64,000 bases of DNA from NCBI GenBank assembly GCA_965215565.1, contig CBDCDZ010000004.1, forward strand, positions 3,104,001 to 3,168,000, in the 5' to 3' direction. A program made the translations under genes and the position numbers. Below the pieces are notes generated by a model that saw nothing but the letters and a program-made list of their open reading frames with translations, was not told where the DNA came from and ran no database searches. Positions 1 to 64,000 of this stretch are shown piece after piece. Numbering within the stretch: position 1 is the stretch's first letter; every line of letters begins with the position of its first letter. This DNA is from Trueperaceae bacterium (GTDB lineage: Bacteria; Deinococcota; Deinococci; Deinococcales; Trueperaceae).

Positions 1-1
1 C

Positions 2-481
2 CAAGAGCGTTCAGAAACGCGCCTCTTCGAAGTGACGTTCGACAGAGAGCGCGGCGTGGTGCGGCTCACGCAGAGCAAGGGTAACAGCAAAGACACCGCT
101 GAAGAGCCCTACATGTTGCCCTACCGCGACCCGCTCGGGCTCCTGCACGCACTCCGCGAACGCCCTGAGCGCTTGCGCGTGCCGCTGCTCGGCAAAGAGG
201 TTCTCGCGGAACGTTTGGCGGAGGTGCCCTTAGAGACCGCCTTGGGCGAGCGGCGAGCGCATCCTTATGTGCTGCAACCGGGTCCCTGCTACGTCTATAT
301 CGACGCCGCCCCGCCGCACCTCATCTTGCGCCTGACGCAGCGCTTCGAAGGCGGACTACTCGACGCTTTTTTGGTCAAAGTCGCCCAGGAAGACACTTCG
401 GTTCAAGAGGAGCCGCGCCCACCTAAACGCAGCCGCCGCCGTCGCCGCCGCAGAGGGCGACGCGGCGGCGATAAGAACTGA
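2..481 (+). CDS. Hypothetical protein with Arg-rich C-terminal tail, 5'-partial
   Basis: Frame is open from position 2 (QERSETRLFEVTF...), so it likely starts upstream of the window; ends RRRRRRRGRRGG. Confidence 0.65.
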   Translation, partial: QERSETRLFEVTFDRERGVVRLTQSKGNSKDTAEEPYMLPYRDPLGLLHALRERPERLRVPLLGKEVLAERLAEVPLETALGERRAHPYVLQPGPCYVYIDAAPPHLILRLTQRFEGGLLDAFLVKVAQEDTSVQEEPRPPKRSRRRRRRRGRRGGDKN

Positions 482-491
482 GCCGGAGCGC

Positions 492-1802
492 TTAAACCAA
501 ATAGTCCTGCGCCAGCATCGCGAAGCCTAAAAATGACGCGAAGCCCACGATGTCCGTGACCGTCGTCAGGATGATGTTGGAAGACTGCGCTGGGTCTTGC
601 CCGAAACGCTCCATCATAAGAGGAATGCCCGCCCCTGCGACACCCGCAATCACTAGATTAACCGTCATCGCTACGGCGATCACAACGCCAAGCGCAATGT
701 TCTGTGTCACAATCGCGGCAAAAAGACCCGCTACGATGCCGGTGGTAAGCCCGTTGACCAAGCCTACCGTCGCCTCTTTGAGGAGCACCTTGCGCGAGCG
801 CCCGATATCGACCTCTTCTAATGCGAGCGAGCGGAGCATGACCGCCAACGCCTGCGCCCCCGCGTTGCCGCCTTGCCCCGCGACGACGGGTAAAAACGCC
901 GCCAAAATCGTGATCTGCGCGATGATGCCGTCGAACGCGCCTACCACCGCCGCTGCCAAAAACGCCGTGCCGAGGTTGACTTGCAACCAGGGAAGGCGCT
1001 TGCGGATGCTGAAAAGAGGTGCTGAGTTCGCCTGCTCGTCCGCCCCGGCTCCGAACATCTTCTGCGCGTCCTCGAAGCCCTCCTCTTGCAACTCGCTCAC
1101 GAGTTGGTTGGAGGAGACGACCCCTTTAAGTCTGTCGGCGTCGTCCACGACGGGTACGGCGTGCAGGTTGCGCTCGCGCAAGAGGTCCGCGACGTCGTCG
1201 ATGTGGTTGGTGTCGTAGACCTTGACGAGGTTGCGAATCATGACGTTTTCTAGCGGGGTGAGCGGCAGATTGAGGACGAGGTCACGCAGCATCAGCACGC
1301 CGACGAGTACGTCGTTTTCGCCCGTCACATAGACGTAGTTGACGTGCCGCCCTACGAGCGCCAAGCGCCTGAGCCGCGTCAAGGCGTCACCCACCGTCGC
1401 CTTGCGGCGCAGCGCGACGAATTCGGGCGACATGATGCTTCCGGCGGTGTCCTCGGGGTACTCGCCTAAAGACTCAATTTCGCGGGCGTGCAGGGCGGGT
1501 AGCGCTGCCAAAATCGCCGCCTCGACCTCGTCGGGCACGTACTCTAAAATATCCACCGTCACCTCAGAAGGCAACTCGCGCACCAGGCTAAAGGTGTCTT
1601 GCATACTTGCCTCGAGCAGAAGCCGCGCCGCGAACTGCGGCGAAAACCCCTCCATCACGGGCGGGCGAAACTCCTCGTCCAATTTGCTCAGTTCCGCCCA
1701 CGCCTCGCGCGGCTCGAGCCGCTCCAAGACGCGGGCGCTGTCCATCGGGTGGTGCTGAATGAGGAAGCGAGCGAAATCTTCGCTGTAAGCCAGAGTCTCC
1801 AT
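492..1802 (-). CDS. mgtE: Magnesium transporter MgtE
   Basis: CBS pair (TAGSIMSPEFV), KRLPWL, GGNAGAQA, DPA..S..I.TT.TD.GF motifs. Confidence 0.93.
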   Translation of the reverse strand: METLAYSEDFARFLIQHHPMDSARVLERLEPREAWAELSKLDEEFRPPVMEGFSPQFAARLLLEASMQDTFSLVRELPSEVTVDILEYVPDEVEAAILAALPALHAREIESLGEYPEDTAGSIMSPEFVALRRKATVGDALTRLRRLALVGRHVNYVYVTGENDVLVGVLMLRDLVLNLPLTPLENVMIRNLVKVYDTNHIDDVADLLRERNLHAVPVVDDADRLKGVVSSNQLVSELQEEGFEDAQKMFGAGADEQANSAPLFSIRKRLPWLQVNLGTAFLAAAVVGAFDGIIAQITILAAFLPVVAGQGGNAGAQALAVMLRSLALEEVDIGRSRKVLLKEATVGLVNGLTTGIVAGLFAAIVTQNIALGVVIAVAMTVNLVIAGVAGAGIPLMMERFGQDPAQSSNIILTTVTDIVGFASFLGFAMLAQDYLV

Positions 1803-1992
1803 AGGGTCTATTGTGACCTATTTCTGCGAAAGAGGTGTAGGGGATGTGAAAAGAATGCGTGGGGTAGGGAAACACTCGAGTTGGTCTGGGGTTGACCCGA
1901 GCTAAAGACCTCTTCTAAAGTCGGTGACGAAGACAAACGTAACAGCGTCAAGGTGAGCGAGTTTCTATAGCAGGTATCCGTATATTAAGAGA

Positions 1993-2130
1993 AGCGAGGT
2001 GATGCCCAGCAAGTATCAGCTTTAGGGCTAACAGATGAACTGCACACCTCGCTCACTAAGCTACACGGAGCTTGCCTGATACTAAGACGCTTAGTAGCCT
2101 CATAGACGGATAAGCAGCTACCGTGAGCAG
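1993..2130 (+). ncRNA. IS110 bridge RNA (target-binding and donor-binding loops)
   Basis: Stems 1993-2001/2045-2053 and 2064-2075/2114-2125 each enclose two segments that match the target and the donor junction; ends approximate. Confidence 0.85.
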
Positions 2131-2147
2131 CAACCTAAGGAGGTTGT

Positions 2148-3086
2148 ATGGTCATTATAGGGGTTGATCCACATCCGCAGAGCCATACCGCAGCAGCGTT
2201 AGATAAACAGGGCAAGGTATTAGGTCACTGCACCGTTACGAATACGGCTGAGGGCTTGGCAACTTTGGAGCACTGGATAAAGCGCTATGACGTTCAGCGG
2301 TGCGCTATTGAAGGGGCGAATAACCCCTTTGCTCGGAGGTTGAGTCAAGCGTTGCTCGGGCAGGACCATAAGGTTGTGGACATTAGTCCGAGTCTGACGA
2401 GTCAGTACCGCAGCAAAAGAGGACGCAAGAAGAGTGATGAGGTAGACGCTGAAAACGTAGCTCGGGCTGCTTTGGCTAATCCTGAGCTGACTACGTTTGC
2501 ACCTCGGCAAGCGGTTGAAGACCTCAAACATCTGACCCGCACCCGAGAAGCGCTAGCTAAACAGCTTACAGCGCACAAGCTGAGCTTAGCGAGCCTTGAG
2601 CTAGAGGTGGCTCGCCAAGCCGTCGAAGCCGTTATTGCAGTGCTTAAAGAACAACTCAAGACGCTCGAGCAGGCGATGAAAGCCCTCGTTGACGAACTGA
2701 TGCCTGAACTCTTAGAGGTCTTTGGCGTCGGCGTCGTTCACGCCGCCACGCTACTTGCTGAAGCAGGTGACATCCGACGCTTTCGTTCACAACACGCCTT
2801 TGCCATGTATTCAGGTTGTGCGCCTGTCGAGCGCTCTTCTGGTGGTCAGAAGAGAAGGCAACTCAACATCGGCGGCAACCGTCGGCTCAACCGCACCTTT
2901 CACATGATTGCCCAAGTCAGACTGCGCCACAGCGAACCGACAAGAGCCTATCTCGACAAGAAACAGCAGCAAGGCAAGACCCGCCGGGCTGCTCTAAGAA
3001 GTCTCAAAACCTATCTCGCAAGAGAACTCTTTCGTTTCATGCTGCAAGTCACTCAGCAGCACCCACAGAGGTGGAAAGGGGCTTGA
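2148..3086 (+). CDS. IS110 family transposase/bridge recombinase
   Basis: DEDD RuvC-like motifs GVDPH, AIEG, KSDEVDA; C-terminal SSGG serine and GGNRRL; AGGAGG RBS. Confidence 0.95.
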   Translation: MVIIGVDPHPQSHTAAALDKQGKVLGHCTVTNTAEGLATLEHWIKRYDVQRCAIEGANNPFARRLSQALLGQDHKVVDISPSLTSQYRSKRGRKKSDEVDAENVARAALANPELTTFAPRQAVEDLKHLTRTREALAKQLTAHKLSLASLELEVARQAVEAVIAVLKEQLKTLEQAMKALVDELMPELLEVFGVGVVHAATLLAEAGDIRRFRSQHAFAMYSGCAPVERSSGGQKRRQLNIGGNRRLNRTFHMIAQVRLRHSEPTRAYLDKKQQQGKTRRAALRSLKTYLARELFRFMLQVTQQHPQRWKGA

Positions 3087-3104
3087 CAACTCTATACTAA
3101 GTTC
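3083..3104 (+). promoter_or_regulatory. IS right-end -35 box that joins the left-end -10 (TATATT, 1981-1986) on circularisation
   Basis: TTGACA at 3083-3088; the circle junction gives TTGACA-N18-TATATT. Confidence 0.75.
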
Positions 3105-3204
3105 ATCTGGTTTGAGCCAGTCTCACTATGCAAAGCGGTGTCTAGCACGCACGTTCTGAGACGATATCTGCGCTCACCCGTCTCAGTATGTTTTGGAACT
3201 GCTA
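3103..3204. repeat. Family A MITE-like repeat interrupted by IS110 (other end at 1965-1978)
   Basis: Reverse-complement similarity to 22758-22870 and direct similarity to 34492-34515. Confidence 0.8.
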
Positions 3205-3274
3205 CTACATGCGTAGTCCTAGCTTTGGACCTCTGCAAACAGCCAGCGCGCGCAGCGTTCGTTAAGATAGCCCT

Positions 3275-3946
3275 ATGATAGATTTACAGACCCAAGCCAC
3301 GGACTACGCCGACCTCTTAAACACCTTTCTCGCCGACCTACCCGAGCTTGCGCTGGCGGAACTGGAGCCTGACCAGACCGCCCTCGCTAGCGTAGACGTC
3401 ATCGAAGGCTTTCACCGCAAAGGCGCACTCGCGAGCCCGCGCGTCGAGGCGATCATCCCCAGCGTGGTGGAGTTAGTAAGGCGCTTGAGCAATCACAGTG
3501 TTCCGCACGGCAATGTCGCGTTTATCCAGGACGCGCATCCGCAAGACGCGCAGGAATTTAGCGCCTACCCCGAGCACTGCGTCAAGGGCACCGAAGAAGC
3601 CGAAGCGGTAGCCGAGCTTAAAGAACTCCCGCACTGGGGCGACTACCAGCACTTCGAGAAGAACAGCATCGCGAGCCACACGAGCGAGGGGTTCGACACC
3701 TGGTTGGGTTCGTTGCAAGTCGAGAACATCATCGCGGTAGGCGACGTGACTGACCTCTGTTTGTACACGCTCGCGCTGCACATGCAGGTGCGCAACTTAG
3801 CAAACGGGCTAAAGCAGCGCATCATTGTCCCGGAAAGTTGCGTGCAGACCTGGGACGCGCCCGACCACCCCGGCGACCTCTACCACGCGCTGTTTCTGCA
3901 TCAGTTGGCGCGAAACGGGGTAGAAGTCGTTAAGGTCATCGCCTGA
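3275..3946 (+). CDS. Isochorismatase/nicotinamidase-family cysteine hydrolase
   Basis: VDVIEGF, DAH, PEHCVKGTEE, EKNS, GDVTDLC. Confidence 0.88.
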   Translation: MIDLQTQATDYADLLNTFLADLPELALAELEPDQTALASVDVIEGFHRKGALASPRVEAIIPSVVELVRRLSNHSVPHGNVAFIQDAHPQDAQEFSAYPEHCVKGTEEAEAVAELKELPHWGDYQHFEKNSIASHTSEGFDTWLGSLQVENIIAVGDVTDLCLYTLALHMQVRNLANGLKQRIIVPESCVQTWDAPDHPGDLYHALFLHQLARNGVEVVKVIA

Positions 3947-4054
3947 ACTTCTCTGTTGAAGAGCGAAGCGTATGAACCCGTACATTGTTCGGGTGAAGCG
4001 GGTGGCTATCTTATGGGAAGCTTAGGACTAGTTTAAGACCAGGGGGCTCGAACA

Positions 4055-4996
4055 GTGCAAAAAATCAGGCAAGCTAACTATCTATCACCGCGTCAGAGCG
4101 AGGACAAGCGCCCACTACAACACGTCACCTCGGACATCACCTACTTACGCACGCTCATCGTGAACGTCTACTTCGTCGGCACGGCGGACAGTTGGGTGCT
4201 CGTGGACACGGGCTTGCCGAACACGGCGAAGCGCATTTTAGACGCCGCCAGAGCGCGCTTTGGCGGTGCGTTCCCTAAAGCCATCATCCTTACGCACGCG
4301 CACTTCGACCATGTCGGCGCAGCGGCTGCGCTCGCCGAGCACTGGGGCGTGCCTATCTACGTCCATCCTTTGGAGATGCCCTACGTGACGGGCTCCGACT
4401 ACCCGCCGCCCGATCCGACGGTGGGAGGCGGTCTCATGGCGCTGTCCGCGCCGCTCTTTCCGCACTCGGGTACGCATCTGGAAAAGTACGTGCGCCCCTT
4501 GGCTGATGACGGGAGCGTCCCCTTTCTGCCGGAGTGGAGGATGATTCATACGCCGGGTCACACGGCGGGTCACGTGTCGCTCTTCCGCGAGCGAGACCGC
4601 GTGCTTATCGCAGGCGACGCCTTCGTCACGACGAAGCAGGAGTCTCTACGCGCTGTGCTGCAGCAGCGCAAAGAGGTCTGCAACCCGCCCGCATACTTCA
4701 CCCCCGACTGGCAGCGCGCAAAGGACTCGGTGCGGCGGCTCGCGGCGTTAGAGCCGTCGGTGGCGCTGACCGGGCACGGTTTGCCGATGCGCGGCGAGGA
4801 ACTGTCCTTGGGCTTAAACGCGCTCGCCCAAAACTTCGATGAGGTCATACGCGGACGCTACGCCGGGCGCGCTGCCGTGATGGACGAGCGCGGCGTGGTG
4901 GACGTGCCGCCGTCCCTCACGCCCTATCTTCTCGCTGGGCTGGGTTTGGCTGCGGCTGTCGGCGTGGGTGTCACCCTCTTTAGAAGTAGACGCTGA
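4055..4996 (+). CDS. MBL-fold metallo-hydrolase
   Basis: THAHFDHVG, TPGHTAGH, AGDAF, GHG. Confidence 0.92.
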   Translation: MQKIRQANYLSPRQSEDKRPLQHVTSDITYLRTLIVNVYFVGTADSWVLVDTGLPNTAKRILDAARARFGGAFPKAIILTHAHFDHVGAAAALAEHWGVPIYVHPLEMPYVTGSDYPPPDPTVGGGLMALSAPLFPHSGTHLEKYVRPLADDGSVPFLPEWRMIHTPGHTAGHVSLFRERDRVLIAGDAFVTTKQESLRAVLQQRKEVCNPPAYFTPDWQRAKDSVRRLAALEPSVALTGHGLPMRGEELSLGLNALAQNFDEVIRGRYAGRAAVMDERGVVDVPPSLTPYLLAGLGLAAAVGVGVTLFRSRR

Positions 4997-5465
4997 CCAC
5001 ACCGTTCGTCAAGCTGATGCGTTCTTCCAAGCTCAGCGTCGCACCACCCGCTAGAGCTGCGCCCAGCCAATAGGTGTCCTGGCGGATGAGGTTGGCGAGT
5101 TCGCCGCCGTATGTCGGGCCGCCAATTTCAATGGACTTCGTGTCGTTCGGGCTGAGCGCCAGCGGCTCGGAGAGCGCTACGTCCACGCCCGACGCGGCGA
5201 CGCAGGTGCTCGCAGGCTCACTCTCCCGCCCGTACACCCGAATCTCCACGTCGCCCCCGCCGAGCGGCGCGTTGGAGGTGTAAGTGGCGTCGGCGCTGTA
5301 GGTGGCGTTGCTGAAACTCACCCTCGAGCCCTCCGTGACCCTTACATAGCAGATTTGCCCCTGGCTGCTGTTGCCGGGCAGGGCGATGTCTTGGACGCCG
5401 ATGCGAATAGGCGCAAAGGAGCAGCTTGCTAACGCGGTGACGAAAAGGATTGCGTATCTAGTCAT
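4980..5465 (-). CDS. Putative lipoprotein
   Basis: Signal peptide with LASC lipobox. Confidence 0.65.
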   Translation of the reverse strand: MTRYAILFVTALASCSFAPIRIGVQDIALPGNSSQGQICYVRVTEGSRVSFSNATYSADATYTSNAPLGGGDVEIRVYGRESEPASTCVAASGVDVALSEPLALSPNDTKSIEIGGPTYGGELANLIRQDTYWLGAALAGGATLSLEERISLTNGVVSVYF

Positions 5466-5605
5466 AAAAACCTCTCAGTCTGGTATACCTGGAGGCCTCG
5501 AAGAAGGGTGTGAAAAGGCTTAAATGTGAGGCTACCCCTTCATCTGAAGCAGCTTTGGCAACGGAGGACAACCTCTTGTTGGTACGAACTGAAAAGAGGT
5601 CTAGA

Positions 5606-5717
5606 TAGTGGTTCTAAGTCGAATGCCGCCGCGTGCTTCTTCTACTGTCTCCACGCGATAAGCAAGGGGTTGAAACCCCTTGCCTTGACATCATTACCAT
5701 TCCAGATAGAGCCACTA
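5606..5717. repeat. Family C MITE-like repeat with internal REP-like hairpin
   Basis: Ends TAGTGGTTCTA...TAGAGCCACTA; internal GCAAGGGGTTGAAACCCCTTGC; copies at 34824 and 55561. Confidence 0.85.
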
Positions 5718-5753
5718 CCAAGTGTGCAATTCCGTATCGCGTCCCAACCATAG

Positions 5754-5784
5754 AGAAAGAGGTTCCACAAAGGAACCTCTTTCT
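5754..5784 (-). terminator. Hairpin terminator after lon
   Basis: agaaagaggttcc-acaaa-ggaacctctttct. Confidence 0.7.
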
Positions 5785-5801
5785 ACTTGACAGCTTTTAA
5801 C

Positions 5802-8192
5802 TTAAACTTGCGCCGAAGGCGACGTTCCCGTCTCGTCCGCCACAGGCGGCACGAAGTCCGCCTCTTTCTCTAAGAGCATGATGTCTAAGACCTGCTCGAA
5901 GTCACGCACGGTGGTGACTTGAAGTTCGTCCAAAATCGCGTCGGGCACGTCCTCTAAGTTCGCCTCGTTCGCCTCGGGGATGATGACGTGCGAGATGCCC
6001 GCCTGGTGCGCCGCTAAGAGCTTCTCCTTGACGCCGCCGATGGGCAGCACGCGCCCACGCAGGGTGATTTCGCCCGTCATGGCGATGTCGCCGCGTGCAG
6101 GGCGTCCAGTAAGCGCACTCACCACGGCCGTCGCCATCGCGATGCCCGCTGAGGGTCCGTCTTTGGGCGTCGCGCCTTCTAAGACGTGGACGTGTAAGTC
6201 ACGGTTCTCGTAGAAGTCTTCGGAGATGCTGAAGTCTTGCGAGCGGCGGCGCAAGTAGGCAATCGCGGCTTGCGCCGACTCCTTCATCACGTCGCCGAGT
6301 TGCCCCGTGAGCGTGACTTTGCCCTTGCCAGGGACGCTGACCGCTTCGATGTCCAAGGTGACGCCGCCGACGGAGGTCCAGGCGAGACCGTGCGAAAGAC
6401 CGACTTGCGGCTCCTTCTCCGCTTTGTCGTCGCGGAAAGGGGGCACGCCTAAGAGGGTGCGGACGCCGTCTTCGTCTAAAGTGCGGACGCCTTCCCAGGC
6501 GTTGTCCAGGTATTCCTTCGCCGACTTGCGGGCGAGCTTGGCGAGGTTGCGGTCCAGGTTGCGAACGCCCGCCTCGCGGGTGTACTCGGTGATGACGCGG
6601 CGAATCGCGGCGTCGGTCAGCTCGAGCTTGTCACTGAGCCCGTGGTCTTTGAGCTGGCGCGGTACGCGGTAGCGCTTGGCGATCTCCAACTTTTCGTCCA
6701 GCGTGTAGCCCGCAATCTGGATGACCTCCATGCGGTCTAAAAGCGGACGAGGAATCGTCGAGAGCGTGTTCGCAGTGGTGATAAACATGACTTTCGAGAG
6801 GTCGTAAGGAATCTCCAAGTAGTGGTCCGCGAAGGTGTTGTTCTGCTCGGGGTCCAAGACTTCTAAGAGTGCAGAGGAGGGATCGCCGCGAAAGTCGGCG
6901 GTCATCTTGTCGATCTCGTCTAAGAGAAACACCGGGTTGATCTTGCCCGCCGTTTTCATTCCCTGGATGATGCGCCCCGGCAAGCTCCCGATGTAGGTGC
7001 GGCGGTGACCGCGAATCTCGGCTTCGTCGCGCACGCCGCCTAAGCTCATCCGCACGAACTCGCGGTTTAAGCTACGCGCGATGGACTTGCCTAAGCTCGT
7101 TTTGCCGACGCCGGGCGGACCGACGAGGCATAAAATTGGCGCTTTGTAGTCCGCGTTTTCGATGTCTTTGGTGAGTTGACGCACCGCCAGGAACTCCAGA
7201 ATGCGATCTTTGGGCTCCTCTAAAGCGTAGTGGTCTTCATTAAGGATGTCTTCGGTATGGGAGATATCCAAGTGCTCATCGTCCATGTCCGCTTCGGACC
7301 AGGGAAGGTCCAAGAAAACATCCAAGTAGGTGCGCACGACGGTGGCTTCGGGGGAGCCACCAGGCATCTTCTCGAGCCTATCCAACTCCTTGAAGGCCCG
7401 CTTCTCCGCCTCTTCGGGCATCCCCTTTTCAGAGATGCGCGTGCGCAGCTCTTCGGTTTCGCTGACCGCGTCGTCGCCGCCGCCGAGTTCCTTTTGGATG
7501 GCCTTCATCTGCTCGCGCAAGTAGTACTCGCGCTGGTTCGAGTCCATCTGCTGCTTGACCCGCGCCGAGACCTGCTTCTCGGTGTCGAAGCGCTCTAAGT
7601 CGCGGGATAAAAAGCCATAAACGAGTTCTAAACGCTTGCTCGCGTCGGTCTCCTCCAAGACGGCTTGCTTGTCCGCGACGTCCCAAGTGCTGTACTTGGT
7701 GACCACGTCGGCGAGTGCACCCGCGTCTTTGAGGCTGCGCAGGTTCTCCAAGTGAAAGCCGTCCAAACGCAGGTTTTTATTCTGCTGCGAGTAGCCTTCA
7801 AAGGCGGACTTGACTTCGGGGATCAAGGCTTGCGCTCTCGACTGATCGCCGCTCGTCTCAGAGAGGGTGTTCACGCGGGCGCGGAGCGAGACGCCGGGCA
7901 AGTAGCCCTCGACGCGGGCGCGTTCTTTGCCCTCGACTAAAACCTGTAGGGTGTCGTCGGGTAAGCGGATGACCTGTTTGATGATACCTAAGGTGCCAAT
8001 ATCGTAGAGGTCTTCACCTGTCGGGTCGTCCACGCGGGGTTCGCGCTGGGTGAGTAGGAGCACGCGGTTGTCGGCGGCTTGCGCCTCTTCGAGTGCACGT
8101 TTCGACTTGGGGCGTCCCACGTCTACGTTTTCAAGCGTGCGTGGCAACACCGACTGCGTACGTAAAGCGATTACTGGTAGTTCCCATTCCAT
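5802..8192 (-). CDS. lon: Endopeptidase La (Lon protease)
   Basis: LON N-domain, GPPGVGKTS, PKDGPSAG, GGVKEK. Confidence 0.97.
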   Translation of the reverse strand: MEWELPVIALRTQSVLPRTLENVDVGRPKSKRALEEAQAADNRVLLLTQREPRVDDPTGEDLYDIGTLGIIKQVIRLPDDTLQVLVEGKERARVEGYLPGVSLRARVNTLSETSGDQSRAQALIPEVKSAFEGYSQQNKNLRLDGFHLENLRSLKDAGALADVVTKYSTWDVADKQAVLEETDASKRLELVYGFLSRDLERFDTEKQVSARVKQQMDSNQREYYLREQMKAIQKELGGGDDAVSETEELRTRISEKGMPEEAEKRAFKELDRLEKMPGGSPEATVVRTYLDVFLDLPWSEADMDDEHLDISHTEDILNEDHYALEEPKDRILEFLAVRQLTKDIENADYKAPILCLVGPPGVGKTSLGKSIARSLNREFVRMSLGGVRDEAEIRGHRRTYIGSLPGRIIQGMKTAGKINPVFLLDEIDKMTADFRGDPSSALLEVLDPEQNNTFADHYLEIPYDLSKVMFITTANTLSTIPRPLLDRMEVIQIAGYTLDEKLEIAKRYRVPRQLKDHGLSDKLELTDAAIRRVITEYTREAGVRNLDRNLAKLARKSAKEYLDNAWEGVRTLDEDGVRTLLGVPPFRDDKAEKEPQVGLSHGLAWTSVGGVTLDIEAVSVPGKGKVTLTGQLGDVMKESAQAAIAYLRRRSQDFSISEDFYENRDLHVHVLEGATPKDGPSAGIAMATAVVSALTGRPARGDIAMTGEITLRGRVLPIGGVKEKLLAAHQAGISHVIIPEANEANLEDVPDAILDELQVTTVRDFEQVLDIMLLEKEADFVPPVADETGTSPSAQV

Positions 8193-8356
8193 GAAAGTAT
8201 TAGACCGCGCGCAAAGCGTTTTTACCGTAAGGTGGCTAACGCCGAGGTGAGGGGAAATTTAACAGTGAAGTGTGAGGAGCCTGCCGAGGGTCTCCGCCTC
8301 GCGCCACCCTTCCGAGTCACGTAGGGTGCTCGAGCTGCCAAACACGCTGATGACCT

Positions 8357-9280
8357 TCACGCCTCGAGCCTCTGTAAGCCCTGCAACCGTTTGACCTCTT
8401 CGCGCATTCCTACGCCCCCAACCTCTCGGATGACCTCTCTGACCTCTTCTAAATTCGGAACGAGTTCTAAGCGCGCCACCTTTGCCCTCAGTTCTAAAGG
8501 ACGGTGCGGCGCGTTTTTCGCTTCGCGCTCGCTCTGCTGGAGCAATGTCACCTCTTCCTTTGCCAGTCCTAAAGAGAGCAGCGCCCGCGCCTTGCCCACC
8601 AAGTCGTCCGCTGCTACCGCCCGCCTGAGCGCCTTCTCGCCTACTTCGGCTGCCTTTTTCGGATAGTCCCACGTGGCGTGCGCTTGCGCGAGCCCAGCTA
8701 AGGGGGCAATAGAAAGAGGCTCAAAGCTCGAGAGTTCGGTGAGCCCTAGCCCCTTGCCAAAAAGCTCGATGGCTGCTTGCGCTTCGCCCTCGTCCAGCGC
8801 GAGTTCGCCTTGGGCGCAGAGTGCGGCAATCGCCAGCGCCCCGTCGCGCGCCGACTTCGCCTTGTGAAACGCCCGCGTGAAGTGCCCCGCCGCCTCTTCG
8901 AATTCGCCCTGGTAGCGCAGCGCGTTGCCGAGTTGTAGCGCGGTGTAACCGTTGTCAGCAAGCTCTAAAGCGTCATAGAGAATGTTGACTGCTTTTTGCA
9001 GATTCCCCAGACGGATGTGCGCCGCGCCTATGCGGGTGAGGAGCATAGGGATTTTATCTGCGCTGGAGGACTCGAGCCTCGCTACCGCACCCTCTAAGAG
9101 GTTAATTGCCTCCTGCAACCAGCCGACTCGCCATAGACGCAACGCGACCTCGGGCGCGCGCTCAACCTCTTCTCTGGCGAGAGTTAGGGCACCCTCGAGC
9201 TTCGCGTTCGCCTCGTCCGGGCGGTCCTGTGCGCGCAACGTCTCAGCGTCCGTGAGGAGGGTTTTGAGCGCGTCGTTCAC
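8357..9280 (-). CDS. Tetratricopeptide-repeat protein
   Basis: Repeating helical TPR-like pattern (LGNALRYQGEFEEAAGHF). Confidence 0.75.
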   Translation of the reverse strand: MNDALKTLLTDAETLRAQDRPDEANAKLEGALTLAREEVERAPEVALRLWRVGWLQEAINLLEGAVARLESSSADKIPMLLTRIGAAHIRLGNLQKAVNILYDALELADNGYTALQLGNALRYQGEFEEAAGHFTRAFHKAKSARDGALAIAALCAQGELALDEGEAQAAIELFGKGLGLTELSSFEPLSIAPLAGLAQAHATWDYPKKAAEVGEKALRRAVAADDLVGKARALLSLGLAKEEVTLLQQSEREAKNAPHRPLELRAKVARLELVPNLEEVREVIREVGGVGMREEVKRLQGLQRLEA

Positions 9281-9381
9281 GCTGTGAATTATACCGCAAG
9301 TGTGGCGTGCACCGAGCTGCCCTCTGGTAACTTGAACGCATCTATAAAACGCTCGAGCCCCGAGGTGCGCTAGACTGACCT

Positions 9382-9999
9382 ATGGCAATTTTAGGGCGCA
9401 AAACAGTGCAGACGTCCGACGAGTCAGGGCTGCGAAAATTCACCTACCGCGACCTCTTGGAGATGGAGAAAAGGGGCATCATCGGTGAGGATGAACATAT
9501 TGAATTGCTCGGAGGGCATATCTTCAAGATGACCGTTAATCCGCCCCACGCTTTTGTGACTACTGAACTTGTGGAAGCATTCTTCTCGGCATTTGTGGAG
9601 AACGCGAAGATAGCGTCTCAAACGCCGTTGAGACTTTCGGACGACCTCGATTCCACCGAGTTACCTGAACCTGACGTGATGTTGCTCGAGCGTCAATACT
9701 ACCTGGAACATCCGAAGCCGGAGCACGTTTTTTTGCTCGTCGAGGTCTCAGACACCACCCTACACAAAGATAAAACGCTCAAACTACCTCTTTACGCCCG
9801 TTCAGACATCTCCGAAGTGTGGCTCGTCAACCTCATCCAACGCCGCATCGAGGTCTATACCGAGCCCAAAGACGGCGAGTACGCCCGCCGCGTAAACGTC
9901 GACTTGACGGCAACTTTAGCGCCCACCGCCTTTCCCGATACGGCGCAGCAGTGGTTACCGGCTGAGGTGTTGGAGCTTTTAGATAAGCACGACCTCTAA
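9382..9999 (+). CDS. Uma2 family endonuclease
   Basis: PEPDV, LLVEVSDTTL, KLPLYA..I.EVWLVNL. Confidence 0.9.
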   Translation: MAILGRKTVQTSDESGLRKFTYRDLLEMEKRGIIGEDEHIELLGGHIFKMTVNPPHAFVTTELVEAFFSAFVENAKIASQTPLRLSDDLDSTELPEPDVMLLERQYYLEHPKPEHVFLLVEVSDTTLHKDKTLKLPLYARSDISEVWLVNLIQRRIEVYTEPKDGEYARRVNVDLTATLAPTAFPDTAQQWLPAEVLELLDKHDL

Positions 10000-10061
10000 T
10001 TATGTGTGTGAACTTCTTTAGATAGCCCTTTGCCACGATTCTTTAAGCTTTCAGGGGACAA

Positions 10062-10559
10062 ATGCAGTCCATCAACCTCATACACGACAATTTAGAGAAG
10101 AGTGCGAGCCGCGTTCTAGCTCGAGTCGAAGAGATGCGGGCACACTGCACCGTATCCCCGACACCGAAAGGTGGTTGTCACACGTTGTGGGTACTCGGAC
10201 ACTTAGCCTACATCGAAGCGCTCGTCGTTCGAGGCTTCATGCTCACTGAGCCAAACCCGTTAGGCGAATGGAAAGAGCTTTTTGACGGAGACGAAATAGA
10301 GGATGACCCCAGCCGCTACCCTCCATTCGAGCAGGTTCTCTCTACCTGCCGCGAGATACGGCGGGCGACGATAGAACTGCTCGGTTCGCTCAGCGAAGAT
10401 GACCTTGATAAGCTGAGTCCGAACGCGCCCAAAGGTCATGAAGACACCTTCGGTAGCTACCGCCTCTGTCTACAATTCGTTTCCGACCACTGGTACATGC
10501 ACCGCGGCCAGCTAGCTGACGCACGCCGCGCTGCGGGGTTAGCGCGAATGGGACTGTGA
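10062..10559 (+). CDS. DinB family protein
   Basis: WVLGHLAY and HWYMHRGQL His triad. Confidence 0.85.
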   Translation: MQSINLIHDNLEKSASRVLARVEEMRAHCTVSPTPKGGCHTLWVLGHLAYIEALVVRGFMLTEPNPLGEWKELFDGDEIEDDPSRYPPFEQVLSTCREIRRATIELLGSLSEDDLDKLSPNAPKGHEDTFGSYRLCLQFVSDHWYMHRGQLADARRAAGLARMGL

Positions 10560-10639
10560 ATTGGGCGCGCATCCGTGTGACGTCCACGAAAATCACGCGG
10601 TTCAAACTACTGGGCGGTGAGTTGGTATAACGAGTACCG

Positions 10640-12586
10640 ATGCAAAACGCCCTCCACTTCACACCCGACGCGAAAAGACACTTCGACGACCTTCTTCCGA
10701 AGTTAGACGGCGCACTTCAGGGTCTTTCTGAACGTGACCAGCAGATTTTCAAGCTGAGGCTCGAGCGCTACTTCCAAAACCTCTTCGACGGCTTGGAGCC
10801 GCTCTACGCTAGGCGCGGCGACTTCACCGAGGTGGTGGAGCGCTTGGTGCTGCACCTGGCGAAACACTACGCCCTTCGCCCTGAAGACTTGAAGGTGTTA
10901 GACCTGGAGCGTGACCTCACTCCCGACTGGTTTCAGCGTGAAGGGGTGGTGGGCTACGTCTTCTATGTGGAGCGCTTTGCAGGAACGCTAGGAGGGGTGG
11001 GGGAGCACCTGGACTACCTAGAGGACGTCGGGGCGAACTACCTCCACCTGATGAAGGTCATCAAGGCGCGCTCGGGCGAAAACGACGGCGGCTACGCCGT
11101 AGAAGACTACCGCAAAGTCGAGCCAGAACTCGGCACGGTGGACGATTTGGAGAACCTGTGCCGGACCTTGCGTGGTAGAGGCATGAGCGTCTGCTTGGAT
11201 TTGGTCTTGAACCACTGCGCCAAAGAGCACGAGTGGGCGCAGCGGGCCCGCGCAGGCGAGCAGAAGTACCGAGACTACTTCTATATCTATAGTGACCGCA
11301 CCATGCCCGACGAGTATGAGAAGACGCTGCCCGAAGTTTTCCCGGACTTCGCGCCCGGCAACTTCTCGTTTTATCCCAAGGTGGGTTGGGTCTGGACGAC
11401 GTTCAACGAGTATCAGTGGGACCTGAACTGGAGCAACCCCGACGTGTTCGTTGAAATCGTAGATATCCTCCTTTTCTGGGCGAACAAAGGGGTTGAAATT
11501 TTTCGCCTGGACGCCGTCGCCTTTATGTGGAAGCGGCTCGGCACGAACGCTCAGAATCAGAGCGAGGTGCACGACATCTTGCAGGCTTTAAGGGCGTGCT
11601 CACGCATCGCCGCGCCCGCTGTAGCCCACAAAGCTGAAGCTATCGTCTCGCCGGACGACCTTATTCACTACTTCGGCACGGGCAAGCGCTACGGCAAGGT
11701 GTCGAACATCGCCTACCACAACTCGCTCATGGTGCAGTTTTGGTCCGCGCTAGCGAGCCGCGATACGCGCCTGATGACGCACACCTTGGGGCGCTTTCCG
11801 CGCCCGTCCGCCAGGGTTGCTTGGGGAACTTACGTCAGGTGCCACGACGACATCGGCTGGGCGGTGACCGAAGAGGACGCGGCGGCGGTAGGCTTAGACG
11901 GCGCGCTGCACCGCTCCTTTTTGTCCGACTACTATGCGGGGCACTTCGGGGGCTCGCACGCGAGGGGCGAAGTCTTTCAGTTCAACCCTGAGACGAACGA
12001 CCGGCGCATCTCGGGTACTTTTGCGAGCCTGGCGGGTTTGGAGCTTGCTTTAGAACAGCGCGACGAGCACCTCATCGCCCTCTCTACCGAGCGCATCTTA
12101 CTGGGTCACGCGCTCATCGCGGGATTTGGCGGCATCCCCCTCCTCTACATGGGCGACGAACTTGGGCTGCTCAACGACTACGACTACGTGAGGGAGCACC
12201 CGGAGGACAACCGCTGGCTGCACCGCCCTTACATGGACTGGGCGCAAGCGGCGCGGCGTCATGAGCCTGGGAGCGTGGAAGCCCGAATCTTCAGCGGCAC
12301 TCAAAAAATCATCCGCACTAGAAAGCGCTCGCCGCATTTTCACGCCTCGTACGCCGCCGATATTTTGGACAGCGGCAATCCGCACCTCTTGACTTACAGT
12401 CGTTCACATCCTTTAGGTCCCTTGGTGGCGGTCTACAACTTCTCGGAGCAGCGGCAGCACCTGCCCAGAGGGTGGCTCGCCGAGCGAGGCTTAGACGGAG
12501 CGTTCGACCTTTTAGAGCAGGCGTTCGTGATTTTTTCGGGCGACGTGCTAGATGTCGCGCCCTACGCGCGGCTCTGGCTGATTTGA
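10640..12586 (+). CDS. Amylosucrase / GH13 sucrose-active enzyme
   Basis: DGGYAV, DLVLNH, QWDLN, RLDAVAFMWK, KAEAIV, RCHDDIGW. Confidence 0.9.
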   Translation: MQNALHFTPDAKRHFDDLLPKLDGALQGLSERDQQIFKLRLERYFQNLFDGLEPLYARRGDFTEVVERLVLHLAKHYALRPEDLKVLDLERDLTPDWFQREGVVGYVFYVERFAGTLGGVGEHLDYLEDVGANYLHLMKVIKARSGENDGGYAVEDYRKVEPELGTVDDLENLCRTLRGRGMSVCLDLVLNHCAKEHEWAQRARAGEQKYRDYFYIYSDRTMPDEYEKTLPEVFPDFAPGNFSFYPKVGWVWTTFNEYQWDLNWSNPDVFVEIVDILLFWANKGVEIFRLDAVAFMWKRLGTNAQNQSEVHDILQALRACSRIAAPAVAHKAEAIVSPDDLIHYFGTGKRYGKVSNIAYHNSLMVQFWSALASRDTRLMTHTLGRFPRPSARVAWGTYVRCHDDIGWAVTEEDAAAVGLDGALHRSFLSDYYAGHFGGSHARGEVFQFNPETNDRRISGTFASLAGLELALEQRDEHLIALSTERILLGHALIAGFGGIPLLYMGDELGLLNDYDYVREHPEDNRWLHRPYMDWAQAARRHEPGSVEARIFSGTQKIIRTRKRSPHFHASYAADILDSGNPHLLTYSRSHPLGPLVAVYNFSEQRQHLPRGWLAERGLDGAFDLLEQAFVIFSGDVLDVAPYARLWLI

Positions 12587-12608
12587 GGCTGGCGGCGAAC
12601 CTGCTATA

Positions 12609-13403
12609 GTGACCGCTATGGCGGAGCGCGATATCGAGGCGTTGGAGAGCTATCAACTTATTCCCAAACTCCTTCACGACGTGGTGAACGTGGACGCCTC
12701 ATGTCAACTGCTAGGACACACCTATGACGCGCCTATCGTGCCCCTCTTGGAGCGTGCGCTAGGACGCGCCCCCACCGACATCCGCACGCTCAGCCTCGTC
12801 GATGCCGAGCTTCTTTTAGAGCACCCCGAGGTTCATTTTAACCTCAGCTTGCCACTCCTAAAGCCCGACAAGATGGGCGACTTGATGCCCAAGGTGCGTA
12901 AGCTCGCTGCGGCGGGCGTGCCCGCCTTTGCGCTCGACCTCTCCGTGTTAGCGGACACGCCCCCTTACGGCTCACACGCCTGGCGTCCGCGCACCCGCGA
13001 AGACCTAGCCGAACTCCGCGCCGCGGCGGGCGTCCCGCTCTGGCTCTACGGCGTATGCAGCGTCTCGGACGCGGACGTCGCCACCGAAGCGGGCTTAGAA
13101 GGTATCGTCGTCACCTCGGGTGCCGGGCACTTCATCAGCGGTCCCGCCGCCGCTGAAATCTTCCCCGACATCTTCGACGCGGTGGCCGGCACGATTTCGG
13201 TCTACGCAGGGGGACCGGTGCGCAGCGGCGTCGACGTGTTTCGCTACCTCGCTATCGGCGCGGAGGCGGTGGTCGTAGACAGCGATAGGTCACTCGAGAA
13301 CTTAACGGCAGAACTCCACTACGCCATGCGCGTAACGGGCTGCCGGACGCTCGCCGACATCGGTTATGAGGCGATCTTTGCACCGCTTTTTGGGGAGGTT
13401 TAG
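12609..13403 (+). CDS. Divergent FMN-dependent alpha-hydroxy-acid oxidase-like protein
   Basis: GGPVRSGVDVFRYLAIGAEAV, AMRVTGC; catalytic motifs degenerate. Confidence 0.7.
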   Translation: MTAMAERDIEALESYQLIPKLLHDVVNVDASCQLLGHTYDAPIVPLLERALGRAPTDIRTLSLVDAELLLEHPEVHFNLSLPLLKPDKMGDLMPKVRKLAAAGVPAFALDLSVLADTPPYGSHAWRPRTREDLAELRAAAGVPLWLYGVCSVSDADVATEAGLEGIVVTSGAGHFISGPAAAEIFPDIFDAVAGTISVYAGGPVRSGVDVFRYLAIGAEAVVVDSDRSLENLTAELHYAMRVTGCRTLADIGYEAIFAPLFGEV

Positions 13404-13462
13404 GTGGAGGAGGAAGTCTCGCTAAGGATGTCTGGGTCTCGGTTGATGATGGGGCGTGTCAT
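13400..13462 (-). pseudogene. Truncated DUF433-type antitoxin remnant
   Basis: GGAGG RBS then MTRPIINRDPDILSETSSST*; the first 14 aa resemble the DUF433 N-terminus. Confidence 0.55.
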
Positions 13463-13523
13463 CGCAATGTCCTCCATCTGGATTTTACGGCTCGAGGCTG
13501 TACCACATTCAGCACACGACGTT

Positions 13524-13629
13524 GCTTAACGAATTAAGCTTAGGGATGTGGGCTTGAGAGCTTGACCTCAACAAAGCTTACTCCAAGTTGCGCAAGCATA
13601 GGTAGTATCCCCGCAACGCTTAGTTATGC
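13524..13629 (-). other. attC-like integron cassette recombination site
   Basis: On the minus strand GCATAAC-taagcgttgcggggat...atccctaagcttaattc-GTTAAGC; 106 bp imperfect palindrome 30 bp after the GNAT stop. Confidence 0.55.
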
Positions 13630-13659
13630 GTACGAACTAAAATATGAGCGAGAACAAGG

Positions 13660-14327
13660 TTAGAATTCCTCTTCAGTTTGCAAGTCCATGAGTTGGATAA
13701 AATCCTGTGGCGCTTCTGTCATTCGTAGTGTGGAATACGCCCCTTTGGGCATTATATTTTCCAAATAGGGTAAAGCGATATCCAAATCATTCGTACGCTG
13801 ACCAATTTTTGGATTGGTGATGAATTGAAAGCCAAAATCTGTATAAAGCTTGATAGCACGAAAACTAGCAGGGTGGGTGTGGAGATAAATCGGAAAATCA
13901 TTTGAAGAAAGCTCACCCATGATGTTTGATAAAAGCGCACGACCGATACCTTTGCCTTCAACACTCTTTATCACTTTGAACCAGTGAATTGAGTTGAAGG
14001 AATTGTAAGCCTTCCAAATAAAAGCAGTACCAACAGGTACATCAATCTGATTACAAACAAATGAACATTTTTCGAAAAATAAGTTATCTTTTGGAGCATA
14101 AACCCTTGAAAAATACTCTGTTATAAAATCAAAATGTCGATTAGCATCATCTGGATCATCGAAATGAATTTTTTCCAGATATCCAACTCATCCTTACGAC
14201 AGTTTCTAAATTTGTACTCAAGTGGTAACGCACTCAGAGCGGACTGATTTAATTTGAAGCACACCATGAAGAGGTCTTTATTTTCTATGGCTTGAAAATT
14301 CTCGAGGGAGACATTCTGATTACTCAT
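13660..14327 (-). pseudogene. AT-rich GNAT acetyltransferase, frameshifted in an A6 run near 14169-14174
   Basis: Adding one A joins the two ORFs into ...WKKIHFDD...IHWFKVIKSVEGKGIGRALL...AIKLYTDFGF. Confidence 0.8.
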
Positions 14328-14429
14328 AAGTTAAAACAATTATGTAACTACGATTGTCGGACATTTGTCTGGTGAGGCTCCTGTGAGGGGTGTTATGCGA
14401 CACTGAGGATTTTACTACATGCCGAAACT

Positions 14430-15326
14430 TCACCCCCGCACCACTTCCCCATCCCCATACTCCACCAGCGTCAACCCCGCCCGCTTCGAAGAGGTCAGCT
14501 TACCCATATAGGGCGCAGAAAACGAGCCGGACGTAGGCGCAACGTCGCGGTAGTCGCGTCCGACGGCGACGGTGATGTAGCTCATGTTCGGGCGGCGGCG
14601 GTTGGTGGGGTCGAAGGCGTACGCTCGCAACTGGTCGCCTTCGGGAATCAAGACCTCTACCCAGGCGTGTGAGCCGCCCTCACCCAGCATGTGACCTGAG
14701 ACGTAGCGAGCCGCCACGCCCGCCTCGCGGCACAGCGCGATCATGATGTGGGCGTAGTCTTGGCACAACCCTTTGCCGATGGTGAGCGCTTCGGCGGCGG
14801 CGGTGCTCGTGTCGGTCGCGCCGAAGCCGTAGGTCATGGCTTTGCTGACCCAGTCGCTGGCGGCGTGAGCGAAGGCGAGGTCGTTTTGAGCGGTCACTTC
14901 TAAGACGTGCGCGATGCCCGAGAGGTGCTCGTCGGCGAAGGTCAGGCGGGTAGGGGAGAGGAAGTGGTCGGCTTCGTCTTCGGAAACGTAGACGGGCACG
15001 TCCTCCGCGGTGCGCGTGACGGCGCTGCTCATCTCGAAGACTAAGGGGGACTCGAGCCTCCGCGCTTTCACACTTAAAACCTCGTTGCCGAAGAGGTCAA
15101 CCTTGCGCTTGACGTTAAGGTCAGGTGTGACGTCTAAACGAAAGTCACAGCGCCGCTGATCGCCGTACTCGGTGCGCGGCGCGATCATCAGGCGGTGCGT
15201 GAGGTCTTCAATGGGACCGGGGTAGGCGTAGTGAAACCGCTGGACGAGGCTGTGTTGCACGCGCTTCACGTCAGCCCAGCGCACTTCGGAACGGTCGATG
15301 AAAGGGTTTAGGGAAGGGGAAGTCAC
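14430..15326 (-). CDS. Transglutaminase family protein
   Basis: GLCQDYAH, ARYVSG, SHAWVE, FDPTN, GRDYRD. Confidence 0.92.
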   Translation of the reverse strand: MTSPSLNPFIDRSEVRWADVKRVQHSLVQRFHYAYPGPIEDLTHRLMIAPRTEYGDQRRCDFRLDVTPDLNVKRKVDLFGNEVLSVKARRLESPLVFEMSSAVTRTAEDVPVYVSEDEADHFLSPTRLTFADEHLSGIAHVLEVTAQNDLAFAHAASDWVSKAMTYGFGATDTSTAAAEALTIGKGLCQDYAHIMIALCREAGVAARYVSGHMLGEGGSHAWVEVLIPEGDQLRAYAFDPTNRRRPNMSYITVAVGRDYRDVAPTSGSFSAPYMGKLTSSKRAGLTLVEYGDGEVVRG

Positions 15327-15398
15327 AGAGGTCTCCAGGAGAGGCGATGCGCTTCCCCATCAGTCTTTTTTATCTAACCATCAAGAGCTAGGAGAAAT

Positions 15399-16292
15399 TT
15401 AACTTGCCACCACGTTTGAGGGCTCGGGCAGGGTGAAATCTTCGCCCACCTCGTCCGCCCATACTTTCATGGTGGTGAGCCTGAGGTTGCCGTAAGAGGT
15501 CGAAAACGCGGTGTCCACGGCGTCGCGTCCGTAGGCGAGGAGCACATGCCCGGTGCGCGGGATGTTGTGCCGCGCGTCGAAGGTGCGCCACGCGCCGTCG
15601 ATGTACGCCTCGAACCAGGCGTGAAAGTCCATCGGGTTGGGGTCGGGCGGCACGTTGATGTCGGGCAAGAAGCCGGAGACGTAGCGCGCAGGGATGTTCA
15701 GCGAGCGGCAGAAGACGATGCCCAAGTGCGCGAAGTCGCGGCAGACGCCGACGCGCTCCTGGTAAGCCTCATAGCTCGAGGTTGCAGGCGTGCTCCCGGC
15801 GGTGTAGGTGACGTTCTCGTGAAGCCAGTCGCAGACCGCTTGCACCTGGGCTGAGCCTCCTTGTATATGTCCGAACATGTCCCAAGCGTCCGAAATAAAG
15901 TGCTCGATTTGGCAGTAGCGGCTCGGCAGCGTGTAGACCATGACCTCGTCGGGTAACTCCGCTACAGGCGTTTTCGGTAGGTCGTCCGGGACGGTGTTGG
16001 GGTGGGGTGGCACCTCGGCGATGGCGTCGTGAAACAGCGTGAGCTTGCCGCTGGGCGCGTCGATGCGCCACACGTGGTTGCCGAAACCGTCTCTATAGTC
16101 GTGCATGACGCCTTGCGGCTCGATGTGCTTCTGCGAGTTGACGAGGGTGTGGTACCGGCTCTCGCCGCGCGGCTCAACCGTTGCCATCATGTGTGCGCCC
16201 TGCGGCGATTCGTAGACGAGTTCGCAGCCGACTCTTACGCGAACCCCCCGTGTTTCATTGGTATTGCGGTTGTCTGCTGGCTGATGGGTCAT
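15399..16292 (-). CDS. Transglutaminase family protein
   Basis: LPSRYC, GVCRDFAH, DFHAWFE, GRDAVD. Confidence 0.92.
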   Translation of the reverse strand: MTHQPADNRNTNETRGVRVRVGCELVYESPQGAHMMATVEPRGESRYHTLVNSQKHIEPQGVMHDYRDGFGNHVWRIDAPSGKLTLFHDAIAEVPPHPNTVPDDLPKTPVAELPDEVMVYTLPSRYCQIEHFISDAWDMFGHIQGGSAQVQAVCDWLHENVTYTAGSTPATSSYEAYQERVGVCRDFAHLGIVFCRSLNIPARYVSGFLPDINVPPDPNPMDFHAWFEAYIDGAWRTFDARHNIPRTGHVLLAYGRDAVDTAFSTSYGNLRLTTMKVWADEVGEDFTLPEPSNVVAS

Positions 16293-17468
16293 TCAGATGT
16301 CCCCCCTTGAAAAGAGCTGTTCTTGCCGTTTGTCTTGCTCGTCTTGTTCTCGTTTGTCTTGTTTCTGTCCCTCTTGCGACTGGCTCTGGCTTTGACTGCC
16401 GTTTCCGCTCTGAGATTGGTTCTGGCTCTGCGAACCGTTCCCGCTCTGGCTCTGCGATTGGCTCTGATTCTGACTACCCTGAGACTGGCTCTGCGCTTGC
16501 TGCTGCGCGCTGGCGTAGTCGAAGTAGGCGCTCGAGACCGCATCCGAAAGCGCGGCTAGACCTCTTAACAGCGACTCTAAACTCGGGTCTTCCTCTTCGG
16601 TGACCTTGTTGGCGCTGGGCATGTACTCGAGCTGCGCTGCGAGCCAGCCCGCTTGACGGCTCGGCTCGGCGGAAACGTCGGGGTTGCGCGCCTCAATCTC
16701 TTTAAGCACGTCGTAAACAACGTTCGCGCTAAAGCGCACGCTGCGCGGAAAGAAGGGGTCAAGCAGTAAAAACTCGGCGATGTGGCTCGAGTCTAGGGCG
16801 CTGTGGTAGCGCTTGCGAAAGGCTTCAAAGGCGCTGATGGACTTTAGCAGCGCTATGCCTCTATGCGTCTCGACGCCGCGCGCTACCACCTCTTGCCCCT
16901 TGTACTGCCTATAGCGCACCATGAGGATGCGCAGCACGTTGTCGGTGCGCTCCAGATATTGCCCCGCTTTGAGGAAGTACCAGCCCAAGTCACGGGGCAG
17001 CGTCGCGTCGGCGGTGCCGAAAAAGAGGTAGCTCGACTCGCGCGCGGTGGCGCAGTAGTCGTGCAGGGTTTCCTGGGCGATGTCCTCGCGCGTGCCGTCG
17101 CACAGTTCTAAGTAGGCGCGGTTCAAGGTTTCCCACATCTCGGTGGAGATGCGGTCGCGCAGGGTGCGCGCGTTCTCGCGGGCGTGGGTGAGGCTCATTC
17201 TGATACTGCTCGGGTTGTCGGCGCTGACCGCTAACCACTCGGGAACCGTACTTCTATCCGCCCGTTCGAAGTGCTCGCGAAAACGCGCTTCGTCGTCTAG
17301 GATGTGGAGCAGAGGAGCCCACTGCTCGGTTACGATTCCCTTCGTACCGGGTTGCAGCGGCACCTCCACGATGGCGTGGTAGTTCACGTCCAAAAGCCGC
17401 GCGGTGTTCTCGGCGCGTTCGACGTAGCGTCCCATCCAGTAGAGGTTTTCGGCGATGCGGCTCAGCAT
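16293..17468 (-). CDS. Alpha-E domain protein with Q/S-rich tail
   Basis: MLSRIAENLYWMGRYVERAENTAR, ARENAR, FPRSV. Confidence 0.92.
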   Translation of the reverse strand: MLSRIAENLYWMGRYVERAENTARLLDVNYHAIVEVPLQPGTKGIVTEQWAPLLHILDDEARFREHFERADRSTVPEWLAVSADNPSSIRMSLTHARENARTLRDRISTEMWETLNRAYLELCDGTREDIAQETLHDYCATARESSYLFFGTADATLPRDLGWYFLKAGQYLERTDNVLRILMVRYRQYKGQEVVARGVETHRGIALLKSISAFEAFRKRYHSALDSSHIAEFLLLDPFFPRSVRFSANVVYDVLKEIEARNPDVSAEPSRQAGWLAAQLEYMPSANKVTEEEDPSLESLLRGLAALSDAVSSAYFDYASAQQQAQSQSQGSQNQSQSQSQSGNGSQSQNQSQSGNGSQSQSQSQEGQKQDKREQDEQDKRQEQLFSRGDI

Positions 17469-17601
17469 AGGCGTTCCGTTCGAGGTGAGTGCGGTTGTAG
17501 AGACGGCGCCGCGGTGGTCGGTAGTCCGTAACTAGTGGTCAGCATAAAAACCCCTCTGACTACTGATTTCTGACTACTGACACCTTTTATGGCCGCTGTT
17601 C

Positions 17602-19056
17602 TCATCCTTCTGACCCACCTTCATCCGCCAGCACCCAGGTGTCCTTCGAGCCGCCGCCCTGTGACGAGTTGACGACTAGGGAGCCGCGCTTGAGGGCGAC
17701 GCGGGTCAACCCTCCCGGCACGACGGTGATCTCTTCGCCTACCAGAATATAAGGACGCAAGTCCACATGGCAGGGCTCGAAGGCGTGGTTGTCGGCGTAG
17801 TAGGTGGGGTGGCGCGAGAGCTTCAGGACGGGCTGCGCGATGTAGTTACTCGGCGTTTCGCGCACGCGCCTGACGAACTTCTCGCAGGTCTCCTCGTCCG
17901 CCTCGGGACCGATGAGCATCCCGTAGCCCCCCGCGCCGCCCACCTCTTTGATGACGAGGTCTTGGGCGTTGTTGCAGATGTACTCGAGCTTCTCGGGGTC
18001 ACTCCCCAAATAGGTCTCGACGTTGGGCAAAATCGGTTCCTCGTTCAGGTAGTAGTCGATAATCTTAGGCACATAAGCGTACATCGCTTTGTCGTCCGCA
18101 ATGCCCGTGCCAATGGCGTTGGCGAGCGCCACGCGCCCTGCGCGGTATACGTCCACGAGCCCCGGCACGCCCAGCATCGACTCCTTGCGAAAGGCTACAG
18201 GGTCCAAAAAGTCATCGTCGATGCGGCGGTAGATGACGTCTACTTGCTCCTTGCCCCGCGTCGTGCGCATCCAGACGCGCCCGTCTTCGGCGAAGAGGTC
18301 GCGCCCCTCCACAAGCTCGACGCCCATCTGCTGCGCTAAAAAGGCGTGCTCGTAGTAGGCGCTGTTGTATTGCCCTGGCGTCAACACGACGATAGTCGGC
18401 GTCGCCACGTCCCTCGGCGAGAGGCTGCTCAGGCACTCGAAGAGCGCTGAGGTGTAGTGCGAAATCGGGCGCACGCCCCGCCCCGCCATCAGTTTGGGGA
18501 AGGAACGCGCCATCACGTTGCGGTTGACGAGCATGTACGAGACGCCGCTCGGGTTGCGCAGGTTGTCCTCTAAAACGCGGTAGGTCCCCTCCTCGTCGCG
18601 GATGAGGTCGCAACCGACGATGTGGGTGTAGGCGCGGTGCGGTACGTCGATGCCCTGCGCTTGTGGGCGGAAGTTGTTGTTGCCCAAAACGAGGTGACGT
18701 GGGATAACTTCGTCTTTGAGGATTTCTTGATTGTGATAGACGTCATCTAAAAAGAGGTTGAGCGCGCGGACGCGCTGAATAAGACCTCTTTCTAGGTGCG
18801 CCCACTCGCCTGCAGGAATCACGCGCGGAAAGGGGTCGAAGGGAAAGGTGCGTTCGGTCCCCGCCTCATCGCCGTAGACCGTAAAGGTGATGCCCTGGTT
18901 GCGGAGCGTGAGGTCGATGAGCGCGCGCCGCCGCCCGAACTCGCCTGCGCCGTAAGCGCCAAAACCCGAGACAATGTTGCTGTAGTGCTCCCTTGGGTCG
19001 TCACTCGTGCGGAACGCCTCGTCGAAGAAGCCGCCAGGTCTGTAGTCGTCAAACAT
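17602..19056 (-). CDS. Circularly permuted type 2 ATP-grasp protein
   Basis: LEDNLRNPSGVSY, YRRIDDDFLDP, PGGLTRVAL, SSQGGGSKDTWV; start placed at MFDDY. Confidence 0.94.
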   Translation of the reverse strand: MFDDYRPGGFFDEAFRTSDDPREHYSNIVSGFGAYGAGEFGRRRALIDLTLRNQGITFTVYGDEAGTERTFPFDPFPRVIPAGEWAHLERGLIQRVRALNLFLDDVYHNQEILKDEVIPRHLVLGNNNFRPQAQGIDVPHRAYTHIVGCDLIRDEEGTYRVLEDNLRNPSGVSYMLVNRNVMARSFPKLMAGRGVRPISHYTSALFECLSSLSPRDVATPTIVVLTPGQYNSAYYEHAFLAQQMGVELVEGRDLFAEDGRVWMRTTRGKEQVDVIYRRIDDDFLDPVAFRKESMLGVPGLVDVYRAGRVALANAIGTGIADDKAMYAYVPKIIDYYLNEEPILPNVETYLGSDPEKLEYICNNAQDLVIKEVGGAGGYGMLIGPEADEETCEKFVRRVRETPSNYIAQPVLKLSRHPTYYADNHAFEPCHVDLRPYILVGEEITVVPGGLTRVALKRGSLVVNSSQGGGSKDTWVLADEGGSEG

Positions 19057-19523
19057 GCGGGTGAACTGAGTTGAGAGGTGAAAGAGCCTGAACAAGCATT
19101 TGCAAAGAATATCATACCACTATGCGTGAAGAGCAAGGCGTCGGCGTTCCGGGCAACGTCCTAAGTAACACCGCAACCTCTTTCCTCAAGTTCCCCCGAG
19201 GATTTAGCGAATTGAACATAGCAGCCTAAGCAGATGTATGCTTTATCAAAAAAGTCAATAAATTCACGTAAAGGGCCCGTTGATTGCGTTATCTTTCCCG
19301 CAGCTTTGGGCACGAAGAGGAGGTTTCGACTAGGGCCGACGCTACCTCGAGGCAAAACGTTGTAACATGGATATGAGTTGTCTCTGGGTGCGCAACGTGC
19401 GAACGCGCTGAGGGGCAGCGAATGAGAGGCGAATCTAAATCAACATACTAAGCTAAGGTAGCGCTAGCCCGCTCAAAGCTAAAGGGGGGCTGAGAGGGTG
19501 GCGGCTACCCCACGAGGAGTAGA

Positions 19524-20021
19524 ATGCAACATCCCAAAGGCGTGCTTATCGAGCACTGCAAGCAGTCCGGGCTCGCCAAGCCCAAATTCGACACTAAAAA
19601 TACTGGACCCGAACACGAGCCTACCTTCGTGAGCGACGTGCTTATCCAAGGCGAGGTCTACGGCAAGGGTGAGGGCAACAACAAGCGCGAAGCTGAGCGA
19701 AAAGCGAGCGAAGCGGCACTCTCGAAGCTGAGAGGGTCTATCAGCGCGAACGGGTCTGCGCCTAATCGCGCTGCGCCCGAGCGAGAGCAGCCCGCGCAGA
19801 CCACGGACGGCAGCCCGAGCCCACAACTCGCAGACGGACCTTTCGAGGGACCGTGGCCCATCTTTCCCGAGGTGTTAGCTTCGAGCCTTGCGGTTGCTAA
19901 CAGCCGCGTAGACAGCGCCCTGCGTAACGACGAAGCGATCAGCGCAGTGCAAGACTTGGCGCTGCACCTCTACAAATCCAGTTTAGAAAACTTGGGCGAA
20001 ATCATCGAAGTCGAGGAGTAG
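19524..20021 (+). CDS. dsRNA-binding-motif protein
   Basis: HPKG.L.E..., GPEHEPTF, GKGEGNNKREAERKAS. Confidence 0.82.
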   Translation: MQHPKGVLIEHCKQSGLAKPKFDTKNTGPEHEPTFVSDVLIQGEVYGKGEGNNKREAERKASEAALSKLRGSISANGSAPNRAAPEREQPAQTTDGSPSPQLADGPFEGPWPIFPEVLASSLAVANSRVDSALRNDEAISAVQDLALHLYKSSLENLGEIIEVEE

Positions 20022-20022
20022 C

Positions 20023-20319
20023 TCAGGCGTTCGCCTTCGCCCACCTCTCGATGCGGGCGAGGTCTTCGGTGGCTTTCTCCTCTTTCATCATCGCCAAAAG
20101 CTTGGGGCTCGCGTCTACATTGGGCGTGCCGACACCCTCGATGATATCCACCATCTTCGCGCTAAAGGCGCGGAGCGGCACCTCCACGCTGATGTCTTGC
20201 GTGTTGTCCGGTGTGGGCTTATGAAAGAGGAGCAAATCTTTCTCTAGGGCGTTGTTGCACGTGGGGTTGACCTCCACGAGCACGTCGCCGTGATCAGTTT
20301 TGACGAGATAGGCGTTCAC
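20023..20319 (-). CDS. Hypothetical protein
   Basis: 98-aa ORF with genome-typical composition, convergent with its neighbour. Confidence 0.6.
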   Translation of the reverse strand: MNAYLVKTDHGDVLVEVNPTCNNALEKDLLLFHKPTPDNTQDISVEVPLRAFSAKMVDIIEGVGTPNVDASPKLLAMMKEEKATEDLARIERWAKANA

Positions 20320-20419
20320 ACGTTAGCTTAGCACGCACGTGGCGGGTTCACTAACAAATGACGCGCCTCGCATTTACCTTTGAACCGACATCTCACGAGG
20401 AGAAATCACGTATAGTTAG

Positions 20420-20587
20420 CGGGTAGTGGCGACACAAAACCTCGCTCGCCAGGCGCGCGGTCCTCGGTCTCGAGTCCGCCTCAAAGGGTACTCGGAGGGC
20501 TGTTTCCGGCAACACGCTGACCTCTTCGCGCACGCTATTTGATTACGACTTGAGGAGCGGCCAGCGCCTCCAAACACACCACTTCCG
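20420..20587 (+). ncRNA. Rod-like structured RNA, 6S-like candidate
   Basis: Nested stems across about 168 nt with a large asymmetric bubble; TATAGT -10 at 20411-20416; strand tentative. Confidence 0.45.
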
Positions 20588-20706
20588 TGAGAGGAAATCA
20601 TGAAAAAAGCGACACAGGTATCTTTGTCGTGCCTGACCCGGTGTCCGGCTCGATATTCGGCTCAGTCTTTATCTTCTGATGCCGCCCTTTTAGTGAGACC
20701 ACCTAC

Positions 20707-22542
20707 ATGCACGAGATATTTCATCTAAACCCCGGCTTCTTCATCGCGCTGACCATCGCTTTGGGCGCGGTGGCGCAGTGGCTCGCGTGGCGCGTGAATC
20801 TGCCCGCGATTCTGCCGCTCTTAATCATCGGCTTTCTGATCGGTCCGGTCTTCGGCGTCGTCGCGCCCTCGGAGTTTATCGGGGAGGACCTGCTCTTTCC
20901 CGCTATCGGTTTGGCGGTAGGGCTCATCCTCTTCGAAGGCGGGCTGACGCTGCGCCTGCCCGAAGTGCGCGAAGTGCGGCGCGTGGTGCTCAACCTGGTC
21001 ATCGTTGGCTCGCTCATCACCTGGCTCGGCGCGACGGCGGCGGCGTATTACATCGTCGGGCTCAACCTCTCGCTCGCGTCGCTCTTCGGAGCGCTCGTCA
21101 TCGTCACCGGACCTACCGTCATCGGCCCGCTCATACGCAACGTCAGACCGACGGCGCGCATCGCCAACGTGCTCAAGTGGGAGGGCATTCTCATTGACCC
21201 CGTTGGAGCGCTCGTGGCGGTGCTGGTTTTCGAGTACATCTTGCTCGGCAACCGCAGCGAGGCGCTCGGGCAAACGATTTTGCTCTTTTTGCGCTTTCTC
21301 ACCGTGGGCACAGTCGTTGGGGTGATCGGCGGGCTCTCCTTAGCCTTTTTGTTGCGCCGCCGCTTCATCCCGGATTACCTCATCAACTTCGTGTCGCTGG
21401 CGCTCGTCTTTACCGTGTTCGCCCTTTCGAACGGCTTCGCCGAGGAGTCGGGGCTTTTGGCGACGACGGTCATGGGCATCATTATGGCGAACCGGCACGT
21501 GCCGAATATCGAGGGGATTTTGAGCTTCAAGGAGGACTTGACCATCCTCTTCATCTCGCTTCTTTTCCTCGTGTTGGCGGCGAATATCGAGTTGACATCC
21601 TTTATGGAGGCGCTCTCCTGGCAAAGCTTAGCGCTCGTCGCCGTGATCATGCTCGTGATACGCCCCTTGAACGTCTTCGCGAGCACCGTGCGCTCCCCTC
21701 TCTCGCTGCGCGAGAAGCTCTTCTTATCGTGGATCGCGCCGCGCGGCATCGTCGCGGCGGCGGTGACCTCGCTCTTTACGGCGCGGCTCGTCGCGGCTGG
21801 GTTCGAAGGGGCGGGTATCCTCACCTCCTTAGTCTTTATCGTCATCGTCGGTACGGTAGCGCTGAACAGCCTCACCGCGAAGCCGATCGCGCAGTTTTTG
21901 GGCGTGGCGGAACCTGACCCGCAAGGGCTTTTCATCATGGGCGCGCACAGCGTGGCGCGGCGCATCGCGGCGTTCTTGAAGGGCGAGGGCTTTAGCGTCG
22001 TCGTGTCGGACACGAACTGGTCGAACGTGGCAACGGCGCGCATCGAAGGACTCGAGGCGTACTACGGTAGTCCGCTCTCTGAGCGCAGCGACGACGACTT
22101 GCGGCTCTCGGGCATCGGCAACCTCTTGGCGCTCACCTCGAACGACGAGGCGAACGCATTGGCGGCGCTTAAATTTGCCCGCGAGTTCGGCTCGGGTCAC
22201 GTCTTCCAGTTGGAACCGGGGCGCAGCAGCCGCGCCCGCGAGAACCTGAGCCAAGAGCAGCGCGGGCGGCTCGTCTTCTATGGCGGCACCACCTACGCGC
22301 AGCTCAACAACCTCTTCAACCGGGGCGGTGAACTGAAGAAAACATCCATCACCGCCGAGTTCAACCTTGCGGACTTCGAAGCGGTTCATGGCACCGATTA
22401 CCTGCCGATGTTCGTTATCCGGGGTAAAAGGATTACCGTGGTGACGGACGAAAGCCTCGAGCTGGAGCCGGGCGCGGTGCTCGTGTCGCTTATATTGACG
22501 CCAAAAGATACTGCCCAGCGCACGCTCACAAGCGCATCTTGA
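20707..22542 (+). CDS. NhaP/CPA1 cation:proton antiporter with RCK-like C-terminal domain
   Basis: ILFEGGL, VTGPTVI, WEGILIDP, APRGIVAA. Confidence 0.9.
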   Translation: MHEIFHLNPGFFIALTIALGAVAQWLAWRVNLPAILPLLIIGFLIGPVFGVVAPSEFIGEDLLFPAIGLAVGLILFEGGLTLRLPEVREVRRVVLNLVIVGSLITWLGATAAAYYIVGLNLSLASLFGALVIVTGPTVIGPLIRNVRPTARIANVLKWEGILIDPVGALVAVLVFEYILLGNRSEALGQTILLFLRFLTVGTVVGVIGGLSLAFLLRRRFIPDYLINFVSLALVFTVFALSNGFAEESGLLATTVMGIIMANRHVPNIEGILSFKEDLTILFISLLFLVLAANIELTSFMEALSWQSLALVAVIMLVIRPLNVFASTVRSPLSLREKLFLSWIAPRGIVAAAVTSLFTARLVAAGFEGAGILTSLVFIVIVGTVALNSLTAKPIAQFLGVAEPDPQGLFIMGAHSVARRIAAFLKGEGFSVVVSDTNWSNVATARIEGLEAYYGSPLSERSDDDLRLSGIGNLLALTSNDEANALAALKFAREFGSGHVFQLEPGRSSRARENLSQEQRGRLVFYGGTTYAQLNNLFNRGGELKKTSITAEFNLADFEAVHGTDYLPMFVIRGKRITVVTDESLELEPGAVLVSLILTPKDTAQRTLTSAS

Positions 22543-22870
22543 TACTGTTTCCGGTTAGTTCCCTTTGGAATTAATTGGAAACAGTACTAAAGCAGTTCAC
22601 AGAAGTACTGCATTGGAAGAGCGCTTACGAAGTTTTGCCCCCGGCAAAAGCCTCAGTTCGAAGAACCATCCCGCTCTCAGGCAAAGCCTAGCGGGACGGC
22701 TTCGCCTGAGAGCGGGATTTCATTTAAGAATGTGCGTGTTCACCCAAGTTCTCTAACGTGAGACTGGCTCAAACCAAATGATATAGCAGTTCCAAAACAT
22801 ACTGAGACGGATGAGCACAGATCTCTGTCCGCAAGGACTAGCGGGATTTCATCTCAGAATGTGCGTGCTA
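22540..22870. repeat. Composite repeat cluster: family B hairpin (22540-22587) plus two family A units (22588-22783, 22782-22870)
   Basis: Near identity to 34481-34644 (reverse), 36750-36880 and 3105-3204 (reverse). Confidence 0.88.
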
Positions 22871-23075
22871 AGTAGGTGCGTGGAAATAACCTAAACTAAA
22901 GAGGTTGACGAAACGCATCTTACAGGGAGAAATCTTTCCAAAATAGTTTAGATTATTTAGGCTGGAGTACTTAAATGGTGTTCTTTACAGTAAGAGTGTT
23001 TCAAACCAGCTCCGAGCTTTGCGAGACAGACTTTGATACCTGCTATTTATTCCTCCTTCTTGATTCTATTCCTTG

Positions 23076-24053
23076 TCAGGCGCTTAGTACCCCTACCGCG
23101 ATGTAGCCGATATAAACCGCGTAGATCACCAGAACGATCAATCCCTCAACCCGCGTGAACTTCAGGCGTAGCGTCAGGAAAACAGCCACGATCACGCTGA
23201 CGCCGATCATCGTCCAGAAGTCCGGGCTGTAGAATTCGGGCGGCACGTTGAGGGGTACTATCATCGACGTGATCCCAATAATCGAGAGGACGTTAAAGAT
23301 ATTCGAACCCACCAAGTTGCCGAGAATAATATCGCCCTCTTTTTTGAGCGCCGCCGCGACGCTCGCCGCGAGTTCGGGCAGGCTCGTACCCACTGCAACG
23401 AGCGTAATGCCGATAACACGTTCGGGAACACCTGCCGCTTCAGCTAGGCTCACCGCCCCCGCCACCAAAAGCTGTGCGCCCGCAACGAGTAGCGCCGCGC
23501 CGACGGCTGTGAAGATGAGCGGTTTGGTAATACCTTCGTCTTCAACCTCTTCAAGCTCACTCGCCATCTCTTCGATTTCGCTCTGCTCGTCGCTGCGCAA
23601 GAGGACGACGACGTAGCCAACCAGCAAACCGAACAAGAGGAGACCCTCGAGCCGGTTGATCCGCGCCAGCCCATCCTCGCCTGCGCCAAAGGTCAACACG
23701 AGTAGTAGCAAACTCGTCCCAATCATAAAAGGAACTTCGCGCCGCACGAAGCTCTTCGTCGTCGCCAGCGGATAGATAAGCGCCGCCACGCCCATCACGA
23801 GCGCAAGGTTGGCAATATTTGAGCCGATGATGTTGCCCATCACCAGGTCGTCCGCGCCCTGAAAGGCAGCGGTCAGGGCGGCGGCGAGTTCGGGCGCACT
23901 CGTGCCGAACGCCACCACAGTTAGCCCGATAAAGAGCGTGCTGACGCCGAAGTGCCGCGCCAGCTTCGCCGCATTGTCGATGAGGTAGTCACCGCCGAAA
24001 TATAAACAGACGATGCCCGCAATAATCAGTGCGAAGTCGATTAAAATATCCAC
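23076..24053 (-). CDS. Calcium/sodium antiporter (YrbG-like)
   Basis: GTSAPEL and GTSLPEL alpha repeats; GNIIGSN and GNLVGSN. Confidence 0.93.
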   Translation of the reverse strand: MDILIDFALIIAGIVCLYFGGDYLIDNAAKLARHFGVSTLFIGLTVVAFGTSAPELAAALTAAFQGADDLVMGNIIGSNIANLALVMGVAALIYPLATTKSFVRREVPFMIGTSLLLLVLTFGAGEDGLARINRLEGLLLFGLLVGYVVVLLRSDEQSEIEEMASELEEVEDEGITKPLIFTAVGAALLVAGAQLLVAGAVSLAEAAGVPERVIGITLVAVGTSLPELAASVAAALKKEGDIILGNLVGSNIFNVLSIIGITSMIVPLNVPPEFYSPDFWTMIGVSVIVAVFLTLRLKFTRVEGLIVLVIYAVYIGYIAVGVLSA

Positions 24054-24199
24054 GTAAGGTCCTTTGTCGAAAAGAGTTTTTTCATGATGATTTAGATTGA
24101 TACGGACAACTTCGCATTGGAAGATGAAGCTGCGCCTAACTATACTGTGAAAAGGTCTCGCAGATGTTTAGCCGCGCTGCTCATTCACTTGACAGAGAA

Positions 24200-24349
24200 A
24201 ACAAGGGGTCATACGGATTCCGATTGATTACTACATAAACTCTTGCAGAGTTTCTTCCGCTATCATCGGAATCCGTATTCTTTTCAACTCGTTACACTCG
24301 GGGTAATTCCTATGGGAATTAACCGGAAACGGTATCACAACCCCTTGTT
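24200..24349. repeat. Family B element inserted into a REP-like hairpin, TCA duplication
   Basis: aacaagggg-TCA-[tacggattccg...cggaaacggta]-TCA-caaccccttgtt. Confidence 0.8.
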
Positions 24350-24394
24350 CGTGTGAGTCAGGCTCGAGTCTACCTCTAATGCACAGAAGCTCAA

Positions 24395-24973
24395 CTAAAG
24401 ATGCGGTGTAATCGACGGCATCAAATTATCGAATGTCCGCCCCGAGGCGTTCTGCCCGATGGCTTGGAACTGCCAGCCGCTCCCCTCGCGGTAGACTTTC
24501 GTCATGATCTGCGCGGTGTGGTTGCCTTGCGCCGAGAGGTCGAAGCGGGCGATTTCGTCGCCCGTGCTCTTATCCACCAAACGGCAAAACGCATTCTCAA
24601 TCTGCGAGAAGTTCTCGCCCGTGAAGCTGTTGACGACAAAAACAATCGTCGAGACCTCGCCCGGCACGCCGCTCAAGTCCACGATAATTTGCTCGTCATC
24701 GCCTTCGCCCGCGCCCGTGCGGTTGTCGCCCGTATGAATGATGCTCCCGTCACGGCTGCGAAGTTGGCGAAACCAGACCTCATCCACCTTCTGCTTCTGC
24801 GCGTTGAATAAGACCGCGCTCGCGTCCAAGTCGATGTCTTGCTCCCTCGAGCCGAAGCCGAAAAAGCCACCCGACTTCTTCGCGTCCCAGCCGAGCCCCA
24901 TCACGACCTCTTTCAGACCGCTGCCGCCTTTTTCCAAACTGATTTTTTGACCTTTACTTAAACTTACGCTCAT
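24395..24973 (-). CDS. terZ: TerD-family protein (TerZ-like)
   Basis: GLGWD, DLDAS, GDNRTGAGEGDDEQI, NSFTGENF...AFCRL. Confidence 0.85.
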   Translation of the reverse strand: MSVSLSKGQKISLEKGGSGLKEVVMGLGWDAKKSGGFFGFGSREQDIDLDASAVLFNAQKQKVDEVWFRQLRSRDGSIIHTGDNRTGAGEGDDEQIIVDLSGVPGEVSTIVFVVNSFTGENFSQIENAFCRLVDKSTGDEIARFDLSAQGNHTAQIMTKVYREGSGWQFQAIGQNASGRTFDNLMPSITPHL

Positions 24974-25096
24974 AGAGTTCCTTTCGCTGGTTATAGTGAG
25001 GGTTCATCTGTTGAGTAGATAAACCGCTTAGATAAAAGAGAAAAGGACTGAGGGAAAAGAGGTTTTACTCAGTCCTTTAACCTTTCCTCTTTTCTC

Positions 25097-26257
25097 TTAC
25101 TTCCTTCCTGCTCTCCAATTAAACCCAAACCCGTAATGCTCATCCGCCTCGCGGTGTCCCGCAAAGTAACGCTCCTCTTTGGTGATGAGCACGTCGCCCT
25201 GTCTGTTCTCAATCGTGCAGATGGCGCAGAAGGTACGCTTGGGGTCGGGGTTGTCCAGATTGATGACGATTTCGCGCCCGTTCGGGTCGGTGAGGCTGAG
25301 GCGCGCGTTGACCTCGCCGAAGCCGCGTGCCCCCTCGTAGATAAAGGTGAAGACCATGACCTTGTCGATGAGGTCAGGGCGAAATATCGTCAAGTTCTCG
25401 CCGTCTTGCGCCGCGCCGCTGCGGTCGTCTTTGTCTAGGAGGATGTAGGGCGACTCGCCCCGTGCGCCGAAGTAGCCGCCGACGGGCTGAATCACGTGCG
25501 AGTCGCCGTCTTGCATCATGAACATGCAGCCCAGGTCGAGGTCGGGCGCTTTTTGGGCAAACCTGCGCTTTTCTGGACTCTGCCAGTTGAGGTTGACGTG
25601 CACCTGGTTCGCGCCGCGCTTGCTGAGGTTGACGCGCTGCTGGTCGCCGCGTTTCTCTAGGGTGACTTTACTTAGATTGACAGTAGGAGGAGGTGGCGGC
25701 GCGGGCTCTGGTTCAGGCGTTGCAGATTGAATCTCTTCCCCGCCGAAGTGCGCGAGAAGGGCACTTAGACCGCCGTTAAAGCCTTGTCCAACCGCTGAAA
25801 CGCGCCACTCCCCTTTACAGTAAATCTCTGCGAGGATAATGGCTTTTTCGCTCGAGAAATCCGTCCCCGAAAACTCAAAGCGCATCACCTCTTGGTCCGA
25901 CGCGCTGAGGCGAACGTAGCCGCTGTTCAAACCATTCATACTGCCTGTACCGTCAAGCGACACGGTGAGAACGAGCCGTTCAATCGTGTTGGGGAGCTTA
26001 TCTAAGTCAATGCGGAACTGCTCGCGCTCGAGCATGTTCCCGCCCAACGACTCCAGCGCCCCCTCGGGGCTGCGCTTCTGGTTGTAGAAGATGAAGTAGC
26101 GGTCATCAGAGAGTTTACCGTTGGCGTCCACTCCGAAGAGGCTCACGTCCATATCGCCAGGGACTTGGCTGGATAAACCGACGCCTAGCTCGAGCCTCTT
26201 CTGTGGGGTCAACGCACTTAACTTGCTCTTCTGACCGCGAACGAAAGTTTGAGACAC
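25097..26257 (-). CDS. Two-domain TerD-family protein (TerA-like)
   Basis: N-terminal TerD domain, Pro linker, C-terminal DLDLGC/DDRSG..DGENL domain ending W.AG.K. Confidence 0.85.
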   Translation of the reverse strand: MSQTFVRGQKSKLSALTPQKRLELGVGLSSQVPGDMDVSLFGVDANGKLSDDRYFIFYNQKRSPEGALESLGGNMLEREQFRIDLDKLPNTIERLVLTVSLDGTGSMNGLNSGYVRLSASDQEVMRFEFSGTDFSSEKAIILAEIYCKGEWRVSAVGQGFNGGLSALLAHFGGEEIQSATPEPEPAPPPPPTVNLSKVTLEKRGDQQRVNLSKRGANQVHVNLNWQSPEKRRFAQKAPDLDLGCMFMMQDGDSHVIQPVGGYFGARGESPYILLDKDDRSGAAQDGENLTIFRPDLIDKVMVFTFIYEGARGFGEVNARLSLTDPNGREIVINLDNPDPKRTFCAICTIENRQGDVLITKEERYFAGHREADEHYGFGFNWRAGRK

Positions 26258-26260
26258 CCC

Positions 26261-27826
26261 TTACCTACCCCCGCTGATGATGTCGCCTAAGAGCCCCGAT
26301 CCACCTGCGCCGCGCTGCTCGCCCGTTTGCCGCCGGAGTGCAGACTTGAGCCGGTCAGCGAGTCTCGAGAGGGGTAAGCTCTGCAAGTAGATACGCCCCG
26401 GACCCTTCAGGGTTGCCATGAAAAGACCCTCGCCGCCGAAGAGCGCGTTCTTGAAGCCGCCGATGAATTCGATGTTGTAGTCCACCGTGGGAGCCATGCC
26501 GACTAAGCAGCCCGTGTCCACGCGCAAGGTCTCCCCTGATTTAAGGTCGCGCTGAACGATGGCACCGCCCGCGTGAATAAAGGCGCGTCCGTCCCCTTTG
26601 AGCCGCTGGAGGATGAAGCCCTCACCGCCGAAAAAGCCCGCGCCGATGCGCTTGGTAAAGGCGACGCTGATGTCCACACCCTTCGCCGCGCACAAAAAAG
26701 CGTCCTTCTGACAGAAGAACTCGTTGCCGAACTCACTGAGGTCTAAAGGCACGATGCGCCCCGGATAGGGCGCGGCAAAGGCGACGTGCCCTTTGCCCTG
26801 ACCTTGAAACACGAACGAGGTGATGAAGAAGCTCTCGCCACTGATGGCTCTTCGCAGCCCGCCCAAGAGCCCCTGCATGATGCCGCCACCGTCGCCGCCC
26901 ATGCCCGTATTCATTTTGATACCGTCGCCCATGTACATCATCGCGCCGACTTCGGCTTGGACGGATTCGCCGTGGTCGAGTTCGACTTCGACGAGCTGCA
27001 TGTCGTCACCGAAGATGTGATAGTCGATGACGTCCGCGCTACCGCCCTGATTCATGGTCTGTCCACTGCTCCTCCGAATGCTCTCCGCCCCCTGCATCCC
27101 TGAGCCCGACATGGCGGCTCTTTGCTGCTGCGTGGATTGTTGTTGAAAGCTTGAGCTTCCCGACGAGGAGACGTTGCTCGCACCCGGCGGCATATTCGGC
27201 TTCGAGGTCTGCACGCTCGGCATGGGCGGCGTGGTCTGTCCGGTAAACTGCCCGTACTGCGTGTTGGTCTGAGGGGGCGGCTGGTAATTGGGGTGCGCTT
27301 GCGGCGGCTGAGGTGGAGGAGGTGAGGCGGACTGACCGCCGAAGTGCTCCAATAAAGCCTCCAACCCTCCCTGAAATCCTTGCCCCACCGCCGCGAGCCG
27401 CCACTCATCTTTAAGGTAAAGCTCCGCGAGAATGAGCGCTTTTTCGCCGCTGAGTTCAGCGGCGGCGGTGCTATACGTCGCGTAGCCGCCATCTGAACCC
27501 GTCAGCGTGAACTGCGTGTTGCCCGGCCCAGCTTGCTCACCCGTCACTGTAAAGACAAGCCGCTGGACCTGCGGCGGTAGCTTAGCAAGGTCAACGTTGA
27601 CGTTGACCCTACCGTTACTCGCCGGACTCGCGACGATGGCTCCTTCGGGTGAGCTTAGCTGGTTGTAAAAGATGAAGTAACGCTCATCCGTGAGCTTGCC
27701 GCTCGAGTCCACCCCGAACACACTGATATCGGCGTCGCTACGGTCGCTGCTCATCGCTACCTGAAGGTTTGTGCTGCGCGTAATCTCCCCCAGCTTCGTC
27801 TTCTGTCCGCGAACGAGGGTGCTCAT
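26261..27826 (-). CDS. TerD-AIM24 (TIGR00266-like) fusion protein
   Basis: TerD N-terminus, Q/P/S linker, GESFF, FAAPYPG, QKDAFL, FGGEGFILQ. Confidence 0.85.
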   Translation of the reverse strand: MSTLVRGQKTKLGEITRSTNLQVAMSSDRSDADISVFGVDSSGKLTDERYFIFYNQLSSPEGAIVASPASNGRVNVNVDLAKLPPQVQRLVFTVTGEQAGPGNTQFTLTGSDGGYATYSTAAAELSGEKALILAELYLKDEWRLAAVGQGFQGGLEALLEHFGGQSASPPPPQPPQAHPNYQPPPQTNTQYGQFTGQTTPPMPSVQTSKPNMPPGASNVSSSGSSSFQQQSTQQQRAAMSGSGMQGAESIRRSSGQTMNQGGSADVIDYHIFGDDMQLVEVELDHGESVQAEVGAMMYMGDGIKMNTGMGGDGGGIMQGLLGGLRRAISGESFFITSFVFQGQGKGHVAFAAPYPGRIVPLDLSEFGNEFFCQKDAFLCAAKGVDISVAFTKRIGAGFFGGEGFILQRLKGDGRAFIHAGGAIVQRDLKSGETLRVDTGCLVGMAPTVDYNIEFIGGFKNALFGGEGLFMATLKGPGRIYLQSLPLSRLADRLKSALRRQTGEQRGAGGSGLLGDIISGGR

Positions 27827-27829
27827 CCG

Positions 27830-28408
27830 CTACCCGACGTTCACGCCGAAGTTTTTCGCTAGCGGTCCGAGACCACCGTTATAACCCTGCCCGACGGCTC
27901 TAAACTTCCACTCGTTGTTGTGACGGTAGAGTTCGCCAAAAATCATCGCCGTCTCGGTGCTCGCGTCCTCCGAGAGGTCGTAACGGGTGATTTCGTTGTT
28001 ACTTTCAGCGTTGACGACACGGATAAAGGCGTTTTGGACCATGCCGAAGTTCTGCTTGCGCGAGTCGGCATCGTGAATGGTGACTGCTACGACGAGCTTC
28101 TGCACGTCATTGGGCACGCTTGGGAGCTGCACCTTAATGGCTTCGTCGTCCCCTTCGCCCTCGCCCGTGCGGTTATCACCCGTGTGCTCGACGGAGCCGT
28201 CCGAGCTTTTGAGGTTGTTATAGAAGATGAAATCCTGATCGCTGCGAATCTTGCCCGATTCGTTTAGCAAAAAGACGCTCGCGTCTAAGTCGAAGTCCGA
28301 GCCGTCCGTACTGCGCACGTCCCAACCCAAGCCAACCATCGCGTTCTTTAAGTTCGGGTCTTCCTTGCTGAGACTGACGTTGCCACCTTTTTGTAGACTG
28401 ACTGCCAT
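27830..28408 (-). CDS. terD: TerD/TerE family protein
   Basis: [38 protein letters not shown]. Confidence 0.93.
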
Positions 28409-28568
28409 GTTGTGCTCCTCTCGAGTTCTATAGATTTTAATAACTTCATTATGCCAAATGTAGGTTAAGAATGCGTCAAGCTAAAACAGTAACGAGTTCC
28501 GAGCAATGAGTGAAAAGCCTTTAGCTTTAACTTTCAACTCATTGCTCGTTGCTCATTGCTCTCTACGC

Positions 28569-29145
28569 CTAGGTATTCACCCCATAAGACGACGCCAGCG
28601 GTCCCAACCCACCATTAAACCCTTGGCCGACAGCGCGAAACTTCCACTCATCGTTATGGCGGTAAACCTCTCCAAACACCATCGCCGCTTCGGTGCTCGC
28701 GTCTTCCGAGAGGTCATAGCGGGCGATTTCGTTATTGTTTTCAGCGTTCACCACGCGGATAAACGCGCTCTGCACCATGCCGAAGTTCTGGCGGCGGCTC
28801 TCGGCGTCGTGAATGGTCACGGCGACGACGACTTTTTGCACGTCACTCAGGAACGCCCTCTAAATTTACAGAGACAACCTCATCATCGCCTTCGCCTTCG
28901 CCCGTACGGTTGTCGCCCAAGTGCTCCACCGCGCCGTCGCTGCTTTTGGCGTTGTTGTAGAAGATGAAATCTTGGTCGCCGCGCACCTTGCCCGACTCGT
29001 TGAGTAAAAACGCGCTCGCGTCGAGGTCGAAGTCTGCGCCGTCCGTCGCCCGCAAATCCCAGCCTAAGCCCACGTTGATTTTCTTGAGCCCCGGCTCGGA
29101 TTTGGTCAGCGAGACGTTGCCACCTTTTTGCAAGTTGACTGCCAT
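28569..29145 (-). pseudogene. terD: TerD/TerE paralog split by a 1-nt insertion near 28848
   Basis: CCT-G-AGT-GAC-GTG; removing one base gives VPSDVQK, colinear with VPNDVQK of the neighbour. Confidence 0.85.
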
Positions 29146-29438
29146 ATGTGCCTCCTTTGCTGCTTCTATTTACGTTAGCATCAGTTTAGTATAGTTACGC
29201 CGTTGAAAATGTTACAAACATTGGTCGCTAAAGCTCAGCACGCTTCCTGCTGTTCATTTAAGGCGCACTTTGCGGCGGCTCAGGGACGAAATGACCGATG
29301 AGCCTATCCCACACGCCAGCGAGACCTGTTCTGAATTCAGGAATGATTTGCATTTTCCTCCTCGAGCTGCCCCGGTAACGTTTTAACTCGCACTCCTAAA
29401 TCTAGGTCCTTCCTCAAACCGCATTCACCGGAATGAAC

Positions 29439-30371
29439 TCACGGTGCGGCTCCTCTGTACCTAAGTGGCGTTACGCTCAAACCGTAATGCGCCGCCCTTT
29501 GCACAATCTGTTCCGCCCACCGTCTGTGCGTACTCGGCTCGCAGAGTCGCCCATTGCGCAAGAAAACGGCGGGCGCGTCCGCTTCTAAAATGGCTTGCGC
29601 GCTCTCCCACTCCTGCGGGCTAACTTTATAGCACGCTTCGATAACGGGGATTTGCTGAGGGTGAATCGCTGTTTTACCGAAAAGTCCGTGTTGCAAGTCG
29701 AGGTGGACCTCTCGGGTCAACGTTGCGGGGTCATTCACCGCGTCGTAAACAGGGGCGCTCAGGTTGAAACCGAAGGGTTTGAAGAGGGTGACGAGGCGAT
29801 TTATGACGTGTGAAAGCGGTGTGTCGTAGAGGAGCACGCCGCGCTCGCGGCGCAAGGAAAGCAGGTTCAAGAGGTCGTTGCCGCCGATGCGCAGGGATAA
29901 GATACGGCTTTTGATACGAGGCTCGAGCAACCTATCCCGCAGCCGTGTCATCAAGAGGTCGCTGAATACCTCTTGCGTTTCCAAGGTGAGCATCAGGGAA
30001 AGGTGACTCTGGGGCGGCAAGAGGTCGAGATAGTCCTCTAGGTTCTCCGCTGCGACTTTAGGTAAAACTAAACCGTGCAAGGAAGCGGTATTCATCGCGA
30101 GCACGTGGCGTAATACCTCCACATTTCGGACGCGCACGAAGCGCATAGGCGCGGCGGCGTCATCCAAGCTGAGGGTGTTTAGAGCCGTTGCCAAATTATG
30201 CAGCGCATAAGGCAGTTCGGACAGCCCCACCGCATCCTCCGTGCAGTAAATCAGCGAGCGGAGCGGGAACTTCTGACCTCTTCCAATCGCGACAAGGTCG
30301 GGATGCGTCGCCGGAACGTATAGACTCGCGCCGAGGGCGAGGGCGTCGTTGACATCCATAGTCGAGGTCAT
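29439..30371 (-). CDS. HpcH/HpaI aldolase/citrate lyase family protein (Ter biosynthetic module)
   Basis: LGASLYVPA, CTEDAV, RIGGNDL, GKTAIHPQQ. Confidence 0.9.
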   Translation of the reverse strand: MTSTMDVNDALALGASLYVPATHPDLVAIGRGQKFPLRSLIYCTEDAVGLSELPYALHNLATALNTLSLDDAAAPMRFVRVRNVEVLRHVLAMNTASLHGLVLPKVAAENLEDYLDLLPPQSHLSLMLTLETQEVFSDLLMTRLRDRLLEPRIKSRILSLRIGGNDLLNLLSLRRERGVLLYDTPLSHVINRLVTLFKPFGFNLSAPVYDAVNDPATLTREVHLDLQHGLFGKTAIHPQQIPVIEACYKVSPQEWESAQAILEADAPAVFLRNGRLCEPSTHRRWAEQIVQRAAHYGLSVTPLRYRGAAP

Positions 30372-31474
30372 ACGAGCCGCCGAATTAAGGAGACGGCCTC
30401 AAAGGGCATGGTGCTATCCTCTTCTACGGGAACACCTTTTTCCTCTGCTAAAACACGCAGGTGTTCAGTATCGGGGTCGTTCGCGTCGTGCAGGATGACC
30501 AGTGCAGGCGTGCGCCGCAAAAGCACGCGGGTCGCCTCACCGATGCCAGGTTTAACAAGGTTTTCGTCCTCTACGCCGTGCTCGCTTTTGAGGTCGTCTA
30601 AATATTGACGGCGGCGTTTGAAGAGGTCGGGGGTGGGCTCGAGCTTCCTTACACTTGGTGCGAGTGTGCTCGAGACCTCTTCAATCTGCTCAATGAACCA
30701 GCGGCTCCGGTCGAAGGGCGAGAGGTCATCTAAGAGCACGCAGCCGTGAAAGTCATCCGCCCCGATCTGCTCGTTCAAAATCGAACGGCTGACGAGCCCA
30801 CTCACCACGCCGCCCAAAATTGCACTCGGGATGAGGTAGTCTTGGGGCGTCGCGCTGTGCGCCGCGCTGCCGCAGAGGTCACTCACGGCGAGGAGTTGGG
30901 TGGGCAGGTCCGCGCTATGCTCAACGTTGAAATCCGTGACGCTTTTCTGCAACTCCCTAGCGATGACGCCTTTACCCGTCCAGCCGTCCAAGAAGTGAAT
31001 GTGCGCTTCCGAATGCTGACTGAGAACATATCTGAGCGCGTTTTCATCAATTCCCCGGTCACGGATGATGCTTACCGAGTAGTGATGAACCTCTCGGTTA
31101 AAACGGCTGCGCAAGAGGCGCGTCAAGGCGACGCCGACAGGTGTGCCCGCTCTTGCTAGCGAAACCAGGACGATTTTACCGCTCGGGGTGACTTCGTTCA
31201 GATAAGCCGCTAAGTCTAAGAGGTGCTGAGCAAACCGTGTTAAGTTCCGCGCCATTGCCTCGTCAAAGACGCGCCAGTACGGCGCGCTCGGGGCGCTCTC
31301 GCGGCTGATCATCTCGCTGTAGTGCTTAGTGCCGCTCTGGATGTAGCGCTCTTTTTCGGCTACGGGCGTGGGCTCGAGCCTCAACACTTTCAGCAAAAAC
31401 GTCACGTCATTCGGCGCGTAAGACCCGCTCAGTCCCCTCTTTGTGCCACTAAAGCCATCAATCACCTGAGACAT
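30368..31474 (-). CDS. StiP-like PRTase/PELOTA-domain protein (Ter biosynthetic module)
   Basis: HYSEM, SLARAGTPVG, DGWTGKG, KPGIGEATRVLLRR. Confidence 0.9.
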   Translation of the reverse strand: MSQVIDGFSGTKRGLSGSYAPNDVTFLLKVLRLEPTPVAEKERYIQSGTKHYSEMISRESAPSAPYWRVFDEAMARNLTRFAQHLLDLAAYLNEVTPSGKIVLVSLARAGTPVGVALTRLLRSRFNREVHHYSVSIIRDRGIDENALRYVLSQHSEAHIHFLDGWTGKGVIARELQKSVTDFNVEHSADLPTQLLAVSDLCGSAAHSATPQDYLIPSAILGGVVSGLVSRSILNEQIGADDFHGCVLLDDLSPFDRSRWFIEQIEEVSSTLAPSVRKLEPTPDLFKRRRQYLDDLKSEHGVEDENLVKPGIGEATRVLLRRTPALVILHDANDPDTEHLRVLAEEKGVPVEEDSTMPFEAVSLIRRLV

Positions 31475-32222
31475 AAAGCTCTAACCCCTCCTCTCTAATT
31501 TGCGAGCGGCTGGGCAGAACCGCGTAATCGCACCCTAGCATATAGCCCAAATCGCTCAAACTGTCGCCTAAACCCAGCGTCATGACCTCTTCACGCTGCC
31601 CGAAGCGTTCCTTTACGTAGGTGACGGCGTTCGCCTTGCTTATTGCACGAGGTAGCACAGCGACGTTGTTCCCGTTCGCGATGACTCGTAACTCGGGCTC
31701 ATTCTCGAGCAACTCCTGACAGAGACGGTGCGCCTTCGCCACCGCTTCCAAATCCGCCTGAGGATGCTTAATAACCAGATAGACCTCTTGCCCGAAGTCC
31801 CCGATGAGCCGAACGCGCAAGCCCAGTGACTCAGTTTGGTTGAGGTGCTCGAGTTCTCTCACTACACCTCTCAAGACTTGCGTCTGTGCCAAAACCTCTC
31901 CGACATGTGCCAGCCAACCCTCATCAGGTGTGCCGTCAGCCTGCAAAATCGTGCCGCCGTGGTTGACGATCGCGCCGTGGGCGAAGCGGCACCCTGAAGG
32001 AAGCTGCACGCGCGAGAGCGCCGCCGCGTCTCGCCCCGTTGTCGGGATGACTGTCGTGGTGCTGAGGAGCCACTCGAGTAAGGTCCTCTGCGCAGGTGTC
32101 ATAAAGGAGAGCGGTTCGCCTGTTTTGCTGACTGCGCCCACCTCTAAAGGCATGTCCGGCGGACACTTGCGCCGGGTCTGAAAAATCGTGTCGTCCAAGT
32201 CCAAAAAGGTCAGAATGCGCAT
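31458..32222 (-). CDS. HAD-family phosphatase
   Basis: DLDDTIFQT, PTTGR, GDSLSD. Confidence 0.88.
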   Translation of the reverse strand: MRILTFLDLDDTIFQTRRKCPPDMPLEVGAVSKTGEPLSFMTPAQRTLLEWLLSTTTVIPTTGRDAAALSRVQLPSGCRFAHGAIVNHGGTILQADGTPDEGWLAHVGEVLAQTQVLRGVVRELEHLNQTESLGLRVRLIGDFGQEVYLVIKHPQADLEAVAKAHRLCQELLENEPELRVIANGNNVAVLPRAISKANAVTYVKERFGQREEVMTLGLGDSLSDLGYMLGCDYAVLPSRSQIREEGLELYVSGD

Positions 32223-33370
32223 AGGGTCTCCTGCATCTCTAAGGTGATGGGAATTCCACCCAGTTGTTCAGGTAGGTCGTGCTCCGAGTGAACATGTGGC
32301 GTGTCGTAGCAGATGAGCACCGCGCCGTATTGACCTTTTACGACGTTGTAGAGGTAATTCGGCGTTGTCCCGTCCACGGGGTCTACAAAATATAAGATGC
32401 TGCCGATACTCTCCCCTCCTAAAATAGGCGAGCGCGTCGTGCTCTGAAAGTAGACAGTATAGCCGCGCTGCTCTAAATCCAAAGCGAGGCGATAAGGCAA
32501 ATGTAAATGTTCGCCTGTGCCTAGAACGAGGATGCTTTTTCCCAAAGAGAGGTCTAAGGACCCCAGCACCTCATCCAAATCTACTTTCAAAGCCGTGCGC
32601 TTACCCAAACGCCCATACTCACGGCTCACCTCTACGGTTTGACCTCTTGATTCATAGCTCAAATCGGGTGGACGAAACGAGGGGTTCGGCTCAAAGGTGT
32701 AGCGACCTTGAGAGAGGTTGATGCGGGTCAGCGGCGCGGGCATGTTGCGCTCAATTTTATGCGGCTCGCTCAGCCAATCGGTGAGGCTAACGAGGGCGAT
32801 ATGTTCGACGTTCGGATTGAGAGTGGCGTAGCTCCGCGCGAGATTTGTCAGCGTCGTTCCGGTGCTGATTTCGTCGTCAATGAGCACGAGACTTCTCGCA
32901 TTTGCAAAGATTCGCTGGCCCTCTGTATTATCTGGCTGATAGATGAGGTGCCCCGTCGCGTGCGAGTGAGGTTCGCTAAAGCTGAGAGCGACGTTCGCGT
33001 CCTCTAGCTGCGCTCTCGTCGTGTGAATGAAAAGAGACTCACCTATACCTCGTTCTAAACTCGCTTCAAAAACCCCTTGTCCTAACCCCGTCGCCGTTTC
33101 CGCCATCGCAACGAAGAGGATAGGCTCGGGAAGCTGTAATGCCGCCACCTTTTCTGCGAGTTTCTGATGAGTCGCCTTCATGGTGCTTGGCGGTACGCTC
33201 AAGTGCTTGCCTAGCACCTTACTGACGAAGAGAAACCCGCGTTTCGGGTTCGCCCGGACTGCGAAGCCGCAGAGGTCATCCAAAACCCAATCTTGATGAG
33301 AAAGCTCGAGCCTCAAGACCCCACTCGGCAATGCAATCGTTCGCACCTCACTTAATGCAGCACTACTCAT
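32210..33370 (-). CDS. Phosphoribosyltransferase with TRSP domain
   Basis: NPKRGFLFVSKVLGKH, AETATGLG, DDEISTGTT, STTRSPI. Confidence 0.9.
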   Translation of the reverse strand: MSSAALSEVRTIALPSGVLRLELSHQDWVLDDLCGFAVRANPKRGFLFVSKVLGKHLSVPPSTMKATHQKLAEKVAALQLPEPILFVAMAETATGLGQGVFEASLERGIGESLFIHTTRAQLEDANVALSFSEPHSHATGHLIYQPDNTEGQRIFANARSLVLIDDEISTGTTLTNLARSYATLNPNVEHIALVSLTDWLSEPHKIERNMPAPLTRINLSQGRYTFEPNPSFRPPDLSYESRGQTVEVSREYGRLGKRTALKVDLDEVLGSLDLSLGKSILVLGTGEHLHLPYRLALDLEQRGYTVYFQSTTRSPILGGESIGSILYFVDPVDGTTPNYLYNVVKGQYGAVLICYDTPHVHSEHDLPEQLGGIPITLEMQETLCAF

Positions 33371-34412
33371 GTAAGACCTCTTCTCTGACTTCTCCTAAAT
33401 TAAGCGCCACGCTCCCCATCGTCACGCGCAAGCCCGTACGCGGCTGCGGCACGTCGCCCAGTTCACACCTACCCGTAAGCAGTTGCAGCGCCCAGTGATA
33501 GAAGTCGAGCCCGCTCAGCATCGCCATCGGTAAGCCGCCGGACGCCCTGGGGTTAATCTCCAAGAGGTAAGGCGTTCCCCGCTCATCATCTTTGAACTGA
33601 ACGTTGTACACCCCCGTGAGCTTCAGTGCCTTTGTCAGCGCCGCTGCCATCTCAACGATTGCAGGATTGTCCTCCAGCACCTGCGCCGAGCCTTCCCCTT
33701 TGCGCCGCACCACGCACCGGACGAGTTCGCCCTCGTGCGCTAAGCAGTCCACGCTGCGCTCGTCGCCAGCTAAATATTGCATCACTAGGAACGCGACAGG
33801 GTTGTCGGTCTCGGTTTCTGCCATGAGGGCGCGCAGGTGCGCAGGCGAAATGATGAGCGCGTTGCGCAAGAGGTGTTCTAAGCGCACCTCGCCCAACACG
33901 CGAAAGCCACTTGCGAAGATGCCTTCGGTGGGTTTAATGCAAATTCTATAGTTTAAATTATTTGGCGAATATTTGAGTTCTTCCAGCGCCTCATCAAGCT
34001 CCGTTGCCGTTCTAATGACGCGGTGAGGTGGAATGGGGACCAGATCGGCAGGTAGAGAGGCGTAGAGCGCAGCTTTATCCTCAACAAGTTCTAAAATATT
34101 TGGCTCCGCCGCGACGAGTAGGCGCGTGCCCACCTCTTCGAACCTCGCTCGGTTTCGGGCAAGTTCACCCTTGTACCGCTCGGGAATCAGCACATCTATT
34201 TGGTGACTTTGGCACAGATTCAACGCCCATTCGAGGTAATACTCAACCTCTTGCTCGCTTATATCGGGCTCGAGCACCCTCTTGTCCGCCGCCGTAAGCA
34301 TCACTGCGTCGGCGCGTTTATGGCTTGCCGTGATGGTGTAGCCGCCTATAGCTTTCAGGCTCTGGATAAGCTGCGCGGTGCTCGAGAAGTTGTGGTTAAA
34401 CCAAATATTCAC
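33363..34412 (-). CDS. ATP-grasp domain protein (Ter biosynthetic module)
   Basis: IWFN, CIKP, SVDCL, NVQFK, LEINPRASGG. Confidence 0.9.
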   Translation of the reverse strand: MNIWFNHNFSSTAQLIQSLKAIGGYTITASHKRADAVMLTAADKRVLEPDISEQEVEYYLEWALNLCQSHQIDVLIPERYKGELARNRARFEEVGTRLLVAAEPNILELVEDKAALYASLPADLVPIPPHRVIRTATELDEALEELKYSPNNLNYRICIKPTEGIFASGFRVLGEVRLEHLLRNALIISPAHLRALMAETETDNPVAFLVMQYLAGDERSVDCLAHEGELVRCVVRRKGEGSAQVLEDNPAIVEMAAALTKALKLTGVYNVQFKDDERGTPYLLEINPRASGGLPMAMLSGLDFYHWALQLLTGRCELGDVPQPRTGLRVTMGSVALNLGEVREEVLHE

Positions 34413-34480
34413 GTTGTCAGCCTCTAAACGAATGACGAGAATAGGACGCTCTATTGTGAGCCCTTTAACATTCCCACCAC

Positions 34481-34644
34481 TATAGCAAGTATCATTTGGT
34501 TTGAGCCAGTCTCACGCTGGAGAACATCGACGAGCACGCGCATTCTTAAATGAGATCCCGCTAGTTCTTCGAACTGAGACTTTTGCCGGGGGCAAAACTT
34601 CGTAAGCGCTCTTCCAATTCAGTACTTCTGTGAACTGCTTTATA
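34481..34644. repeat. Family A MITE-like repeat, intact copy
   Basis: Ends TATAGCAAGT...ACTGCTTTATA; reverse copy of 22588-22783 without the internal hairpin insert. Confidence 0.88.
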
Positions 34645-34823
34645 ACGCTTTTATTCCTGTGAGGTTTTCGGCTTTGAGCGAGTCCCTAAATTGGACGCTG
34701 CGATGGGGCTCACGCCCGCCTTGGCTCACGCCGCGCTGTTTGAGGAGCGCTACCAGACGCAAGGTGTCCGCGACGAAGTCCCGGTAAGACCGCCCACTCC
34801 TCTCATCTTTTGGAAGGTGAGAG

Positions 34824-34956
34824 GAGTGGCTCTAAGTCGAATGCCGCCTTGTGCTTCCGTGTGCTCCTTACTACCCATGTGATAAGCAAGGGGTTTCAAC
34901 CCCTTGCTTTGACACCCCTTGCTTTAATCTCACTGTCATTCCAGATAGAGCCACTA
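34824..34956. repeat. Family C MITE-like repeat
   Basis: AGTGGCTCTA...TAGAGCCACTA; similar to 5606-5717. Confidence 0.85.
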
Positions 34957-35021
34957 CCAAGATGAGGTAAGGTGCGTCGCTGCGACGCGCCACAGTGCCC
35001 CCGAAAAGAAGCCCACCTGCT

Positions 35022-35534
35022 TCACGAAACCAGCCGGATCGTCAGCGGATACTCGTACGGCTCGCCCTCGCTCGCCTTGACCGTCGCGACGATTGTCAAA
35101 ACGATGTGTAGCACGAAGAGGACGGGGATGAGCAAAAAGCCGATGAAAACGAAGGCTAAAAGCCCGGCAGCGACACCGTAAAGCGTCAGCGAAATCTGGA
35201 AGTTGAGCGCCTCTTTCGCTTGCTGCTCGGCGTAGGGCGACTCACCCTGTTTGATGAGCCAGATAACGAGCGGTCCCAAGATGTTGCCGAAAGGAACGCC
35301 TAGATAGAGCGATAAGCCCGAGAGGTGCGCCGCCACCGCCCAGTTGCGAGCAGCCTTGTCCGCATCTGCTGCTGACGCGGTGGTTGCACCGAGAGCGCGC
35401 CCACTCTCCGAAGCTTGCGCCGCGCCTTGAGCACCCTGCGCGTTGACCTCTTTCGAAAGCGTTACACCGTTACTCGCCAAGCCGTCACTCGTCACGCTTT
35501 CATTCGCCGTACTTTGCGTATTAGACTCGTTCAT
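35022..35534 (-). CDS. DUF4870 membrane protein
   Basis: AHLS, GPLVIWL, KEALNFQIS, YEYPLTIR. Confidence 0.88.
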   Translation of the reverse strand: MNESNTQSTANESVTSDGLASNGVTLSKEVNAQGAQGAAQASESGRALGATTASAADADKAARNWAVAAHLSGLSLYLGVPFGNILGPLVIWLIKQGESPYAEQQAKEALNFQISLTLYGVAAGLLAFVFIGFLLIPVLFVLHIVLTIVATVKASEGEPYEYPLTIRLVS

Positions 35535-35641
35535 GGCTTTAAGGTAGCAGGTTTGCTAAAGCGCGACATCAGACAAAAGTATGAAGGCGACGTGATACAA
35601 ATGACCCTTTATGGGGGAAGTCAAGGCGTTATGATACGTCT

Positions 35642-36718
35642 ATGGGGCAGTGGGTTGAAATGTGGAAAAATTCATACGTTCGTGTGCTCCTTGTCGTCGC
35701 CGTGGCGGTGCTTCTGTACTTCTTCCTCGCCGCTACAGGCGTCGTCTGGGTAAGCTTTCTCATCGCGTACACGCTCGCTTATATCGCTAATCCGATCGTG
35801 AGCAAACTGGAGCGTCTACGTGTGCCGCGTTGGGTAGGTGTGGCGCTCGGGATGCTCTTGCTCACCGCCTTGCTGAGCATGGCGTCGTTCGTTTTAGGGC
35901 GTATCGGCTTGGAGTTGTCGGGCTTTGTCGAAACGCTGCCAGCGACCGCCGCGACCGTCGAGGAGCTACCCGAGCGTATCGAGCGCAATTTATCGAGCGA
36001 GTGGCAGCCTTTCTTCCGGCAGAGCTTTAACACGCTGGAGACCTGGCTGGGTGGGCAAGCGGACCGGGCGGCGGGATGGCTTCAGACCCACAGCCGCGAT
36101 CTCATCGCAGGTTTCGCCAGCTTAGTCGGCGGCATTTTTCAGTTCTTTATCACGTTAGTGCTCACGACCTACTTACTCTACAGCTTCCCCGACTTTAGTC
36201 ACAGTTTCTTCAGGCTTTTTCCCCCGAGGCACCGAGGGGGTATCAGAGAGGTTGCCACCAAACTTGACAACGTTGTCGGAAGCTATGTGAGAGCGCAGCT
36301 TCTCGTCGCCACGCTCGTCGGGCTCTGCGTCTGGCTCGGTTTGCTGATACTAGGAATTCCGCTTCCGCTCGCTATCGGTTTTTTAGCGGGCGTCGGCAAC
36401 CTCGTACCCTTTTTAGGACCGGTCTTAGCCAGTATCCCCGCGCTGCTCCTCGCCGTAGGTGAGGGCTGGGGGCAAGCTCTCGGCACGCTCGCGCTCTTCC
36501 TCGTCGTCAACCAGGTGGACACCCACGTTTTTAGCCCGCTCATCTTATCGAAGAGCAACCATATTCACCCCGTCACGGTGATTTTAGCGGTGCTTTTGGG
36601 GCTCAGCGTGTGGGGCATTTTGGGCGCGCTCGTCGCGGTACCCGTCGCCGCTGTGATCAAACTCTTATACGAAGATTATTATTTAGAGAGCCGCTGGTAC
36701 CGAAAGTCCAAAGCGTGA
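35642..36718 (+). CDS. AI-2E family transporter
   Basis: AY.ANP.V, YVRAQL, VPFLGP, IHPVTVI, LVAVPVAA. Confidence 0.9.
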   Translation: MGQWVEMWKNSYVRVLLVVAVAVLLYFFLAATGVVWVSFLIAYTLAYIANPIVSKLERLRVPRWVGVALGMLLLTALLSMASFVLGRIGLELSGFVETLPATAATVEELPERIERNLSSEWQPFFRQSFNTLETWLGGQADRAAGWLQTHSRDLIAGFASLVGGIFQFFITLVLTTYLLYSFPDFSHSFFRLFPPRHRGGIREVATKLDNVVGSYVRAQLLVATLVGLCVWLGLLILGIPLPLAIGFLAGVGNLVPFLGPVLASIPALLLAVGEGWGQALGTLALFLVVNQVDTHVFSPLILSKSNHIHPVTVILAVLLGLSVWGILGALVAVPVAAVIKLLYEDYYLESRWYRKSKA

Positions 36719-36749
36719 TACGGTTTCCGGTTGAATACGAAACGTTCTG

Positions 36750-36943
36750 TATAGCAGTTCACAGAAGTACTGAATTGGAAGAGCGCTTACGAAGTTTTGC
36801 CCCCGGCAAAAGCCTCAGTTCGAAGAACCATCCCGCTCTCAGGCAAAGCCTAGCGGGACGGCTCCGCCTGAGACTTGCTATGGAAGAACCATCCCGCTCT
36901 CAGGCAAAGCCTAGCGGGACGGCTCCGCCTGAGACTTGCTATA
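36750..36943. repeat. Family A repeat with a 61-bp tandem duplication
   Basis: TATAGCAGTT...ACTTGCTATA; unit repeated at 36822 and 36883. Confidence 0.88.
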
Positions 36944-36997
36944 TTTGACCCAAGTGGAAGAGCCGTCAGCAAGAGGTATCATTTGCAAATAAAAGCT

Positions 36998-37172
36998 ACG
37001 GGTGGCTGTAAGGGCACCGTACGCAGTCGCGTGGTTCAAGTCCGAAGGAGACCGCGTTTCGCAAAAGCGAAAATTTCATAACACTGCGTTCCCGCTAGCC
37101 GCTGAGGACGCTGTTGCGAGCCGAAAAGGATTCTAACGAACAAAGGGCTCTTGTGTACACAAGAGCCCTTGT
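36998..37172 (+). ncRNA. Unassigned structured RNA candidate ending at a palindromic terminator
   Basis: Multiple nested stems, no credible ORF, TATCAT upstream. Confidence 0.4.
37143..37170. terminator. Perfect 28-bp palindrome, probable bidirectional terminator
   Basis: aagggctcttgtgtacacaagagccctt. Confidence 0.75.
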
Positions 37173-37201
37173 CAAGGTTGACTAGATAAGTTAAATTAAG
37201 C

Positions 37202-37393
37202 TCAGTAGCCGTCGTATTCGCAGACCGAGCGCTGCCAAATCTTCTTGGAAACTCTGCGTAAGAGTTGGTGCTGCTTCTGCATTCCGAGCTGCTGGTTGCC
37301 CTGGATATCCTTAGCGAGTTCGATAAGCTGTTTGAGAGTTAGATCGCTGCCATCTAGGTTGTCTAATGTTTTTTCCGTTTGACCGATAACCAT
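37202..37393 (-). CDS. Small hypothetical protein
   Basis: GGGGAG RBS just upstream of the ATG; ends before the terminator. Confidence 0.6.
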   Translation of the reverse strand: MVIGQTEKTLDNLDGSDLTLKQLIELAKDIQGNQQLGMQKQHQLLRRVSKKIWQRSVCEYDGY

Positions 37394-37566
37394 TATTCTC
37401 CCCTATTCCCCACGAAGATACACAAACCTACACACGTCAAAGACAAATCGTCCAACGCGCCTCCTCTCACAGCTTTTAAGGTGGTGCAAAGCGTTGTGCT
37501 GTAAGAGACAGTTTACATCACCATCTGTGAGTTTTACCAGTGTACTTTCTCACATTGTGCAAGGAT

Positions 37567-37669
37567 TCATACCGTTTTCGGTTAAATACGCTACAAAGTA
37601 GCGTATTTAACCCCGAGCGGATGCGAGAATAAAGAACTACGGATTCCGCAATTATCGGAATCCGTATCA
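37567..37669. repeat. Family B element with TCA duplication
   Basis: TCA-taccgttttcg...cggaatccgta-TCA; same layout as the reverse of 24209-24337. Confidence 0.8.
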
Positions 37670-37818
37670 CGTCCTCTTGAAGCGGTATTCGAAGCTCTCG
37701 AGCCTTAGTGATAGGATATGAAGCTCGAGCGTCCTCAATAGCTAGTCCTTGAATGCCAAAAAGACCCTTTTTCACTGATTCGACTCGCTGCCTACCCGCT
37801 CGGTTAGCGCCTCTGATT

Positions 37819-39354
37819 TCATCCCCTATATTCACCCCACTCTCGCCGCAACGCGCCGCAGATTTCACCTAGCGTCGCGCCGGCGCGAAAGGCGTCTAAA
37901 ACAGGGGGAAACATATTGCCCTCACCCCGCGCCGTCTCGCATACCTTAAAGAGTGCTCTATCCATTTCCTCTTGGTCGCGTTTCTCGCGGTACGCTTTCA
38001 CCTCGCGCTCGCGCTTTGTCTGCGTTTCGGCGGAGAGTTCTTGGATCGGCACGCCCTCTTCGGCGTCCAAGCGAAAGCGGTTGACGCCCACGACGACGCG
38101 CTCCTCTTTTTCTATCTCGCGTTGAAAACGGAACGCCGCCTCTTCGATCTCCTCTTGAATAAAGCCCGCTTCAATCGCTTTGACCGAGCCGCCCAGGTCT
38201 TCAATTTGCCTCATGAGGTCCTGCGCTTGCGCCTCTACCTCATCCGTAAGACGCTCGACGTAATAACTTCCCGCCAGAGGGTCCACCGCGTCCGTCACGC
38301 CCGACTCGTGCGCGAGGACTTGCTGCGTGCGCAAGGCGGTTCGTGCTGACTTGTCCGTAGGAAGTCCCAACGCCTCGTCCATCCCGTTCGTGTGTAAGGA
38401 CTGCGTCCCGCCCAAAACCGCCGCCAACGCCTGATACGCCGTTCTGACGACGTTGTTCTCCGGCTGCTGCGCCGTGAGCGTGCTACCGCCCGTCTGCGTA
38501 TGAAAGCGGAGCATCTGCGATTTGGACTCTTTCGCGCCGAACTCGTCGCGCATAATACGCGCCCACATCCGCCGCGCCGCTCGAAACTTAGCGACCTCTT
38601 CCAAAATATTATTGTGGCAGGCGAAGAAAAAGGAGAGACGCGGCGCGAACGTGTCCACCTCTAAGCCCGCACGGAGCGCCGCACGCACGTAAGCCCTCGC
38701 GTTCGACAAGGTAAAGGCTACCTCTTGCGCCGCCGTCGCGCCCGCCTCGCGGATGTGGTAGCCGGAAATAGAAATCGTATTCCAGTTGGGAACGTGCTCG
38801 GCGCAGTAGGCGAACATGTCGGTGATGAGTCGCATCGAGGGCTCTGTCGGGTAGATATAGGTGCCGCGCGCGATGTACTCCTTCAAAATATCGTTTTGCA
38901 CTGTGCCGCCGAGCTTTTCCGAGGACACGCCCTGCTCCTCCGCGACTAAGATGTAGAGCGCTAAAAGCATCATCGCAGGGGCGTTGATAGTCATCGAGGT
39001 AGTGACTTTATCTAAGGGAATGTCCTTGAAAAGCGTGCGCATGTCGTCCAGCGTGGCGATAGAGACGCCGACCTTGCCGACCTCGCCCCTAGCAAAAGGG
39101 TCGTCAGGGTCCATGCCTAACTGCGTCGGCAAATCAAAGGCGACGGAGAGCCCCGCCCCGCCCTGCGCTAAGAGGTAGCGGTAGCGCTCGTTGGACTCTT
39201 CCGCGGAGCCGAAGCCCGCGTATTGGCGCATGGTCCAGAAGCGCCCGGTCGAATACATCTGCGGATAGACGCCTCGAGTGTAAGGGTACTCGCCCGGCGT
39301 ACCGAGTCGCGCCTCGAGCCCTTCGGGTACCTTGTCGTAAAGGGGTTTCATCAT
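37819..39354 (-). CDS. Methylmalonyl-CoA mutase family, substrate-binding subunit
   Basis: [33 protein letters not shown]; no B12-binding domain. Confidence 0.94.
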
Positions 39355-39649
39355 TCAATTATATGTGGAGATGTCGGGTTTTACGCGCTGCAAAAGCATC
39401 TTTAGAACAAAATGGACAAGGAACTTCTTCAAGGACAAGCCTCTTCGCTGGAGACCCCTCGAGCTTCCTGCCCTTTCATATGCTACGCTAAACGCCATGT
39501 CAGAACAAATCGGCTACTTCATCTTGCCCCCGCCCGTTTACGCCTTCCTCTAGGGAGTGAAACGGAATTAACTGCGTCAAATCGGCGCAGCGCCTTTGCG
39601 CTTTGCCTTCCCTATCTCTACACGACACCTCTTTACGGGAAGGACACAA

Positions 39650-40532
39650 GATGGAAACACCGAATCCTGGGCTCTGGTTCATCGTGCTCACCGCATTTCT
39701 TTGGGGCACAATTGGGCTCACCGCTCAGTCGCTCTACAACGTTGCTGACCTAGGGGCGCTAGGGATTATCTTCTACCGCCTCGTCATCGCCATACCTGTT
39801 CTCGGACTCGCGCTCGTGAGCCTATTAGGACGCCGCGCCCTGACCTTTCGCAAGGCTGATCTCGGCGTAGTTTTCCTCATGGGTGTCGCGTTCGCCCTAT
39901 TCCAACTCGGCTACTTCGCCGCGGTCGCCCGCACTGGGGTCGCCGCTGCGACGCTCATCACGATTTGCACTGCGCCCGTGCTCGTGGCGCTTCTCTCCGC
40001 CGCGTTTTTACGCGAACGCCTTGGTACCCGCGTGCTCAGTTCGCTCGCGCTCGCCGTCGTCGGCACAGCACTTTTAGTCGACGTTCAGCCGCCGGCGCTC
40101 GCCGTGGAGGGGCAGTGGGCGCTCGGCTATCTCTCAGCGCTAGGCGCGGCGCTCTCGTACGCGCTGATGGTGCTCTCGAGCCGCCGCCTAGCCGCGCACT
40201 ATCACCCGCTGCAAGCCACCGCCCTCGCCTTCACAGTGGCAGTGCTGGTCCTTTTACCCTTCTCGCTTCAAGCGATCACCGTGCAGCTTTCGCCCGCGGC
40301 GTGGGGGCTGCTGCTTTACTTAGGGCTCGTTCCAACGGCGCTAGGTTACGTGCTCTTCGTCGTCGGGATGCGAACGACGGAGGCAACCGTGGCGAGCATC
40401 GTCACGCTCTTAGAACCGCTTACCGCGACGCTGCTGGCGTGGCTGCTGTTAGGCGAACAACTCGGGATTTGGGGGGCGCTAGGCGGAATACTTTTACTTA
40501 CGGCTATTGTGCGGTTATCGGTTAGAAGGTGA
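39650..40532 (+). CDS. DMT/EamA family transporter
   Basis: LWGTIG, about 10 TM helices, LLEPLTA; start placed at METPN. Confidence 0.88.
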
Positions 40533-40565
40533 AATACGGGCTTCCAATTGCGTTATTCTCTTTCT

Positions 40566-40961
40566 ATGAAACCTGATGCCGCCCTATTGAAAGAGATTTT
40601 AGACCGTGTTGCAAGCGTTGGTTACAGCCGCAGCTCAGTGGACGTAGATGCTTTGCGGATTAGCGACGTGCCTAAAGATAAGCTCCAATATCACGTTGAG
40701 CATCTGATAAAAGAGGGCTATTTAGACGGCTTGGTCGAAAGGTCTTATGGAGTCAACGAAACTGATATTCTCATTCAACGCATGACAGACAAGGGAGCCC
40801 TACTTCTCGAGACAACTGAGAACCCAGAGTTTTTGGAATGGGTCAAAAGTGAAACAGGTAAAGCTTTCGGGGATTTGATGGCAAGAGGTGTTCAGAGTAG
40901 TGCAGCTATCGGCTGGGCACTCGCAAAGCAGTGGTTGGCTGATAAGGGAATTACTCTTTAG
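40566..40961 (+). CDS. DUF2513-like winged-helix protein, lower GC
   Basis: MKPD..LLKEIL, YHVEHL...GYL, MT.KG. Confidence 0.6.
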   Translation: MKPDAALLKEILDRVASVGYSRSSVDVDALRISDVPKDKLQYHVEHLIKEGYLDGLVERSYGVNETDILIQRMTDKGALLLETTENPEFLEWVKSETGKAFGDLMARGVQSSAAIGWALAKQWLADKGITL

Positions 40962-41041
40962 CTTATAAATCTGAGCTTTGACCTCTCAGAGAAAGAGAAG
41001 GGGCTGCGTCATGTCAGCCCCCTTCTTACACCGTCCGAGTT

Positions 41042-42601
41042 CTACAGCCTCGAGACCAAATCCACCCCATCCCGGACCTCTTGCACGGAGGGCGTTTTGC
41101 GCTGCCGCATGAGGTGATGGAACGCGGTCATCTCCTTGTCGCGCCCTGCCCCGGCTGCCGCTCTTATCTCACCGCCTTCGGCGTAGTAGGCGATGAATTC
41201 AGCGTTATCTACGTCGCCGTCTATAATGACCTCGTCCCAACTCTCCGCGTGACCGACGTAGCGCAGCTTGAGGTCAACCTGACCCGTCCAGAAGTAGGGG
41301 ACGCTGCCGTAAGGCTCGTCCTGACCCAACATGTTCTTCGCCGCGACGCGCCCATGCTGCGCAGCCAACCGCCAGTGCTCGATGCGTACGCGCTTACCCG
41401 AAACTGGGTCAGGATACGAGGCGATGTCGCCTGCGACGTAGAGTCCGTCCGCCACTCTAAGGTGCGCGTCCGCCAAGACGCCGCCGTCGTCCGCTAGCGG
41501 AACGCCTTCGAAGATGTCCGTCGCAGGCGACACGCCGATGCCTAACACGACGAAGTCCGCCTCCAACGTTTCCCCACTATCCAGCGTCACACCCGACACC
41601 GTCCCGTTGCCCTCGAAGCTCGACAACTTCGATTCGAGCTTGAAGTGCGTCCCCTTCTCGTCGTGTAAGCGCCGGAAGAGGTTGCCGACCTCGGGTCCGA
41701 GAATTTTGGCGAAGGGAATCTCTTCAGGGGCGACGACCGTCACATCAACCTCTTGGTCCTGGAGGCTCGAGGCGAGTTCTAAGCCGATGTAGCTCGAGCC
41801 AACGATGACCGCCTTTTGCCCCTTTTGCGCGGCTGAGAGGATCGCCCTTGCGTCATCTAGCGAGCGCAGCTTGTAGACGTTCTCAGCGTCCTCGCCCTTG
41901 AGCCCCAGGCTGTTCGGCATGCCGCCCGTCGCCACCAAAAGCGCGTCGTATTCCATCGTTTCGCCGTTCTTAAAAGTCAACGTCTTCGCGTCCGCGTCAA
42001 CCTTTGTGACCTCCGCCTCTAAACGCTCGATATCTCGCTCGTCGTAGAAGCTTTTGCTGCGCAGTTCCAGACTGGAGGGGTCCTCCGCCGCGCTCGGTCC
42101 TTTGCTGAGTTTGGTGCGGTCATAAGGTAGGTAGGACTCTTTCGAGATCATCACCAAGCGCCCGCTGTAACCCTCTTGGCGCAAAGTCTCTACCGCATTT
42201 GCGCCTGCGATACCGCCGCCTAAGATGACAAAGGTGCGCTCGTCGCTTTCGGTTAAATCAGGGGCGACCAAGGTCCGGCTGTCTTCCGCGTCACTGGGAA
42301 CCTCTACGTAGATATCGTCGCCGTCTACACGCACCTCGAAGGTGGGAAGGGAATCCAAACCGGGCGGCTCTAACTGCACACCCTCTTTGACCTCGAAGCA
42401 AGCGTGGTGCCAGGGACAAATCACTCTACCCTCGGAAATCGTTCCTTGCACGAGCGGCGCACCGTAGTGGGTGCACTTCGCGCCGACGGCGTAGAAGTCG
42501 CCGTCTACGTTAGCGAGGAGCACGTCCGTTTCCCCTACTGAAACTTGTTTCATCTCCCCGTTTTGCAAATCGTTCGTTTGGGCTACCTTTTGCTCAGCCA
42601 T
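41042..42601 (-). CDS. Rieske [2Fe-2S] plus FAD-dependent reductase fusion (AIF-like)
   Basis: CTHYG, CPWHHACF, GGGIAG, PYDRTKLSK, AGDIA, RIEHW. Confidence 0.92.
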   Translation of the reverse strand: MAEQKVAQTNDLQNGEMKQVSVGETDVLLANVDGDFYAVGAKCTHYGAPLVQGTISEGRVICPWHHACFEVKEGVQLEPPGLDSLPTFEVRVDGDDIYVEVPSDAEDSRTLVAPDLTESDERTFVILGGGIAGANAVETLRQEGYSGRLVMISKESYLPYDRTKLSKGPSAAEDPSSLELRSKSFYDERDIERLEAEVTKVDADAKTLTFKNGETMEYDALLVATGGMPNSLGLKGEDAENVYKLRSLDDARAILSAAQKGQKAVIVGSSYIGLELASSLQDQEVDVTVVAPEEIPFAKILGPEVGNLFRRLHDEKGTHFKLESKLSSFEGNGTVSGVTLDSGETLEADFVVLGIGVSPATDIFEGVPLADDGGVLADAHLRVADGLYVAGDIASYPDPVSGKRVRIEHWRLAAQHGRVAAKNMLGQDEPYGSVPYFWTGQVDLKLRYVGHAESWDEVIIDGDVDNAEFIAYYAEGGEIRAAAGAGRDKEMTAFHHLMRQRKTPSVQEVRDGVDLVSRL

Positions 42602-42720
42602 ACCTCACCTCTTCTCTCAAATTTTGCATGGCTTTAGCTTACTCAACCTGACCCTCACAAACGCCGTACCACACCCCATTTCAGACCCGCGTCTTAAACT
42701 GGGCTCGAGCTTCCACCACA

Positions 42721-42752
42721 AAAAAAGAGGTCAGGATAGGTCCTGACCTCTT
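42721..42752 (-). terminator. Intrinsic terminator of gyrA
   Basis: aaaaaagaggtcagga-tagg-tcctgacctctt (U-tract on the minus strand). Confidence 0.8.
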
Positions 42753-42774
42753 CAGACATCCAAGAGGGAACGCG

Positions 42775-45207
<2,433 letters not shown>

Positions 45208-45220
45208 GGGGAACCTCCGA

Positions 45221-45296
45221 AGCAGGTATCATCTGGTCAGAAACGCGCTCAGCAAAAGAGCAACTCAAATCCTCAGAGCGTAAGGATGATACCTGC
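45221..45296. repeat. Short element with family A-like inverted ends in the gyrA leader
   Basis: gcaggtatcatc...gatgatacctgc. Confidence 0.65.
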
Positions 45297-45523
45297 GTTT
45301 CGTCACTCTGATTCGGTACAACAGGGCGCATTTCCAGACCTCCTCGAGAGCCGAAAACCGCCCTTCAGAACGTTTTATTCTAACATTTTGAAATAGTCTT
45401 GCAGAACTAGTACACGACACCATTATGAGCGCGCGCAAGTGTGAGGTTTTTACGTGTTGTCCGGTTTAAGCGCTACTTGGCGGAAGCTAGCCGGAGAGCA
45501 GGCTCGAGCCCGACAAGTAGCAG

Positions 45524-46468
45524 TCACCTACTCAATGTGCGCCTGAGCGCCGCGAACGTTGTGAGTTCGACGCCCTCCGCTGTTACCTTCTGCGCCACTC
45601 GAGCGTCCGTAAGAGCGGCGAGTTCTACCTCGCGCCCCTTATACCCGTCGGCCGCCTCATCCAAATACCCAGGATGGCAGACCAGTTCGGTGACGCCTGC
45701 GGGGAGTTCTCCCAAGATGCGCAGCAGCGTCTCCACCGTCGCGGTGCTGTCAAAAAAGCCGATTTCGAAGTGGTCGGGCTCCAAGGCGACGCGGTCGTAG
45801 ATATGGTTATAGCGTTGCCAAGGAAGGGTCCCTAAGAGGGGCGGCATCCAGGGCTGTGTCAAGTAGAGGCGACGCGCCGCCTCTCTCTCCAGAAGCCGAA
45901 ACGCTTCACGCCCCCCTCGGCGCATGGGCAGCGCGTGCGTCTCCGCCAGGTCGAGCATGACCTCGCGGCACACCGCGCTTAGCGAGCCCACCATCTGGTG
46001 CGAGTCGAGGTGGTCAGGTAGCGTTTCTGTAAGCGCCACGAAGCGCTCCAACTGGGCGCTAAATTCAAGCTTGACCTCGCCGGGTTGCCAGCGGCGCGAC
46101 GAGGCGATGCCGCGAGAGACGCTCACGAACTGCCCGTCACCACGCACTAGGCTCGGCACCTCTGCTGGGTCCGAAAGAGGTCTTCCGTAACTCAAGTTGA
46201 GGTGCAGCCCCACGCCTAAATGTGGCGCGTTCTGGCGGATAAGCTCGAGCCCCGCTTGTACAAACGGCATATTCGTCATCGCTGTTGTCGAGGTGACGAC
46301 GCCGCACACCGCGCTCTCCAAAATACCCCGGTTGACGCCTGGCGAGAGCCCCAAATCATCCGCGTTGACGATGAGGCGTCTCGCCGCGCTATCCGCCGTT
46401 ACAGGAGACGAACCGTCAGATGAAGAGGTTGTTGGTGCGCTCGAGCCCTCTAATCTAGTACTACCCAT
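45524..46468 (-). CDS. ChbG/HpnK (YdjC) family deacetylase
   Basis: NADDLG, GLHLNL, HLDSHQ, ELVCHPG. Confidence 0.9.
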   Translation of the reverse strand: MGSTRLEGSSAPTTSSSDGSSPVTADSAARRLIVNADDLGLSPGVNRGILESAVCGVVTSTTAMTNMPFVQAGLELIRQNAPHLGVGLHLNLSYGRPLSDPAEVPSLVRGDGQFVSVSRGIASSRRWQPGEVKLEFSAQLERFVALTETLPDHLDSHQMVGSLSAVCREVMLDLAETHALPMRRGGREAFRLLEREAARRLYLTQPWMPPLLGTLPWQRYNHIYDRVALEPDHFEIGFFDSTATVETLLRILGELPAGVTELVCHPGYLDEAADGYKGREVELAALTDARVAQKVTAEGVELTTFAALRRTLSR

Positions 46469-46600
46469 CGCATTTATCTTATCAAGAGGTTGGTTTTAGA
46501 GGAGCGGAGTTGACCTCTTTGAAGCTCGATTGAGTCATACCTGCTATAGTAGAACTGTTGGACAGTCATACTTTTAGATAGCTATGCTTTGGAGGTTGTC

Positions 46601-46858
46601 ATGCCGCTCGTCCGCGTGAAACGCAAACACCAAGTGACAATTCCCGTGAAAGTACGTGAGGCGCTCGAGTTGGATGAGGGCGATTTGCTCAATGTCGAAG
46701 TGGAAGGCAACCGCATTGTGCTTACACCGCAAATCGTCACGGAGCGTGACGATATAAAAGCGGCAGTTGCTGAGGCTTTGGAGGATGTGAAAGCGGGAAG
46801 GGTTTCGCCTGCTTTTAGTTCGTCGGAAGAGTTGCAAGTTTGGCTTGACGAAGAGTAG
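46601..46858 (+). CDS. AbrB/MazE-family DNA-binding protein (antitoxin-like)
   Basis: QVTIPVKVREALELDEGD, IVLTP. Confidence 0.85.
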   Translation: MPLVRVKRKHQVTIPVKVREALELDEGDLLNVEVEGNRIVLTPQIVTERDDIKAAVAEALEDVKAGRVSPAFSSSEELQVWLDEE

Positions 46859-46902
46859 GCGCTTGTAGAGATCGCACTAAACAGAGCTAAGTCAGCTTTT
46901 AG

Positions 46903-47394
46903 TTAATCGCGTTCAACGTAAGCGAAAACTTCAACCTCAGCGTCTTCGTTTCCAATACCGACAATGAACTTTCTATCAGGAAAGAGGTTGGTCAACTTCC
47001 ATCGCCACATCTTCTCAACTTCTCTCGCGATAGAGATGATGACTTCTTTTGAAGTGTCATAGTAGTCGGAGTCGTTCAAGCAAAAATCATTCAAATGAAC
47101 ATGATTGTACAGGTACTCAATGCCTGAAAGAGACCGACCCTCCCGTTCACATTGCGCTATATCGTCCTCGAGGTTATCCGGGATACTTCCTTCGCGTAAG
47201 ATGAGCCCCTTTACCTCTACAAACTCAGGACTAAAAAGCTCGAGGAATAAGACCATCTGATCAAAGGTTGCGTAACTACTTCGGTACACTTTGATACGCT
47301 CTTCGATAGATTCGGTAGGGGAGCCGCTATTGACAACGTACCAGCGTTGAAAAGCAGGAAGTTCCTCGAGGAGTTTGAGTTTTCTATCTATCAT
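46903..47394 (-). CDS. Hypothetical protein, lower GC
   Basis: 163-aa ORF directly downstream of asd. Confidence 0.6.
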   Translation of the reverse strand: MIDRKLKLLEELPAFQRWYVVNSGSPTESIEERIKVYRSSYATFDQMVLFLELFSPEFVEVKGLILREGSIPDNLEDDIAQCEREGRSLSGIEYLYNHVHLNDFCLNDSDYYDTSKEVIISIAREVEKMWRWKLTNLFPDRKFIVGIGNEDAEVEVFAYVERD

Positions 47395-47406
47395 TGAGCT
47401 AGAGAA

Positions 47407-48411
47407 TTAGAGCGCCCCTTGCGCGTGCAGATACTCGCCAATCTGCACCGCGTTCAAAGCCGCCCCCTTGCGAATCTGATCGCCTGCGACAAAGAGCGCA
47501 ATCCCGCCGGGGTTGCTCACATCTTCGCGGATGCGCCCGACTAAAACCTCGTCGCGCTCGCTCGCCTCTAAAGGCATCGGGAAGTGGTTGTTCGCGCGGT
47601 CATCCACGACTTTGAGCCCGGCGGCGCGGCACAAGGTCTCTCGCGCCTCCGCTTCGCTCACCGGGCGCGAAAACTCCGCGTGAATCGCCTCGCTGTGAGC
47701 GCGAAAGACGGGCACGCGCACACAGGTGGCGCTGATACGCAAATCACTGTTGGAGAGGATTTTTTGGGACTCGAGCGTCAGTTTACGCTCCTCGACGTTG
47801 TAGCCGTCCTCGCCTATATCGCTGTCATGCGAGAAGAGGTTGAAGGCGATGGGATGCTGGAACTTCTTGGGTTCCACGCTCTCACCCGCTAGCGCGCCTC
47901 TTGTCTGCGATTCAAGCTCGTCAAACCCTGCTGCTCCCGCGCCCGACACGGCTTGATAGGTGGCAACCGTCGCCCGTTTCAAACCGAACGCGCGGTGCAG
48001 CGGCGCAAGCGCCATCAGCGCGATAATCGTCGAGCAGTTCGGGTTGGCAATCACACCTCGGTGCTTTAAAGCGGCGTCCCCGTTGATTTCCGGGATGACC
48101 AAAGGTGCACGCTCGTCCATGCGCCACGCGCTGGTGTTGTCGATGACAACTGCGCCGTGCTCCGCCCAGTTCCAAGCGTGCGCTTTGGAGATGCTGCCGC
48201 CCGCCGAAGAGAAGACTACGTCCGCGTCCAAGTTGCCATCTTCCGGGAGCGCCTGCACTGTCACCTCTCGCCCCGCGAACGTCACCGTTTTCCCTGCCGA
48301 ACGCGGCGAAGCGTAAAGCCCCAGTTCCGTGATCGGAAAGCTCCGCTCGGCTAAAAGGTTCAAAAACTCCTGTCCAACGGCTCCGGTGGCTCCGGCAATG
48401 GCTACGCGCAT
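47407..48411 (-). CDS. asd: Aspartate-semialdehyde dehydrogenase
   Basis: GATGAVG, IANPNCST, YQAVSGAG, RKGAALNAVQI; GGAGG RBS before MRVAI. Confidence 0.95.
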   Translation of the reverse strand: MRVAIAGATGAVGQEFLNLLAERSFPITELGLYASPRSAGKTVTFAGREVTVQALPEDGNLDADVVFSSAGGSISKAHAWNWAEHGAVVIDNTSAWRMDERAPLVIPEINGDAALKHRGVIANPNCSTIIALMALAPLHRAFGLKRATVATYQAVSGAGAAGFDELESQTRGALAGESVEPKKFQHPIAFNLFSHDSDIGEDGYNVEERKLTLESQKILSNSDLRISATCVRVPVFRAHSEAIHAEFSRPVSEAEARETLCRAAGLKVVDDRANNHFPMPLEASERDEVLVGRIREDVSNPGGIALFVAGDQIRKGAALNAVQIGEYLHAQGAL

Positions 48412-48672
48412 GGTGCACTCCTCCAAATCGGTGAGCGGAACAAGGTCCGCAAGTTCAGCATAAACTATCATGGGGTCAGGTGTTTGCACTGAGGTATCCT
48501 TCATGCTGTATGGAAAGAGCAATGAGTTGAAAACAATCCAGTCGAGCTGGTGGCTTTAGCTTCCGCAGGAACGAACGGTGAGCAATGAGTCTAAGGGATT
48601 TCACTCATTGCTCATTGCTTCTCAGTAGAGACTACCTTCCGCTAGCAATCCGCTTATTTTGAAAGGACCATC

Positions 48673-49227
48673 ATGAAACGCATCGCTATCGACATGGACG
48701 AAGTCACCGCTGACACCTTTGGTGGACGCATCAAGCGCTACAACGAGGTGTTCGAGACCACGCTCGAGCCGAGCGATTTCACGGGTAAGCGCGTCTTCGA
48801 CGTCATCCCCGAAGAGCGCCGTGACCTCATGAAACTGCACATGCGCGAGCCTGGTTTTTTCACCTCTTTGGCGGTGATGGAGGGGGCGCAAGAGGTCATC
48901 CGTGAGCTTGCTGAACACTACGAGGTCTTTTTTGTCACGGCGGCGATGGAGGTGCCTACCTCTTTAAGTGAAAAGTTCATCTGGCTGCGCACCCACTTCC
49001 CCTTTATCGACCCGATGAACTACGTGTTTTGCGGTCACAAGTTCGTCATCGCGGCGGACTACCTCATCGACGACCACGCGCGGCACTTCGAAACCTTTCC
49101 GGGCGAGGGCATCCTCTTTAGCGCGCCGCACAATGCGGATCAGCGGGCGAACGAAGAGGGGCATCAGCGCGTCCGCTCGTGGGTAGAGGTGCGCGAGCTA
49201 TTTATGAATGAGCTAAAAGCGAGTTAG
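48673..49227 (+). CDS. 5'(3')-deoxyribonucleotidase (NT5C-like HAD)
   Basis: IAIDMDEV, ADYLIDD, APHN. Confidence 0.88.
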   Translation: MKRIAIDMDEVTADTFGGRIKRYNEVFETTLEPSDFTGKRVFDVIPEERRDLMKLHMREPGFFTSLAVMEGAQEVIRELAEHYEVFFVTAAMEVPTSLSEKFIWLRTHFPFIDPMNYVFCGHKFVIAADYLIDDHARHFETFPGEGILFSAPHNADQRANEEGHQRVRSWVEVRELFMNELKAS

Positions 49228-49235
49228 AGTAGCGT

Positions 49236-49496
49236 ATGACTGACTGGATTGATTGGGGAAAGCTCGAGCAAACTATCCCCCTGGACTCCCTCCCCCGCTT
49301 CCACCGCGACTTCTTGAAACTCACCCGCCCCGAAGGGGATTGGGAGGCGGCTCCCCTGCGGCAGATTCAGGGGAAGGTGCAAGCGAGCTTGAAGAGGTTG
49401 GAGCGCGAGGGCAGGGCGAAGACGGAAGGAGATACGCTCTTTGTGGTGAAAGAGGTCATTCCCAAGGATTTTCAGCACTACGTTGACGCGCTTTGA
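49236..49496 (+). CDS. Hypothetical protein
   Basis: Operon-like spacing, typical composition. Confidence 0.6.
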   Translation: MTDWIDWGKLEQTIPLDSLPRFHRDFLKLTRPEGDWEAAPLRQIQGKVQASLKRLEREGRAKTEGDTLFVVKEVIPKDFQHYVDAL

Positions 49497-49538
49497 TACG
49501 GAATACTTCTCTCGATATTCAAAAGGCTAAAAAATATT

Positions 49539-50339
49539 GTGGTAAATATTAACCTTTCGTTACCAGAGATTGTCTGTATTCAAATTCCGTTTGGGAATCA
49601 CCGAAACATAGCTAAAGTTTTGAGTCATGTTTCTGAAAATGAGTCTGCTACTATAAAAACTAATCTTGGTCAGATAGTCGTTGAACTGAGTCAAAACGAA
49701 TTCTTAGTTGACTCGAATAACGCGGCAGAACTTGTTCTTAAACTTCCAGACAAAGAACTGAAGTACCTCATTCAACTTCTATATGAGCTTGTTCGTGAAG
49801 CTTCAACTATTTACCTTGATTACAGCTTTGAAAGCACCGGCGCTGATATAACGCCGCCCGAAATAAGAGACGTTGTTATAGAAACAACTGAACTAACTTC
49901 CACACGACCTCTTTTCATCGTTAACGTCGAAGGGGCAATCGTGCGCGGCGGGCGCTACCTCATGATTTTAAGAGGTCAAGGTGAAAGCCACGCGCCGGGG
50001 ACGCTGTCTATGCCTGGGGGCAAGGTTGAATTAGATGAAATCGGGGGCAATGTGCTCGAGACCGCTCTAAAACGTGAGATTCGAGAAGAGGTGGGGCTCG
50101 AGCTTGCCTCTATTCACTACCTCGAGAGCAAATCCTTCGTCGCAGATGACGGCGAGCCGGTGGTGGATATCGTCTTTCTTTGCGCTTGCGAAGAGGGTGA
50201 GCCTATTATCGGAGACCCCGAAGAGGTCGCGACACTCTACTGGCTCACGGCGCAAGAGGTCTACGCGCATCCCAAAACACCCCCTTGGATTCGGCAAAGC
50301 ATTCAAAGAGCTGAAGAGGTGCGGGTGTCGGGGCGATGA
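49539..50339 (+). CDS. NUDIX hydrolase with an AT-rich N-terminal extension
   Basis: PGGKVE...ALKREIREEVGL Nudix box in the C-terminal half. Confidence 0.75.
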   Translation: MVNINLSLPEIVCIQIPFGNHRNIAKVLSHVSENESATIKTNLGQIVVELSQNEFLVDSNNAAELVLKLPDKELKYLIQLLYELVREASTIYLDYSFESTGADITPPEIRDVVIETTELTSTRPLFIVNVEGAIVRGGRYLMILRGQGESHAPGTLSMPGGKVELDEIGGNVLETALKREIREEVGLELASIHYLESKSFVADDGEPVVDIVFLCACEEGEPIIGDPEEVATLYWLTAQEVYAHPKTPPWIRQSIQRAEEVRVSGR

Positions 50340-51421
50340 AAGGGTGGAAGAGGATTGTGGTGAAGGTGGGCTCGAGTTCCATCACGGACGACTCGGGGCG
50401 CATCCACCCGCCGTCGATGTGGGCGATTGCGCGGGGGATGCAGGTGGTCCAGGAGGCGTTTTCGTGCAGGGGCATCCTCGTCTCGTCGGGCGCGGGCGCG
50501 GCGGGGCGCGAGCAGCTCGGGCTGTCGCTGCCGCTCACCTTGCCGGATAAGCAAGCGGCGGCGGCGGTGGGGCAGACGCTGCTGATGCTCGACTGGGCGC
50601 GGGCGTTAGCGCCGCTACCTGTCGCCCAACTCCTCCTCACCGCGTCGGACGTGCAGGACAGGGAGCGCTACGTGAACGCGAAGAATGCGCTAGAAGCCTC
50701 CCTCAAGCTCGGCGCGGTGCCGATTATCAACGAGAACGACTCGGTGGCAACCTCAGAAATCAAGCTGGGCGACAACGACACCCTTTCCGCTTGGGCGGCG
50801 TATTTAGTCGGCGCGGACGCGCTGATTATCCTCACGGATGTCGAAGGTCTCTTTGATTCTGATCCGCGCACGAATTTAGCGGCGAAGCGTTTAGAGATCG
50901 TCGAGGACGTGAAAGAGGTGAGTCACTTAGCGGGCAAAGCGGGCTCGAGCCGAGGCACGGGCGGCATGGTCACGAAGCTGCGCGCGGCGAGGATTGCAAC
51001 TGAGGCGGGTATCGAAACGCTCATTATCGGCGGGGGCGGCGCGGCGCTAGAGGCGCTAGCGAGAGGTGAGGTGCGCGGCACGCGCTTTCTCGCGCAGGCG
51101 CATCCGCCCGCGCGCAAAGCGTGGTTGGCGCAGCAGCCCACGAAAGGGCGCATCACCGTGGACGCGGGCGCGGCGCGTGCGCTCAAGGCGGGGCGAAGTC
51201 TGTTGCCGAGCGGAATCACCGAAGTGTCGGGAGCGTTTAGTTTCGGTGACGCCGTCTCAGTCGAGCACGAGGGACAACCTCTTGCGAGGGGGTTGGCGAA
51301 CTACTCAGGGTCCTCGTTGCAAAAAATCAAAGGAAGACAGACGCGCGACATCGCGTCGGTTTTGGGCTACAAGGATTACGACGAGGTCATCCACCGCGAC
51401 AACTTAGTGCTCACCAGCTAA
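50336..51421 (+). CDS. proB: Glutamate 5-kinase
   Basis: VVKVGSS, INENDSV, GDNDTLSA, GTGGMVTK, PUA domain. Confidence 0.96.
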   Translation: MKGWKRIVVKVGSSSITDDSGRIHPPSMWAIARGMQVVQEAFSCRGILVSSGAGAAGREQLGLSLPLTLPDKQAAAAVGQTLLMLDWARALAPLPVAQLLLTASDVQDRERYVNAKNALEASLKLGAVPIINENDSVATSEIKLGDNDTLSAWAAYLVGADALIILTDVEGLFDSDPRTNLAAKRLEIVEDVKEVSHLAGKAGSSRGTGGMVTKLRAARIATEAGIETLIIGGGGAALEALARGEVRGTRFLAQAHPPARKAWLAQQPTKGRITVDAGAARALKAGRSLLPSGITEVSGAFSFGDAVSVEHEGQPLARGLANYSGSSLQKIKGRQTRDIASVLGYKDYDEVIHRDNLVLTS

Positions 51422-51592
51422 GGGCATATCTTTGACCCCGCCTCCCGGTGGAGCTTCGTAAGGCTAGATAGCGTACACACAGTAGCGCCGTGAGCTTCCC
51501 CTACTTGCTTCTTACTTTTTGCTTCTTGCTTCTCACTTCCCCATCCAGCCCCATGAATCTCAGCTTCGAAGAACACGAAACATCGACAGAAT

Positions 51593-53074
51593 TTATGATT
51601 CCGCTTGCAGCTTAAAGCTGAAGACCGTCCCCTGACCCAGCGTGCTGCGCACCTCGAAGTGGCTGCCGTGCAGCTCGAGGATGCGTTTCGCAATCGCTAA
51701 GCCCAAGCCCGCCCCGGAGCCCTCGGAGCGCCCCGCGTGTCCTTTAGGCGGGCGGTAGTAGCGCTCGAAGATGCGCGGCAGGTCCTCCGCCGCGATGCCT
51801 TCGCCCGTGTCAGTGACACAGGTTTGGACGAAATCGCCCACGGCGCTCTCGACTGACTCGAGGCTCAGCGCCACCGCGCCGCCAGCGGGCGTATGCCGGA
51901 CCGCGTTATCGAGCAGGTTGGCGAGCACGCGCTCCAAGAGCGCCACGTCGCCCCGGACGAGCACGTCGCGTTCGGGCTCGAACTCGAGCCGCACCCCCTT
52001 AGCTTCGGCTTGGAGTCTGAACTCCGCGAGCACGTCCTGGGCGAGTTCGGCCAACGAGAAGGGCTCGGGTTGCGGCGTGACTTGCCCCGCGTCCAGCTTG
52101 GCGAGTTCGAACAGTTCGTGGATGAGCACGCCTAAGCGCTCGCTCTGCCGCAAGGCTATCCCTAAGAAGTGCTCCTGCTCGGCGAGGGTGAGCGTGCCGT
52201 TTTTGAGTTGCAGCGTTTCCAGATATCCCCTTAAAGAGGTCAGCGGTGTTCTCAGGTCATGCGAGACGTTGGTGATGAGTTCGCGGCGCTGCGCGTCCAC
52301 CTCCCTGAGTTCGCGCAGTTGCGCCTCGATGGTGCGGGTCATCTGGTGAAACACGTTGCCGAGCCGGTCCACCTCGTCGCTCATGAGGCCGGGGGGCGCA
52401 GCCGCTATGCTCAAGGCGTCGCCGGGGCGGTAGCGCTCCACTGCCTGTGTAAGCCGCCGCAAGCGCCGCGTCAAGAAGAAAAAGAGAGCGATGCCGAGCA
52501 GAAAGGTGACGGCGCAGACTAGCGCGGTGCTCCAGAGGGCGAGGCGGGCGGCGAGACTGCCCTGCGATATCTGCCCTACCACTTCCAACGGGGTGACGCT
52601 CGCGTCACGCTGCAGCGCAAGGTAGAGGTAGGCGCTCGGTGTGGGTGTGTCGGGCAGGGGCGCGGCGGAGAAGACGATGCGTCCGTCCGTCCTTTTGGGG
52701 TCATCGCCGTAAATGGGCAGCGGCGCGCCGCTCAGAAAAGCGTGAATGGGCTCCAACCCGAGCCTCGAGCGTGCTAAGTCGCTGCTCGAGGAGGTGATGA
52801 TGTCCCCGTCCGGGCTCACTAAGTACGCCTCGATGTCGGGGTTTAGGCGCACCAACTCCTTGAAGCATTCCATGAGCGCCTCGTCGCTCGTTTTGCCGTC
52901 TAACATGAGGAGCGCGGAGCGCGCGACGTTGTCGGCGAGCGCGGCGTTCGCCTGCTGGCGCACCTCTAGATCGTGGGCGCGCAAGAGCCACGTCGTCAAG
53001 CCGATAAAGAGCACCGCGAGCACGAGCAGCAGCGCGAAGAGCGCCAGCGCGAGCTTGCCGTGCAGGTTAAGCAT
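51593..53074 (-). CDS. HAMP-domain sensor histidine kinase
   Basis: SHDLRTPL, NLLDNA, DTGEGI, GLGLAI. Confidence 0.94.
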   Translation of the reverse strand: MLNLHGKLALALFALLLVLAVLFIGLTTWLLRAHDLEVRQQANAALADNVARSALLMLDGKTSDEALMECFKELVRLNPDIEAYLVSPDGDIITSSSSDLARSRLGLEPIHAFLSGAPLPIYGDDPKRTDGRIVFSAAPLPDTPTPSAYLYLALQRDASVTPLEVVGQISQGSLAARLALWSTALVCAVTFLLGIALFFFLTRRLRRLTQAVERYRPGDALSIAAAPPGLMSDEVDRLGNVFHQMTRTIEAQLRELREVDAQRRELITNVSHDLRTPLTSLRGYLETLQLKNGTLTLAEQEHFLGIALRQSERLGVLIHELFELAKLDAGQVTPQPEPFSLAELAQDVLAEFRLQAEAKGVRLEFEPERDVLVRGDVALLERVLANLLDNAVRHTPAGGAVALSLESVESAVGDFVQTCVTDTGEGIAAEDLPRIFERYYRPPKGHAGRSEGSGAGLGLAIAKRILELHGSHFEVRSTLGQGTVFSFKLQAES

Positions 53075-53822
53075 GGCGCTCTAGGGTCTCAGCCAGGGCG
53101 TCGCTGAACTTATAGCCGACGCCCCACACAGTTAGGATATATTCGGGCTGGGCCGGGTCCGCCTCGAGCTTTGTGCGCAGCCGGTTGATGTGTGAGTTGA
53201 CGGTGTGCTCGAACCCATCGAAGCCCGCGCCCCACACGCCGTCTAGGAGCGCCTTGCGGCTGTAGACGCGCCCCGGCGCGCGCATGAAGTAGTGAAGCAA
53301 TTCGAACTCACGGGCGGTCAACTCGAGCGCGCGCCCCGCTAAGGTGACGCGGCGGGCATCTGGCTCGAGCCGCAGCGCCCCAACCTCTAAAGGACGCCCC
53401 TGGACCGCCTCCTCAGCCGCCTCGAAGCGGCGCAGGAGCGCCTTGACCCGCGCCAAGACCTCTCTGGGGCTAAAGGGTTTCTCGACGTAGTCGTCCGCGC
53501 CACTCTCCAGCCCGAGCACCCGCTCCGGCTCGCCCGCTTTGGCGCTCAAGATAAGGATCGGCGTGTAGTGAGGCTGTGAGCGCACCACTTTGCAGAGGCT
53601 CAGCCCGTCCACGCCCGGTAGCATCAGGTCTAGGAGGACGAGATCGAAGCGCGCATCCGTGAGGCGCTCTAGCGCCTCGAGCCCGCTGTGCACTAAAAGA
53701 GGTGCGAAGCCCGCGTCGCGTAGGTGCAACTCTAGCAGCGCCGCAATGTCGCGGTCGTCCTCGACGACGAGCACACGCTTAGCGGGCGGCGTGTTCGCGA
53801 GGGGCGTAGCGGATATATCCAT
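53067..53822 (-). CDS. OmpR-family response regulator
   Basis: VEDD, LDLMLP, GADDY.KPF, TVWGVGY. Confidence 0.94.
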   Translation of the reverse strand: MDISATPLANTPPAKRVLVVEDDRDIAALLELHLRDAGFAPLLVHSGLEALERLTDARFDLVLLDLMLPGVDGLSLCKVVRSQPHYTPILILSAKAGEPERVLGLESGADDYVEKPFSPREVLARVKALLRRFEAAEEAVQGRPLEVGALRLEPDARRVTLAGRALELTAREFELLHYFMRAPGRVYSRKALLDGVWGAGFDGFEHTVNSHINRLRTKLEADPAQPEYILTVWGVGYKFSDALAETLERHA

Positions 53823-53844
53823 TTCTCTATAGTAACGCGAACCT

Positions 53845-53896
53845 ATCACGAAGCCATCACGAGCCTGTGATGACCTCGTGACGACTCTCTGTCACG
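53845..53896. promoter_or_regulatory. TCAC repeats spaced 11 bp apart, probable regulator boxes in a divergent promoter
   Basis: ATCACG at 53845 and 53856; inverted GTGA(T/C) at 53867 and 53878. Confidence 0.55.
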
Positions 53897-53905
53897 CTTA
53901 ATACC

Positions 53906-54550
53906 ATGATACAAAGTGCTTTCACCCCGCCCGCCGTTCACCCACCGCTGCGCCCATCCGTTCAGCCACCCCAGCGCTTCGCCCCGGCAGGCACCACGCT
54001 CTACCGGACCGGGGACCCCGCTCGCGCCCTCTTCACCCTCCGTCAGGGCGTCGTCAAGCTCGCCGCCATGACGCCCTCGGGCAACGAGCACATCCTGATG
54101 CTGTGTGGTACCGGCGACGTGCTGGGCGGGGCGGCGCTCACGCAGCCTCACCGTCACGACGAGGACGCCGTCGCGCTCACAGACATTTTTTATAGCGTTG
54201 TGCCGTCCAAACAAGCGGAAGCGCGTTCAGACTTCGCGGCGCGTTTCGCGGCGCAGTGGCGGCGTTCACAGGCGAACCTAGCGCTCGCTTACGCGCCCGT
54301 CACTATCCGGCTCGCCGCTACGCTCGTCGAACTGAGCGAACGCTTCGGCGAACCTCATAGCGCCACCTTGGACCACCTGACCCTCCCGCTCCGCCACGAG
54401 GACTACGCTGCCGCCGTCCACGCCACCCGCGTCGCCGTCAGCATGGCGTTCGCCGCCCTGCGGGAAGCGGGTGCGGTGCAGGGGCAGCGCGGCGACTACC
54501 TCTTAGAGACCGCCACGCTGCGCAGCGTGGCCCAGAGCTGGGAGGTGTGA
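53906..54550 (+). CDS. Crp/Fnr family regulator
   Basis: cNMP-domain pattern (LYRTGDPA, G.VKL, GDVLG) and a C-terminal HTH. Confidence 0.85.
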   Translation: MIQSAFTPPAVHPPLRPSVQPPQRFAPAGTTLYRTGDPARALFTLRQGVVKLAAMTPSGNEHILMLCGTGDVLGGAALTQPHRHDEDAVALTDIFYSVVPSKQAEARSDFAARFAAQWRRSQANLALAYAPVTIRLAATLVELSERFGEPHSATLDHLTLPLRHEDYAAAVHATRVAVSMAFAALREAGAVQGQRGDYLLETATLRSVAQSWEV

Positions 54551-54737
54551 GGCGTTAGGGCGGATGTTGTCTCAAGGTGGTAAGGACCTTCACGCTTGAC
54601 GCTCTGGACAAACGCCTAGGGGTGGTGAGATTAAAAACGAGATGTAAGGGCTCCGCAAGTCTCGAGCCCTACCTCACTGCGCCACTTTCTCAAGCCCACG
54701 CCATCTAATTGGTTTCACCTGCTAAACTGTCTTCATT

Positions 54738-55115
54738 ATGGCAGCGAATACGGCGAATACAAAAGACGACGCAAACGAAAAAGGCATCTTCCAGAAGATC
54801 ATCGACGGCGACATTCCTTCGGAGCGCGTCTACGAAGACGAGCACTTCTTAGCCTTTAGAGACATCGAACCCAAAGCGCCCGTGCACTTTCTCGTCGTGC
54901 CTAAAGAGCACAGCCCGCGTTTGGACGAGATGCTGGACGCGCAGGGCAAAGAGGGAGTCGGGGCGCTCTTCGAAGCGGCGGTCAGGGCGGCGCGGGCGAA
55001 TGACGTCGAAGATTATCGCCTCGTCGTCAACGTCGGTGCGGGCGCAGGGCAAGAGGTCTTTCACACGCACGTGCACGTCCTGGGCTACGAGGGAAAGGCT
55101 AGGGAAGTCGGATGA
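54738..55115 (+). CDS. HIT family nucleotide-binding protein
   Basis: AFRDIEPKAPVH, GQEVFHTHVHV. Confidence 0.92.
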   Translation: MAANTANTKDDANEKGIFQKIIDGDIPSERVYEDEHFLAFRDIEPKAPVHFLVVPKEHSPRLDEMLDAQGKEGVGALFEAAVRAARANDVEDYRLVVNVGAGAGQEVFHTHVHVLGYEGKAREVG

Positions 55116-55552
55116 GGGGGATGAGCAAGCGCACGCAACTCGCCTACGTGTCGGCGCTCTTCACCTTGGCGGTTGGCATCTTGGGTCTCGTCAACCCCTT
55201 CTTTATGTCGGAGTTCGTAGGGCTGGTTATCGAGGGTCCACGCGGCTTGAGCACCATGAGAAGCGTTTTCGGCGTGTTCTTCATCGGAGTGGCGGCGGCG
55301 ATGGTCTGGGGACTCGCGTCGCGCCCACGGGGGCGTCCTTGGGTGCTCGCAGCGAGCTTCGTCTGGCTCACCATCGGCTTCGGACGCTTTTTGAGCATCT
55401 TGCCCATCGACTTCGCGGTGACGCCACTCAATCTCATCATCTTGGGCATCGAGTTCGCAGCGGGGCTCGCGGCGCTCTTCGCAGGTCTGGAGGGACGCAG
55501 AACTCAGCCTTTTGACGACGAAGAGGAGGAGTACGTCTCGAGGACGCAGTAA
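55112..55552 (+). CDS. Four-TM membrane protein (DUF4345-like)
   Basis: Hydrophobic helices, MRSVFG, GRFLS. Confidence 0.6.
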   Translation: MRGMSKRTQLAYVSALFTLAVGILGLVNPFFMSEFVGLVIEGPRGLSTMRSVFGVFFIGVAAAMVWGLASRPRGRPWVLAASFVWLTIGFGRFLSILPIDFAVTPLNLIILGIEFAAGLAALFAGLEGRRTQPFDDEEEEYVSRTQ

Positions 55553-55560
55553 AAATGAGG

Positions 55561-55683
55561 TAGTGGCTCTATCTGGAACGACAATGATGTCAACAAGGGG
55601 TTGAAGCCCCTTGTTCATCGCATTTATTTGTCACATAGAGACGGTAGAAGAAGCACGCGGCGGCATTCGACTCAGAACCATTA
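55561..55683. repeat. Family C MITE-like repeat (reverse orientation)
   Basis: Reverse complement of 5606-5717. Confidence 0.85.
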
Positions 55684-55790
55684 CCCAGGGTAGAGGCGGT
55701 TTATGAACCGCCTGAGATGCCGTGTTTGGATAGGTACAGGGAATACCGTAGACCCATCCCCAAACGTTGGTGTAACCTCTTGAAGCTGTC

Positions 55791-57923
55791 CTAAGCTGTC
55801 GTCGCCATGCCCTCTAACGCCTCGAGCCTCCCCAGCGGTCTCAGCGCGTCACGTACCTCGCTCAGCAGCGTCAGGCGGTTGCGGCGCAGCGCGGCGTCGT
55901 CCACGTTGACGTAGACGTTGTCCAAGAACTCGTCTAAAGGTGTCTTGAGGGCGATGACCTCAGCGACTTGCGCGTCTAAGTCGGGCAGTTCCCGCTCGGG
56001 TCCGCCGCCTAAGTCCCAAGGTGTCAAGACCTCTTCCACCGTCGCCATGAGGTCACTCACCGCGTCTCTAGCGGGTATCAGGGCGTCGTAGAGAGGCTGC
56101 TCGTACTCGCTCTCGAAGCGCGAGGTGTTGATGTCGGTGGTCTCGTCCAGTTCCCTCGCCAAGTTCGCGGCGCGTTTGTAGAGCGTGAGGAGCGTCTCGA
56201 ACTCCTCCTCCCGGCTCAAGGTGCGGAGCAAGTGGCAGCGTCTCGCCGCTGTGATGACGGGCGGATTGTCGGCGGCGGCGGCGCGGATGAACTGCGTGCG
56301 GATGCCCTCTTCAGCCAGGAGCCCGGCGACGCGGTCCCAGAGGAAGTCGATGACTTCAGCTTGCACGTCCTCGCTCACCTTGCGTCCGGGCGCGTAGCCC
56401 TGCGTGGCTGCTTCGGTGAAGCTGTTGGGCGGCAGGGTCCAGCCCTGCGCGTTCAAGATGCGCGCGGCGGCGACCGCGTCGCGGCGCAGCCCGAAGGGGT
56501 CAGCGGAGCCCGAGGGACGCCGCTCGACGCTAAAAAACCCAGTGAGCGTGTCGAAGCGGTCGGCGGCGGCGAGAAGTGCGCCCACCTGCGTTTCGGGCAG
56601 CGGACCGCCCGCCGTGGTGGGGCGCGCGCCGTCCTCCAGAGCGGTGGCCACCTCTAAGCCGTAGCCGTCGGCGGTGGCGTAGGCGCGCGCCATCACCCCC
56701 TCTAGCTCGGGCAACTCCGCTACCATCTGCGTGGCGAGGTCCGCGCGGAAGATGGGGACAGCCTCGTCCAATACGGCGCGCTCGTGTTTGGACAGCTCGA
56801 GGCGCTCCGCTAAGACTTCCGCGCTCACGCCGACGCGCGTCACCTTGTCCGCCACCGTGCCGAGTTGCCGGTGGATGCCGATGCCCGAAAGCCCCCAAGC
56901 GTGCTGCGAGAGCGATTTCTCCCTGTCCGCGTTCCAGAAGAAGCGCGCGTCGCCCAAGCGTCCAGCCAACACCTGCTCGTACCCTCTTCGCACCACGCCC
57001 GCGTCCGGCACGCGGTTGTTCGACACGCCGACGAAAAGGGGCGCGAGCGCGCCGTTCTCCCTGCGCGTCGGGAAGAAGCTCTGGTGGTGAGTCATGGTGG
57101 TGGTCAAGACCTCTTCGGGCAGCTCTAGGTAGCCCTCGCTGAAGGTGCCCAAAATAGGCGTCGGATACTCGACCAAGTTGCTGACCTCTTCCAAGAGGTC
57201 CGCGTTGTAGAGGAGCGTGAGGTCCTCTCGCGCGGCCACCTCTCGCGCCGCGTCCAACGTCCGCTGCTGCCGCGCGCTCACGTCCGCGATGACGAAGGCG
57301 TTTTGGAGTTTCTCCAGATAGGCGCCGGCGTGCGCCAGTTCCACCTCGTCAGGCGCTAAAAAGCGGTGCCCGCGAGAGGTCCGCCCCGCCTTTAGTCCTG
57401 CCACCGAGAGGTCTAATACCGCGCTGTCCAGAAGCGCCACGAGCCACGCCACCGGGCGCAAAAAAGGCGTTTCCACGTCGCCCCAGTGCATCTTGCGCGG
57501 CGCAGGGAAGTCCTTGACGATAGTCTCTAAAAGAGGGGGCAAAAGCGCCGCCGCGTCCTCGCCGCCGAGCCGCCGCTCCGCGAAGATGTAGCGCCCCTTA
57601 TTCGTCTCTTTTGTAATCAGTTCGGACGGATCGACGCCGTTAGACTTGGCGAAGCCTTGCGCGGCGCGACTCGGGTTGCCCTCGTCGTCAAACGCGACAT
57701 CAGCGGCAGGACCGCGCCGCAGCTCGGTGCGCACCTCACTCTTATCCGCTACTTTCACGAGCGCAGCGATGCGGCGCGGCGTGGCGTAGGCGCGGACCTC
57801 ACCGTGCTCTAGCCCCGCTCGGGTGAGCCGCTCCTCCAGCAGCCGCTGCATACTCGCTCGCGCTCGCGGCACGTACCAACTCGGCAACTCTTCCGTGCCG
57901 ATCTCAAAAAGCAAGCTCGCCAC
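55791..57923 (-). CDS. glyS: Glycine--tRNA ligase beta subunit
   Basis: LLFEIGTEELP, RL.DARFF, ELEGVM, SGSADPFGLRR. Confidence 0.96.
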   Translation of the reverse strand: MASLLFEIGTEELPSWYVPRARASMQRLLEERLTRAGLEHGEVRAYATPRRIAALVKVADKSEVRTELRRGPAADVAFDDEGNPSRAAQGFAKSNGVDPSELITKETNKGRYIFAERRLGGEDAAALLPPLLETIVKDFPAPRKMHWGDVETPFLRPVAWLVALLDSAVLDLSVAGLKAGRTSRGHRFLAPDEVELAHAGAYLEKLQNAFVIADVSARQQRTLDAAREVAAREDLTLLYNADLLEEVSNLVEYPTPILGTFSEGYLELPEEVLTTTMTHHQSFFPTRRENGALAPLFVGVSNNRVPDAGVVRRGYEQVLAGRLGDARFFWNADREKSLSQHAWGLSGIGIHRQLGTVADKVTRVGVSAEVLAERLELSKHERAVLDEAVPIFRADLATQMVAELPELEGVMARAYATADGYGLEVATALEDGARPTTAGGPLPETQVGALLAAADRFDTLTGFFSVERRPSGSADPFGLRRDAVAAARILNAQGWTLPPNSFTEAATQGYAPGRKVSEDVQAEVIDFLWDRVAGLLAEEGIRTQFIRAAAADNPPVITAARRCHLLRTLSREEEFETLLTLYKRAANLARELDETTDINTSRFESEYEQPLYDALIPARDAVSDLMATVEEVLTPWDLGGGPERELPDLDAQVAEVIALKTPLDEFLDNVYVNVDDAALRRNRLTLLSEVRDALRPLGRLEALEGMATTA

Positions 57924-58789
57924 TAGGCTGCCTCCTCTCGAGGTTGCGGTTCGTTGAGCCTCACATATAGTTTCGCCGCGCCCTCCGCTAGACGCCGCAC
58001 GCGCTGCACGTAGTTCTGCCGCTCGATGTGCGACAGCACACCCCGCGCGTCCAAGAGGTTTAGAGCATGACTCGCTTTCATGGTGAACTCGTAAGCGGGG
58101 TAGAGCAGGTCCTCTTCTAAAAGCCGCCTCGCCTCCTCCTCGAACGCATCGAAGAGCGTGCGCTGGAGCTTTGCGTTGACAAAGTTGAAGTTGTAGTTGC
58201 TGTGCTGATATTCGAAGTCGCGGCGGATGTCACCCAAGGTCACGTCGGGCGCGTAGGTCAGTTCATAAGCGTGCGAGACGCCCTGCAGGTACATCGCGAT
58301 GCGCTCCAAGCCGTAGGTCAGCTCGACTGACACGGGCTTTAGGCTCACCCCGCCGACTTGCTGAAAGTAGGTGAACTGGCTTATTTCCATGCCGTCCATC
58401 TGCACCTCCCAGCCCAGGCCCCACGCGCCCAAAGAGGGCTGCTCCCAGTTGTCCTCGACGAAGCGGATGTCGTGGGCGTGCGGGTCAATGCCCAACGTAT
58501 ACAAGGAGCCCAGGTAGAGGTCCTGCACGTCCATCGGGGAGGGTTTTAAGAGGACCTGGTACTGAAAGTAGTACTGGAAGCGGTAGGGGTTCTCGCCGTA
58601 GCGTCCGTCGGTGGGGCGTCTGGACGGTGCCACGTACGCCGTGCGCCAGGGCTCGCTTCCTAGCGCTTTTAGAAATGTCGAAGGGTAGAAGGTGCCCGCG
58701 CCCACCTCGGTGTCGTAGGGCTGTGTAATGACGCAGCCCCGCGCTGACCAGTAAGACTCGAGATTCAGTATAATATCTTGGAAGTGCAT
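57923..58789 (-). CDS. glyQ: Glycine--tRNA ligase alpha subunit
   Basis: [34 protein letters not shown]. Confidence 0.97.
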
Positions 58790-58807
58790 GGTTGTTCCTC
58801 AATCCTA

Positions 58808-58890
58808 GCTCGTCCCCGAATCCTTGCGGGGAGCGCGCGCGGTATCCAAAGCTGTGACCCCTTACGTCTCACCAGGCACCTTCAGAATGA
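58808..58890 (-). promoter_or_regulatory. Degenerate T-box-like leader of glyQ
   Basis: tggataccgcg followed by a cgctcccc...ggggacg hairpin; the bulge deviates from UGGNACC and stem I was not identified. Confidence 0.3.
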
Positions 58891-59112
58891 ATCCGCGGAA
58901 TGCCCATATGAACCGTCCACGTGAAGCGCACATGTGAAAAAAATAATAGGAGCGTGATGAGTCGCTATAGGCATGAAAGTAACGAAAGACCTTTCAGGTC
59001 GCCCGCTGAGCGCGTAGTATAACACTATGAGGACTTCTACACTCCCGCCGTATTCTTTCTGCCCACGGGTCCGCGCGAGCGCCCCCGTCCGGGCTGTGTA
59101 AAGGAGAGGGAC

Positions 59113-61317
59113 TTGAACCGATACGACGACCGCGCGAGGTTGGTATTCCACTTCGCTAGAGAAGAAGGCTCCAAACTAGGTCACGCCATGATCGGCCCTG
59201 AGCATCTGCTTTTGGGGCTCATGCGCGAGGGTGGCACGGCGAGCCGCGTGTTAGGCGAGTTCGGCGCAACTTTAGAGGGGCTGCGCCGCCAAGTCGAAGA
59301 GATGGTGGGGCGCGGCGACGGCTTGCCGCGCAACGAGACCGCCGCCATCACCCCGCGCGCGCGCCGCGTGATGGAACTCGCGGGCTCCGAAGCCCGCTCG
59401 CTAGGCTCGAACGTCATCGCCACCGAGCACATCCTCTTAGGCATCATCCGCGAGGGTGACGGCGTGGCGTACCGCATCTTGCAGCAGCTTACCCGCGACG
59501 TGGACACGGTGCGCTGGCGCATCTTAGCCGCCGCCGACCCCAAAGGGCAAGCTGAGAGCGTCAACACGCCCTTTCTGGACGAGTACGCCCGCGACCTCAC
59601 CAAAGAGGCGCGCGAGAGCAAGCTCGACCCCGTCATTGGGCGCACCGAAGAGATTCGCCGCGTCATACAAATTTTGAGCCGCCGCAACAAGAATAACCCC
59701 GTCTTAATCGGCGAGCCGGGCGTCGGCAAAACGGCCATCGTCGAGGGATTGGCGCAGTCCGTCATCGAAGGCCGCGTGCCGCCCAACTTACGCAACATGC
59801 GCGTCTTATCCATCGACCTCTCGAACGTCGTTGCCGGGACGAAGTACCGGGGCGAGTTCGAGGAGCGCTTGCGCCAGATCATCGAGGAGTTGCGCAGCGC
59901 GCGCGTCGTCGCCTTTATCGACGAGCTTCACACCTTGGTAGGTGCGGGGGGCGCAGAGGGCACGCTAGACGCTGCGAACATCCTCAAGCCGCCGCTCTCG
60001 AGGGGCGAAGTGCAGGTCATCGGCGCGACCACCACGGGCGAGTACCACCGCTACATCGAAAAGGACGCCGCCTTAGAGCGCCGCTTCCAGCCTGTGATTG
60101 TGCTCGAGCCTTCCCCCGAAGAAACTTTGGAAATCATGCACGGGCTCCGCGAACGCTACGAAGCGCACCACGGCGTCGTCATCCCCGAGCAGATTCTAGA
60201 GATATCGGTGCGTTACGGCGAGAGGAGCCTGCCGGGGCGCAACTTCCCCGACAAAGCCATCGACCTCATCGACGAGGCGGCGGCGCGTACCCGCCTGAAT
60301 AAGTCGTTGGGCTTCCCTATTCTCGAGGAAGAGGACGGCACGCCCATCGTCAGCCGCGACGACGTGGAAGCCGTTGTGAATTCCTGGGGCGGCATCTACG
60401 TGGACGAGCAGGACGACGAGAAGCTCGCCAACATCGAGAACGAACTTAAAAACCACGTCGTCGGGCAAGACCGCGCAATCGCGGCTCTAGGCGCAGCGTT
60501 GCGCCGCGCCCGCGTCGGCTTAGGCGGACGCACGCGCGTCTCGGCGTCGTTCTTGTTCGTCGGACCCTCGGGCGTCGGCAAGACCTTTTTAGCCAAGCAG
60601 CTCGCTCTGCAGCTCTTCGGCAGCGAGCGTGCGCTCGTCCGCTTGGACATGTCCGAGTACCAAGAGGCGCACTCCACCTCGAAACTCATCGGCGCACCGC
60701 CAGGATACGTGGGTCACGAGCAGGGCGGGCGCTTGACCGAAGCGGTGCGGCGTCAGCCGTTCTCGGTGGTGCTCTTAGACGAGATCGAGAAGGCGCACCC
60801 CGACATCTACAACACCTTCTTACAGGTCTTGGACGACGGACGCTTGACGGACGGCTTGGGGCGCACCGTGGACTTCCGCCGCGTTATCCTCATCATGACC
60901 TCAAACACAGGCTTCAACGTCGGTCAGTCCATTGGCTTCCAGGAGGTCTCGAGAGACGTCCAAGGACCCCTAAAGCGCATCTTCAGCCCCGAGTTCTTAG
61001 ACCGCTTAGACGAAGTCATCTCCTTTGAGACCTTTGACGAGCAGGGCGTCCTCCACATCACCAACCAGATGCTCGACGAGATTCGCGAGGACTTGGCGGG
61101 GCGCGACATCCAGGTCACGTTCGGCGCAGAAGTCGCCTCGTTCCTCGTCTCCAAGCTGCCCAAGGGCGAGAGCGCCCGCCCGCTACGCGCCGTGATGCGC
61201 GAGTACATCGAGGACCCGCTGTCCTTGGAGATTTTGTCGCACGGCACGCAAGAGGGCATCATCGTGACGGTCGAAGATGACGCAATCATCTTCGCGAAGC
61301 CCGTGCCGATGGTCTAA
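59113..61317 (+). CDS. clpC: ATP-dependent Clp protease ATP-binding subunit (ClpC-like)
   Basis: Clp N repeats, [32 protein letters not shown]. Confidence 0.9.
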
Positions 61318-61340
61318 AACGCTCTTCAACCTCGAGTTCG

Positions 61341-61372
61341 AACACCTGCACTGCCAAGCAGTGCAGGTGTTT
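61341..61372 (+). terminator. Intrinsic terminator after clpC
   Basis: aacacctgcactgc-caa-gcagtgcaggtgtt followed by T-rich sequence. Confidence 0.8.
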
Positions 61373-61746
61373 TCTTGATGGCTCTGTATTTTGGGGGCTG
61401 ACGAAAACAGCGTTAAGAAAAGCCGTATGATATTGGTAGACCACGCTGAAAAAGTCAGAGAAAGAGGCAAATGTAGGGGCACATAGTTCATTACCGTATG
61501 AATCACCCCCGCCTGTTTCGTTCACGTCGCATACTCCCTCGCCTAAGAAGGATAAGTGTGTGTTGAAGAGGCTGAGTAGTATGACATGAACGTTTCCCCG
61601 GGGCTTTTCTCAGTGATAGAGAAGGTAAAGGAATCCGTATACTCCGGAGACAGTATCGGCTATGCGAGCCCCAAACGAGCGGCGTGAAACTATAGAAAGA
61701 GGCGGAGGTCTCTATGACCTCCGCCTACTTGCTGTTGTGGCTGGCT

Positions 61747-63999
61747 TTACTTGCTAAGCTCGAGCACCGTCACGCTGTCGCCAACTCTGAGGTTGACCGC
61801 GCCGTCTTGCAAGGACACCGCTCGTTCGGATACGCGCCCCGAGCCGTCGAAGGCGTGCAGGGTGGCGTTCTTGACGCCGCCGAGCGTCACCGTGACGTCT
61901 TGTGCGTTCACGCGGACGTCTCTTCTCTCGTCGCGGTCCCAGCTCTCTTTACCCAACCAGAGGGCTAAGTAAAAGGTGCCGTCGCGCTTCTGCAGGAGCG
62001 TCTGGTGGACATCATTCGTGTCACCGCTCAGCGCGTAGTTGAGCGTGCCGGGGGTGAAGGAGCCGGAGTCGCTGAGTAGGCTCATGAGGTTCTCAACTGC
62101 TTTGAACGCAGGCTTCTCGGAGCCGTCGGCGCGCAGGAGACCGAAGGAGGCTTCGGGGTCCGTGCTTCTGCCTTTGGGCTTGCTGTCGATGAGTTCGTAA
62201 AGATAGGTGCGCGGGATGTTCATGCTGAAGTGCGCGAGGAGCATCCGGGGCAGGTACTTGGCGGTGGCGGCTTCAGAGGTGGGCGCGTGACCATTGTCGG
62301 TCTGGAGAGCGTTGTGGTAACCCGTTTCGGTGAGCATGACGGGCTTGCTGCCGCTGTTCTTGGCTGCGTTCGCAACGTTCGACTTCGTGCTCTGACCGTA
62401 CTCACTGCCCGTGGGCATCTTACCGCCGGGGTAGGGGTGGCTGTTGCCGTAGTCCATGTAGCCGCTCAAGTCGCCCAAGTCTTTCGCCTTCCAGATGGGT
62501 GACGGACCCAGAACCTTGACGTCCTTGAGTGCCGGGTTGCCTCTCACGGCGCTGTAGAGCTTCTTCTGCGCGTCTCTGGTGAGGTTCACCCAGCCGCTGA
62601 TGCCTTGGAGGTCCGGCTCGTTGATACCTTCGAAGGAGACCACTGCGCCGTCCGTCCAGGAGACGACGTCGTCTAACTTGCTGTAGTCCGTGGCGTCGTT
62701 GTAAGGGGTTTCTAACGAGGTGAGCAGGTTGAAGTCGATGCCCGCTGCGCCCAACTCGCGCAGGCGCTTGTAGAAGAAGGTGTTGCGGCTCGCGCCCTCG
62801 TAGGTGTACGCGCCGTCGCGGACGTGACGGACGCCCAGCTCTAGGAGCTTCGGCTTGATGAGGTCCTCGTAGCGCTTGTCGTAGACGGTGCCCTGGTAGT
62901 GTAGGTGCGTGTTCACGCCAACCGTGTCGATGAAGTCGGCGGCGCGCTGCGCCTTGACGCCCGGCAAGTTCGTGGACGCGCTGCTCGAGCCGCCGGTGGG
63001 GGTGCCCGGCAGGAGCGTCGGGCCGCTCGCGGTGGTGTCGCCAGTGGTGTCGCTGCTGTTTGCGCCCGGCTTGTAGCTCTTGTCCATCGTCAGAACGAGT
63101 TGATCGAAGGCGAAGCCGTCCTCGCGCATCCAGATGTTGAGGGTGTGCGTGCCCGCGCTGCCTACGTTGATCTTCGCTACGGAACCGTCCATCGTCTTGT
63201 TCGTCCAGCCCACGCTGGTGCCGAAGCCGTTGATCCTGTCGCTGCTGCTCACCGCTCTACCGTTTAAGCCGACGTGCACGGAATCGCTCGAGTTACGCGC
63301 GCTGCCCGCCGCCTTGCCACGTACCCAGACGTGGTAGGTGCCTGCTTGCGGGAGGTTGACGCGGTAGTCCAGGCGTGGGCTCTTCGTCACATAGCCCGTG
63401 TTCTGGTTCGTGTCGCGGTCAGGCAGGGCGTGCATCAGCTCGCCTTGGCGCTGCCAGGTGTGGCGTCCGGGTGTCTGAAGAGCGTGGAACGCCTCCGCTT
63501 GGATGTCGATAATCCCGTTCGAGGGTCCAAAGGCTTTCGGGGCGAGGTCCGCGAGCACCGCTTCGGGCTTCGCGTCCGCGTCGCGGGTCAAGATGAGCTT
63601 GTCGAAGGCGAAGCCGTCCTCGCGCATCCAGACGTTGAGGGTGTGCGTGCCCGCCGCGAGCCTGAGCTTAGCGGCGGAGCGGTCCATCGTGTTCCGGCTC
63701 CAGCCGAAGCTGCTGCCGAAGCTGCTGATTCGGTCCGCGCTGCTCACCGCTCTACCGTTTAAGCCGACGTGGACGGAGTCGCTCGAGTTACGCGCGCTGC
63801 CCGCCGCCTTGCCGCGCACCCAGACGTAGTAGGTGCCTGCTTGCGCGACGTCGAGGCGGTAGTCCAGACGCGGGCTCTTCGTCACAAAATTCGTGTTGTT
63901 CAGCACGCCGGTGTCAGGGAGCGCGTGCAGCGCGTCGCCCTGCCGCTTCCAGGCGTGACGTCCTAGAGGCTCGTTAGCGTGAAACGCCTCGGCTTCTAA
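61747..63999 (-). CDS. Modular glycoside hydrolase (clan GH-A-like catalytic domain with tandem beta-sandwich repeats), 5'-partial
   Basis: FEGINEPD and LTETGY candidate catalytic glutamates; two near-identical repeats; frame open to the window end. Confidence 0.75.
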   Translation of the reverse strand, partial: LEAEAFHANEPLGRHAWKRQGDALHALPDTGVLNNTNFVTKSPRLDYRLDVAQAGTYYVWVRGKAAGSARNSSDSVHVGLNGRAVSSADRISSFGSSFGWSRNTMDRSAAKLRLAAGTHTLNVWMREDGFAFDKLILTRDADAKPEAVLADLAPKAFGPSNGIIDIQAEAFHALQTPGRHTWQRQGELMHALPDRDTNQNTGYVTKSPRLDYRVNLPQAGTYHVWVRGKAAGSARNSSDSVHVGLNGRAVSSSDRINGFGTSVGWTNKTMDGSVAKINVGSAGTHTLNIWMREDGFAFDQLVLTMDKSYKPGANSSDTTGDTTASGPTLLPGTPTGGSSSASTNLPGVKAQRAADFIDTVGVNTHLHYQGTVYDKRYEDLIKPKLLELGVRHVRDGAYTYEGASRNTFFYKRLRELGAAGIDFNLLTSLETPYNDATDYSKLDDVVSWTDGAVVSFEGINEPDLQGISGWVNLTRDAQKKLYSAVRGNPALKDVKVLGPSPIWKAKDLGDLSGYMDYGNSHPYPGGKMPTGSEYGQSTKSNVANAAKNSGSKPVMLTETGYHNALQTDNGHAPTSEAATAKYLPRMLLAHFSMNIPRTYLYELIDSKPKGRSTDPEASFGLLRADGSEKPAFKAVENLMSLLSDSGSFTPGTLNYALSGDTNDVHQTLLQKRDGTFYLALWLGKESWDRDERRDVRVNAQDVTVTLGGVKNATLHAFDGSGRVSERAVSLQDGAVNLRVGDSVTVLELSK

Positions 64000-64000
64000 A

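Follow-up and report, generated by a model that had tools for sequence, protein, structure and literature searches.

Described bridge systems of the IS110 family

The bridge mechanism of IS110-family elements and their weak excision relative to insertion are already in print (PMC11208160, PMC11208158, PMC11187229, PMC13626964, 10.1101/2025.05.14.653916, 10.1101/2025.10.25.684509), and the IS110/IS1111 targets named in these and related accounts include REPs, attC sites, the inverted repeats of Tn21 and other transposons, and genes of IS3 and other IS. The closest described systems are IS621 and ISCro4/IS622 (PMC11208160, PMC11208158, 10.1101/2025.05.14.653916; PDB 8wt6, 9t56). The element reported here resembles them, as far as the available text of these reports describes them, in i) a recombinase with domains PF01548 and PF02371, DEDD residues and a serine, ii) an RNA in the left end with a target loop followed by a donor loop (here predicted), iii) a 9-nt left and a 7-nt right target guide, a bulged right donor guide and handshake dinucleotides, and iv) a 2-bp core at both junctions, a junction promoter and a multi-copy intergenic repeat as target. 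The differences are as follows. The core is CT in IS621, ISCro4 and ISPpu10, whereas it is TC here, and the IS621 design tool (supplement 7, Durrant et al., PMC11208160) warns on cores that do not end in T. The left donor guide of IS621 covers donor positions 1-8, including the first core base, whereas the one here covers positions -1 to 6 and is displaced by 2 nt from the core. According to the prediction, transcription would begin with the stem of the target loop, which would leave no space for the 5' stem-loop of IS621. IS621 targets REPs, whereas the target here is the end of a MITE with 3-bp duplications. An earlier note on this DNA had described an IS621-type bridge layout; the loops, guides and handshakes fit that description, but the CT core and the left donor register of 1-8 do not, and for these two reasons the element is set apart from the IS621 clade.

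Other published elements share further traits with it, again within the available text. One RNA-guided IS110-family element likewise inserts inside the terminal repeat of another mobile element. ISEc21 (IS110 group; PMC11187229) has a left-end RNA, a junction promoter, a target inside another IS and natural retargeting in a relative, but its target is an IS3-family coding sequence, its recombinase has 358 aa and it is described without a duplicated core. ISPpu10 and ISPpu9 of Pseudomonas putida (10.64898/2026.03.19.712850; PMC12288879) are also multi-copy IS110 elements that use one repeat family and a structure-prone target; ISPpu10 differs in its REP targets, its CT core and the structural gate shown for it (10.64898/2026.03.19.712850). 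Within the accessible literature, an IS110 bridge RNA is treated together with a MITE for ISPpu9 only. In the same accessible literature we found no TC-core bridge system and no IS110 paper on Truepera, and TC-core members may already be recorded in ISfinder, patents, subscription papers or bioRxiv supplements (e.g. that covering 72 orthologs, 10.1101/2025.05.14.653916).

The element and its insertion site

The locus lies in a stretch of 64,000 nt (the window) of Trueperaceae bacterium GCA_965215565.1 (genome G000), contig CBDCDZ010000004.1, forward strand, positions 3,104,001 to 3,168,000. The element and the repeat that it interrupts comprise, in window coordinates:

1965-1967, + strand: left CTA of the 3-bp target duplication of the MITE-like repeat, the same CTA standing at 3205-3207
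1968-1978, + strand: first 11 nt of the repeat (subfamily A1), with the left target at 1970-1976 and the TC core at 1977-1978; identical in 7/7 full copies and 9/9 left junctions
1977-3104, + strand: IS110 element, core to core, 1128 bp including both TC cores; 7 copies, alike except for one base
2148-3086, + strand: IS110 recombinase, 312 aa, with D7, E55, D97, D100 and S231; based on PF01548 and PF02371, NF033542, the IS621 alignment and 76 homologs
3094-3104, + strand: left donor (ATACTAAGT) and the TC core on the right, without differences among 8 right junctions
3105-3204, + strand: rest of the MITE-like repeat, ending in CTGCTA, with the right target at 3105-3109; restored length 111 bp
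3205-3207, + strand: right CTA of the 3-bp duplication, matching the left copy

The genome contains seven full, near-identical copies, in which the protein is identical and the 1128 bp differ at a single base. All seven occupy the site TAGCAGGTA-TC-ATCTGG, with TC at both junctions, while the sequence farther upstream is unrelated between copies; the site is the 5' end of a MITE-like repeat of about 300 copies, modal length 111 bp, with 3-bp target duplications. An exact search with 20 nt of each IS end returned 9 left and 8 right junctions, every one at this site, those beyond the seven full copies belonging to two left-end remnants and one damaged copy. Removal of the IS at TC restores a repeat of 111 bp, the family mode, flanked by the CTA duplications. 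It had been proposed that deletion at the TC core would restore the repeat end and that the flanks of other copies would be ends of the same repeat family; both proposals hold, the second in 7/7 full copies, with the element ends mapping to the TC core. Among occupied repeats that retain a right end, the 3-bp duplication is kept in 4/6, and a diverged low-depth contig of run X1 lacks both the repeat and the IS and carries CTA once. A copy in genome G002, 92% identical, has the same guides and site as the window element.

Several of these loci carry further changes. In the two remnants (G000:C4:3341776 and C4:160184), which are traces of older insertions, the repeat 5' end is followed by 20-28 nt of the left IS end and then, after a fusion at short words common to both, by the interior of the repeat. 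An eighth copy (L014, G000:C4:3452600-3453500) shows many small deletions, and its 5' flank and the start of the repeat are each duplicated; since no contig of runs X1 or X2 supports the deletions, it is probably mis-assembled or a mixed site. The G002 locus L002 (G002:C2:567375) has an insertion of about 80 bp with short inverted ends just after the start codon, and its junction letters are the same in run X7.

The recombinase matched PF01548 and PF02371 at 78 and 74 bits, above the cut-offs, and the NCBIfam model for IS110 RNA-guided transposases (NF033542) at 171 bits against a cut-off of 140. D7, E55 and D100 are invariant among 76 homologs, and D97 and S231 are present in at least 90%. 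D97, D100 and S231 align with the D-x-x-D and S-G motifs of IS621, and D7, which lies outside that alignment, was assigned from the Pfam domain; the DEDD residues and conserved serine of IS110 are thus present in the 312-aa protein, and its designation as an IS110 bridge recombinase is confirmed by sequence as regards family and catalytic residues. It had also been called a compact system, which overstates its rarity: published IS110 recombinases have about 300-460 aa and those of the IS492/IS621/Piv branch 315-330 aa, as far as these are described, so a length of 312 aa is not special and falls barely below the group of IS621. The left non-coding end has 171 bp and the right end 16 bp after the stop codon, and the long, RNA-bearing right non-coding end of the IS1111 group is absent from the window element. 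The only relatives with solved structures found by sequence were the recombinases of IS621 and ISCro4, both distant (63 and 57 bits), and the closest named relatives are Trueperaceae records. Because the protein is only distantly related to that of IS621 (63 bits), we regard the element as one that works like IS621 but lies outside its CT-core clade. The recombinase is present in 5 of the 61 relatives searched, the source genome included; a contig scan with the single protein gave no relative, and alignment-based scans recovered relatives.

Taken together, the assigned family, catalytic residues, boundaries, copy number and sites, and the four guide matches, handshakes, covariation and covarying stems described below, all of them read from sequence, make it very probable that the window holds a real, recently active IS110-group element with a predicted bridge RNA programmed against a MITE end.

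The predicted bridge RNA

The 170-nt left end folds with z = -4.07. The following parts were assigned to the predicted RNA, to its promoter and, for comparison, to an unoccupied repeat:

1981-1986, + strand: predicted -10 box TATATT, which would lie 18 nt from the right-end TTGACA after end joining
1994-2053, + strand: target-loop stem region, from fold and alignment; 9/11 pairs of the outer helix show two-sided change
2009-2017, + strand: left target guide (GCAAGTATC), 8/9 to the used site and 9/9 to subfamily A2; covariation
2032-2040, + strand: right target guide at 2032-2038, matching A1 at 7/7, followed by the handshake AC (2039-2040), which complements the donor GT before the core
2061-2129, + strand: predicted donor-binding loop and stem, from fold and alignment
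2079-2086, + strand: left donor guide (ATACTAAG), matching donor -1 to 6, with positions 7-9 unmatched
2102-2112, + strand: right donor guide (AT, 2-nt bulge, ACGGA; bulged register), followed by the handshake TA (2111-2112), which complements the target TA before the core
3083-3088, + strand: predicted -35 box TTGACA, overlapping the stop codon, from the sequence and the joined junction
34483-34500, + strand: 5' end of an unoccupied repeat of subfamily A2 (TCATTTG), which fits the left guide and has one mismatch to the right guide

All four matches listed in the earlier note were recovered at their stated positions: 2008-2017 (AGCAAGTATC) agrees fully with 34484-34493 and at 9/10 with the used site, 2032-2038 is the reverse complement of TCATCTG (3103-3109), 2079-2086 is identical to 3094-3101, and 2103-2110 fits at 7/8. 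Two points were refined. The copy at 34484, which had been named as an intact repeat end, is identical to the left guide but belongs to subfamily A2 (TCATTTG) and mismatches the right guide. Positions 2103-2110 do match the reverse complement of 1977-1984 at 7/8, but in a contiguous register, and the bulged rule of IS621, which gives 7/7 (AT at 2102-2103, a 2-nt bulge, ACGGA at 2106-2110), is better supported. The two outer stems are as described, but the single-sequence fold pairs part of the target loop in a way unlike the alignment consensus. In 20,000 dinucleotide shuffles of 1990-2147, the four guide matches arose singly in 0.7-4.6% and jointly in none.

The structure was examined in an alignment of 22 left ends, 18 of them from 34 non-redundant parsed ends and 4 placed manually. 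Compensatory change is seen in 13 of the 17 pairs of the consensus. A hand-extended two-loop structure of 23 pairs is paired in 94.5% of cells, with two-sided changes in 17/23 pairs, compared with 27-49% of cells paired in slid controls. As a separate observation, 8 nt of the left target guide region (2009-2018) are complementary to the beginning of the region of the left donor guide (2076-2084), which gives a possible alternative RNA fold.

Joining of the IS ends gives TTGACA-18-TATATT, a predicted promoter, and 26/38 homolog junctions have a -10 box matching at 5/6 at 17-18 nt. The assembled contigs of 4 runs contain no joint of the right to the left end, a result that carries no weight for or against a circle, as rare forms are lost from contigs. 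A promoter scan of the linear sequence gave one weak site, as expected by chance, and a search of Rfam with 1900-3300 gave no match at E <= 0.5.

Covariation and targets of homologous elements

Seventy-seven homolog loci were collected, 51 of them with a parsable target loop. Guides were compared with the flanks of their own elements, leaving out the core because the parser required the core letters. The left target guide agrees with its flank at 115/140 positions (20 distinct guides; permuted mean 50.5, maximum 78) and the right target guide at 79/98 (14 guides; permuted mean 35.7, maximum 63), and neither score was reached in 20,000 permutations, p-values that are overstated since the homologs are kin and not independent. 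Covariation of guides with targets among homologs, which had been put forward as a check on the guide assignment, is thus borne out for both target guides. The fit is poor at a few loci, on the right side of L013 and the left side of L036. A homolog with 71% protein identity (L015) has the same target guides as the window element and the left flank ACAGGTA; on its right side, the core and the rest of the repeat are separated by an additional palindromic stretch of about 20 nt.

According to Hiraizumi et al. (PMC11208158), each right guide is followed by two bases that pair with the opposite substrate. Among 25 distinct rows, wobble counted, the four handshake bases fit the opposite substrate in 25, 24, 24 and 8, and their own substrate in 11, 2, 0 and 10. 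The base that fits in only 8/25 rows is the second of the donor loop; in the window element both dinucleotides fit. For the left donor guide, 15 distinct pairs showed matches at donor positions -1 to 6 in 14-15, at position 7 in 1, at position 8 in 11 and at position 9 in none, and in the window element this guide misses both core bases and position 7. The bulged right donor rule holds at 7/7 in the window element, L015, L016 and L063, with a variable bulge, and with one mismatch in L019; it is exact in 4/5 close loci parsed on both sides, the remaining 4 of the 9 loci not parsing on both sides. The TC core was found in 37/39 homolog loci with both junctions, a count partly built into the boundary search. 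No order of events was drawn from the homolog tree, in which deep branches are poorly supported and at least two rows (L021, L036) look mis-translated.

The flank ORFs were scanned for 143 of 220; most gave no match and several flanks are ordinary genes. The domain DDE_Tnp_IS240 of IS6-type transposases lies to the right of 6 loci (L004, L025, L027, L046, L051, L070), integrase-core domains adjoin 4 loci (L005, L024, L047, L074), and IS4/IS5 domains and IS630-type HTH domains adjoin 2 loci each. Seventeen of 42 left flanks, most of the 17 close kin, begin with GG seven bases before the core, which we take to mark an IS6 terminus. As judged from these flanks, several homologs appear to sit in the ends of IS6- or IS630-like elements.

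Other features were seen at single loci or in small groups. The source genome has a second IS110 of the same clade (L013, G000:C4:420855-421994; 56% identity), which has an internal stop. Its insertion site is a TC within an IS630-like element, a few bases from the end; two other copies of that element are present. The left guide of L013 fits at 8/9 and its right guide poorly. Six loci (L025, L027, L029, L051, L053 and L055) have insertions or duplications of 20-70 nt in the donor loop hairpin, with the guides kept. The target of L063 is a tandem REP/BIME-like repeat and not a transposon end.

The target repeat

Within 4 mismatches of the 23-nt empty site, the genome has 346 left ends of the repeat. 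A right end could be delimited for 235 copies, 107 of which are 111 bp long. The 3-bp duplication is present in 127/235 copies (shuffled maximum 18) and in 97/144 of the canonical copies ending in TAG...CTA (shuffled maximum 14). The ends are imperfect inverted repeats, TAGCAG and TGAGAC occurring at equal offsets in both consensus ends over 25 nt, and the repeat is short, gene-less and multi-copy. From these sequence features it appears to be a MITE-like element, and the proposal that the IS parasitises a MITE-like repeat is upheld by the location of 7/7 copies in the repeat end and by the duplications of the canonical copies. A TA-duplicating MITE of IS630 type was considered and dropped, as the duplication is of 3 bp and lies outside TAG...CTA. 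No autonomous transposase partner with the same ends was found in the source genome or in 30 loci from 16 genomes. The repeat end is present in 16 of 128 genomes of the family. Two main subfamilies, A1 (279/346) and A2 (61/346), differ at linked positions.

The family is modular, with copies of 111 to more than 200 bp carrying nested insertions both in the window (22588-22825, 34483-34642, 36750-36934) and genome-wide, among them a 44-nt palindrome (22675-22718). Inside the repeat lies an inverted copy of the 5' arm, with bases that change in step with those of the arm. In three genomes (G000:C4:~179850-179946, L080 and L087), the repeat 5' end forms short tandem arrays with units of 23-31 nt, which may be a footprint of repeat mobilisation. 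A second repeat family, with GGTAGTGGCTC ends, occurs in the window at 5601-5722, 34825-34961 and 55559-55688 and shares its ends with a multi-copy IS of about 780 bp; these are likely a MITE with its partner IS. The 23,751-bp contig G000:C3 has self-BLAST matches elsewhere in the assembly along its whole length.

Proposed mechanism and alternatives

Since 7/7 copies share one spot and the likely guide RNA matches it, we predict that the element works like IS621: the left end likely encodes a two-loop bridge RNA, which would guide the recombinase to the TC at repeat positions 10-11. By analogy with IS621, rare excision or copy-out would yield a circle, whose joined ends would form TTGACA-18-TATATT and drive expression of both RNA and recombinase. 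The target loop would pair with both strands of GCARGTA-TC-ATYTG and the donor loop with the circle junction; the top strands would be cut 3' of TC via S231 and then exchanged, with the handshake pairs helping. Insertion would leave TC at both ends and split the left terminal repeat of the MITE-like element, and this element supplies about 280 sites within one mismatch of the guides, most of them likely harmless and intergenic.

The exact strand chemistry may differ, because the available text of recent preprints reports single-strand copy-out and donor-only excision for IS110s. The same parts could serve mainly for single-strand copy-out or direct junction transfer, perhaps by means of a seek-type RNA processed down to the target loop, an option that we rate as a serious one, though the less probable. 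Features of this kind have been reported, in the accessible accounts, for CazIS110-1 (10.1101/2025.10.25.684509), for IS621 in a cell-free system (10.64898/2026.08.31.748434) and for ISEc21 (PMC11187229); seven near-identical copies would fit copy-paste, and the left donor guide stops short of the core. However, the donor loop is conserved, with a left guide that tracks changes of the donor over 15 distinct pairs, and the conserved junction promoter together with the donor loop points to a functional full-length RNA and a circle. This option is compatible with the targeting described and alters the pathway only.

Whichever the chemistry, the target guides are a hybrid, the left one fitting A2 and the right one A1, and only 2 sites in the genome match both fully. 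The left target guide has A where 9/9 left junctions have G, giving an A-C mismatch. Such a guide might be a selected compromise and not a tolerated mismatch, in that one RNA could serve either subfamily with a single mismatch; 234 A1-type and 52 A2-type sites are each one mismatch away, and G002 and L015 (71% protein identity) retain the A of the left guide. We think this unlikely. None of the 9 left junctions is in subfamily A2, all being A1-type, an outcome that is not significant (p ~0.15, 281/346 ends carrying G). In IS621, too, the guide and the commonest target disagree at position 4, just as here (supplement 5 of PMC11208160), and zero to two mismatches are usual in natural guides of the bridge systems described in print. 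A few A-C hybrid ends occur in G000 as well as in G005 and G066, so the A of the left guide may simply preserve an older target.

It is more doubtful still that the fold of the repeat, in which the 5' arm would pair with its internal inverted copy, acts as a second gate beside RNA pairing, as proposed for ISPpu10. In the internal inverted arm, the bases that set A1 apart from A2 (G/A and C/T) change correspondingly (among the commonest classes, 85 of G-C type and 17 of A-T type), and a target stem-loop is described as conserved in ISPpu10 homologs (10.64898/2026.03.19.712850). Yet the guide-defined 14-mer is by itself selective, as 279 of the 292 genomic sites with at most one mismatch and an intact core are repeat 5' ends; the computed ssDNA fold of the restored window copy has no long arm pairing, and the targets of homologs include IS ends and coding regions. 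That the protein picks the site and the left-end matches are due to chance can be dismissed as extremely improbable, for although each match is only 7-10 nt long and the RNA is known here by prediction, the four matches stand in the loop order of IS621, did not arise together in any of the 20,000 shuffles and belong to guides that covary with their own flanks in homologs. RNA-guided insertion as in IS621 is the reading that we retain.

Implications

A specialist would be little surprised by the element as such, because the mechanism has been in print since 2024 and insertion into repeats and transposon ends is known. The element may, with somewhat less than an even chance in our judgement, belong to an undescribed clade of short (about 312 aa) TC-core bridge recombinases outside the NT cores of IS621, with a left donor guide short of the core and guides repeatedly reprogrammed against mobile DNA (IS3 genes, IS6 termini and the ends of a MITE and of an IS630-like element), this member having a right guide of naturally 7 nt, handshakes that pair perfectly in either loop and a hybrid guide fitting two MITE subfamilies. 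Four donor motifs of the clade and two genus names are absent from the searchable supplements of PMC11208160, one PDF of which is not searchable. If the clade is real, bridge editing would gain a new core and new donor-loop rules. Since the TC core and the shifted left donor guide differ from those of IS621 and ISCro4, such elements could widen the range of bridge-editing sites and test which guide-core pairs are needed.

With seven fresh copies, one site and full handshake pairing, the element is an unusually clean natural system. Each insertion splits the terminal repeat of a MITE and would likely immobilise that repeat copy, and in relatives the RNA guides appear to have been retuned toward whichever mobile element is abundant.
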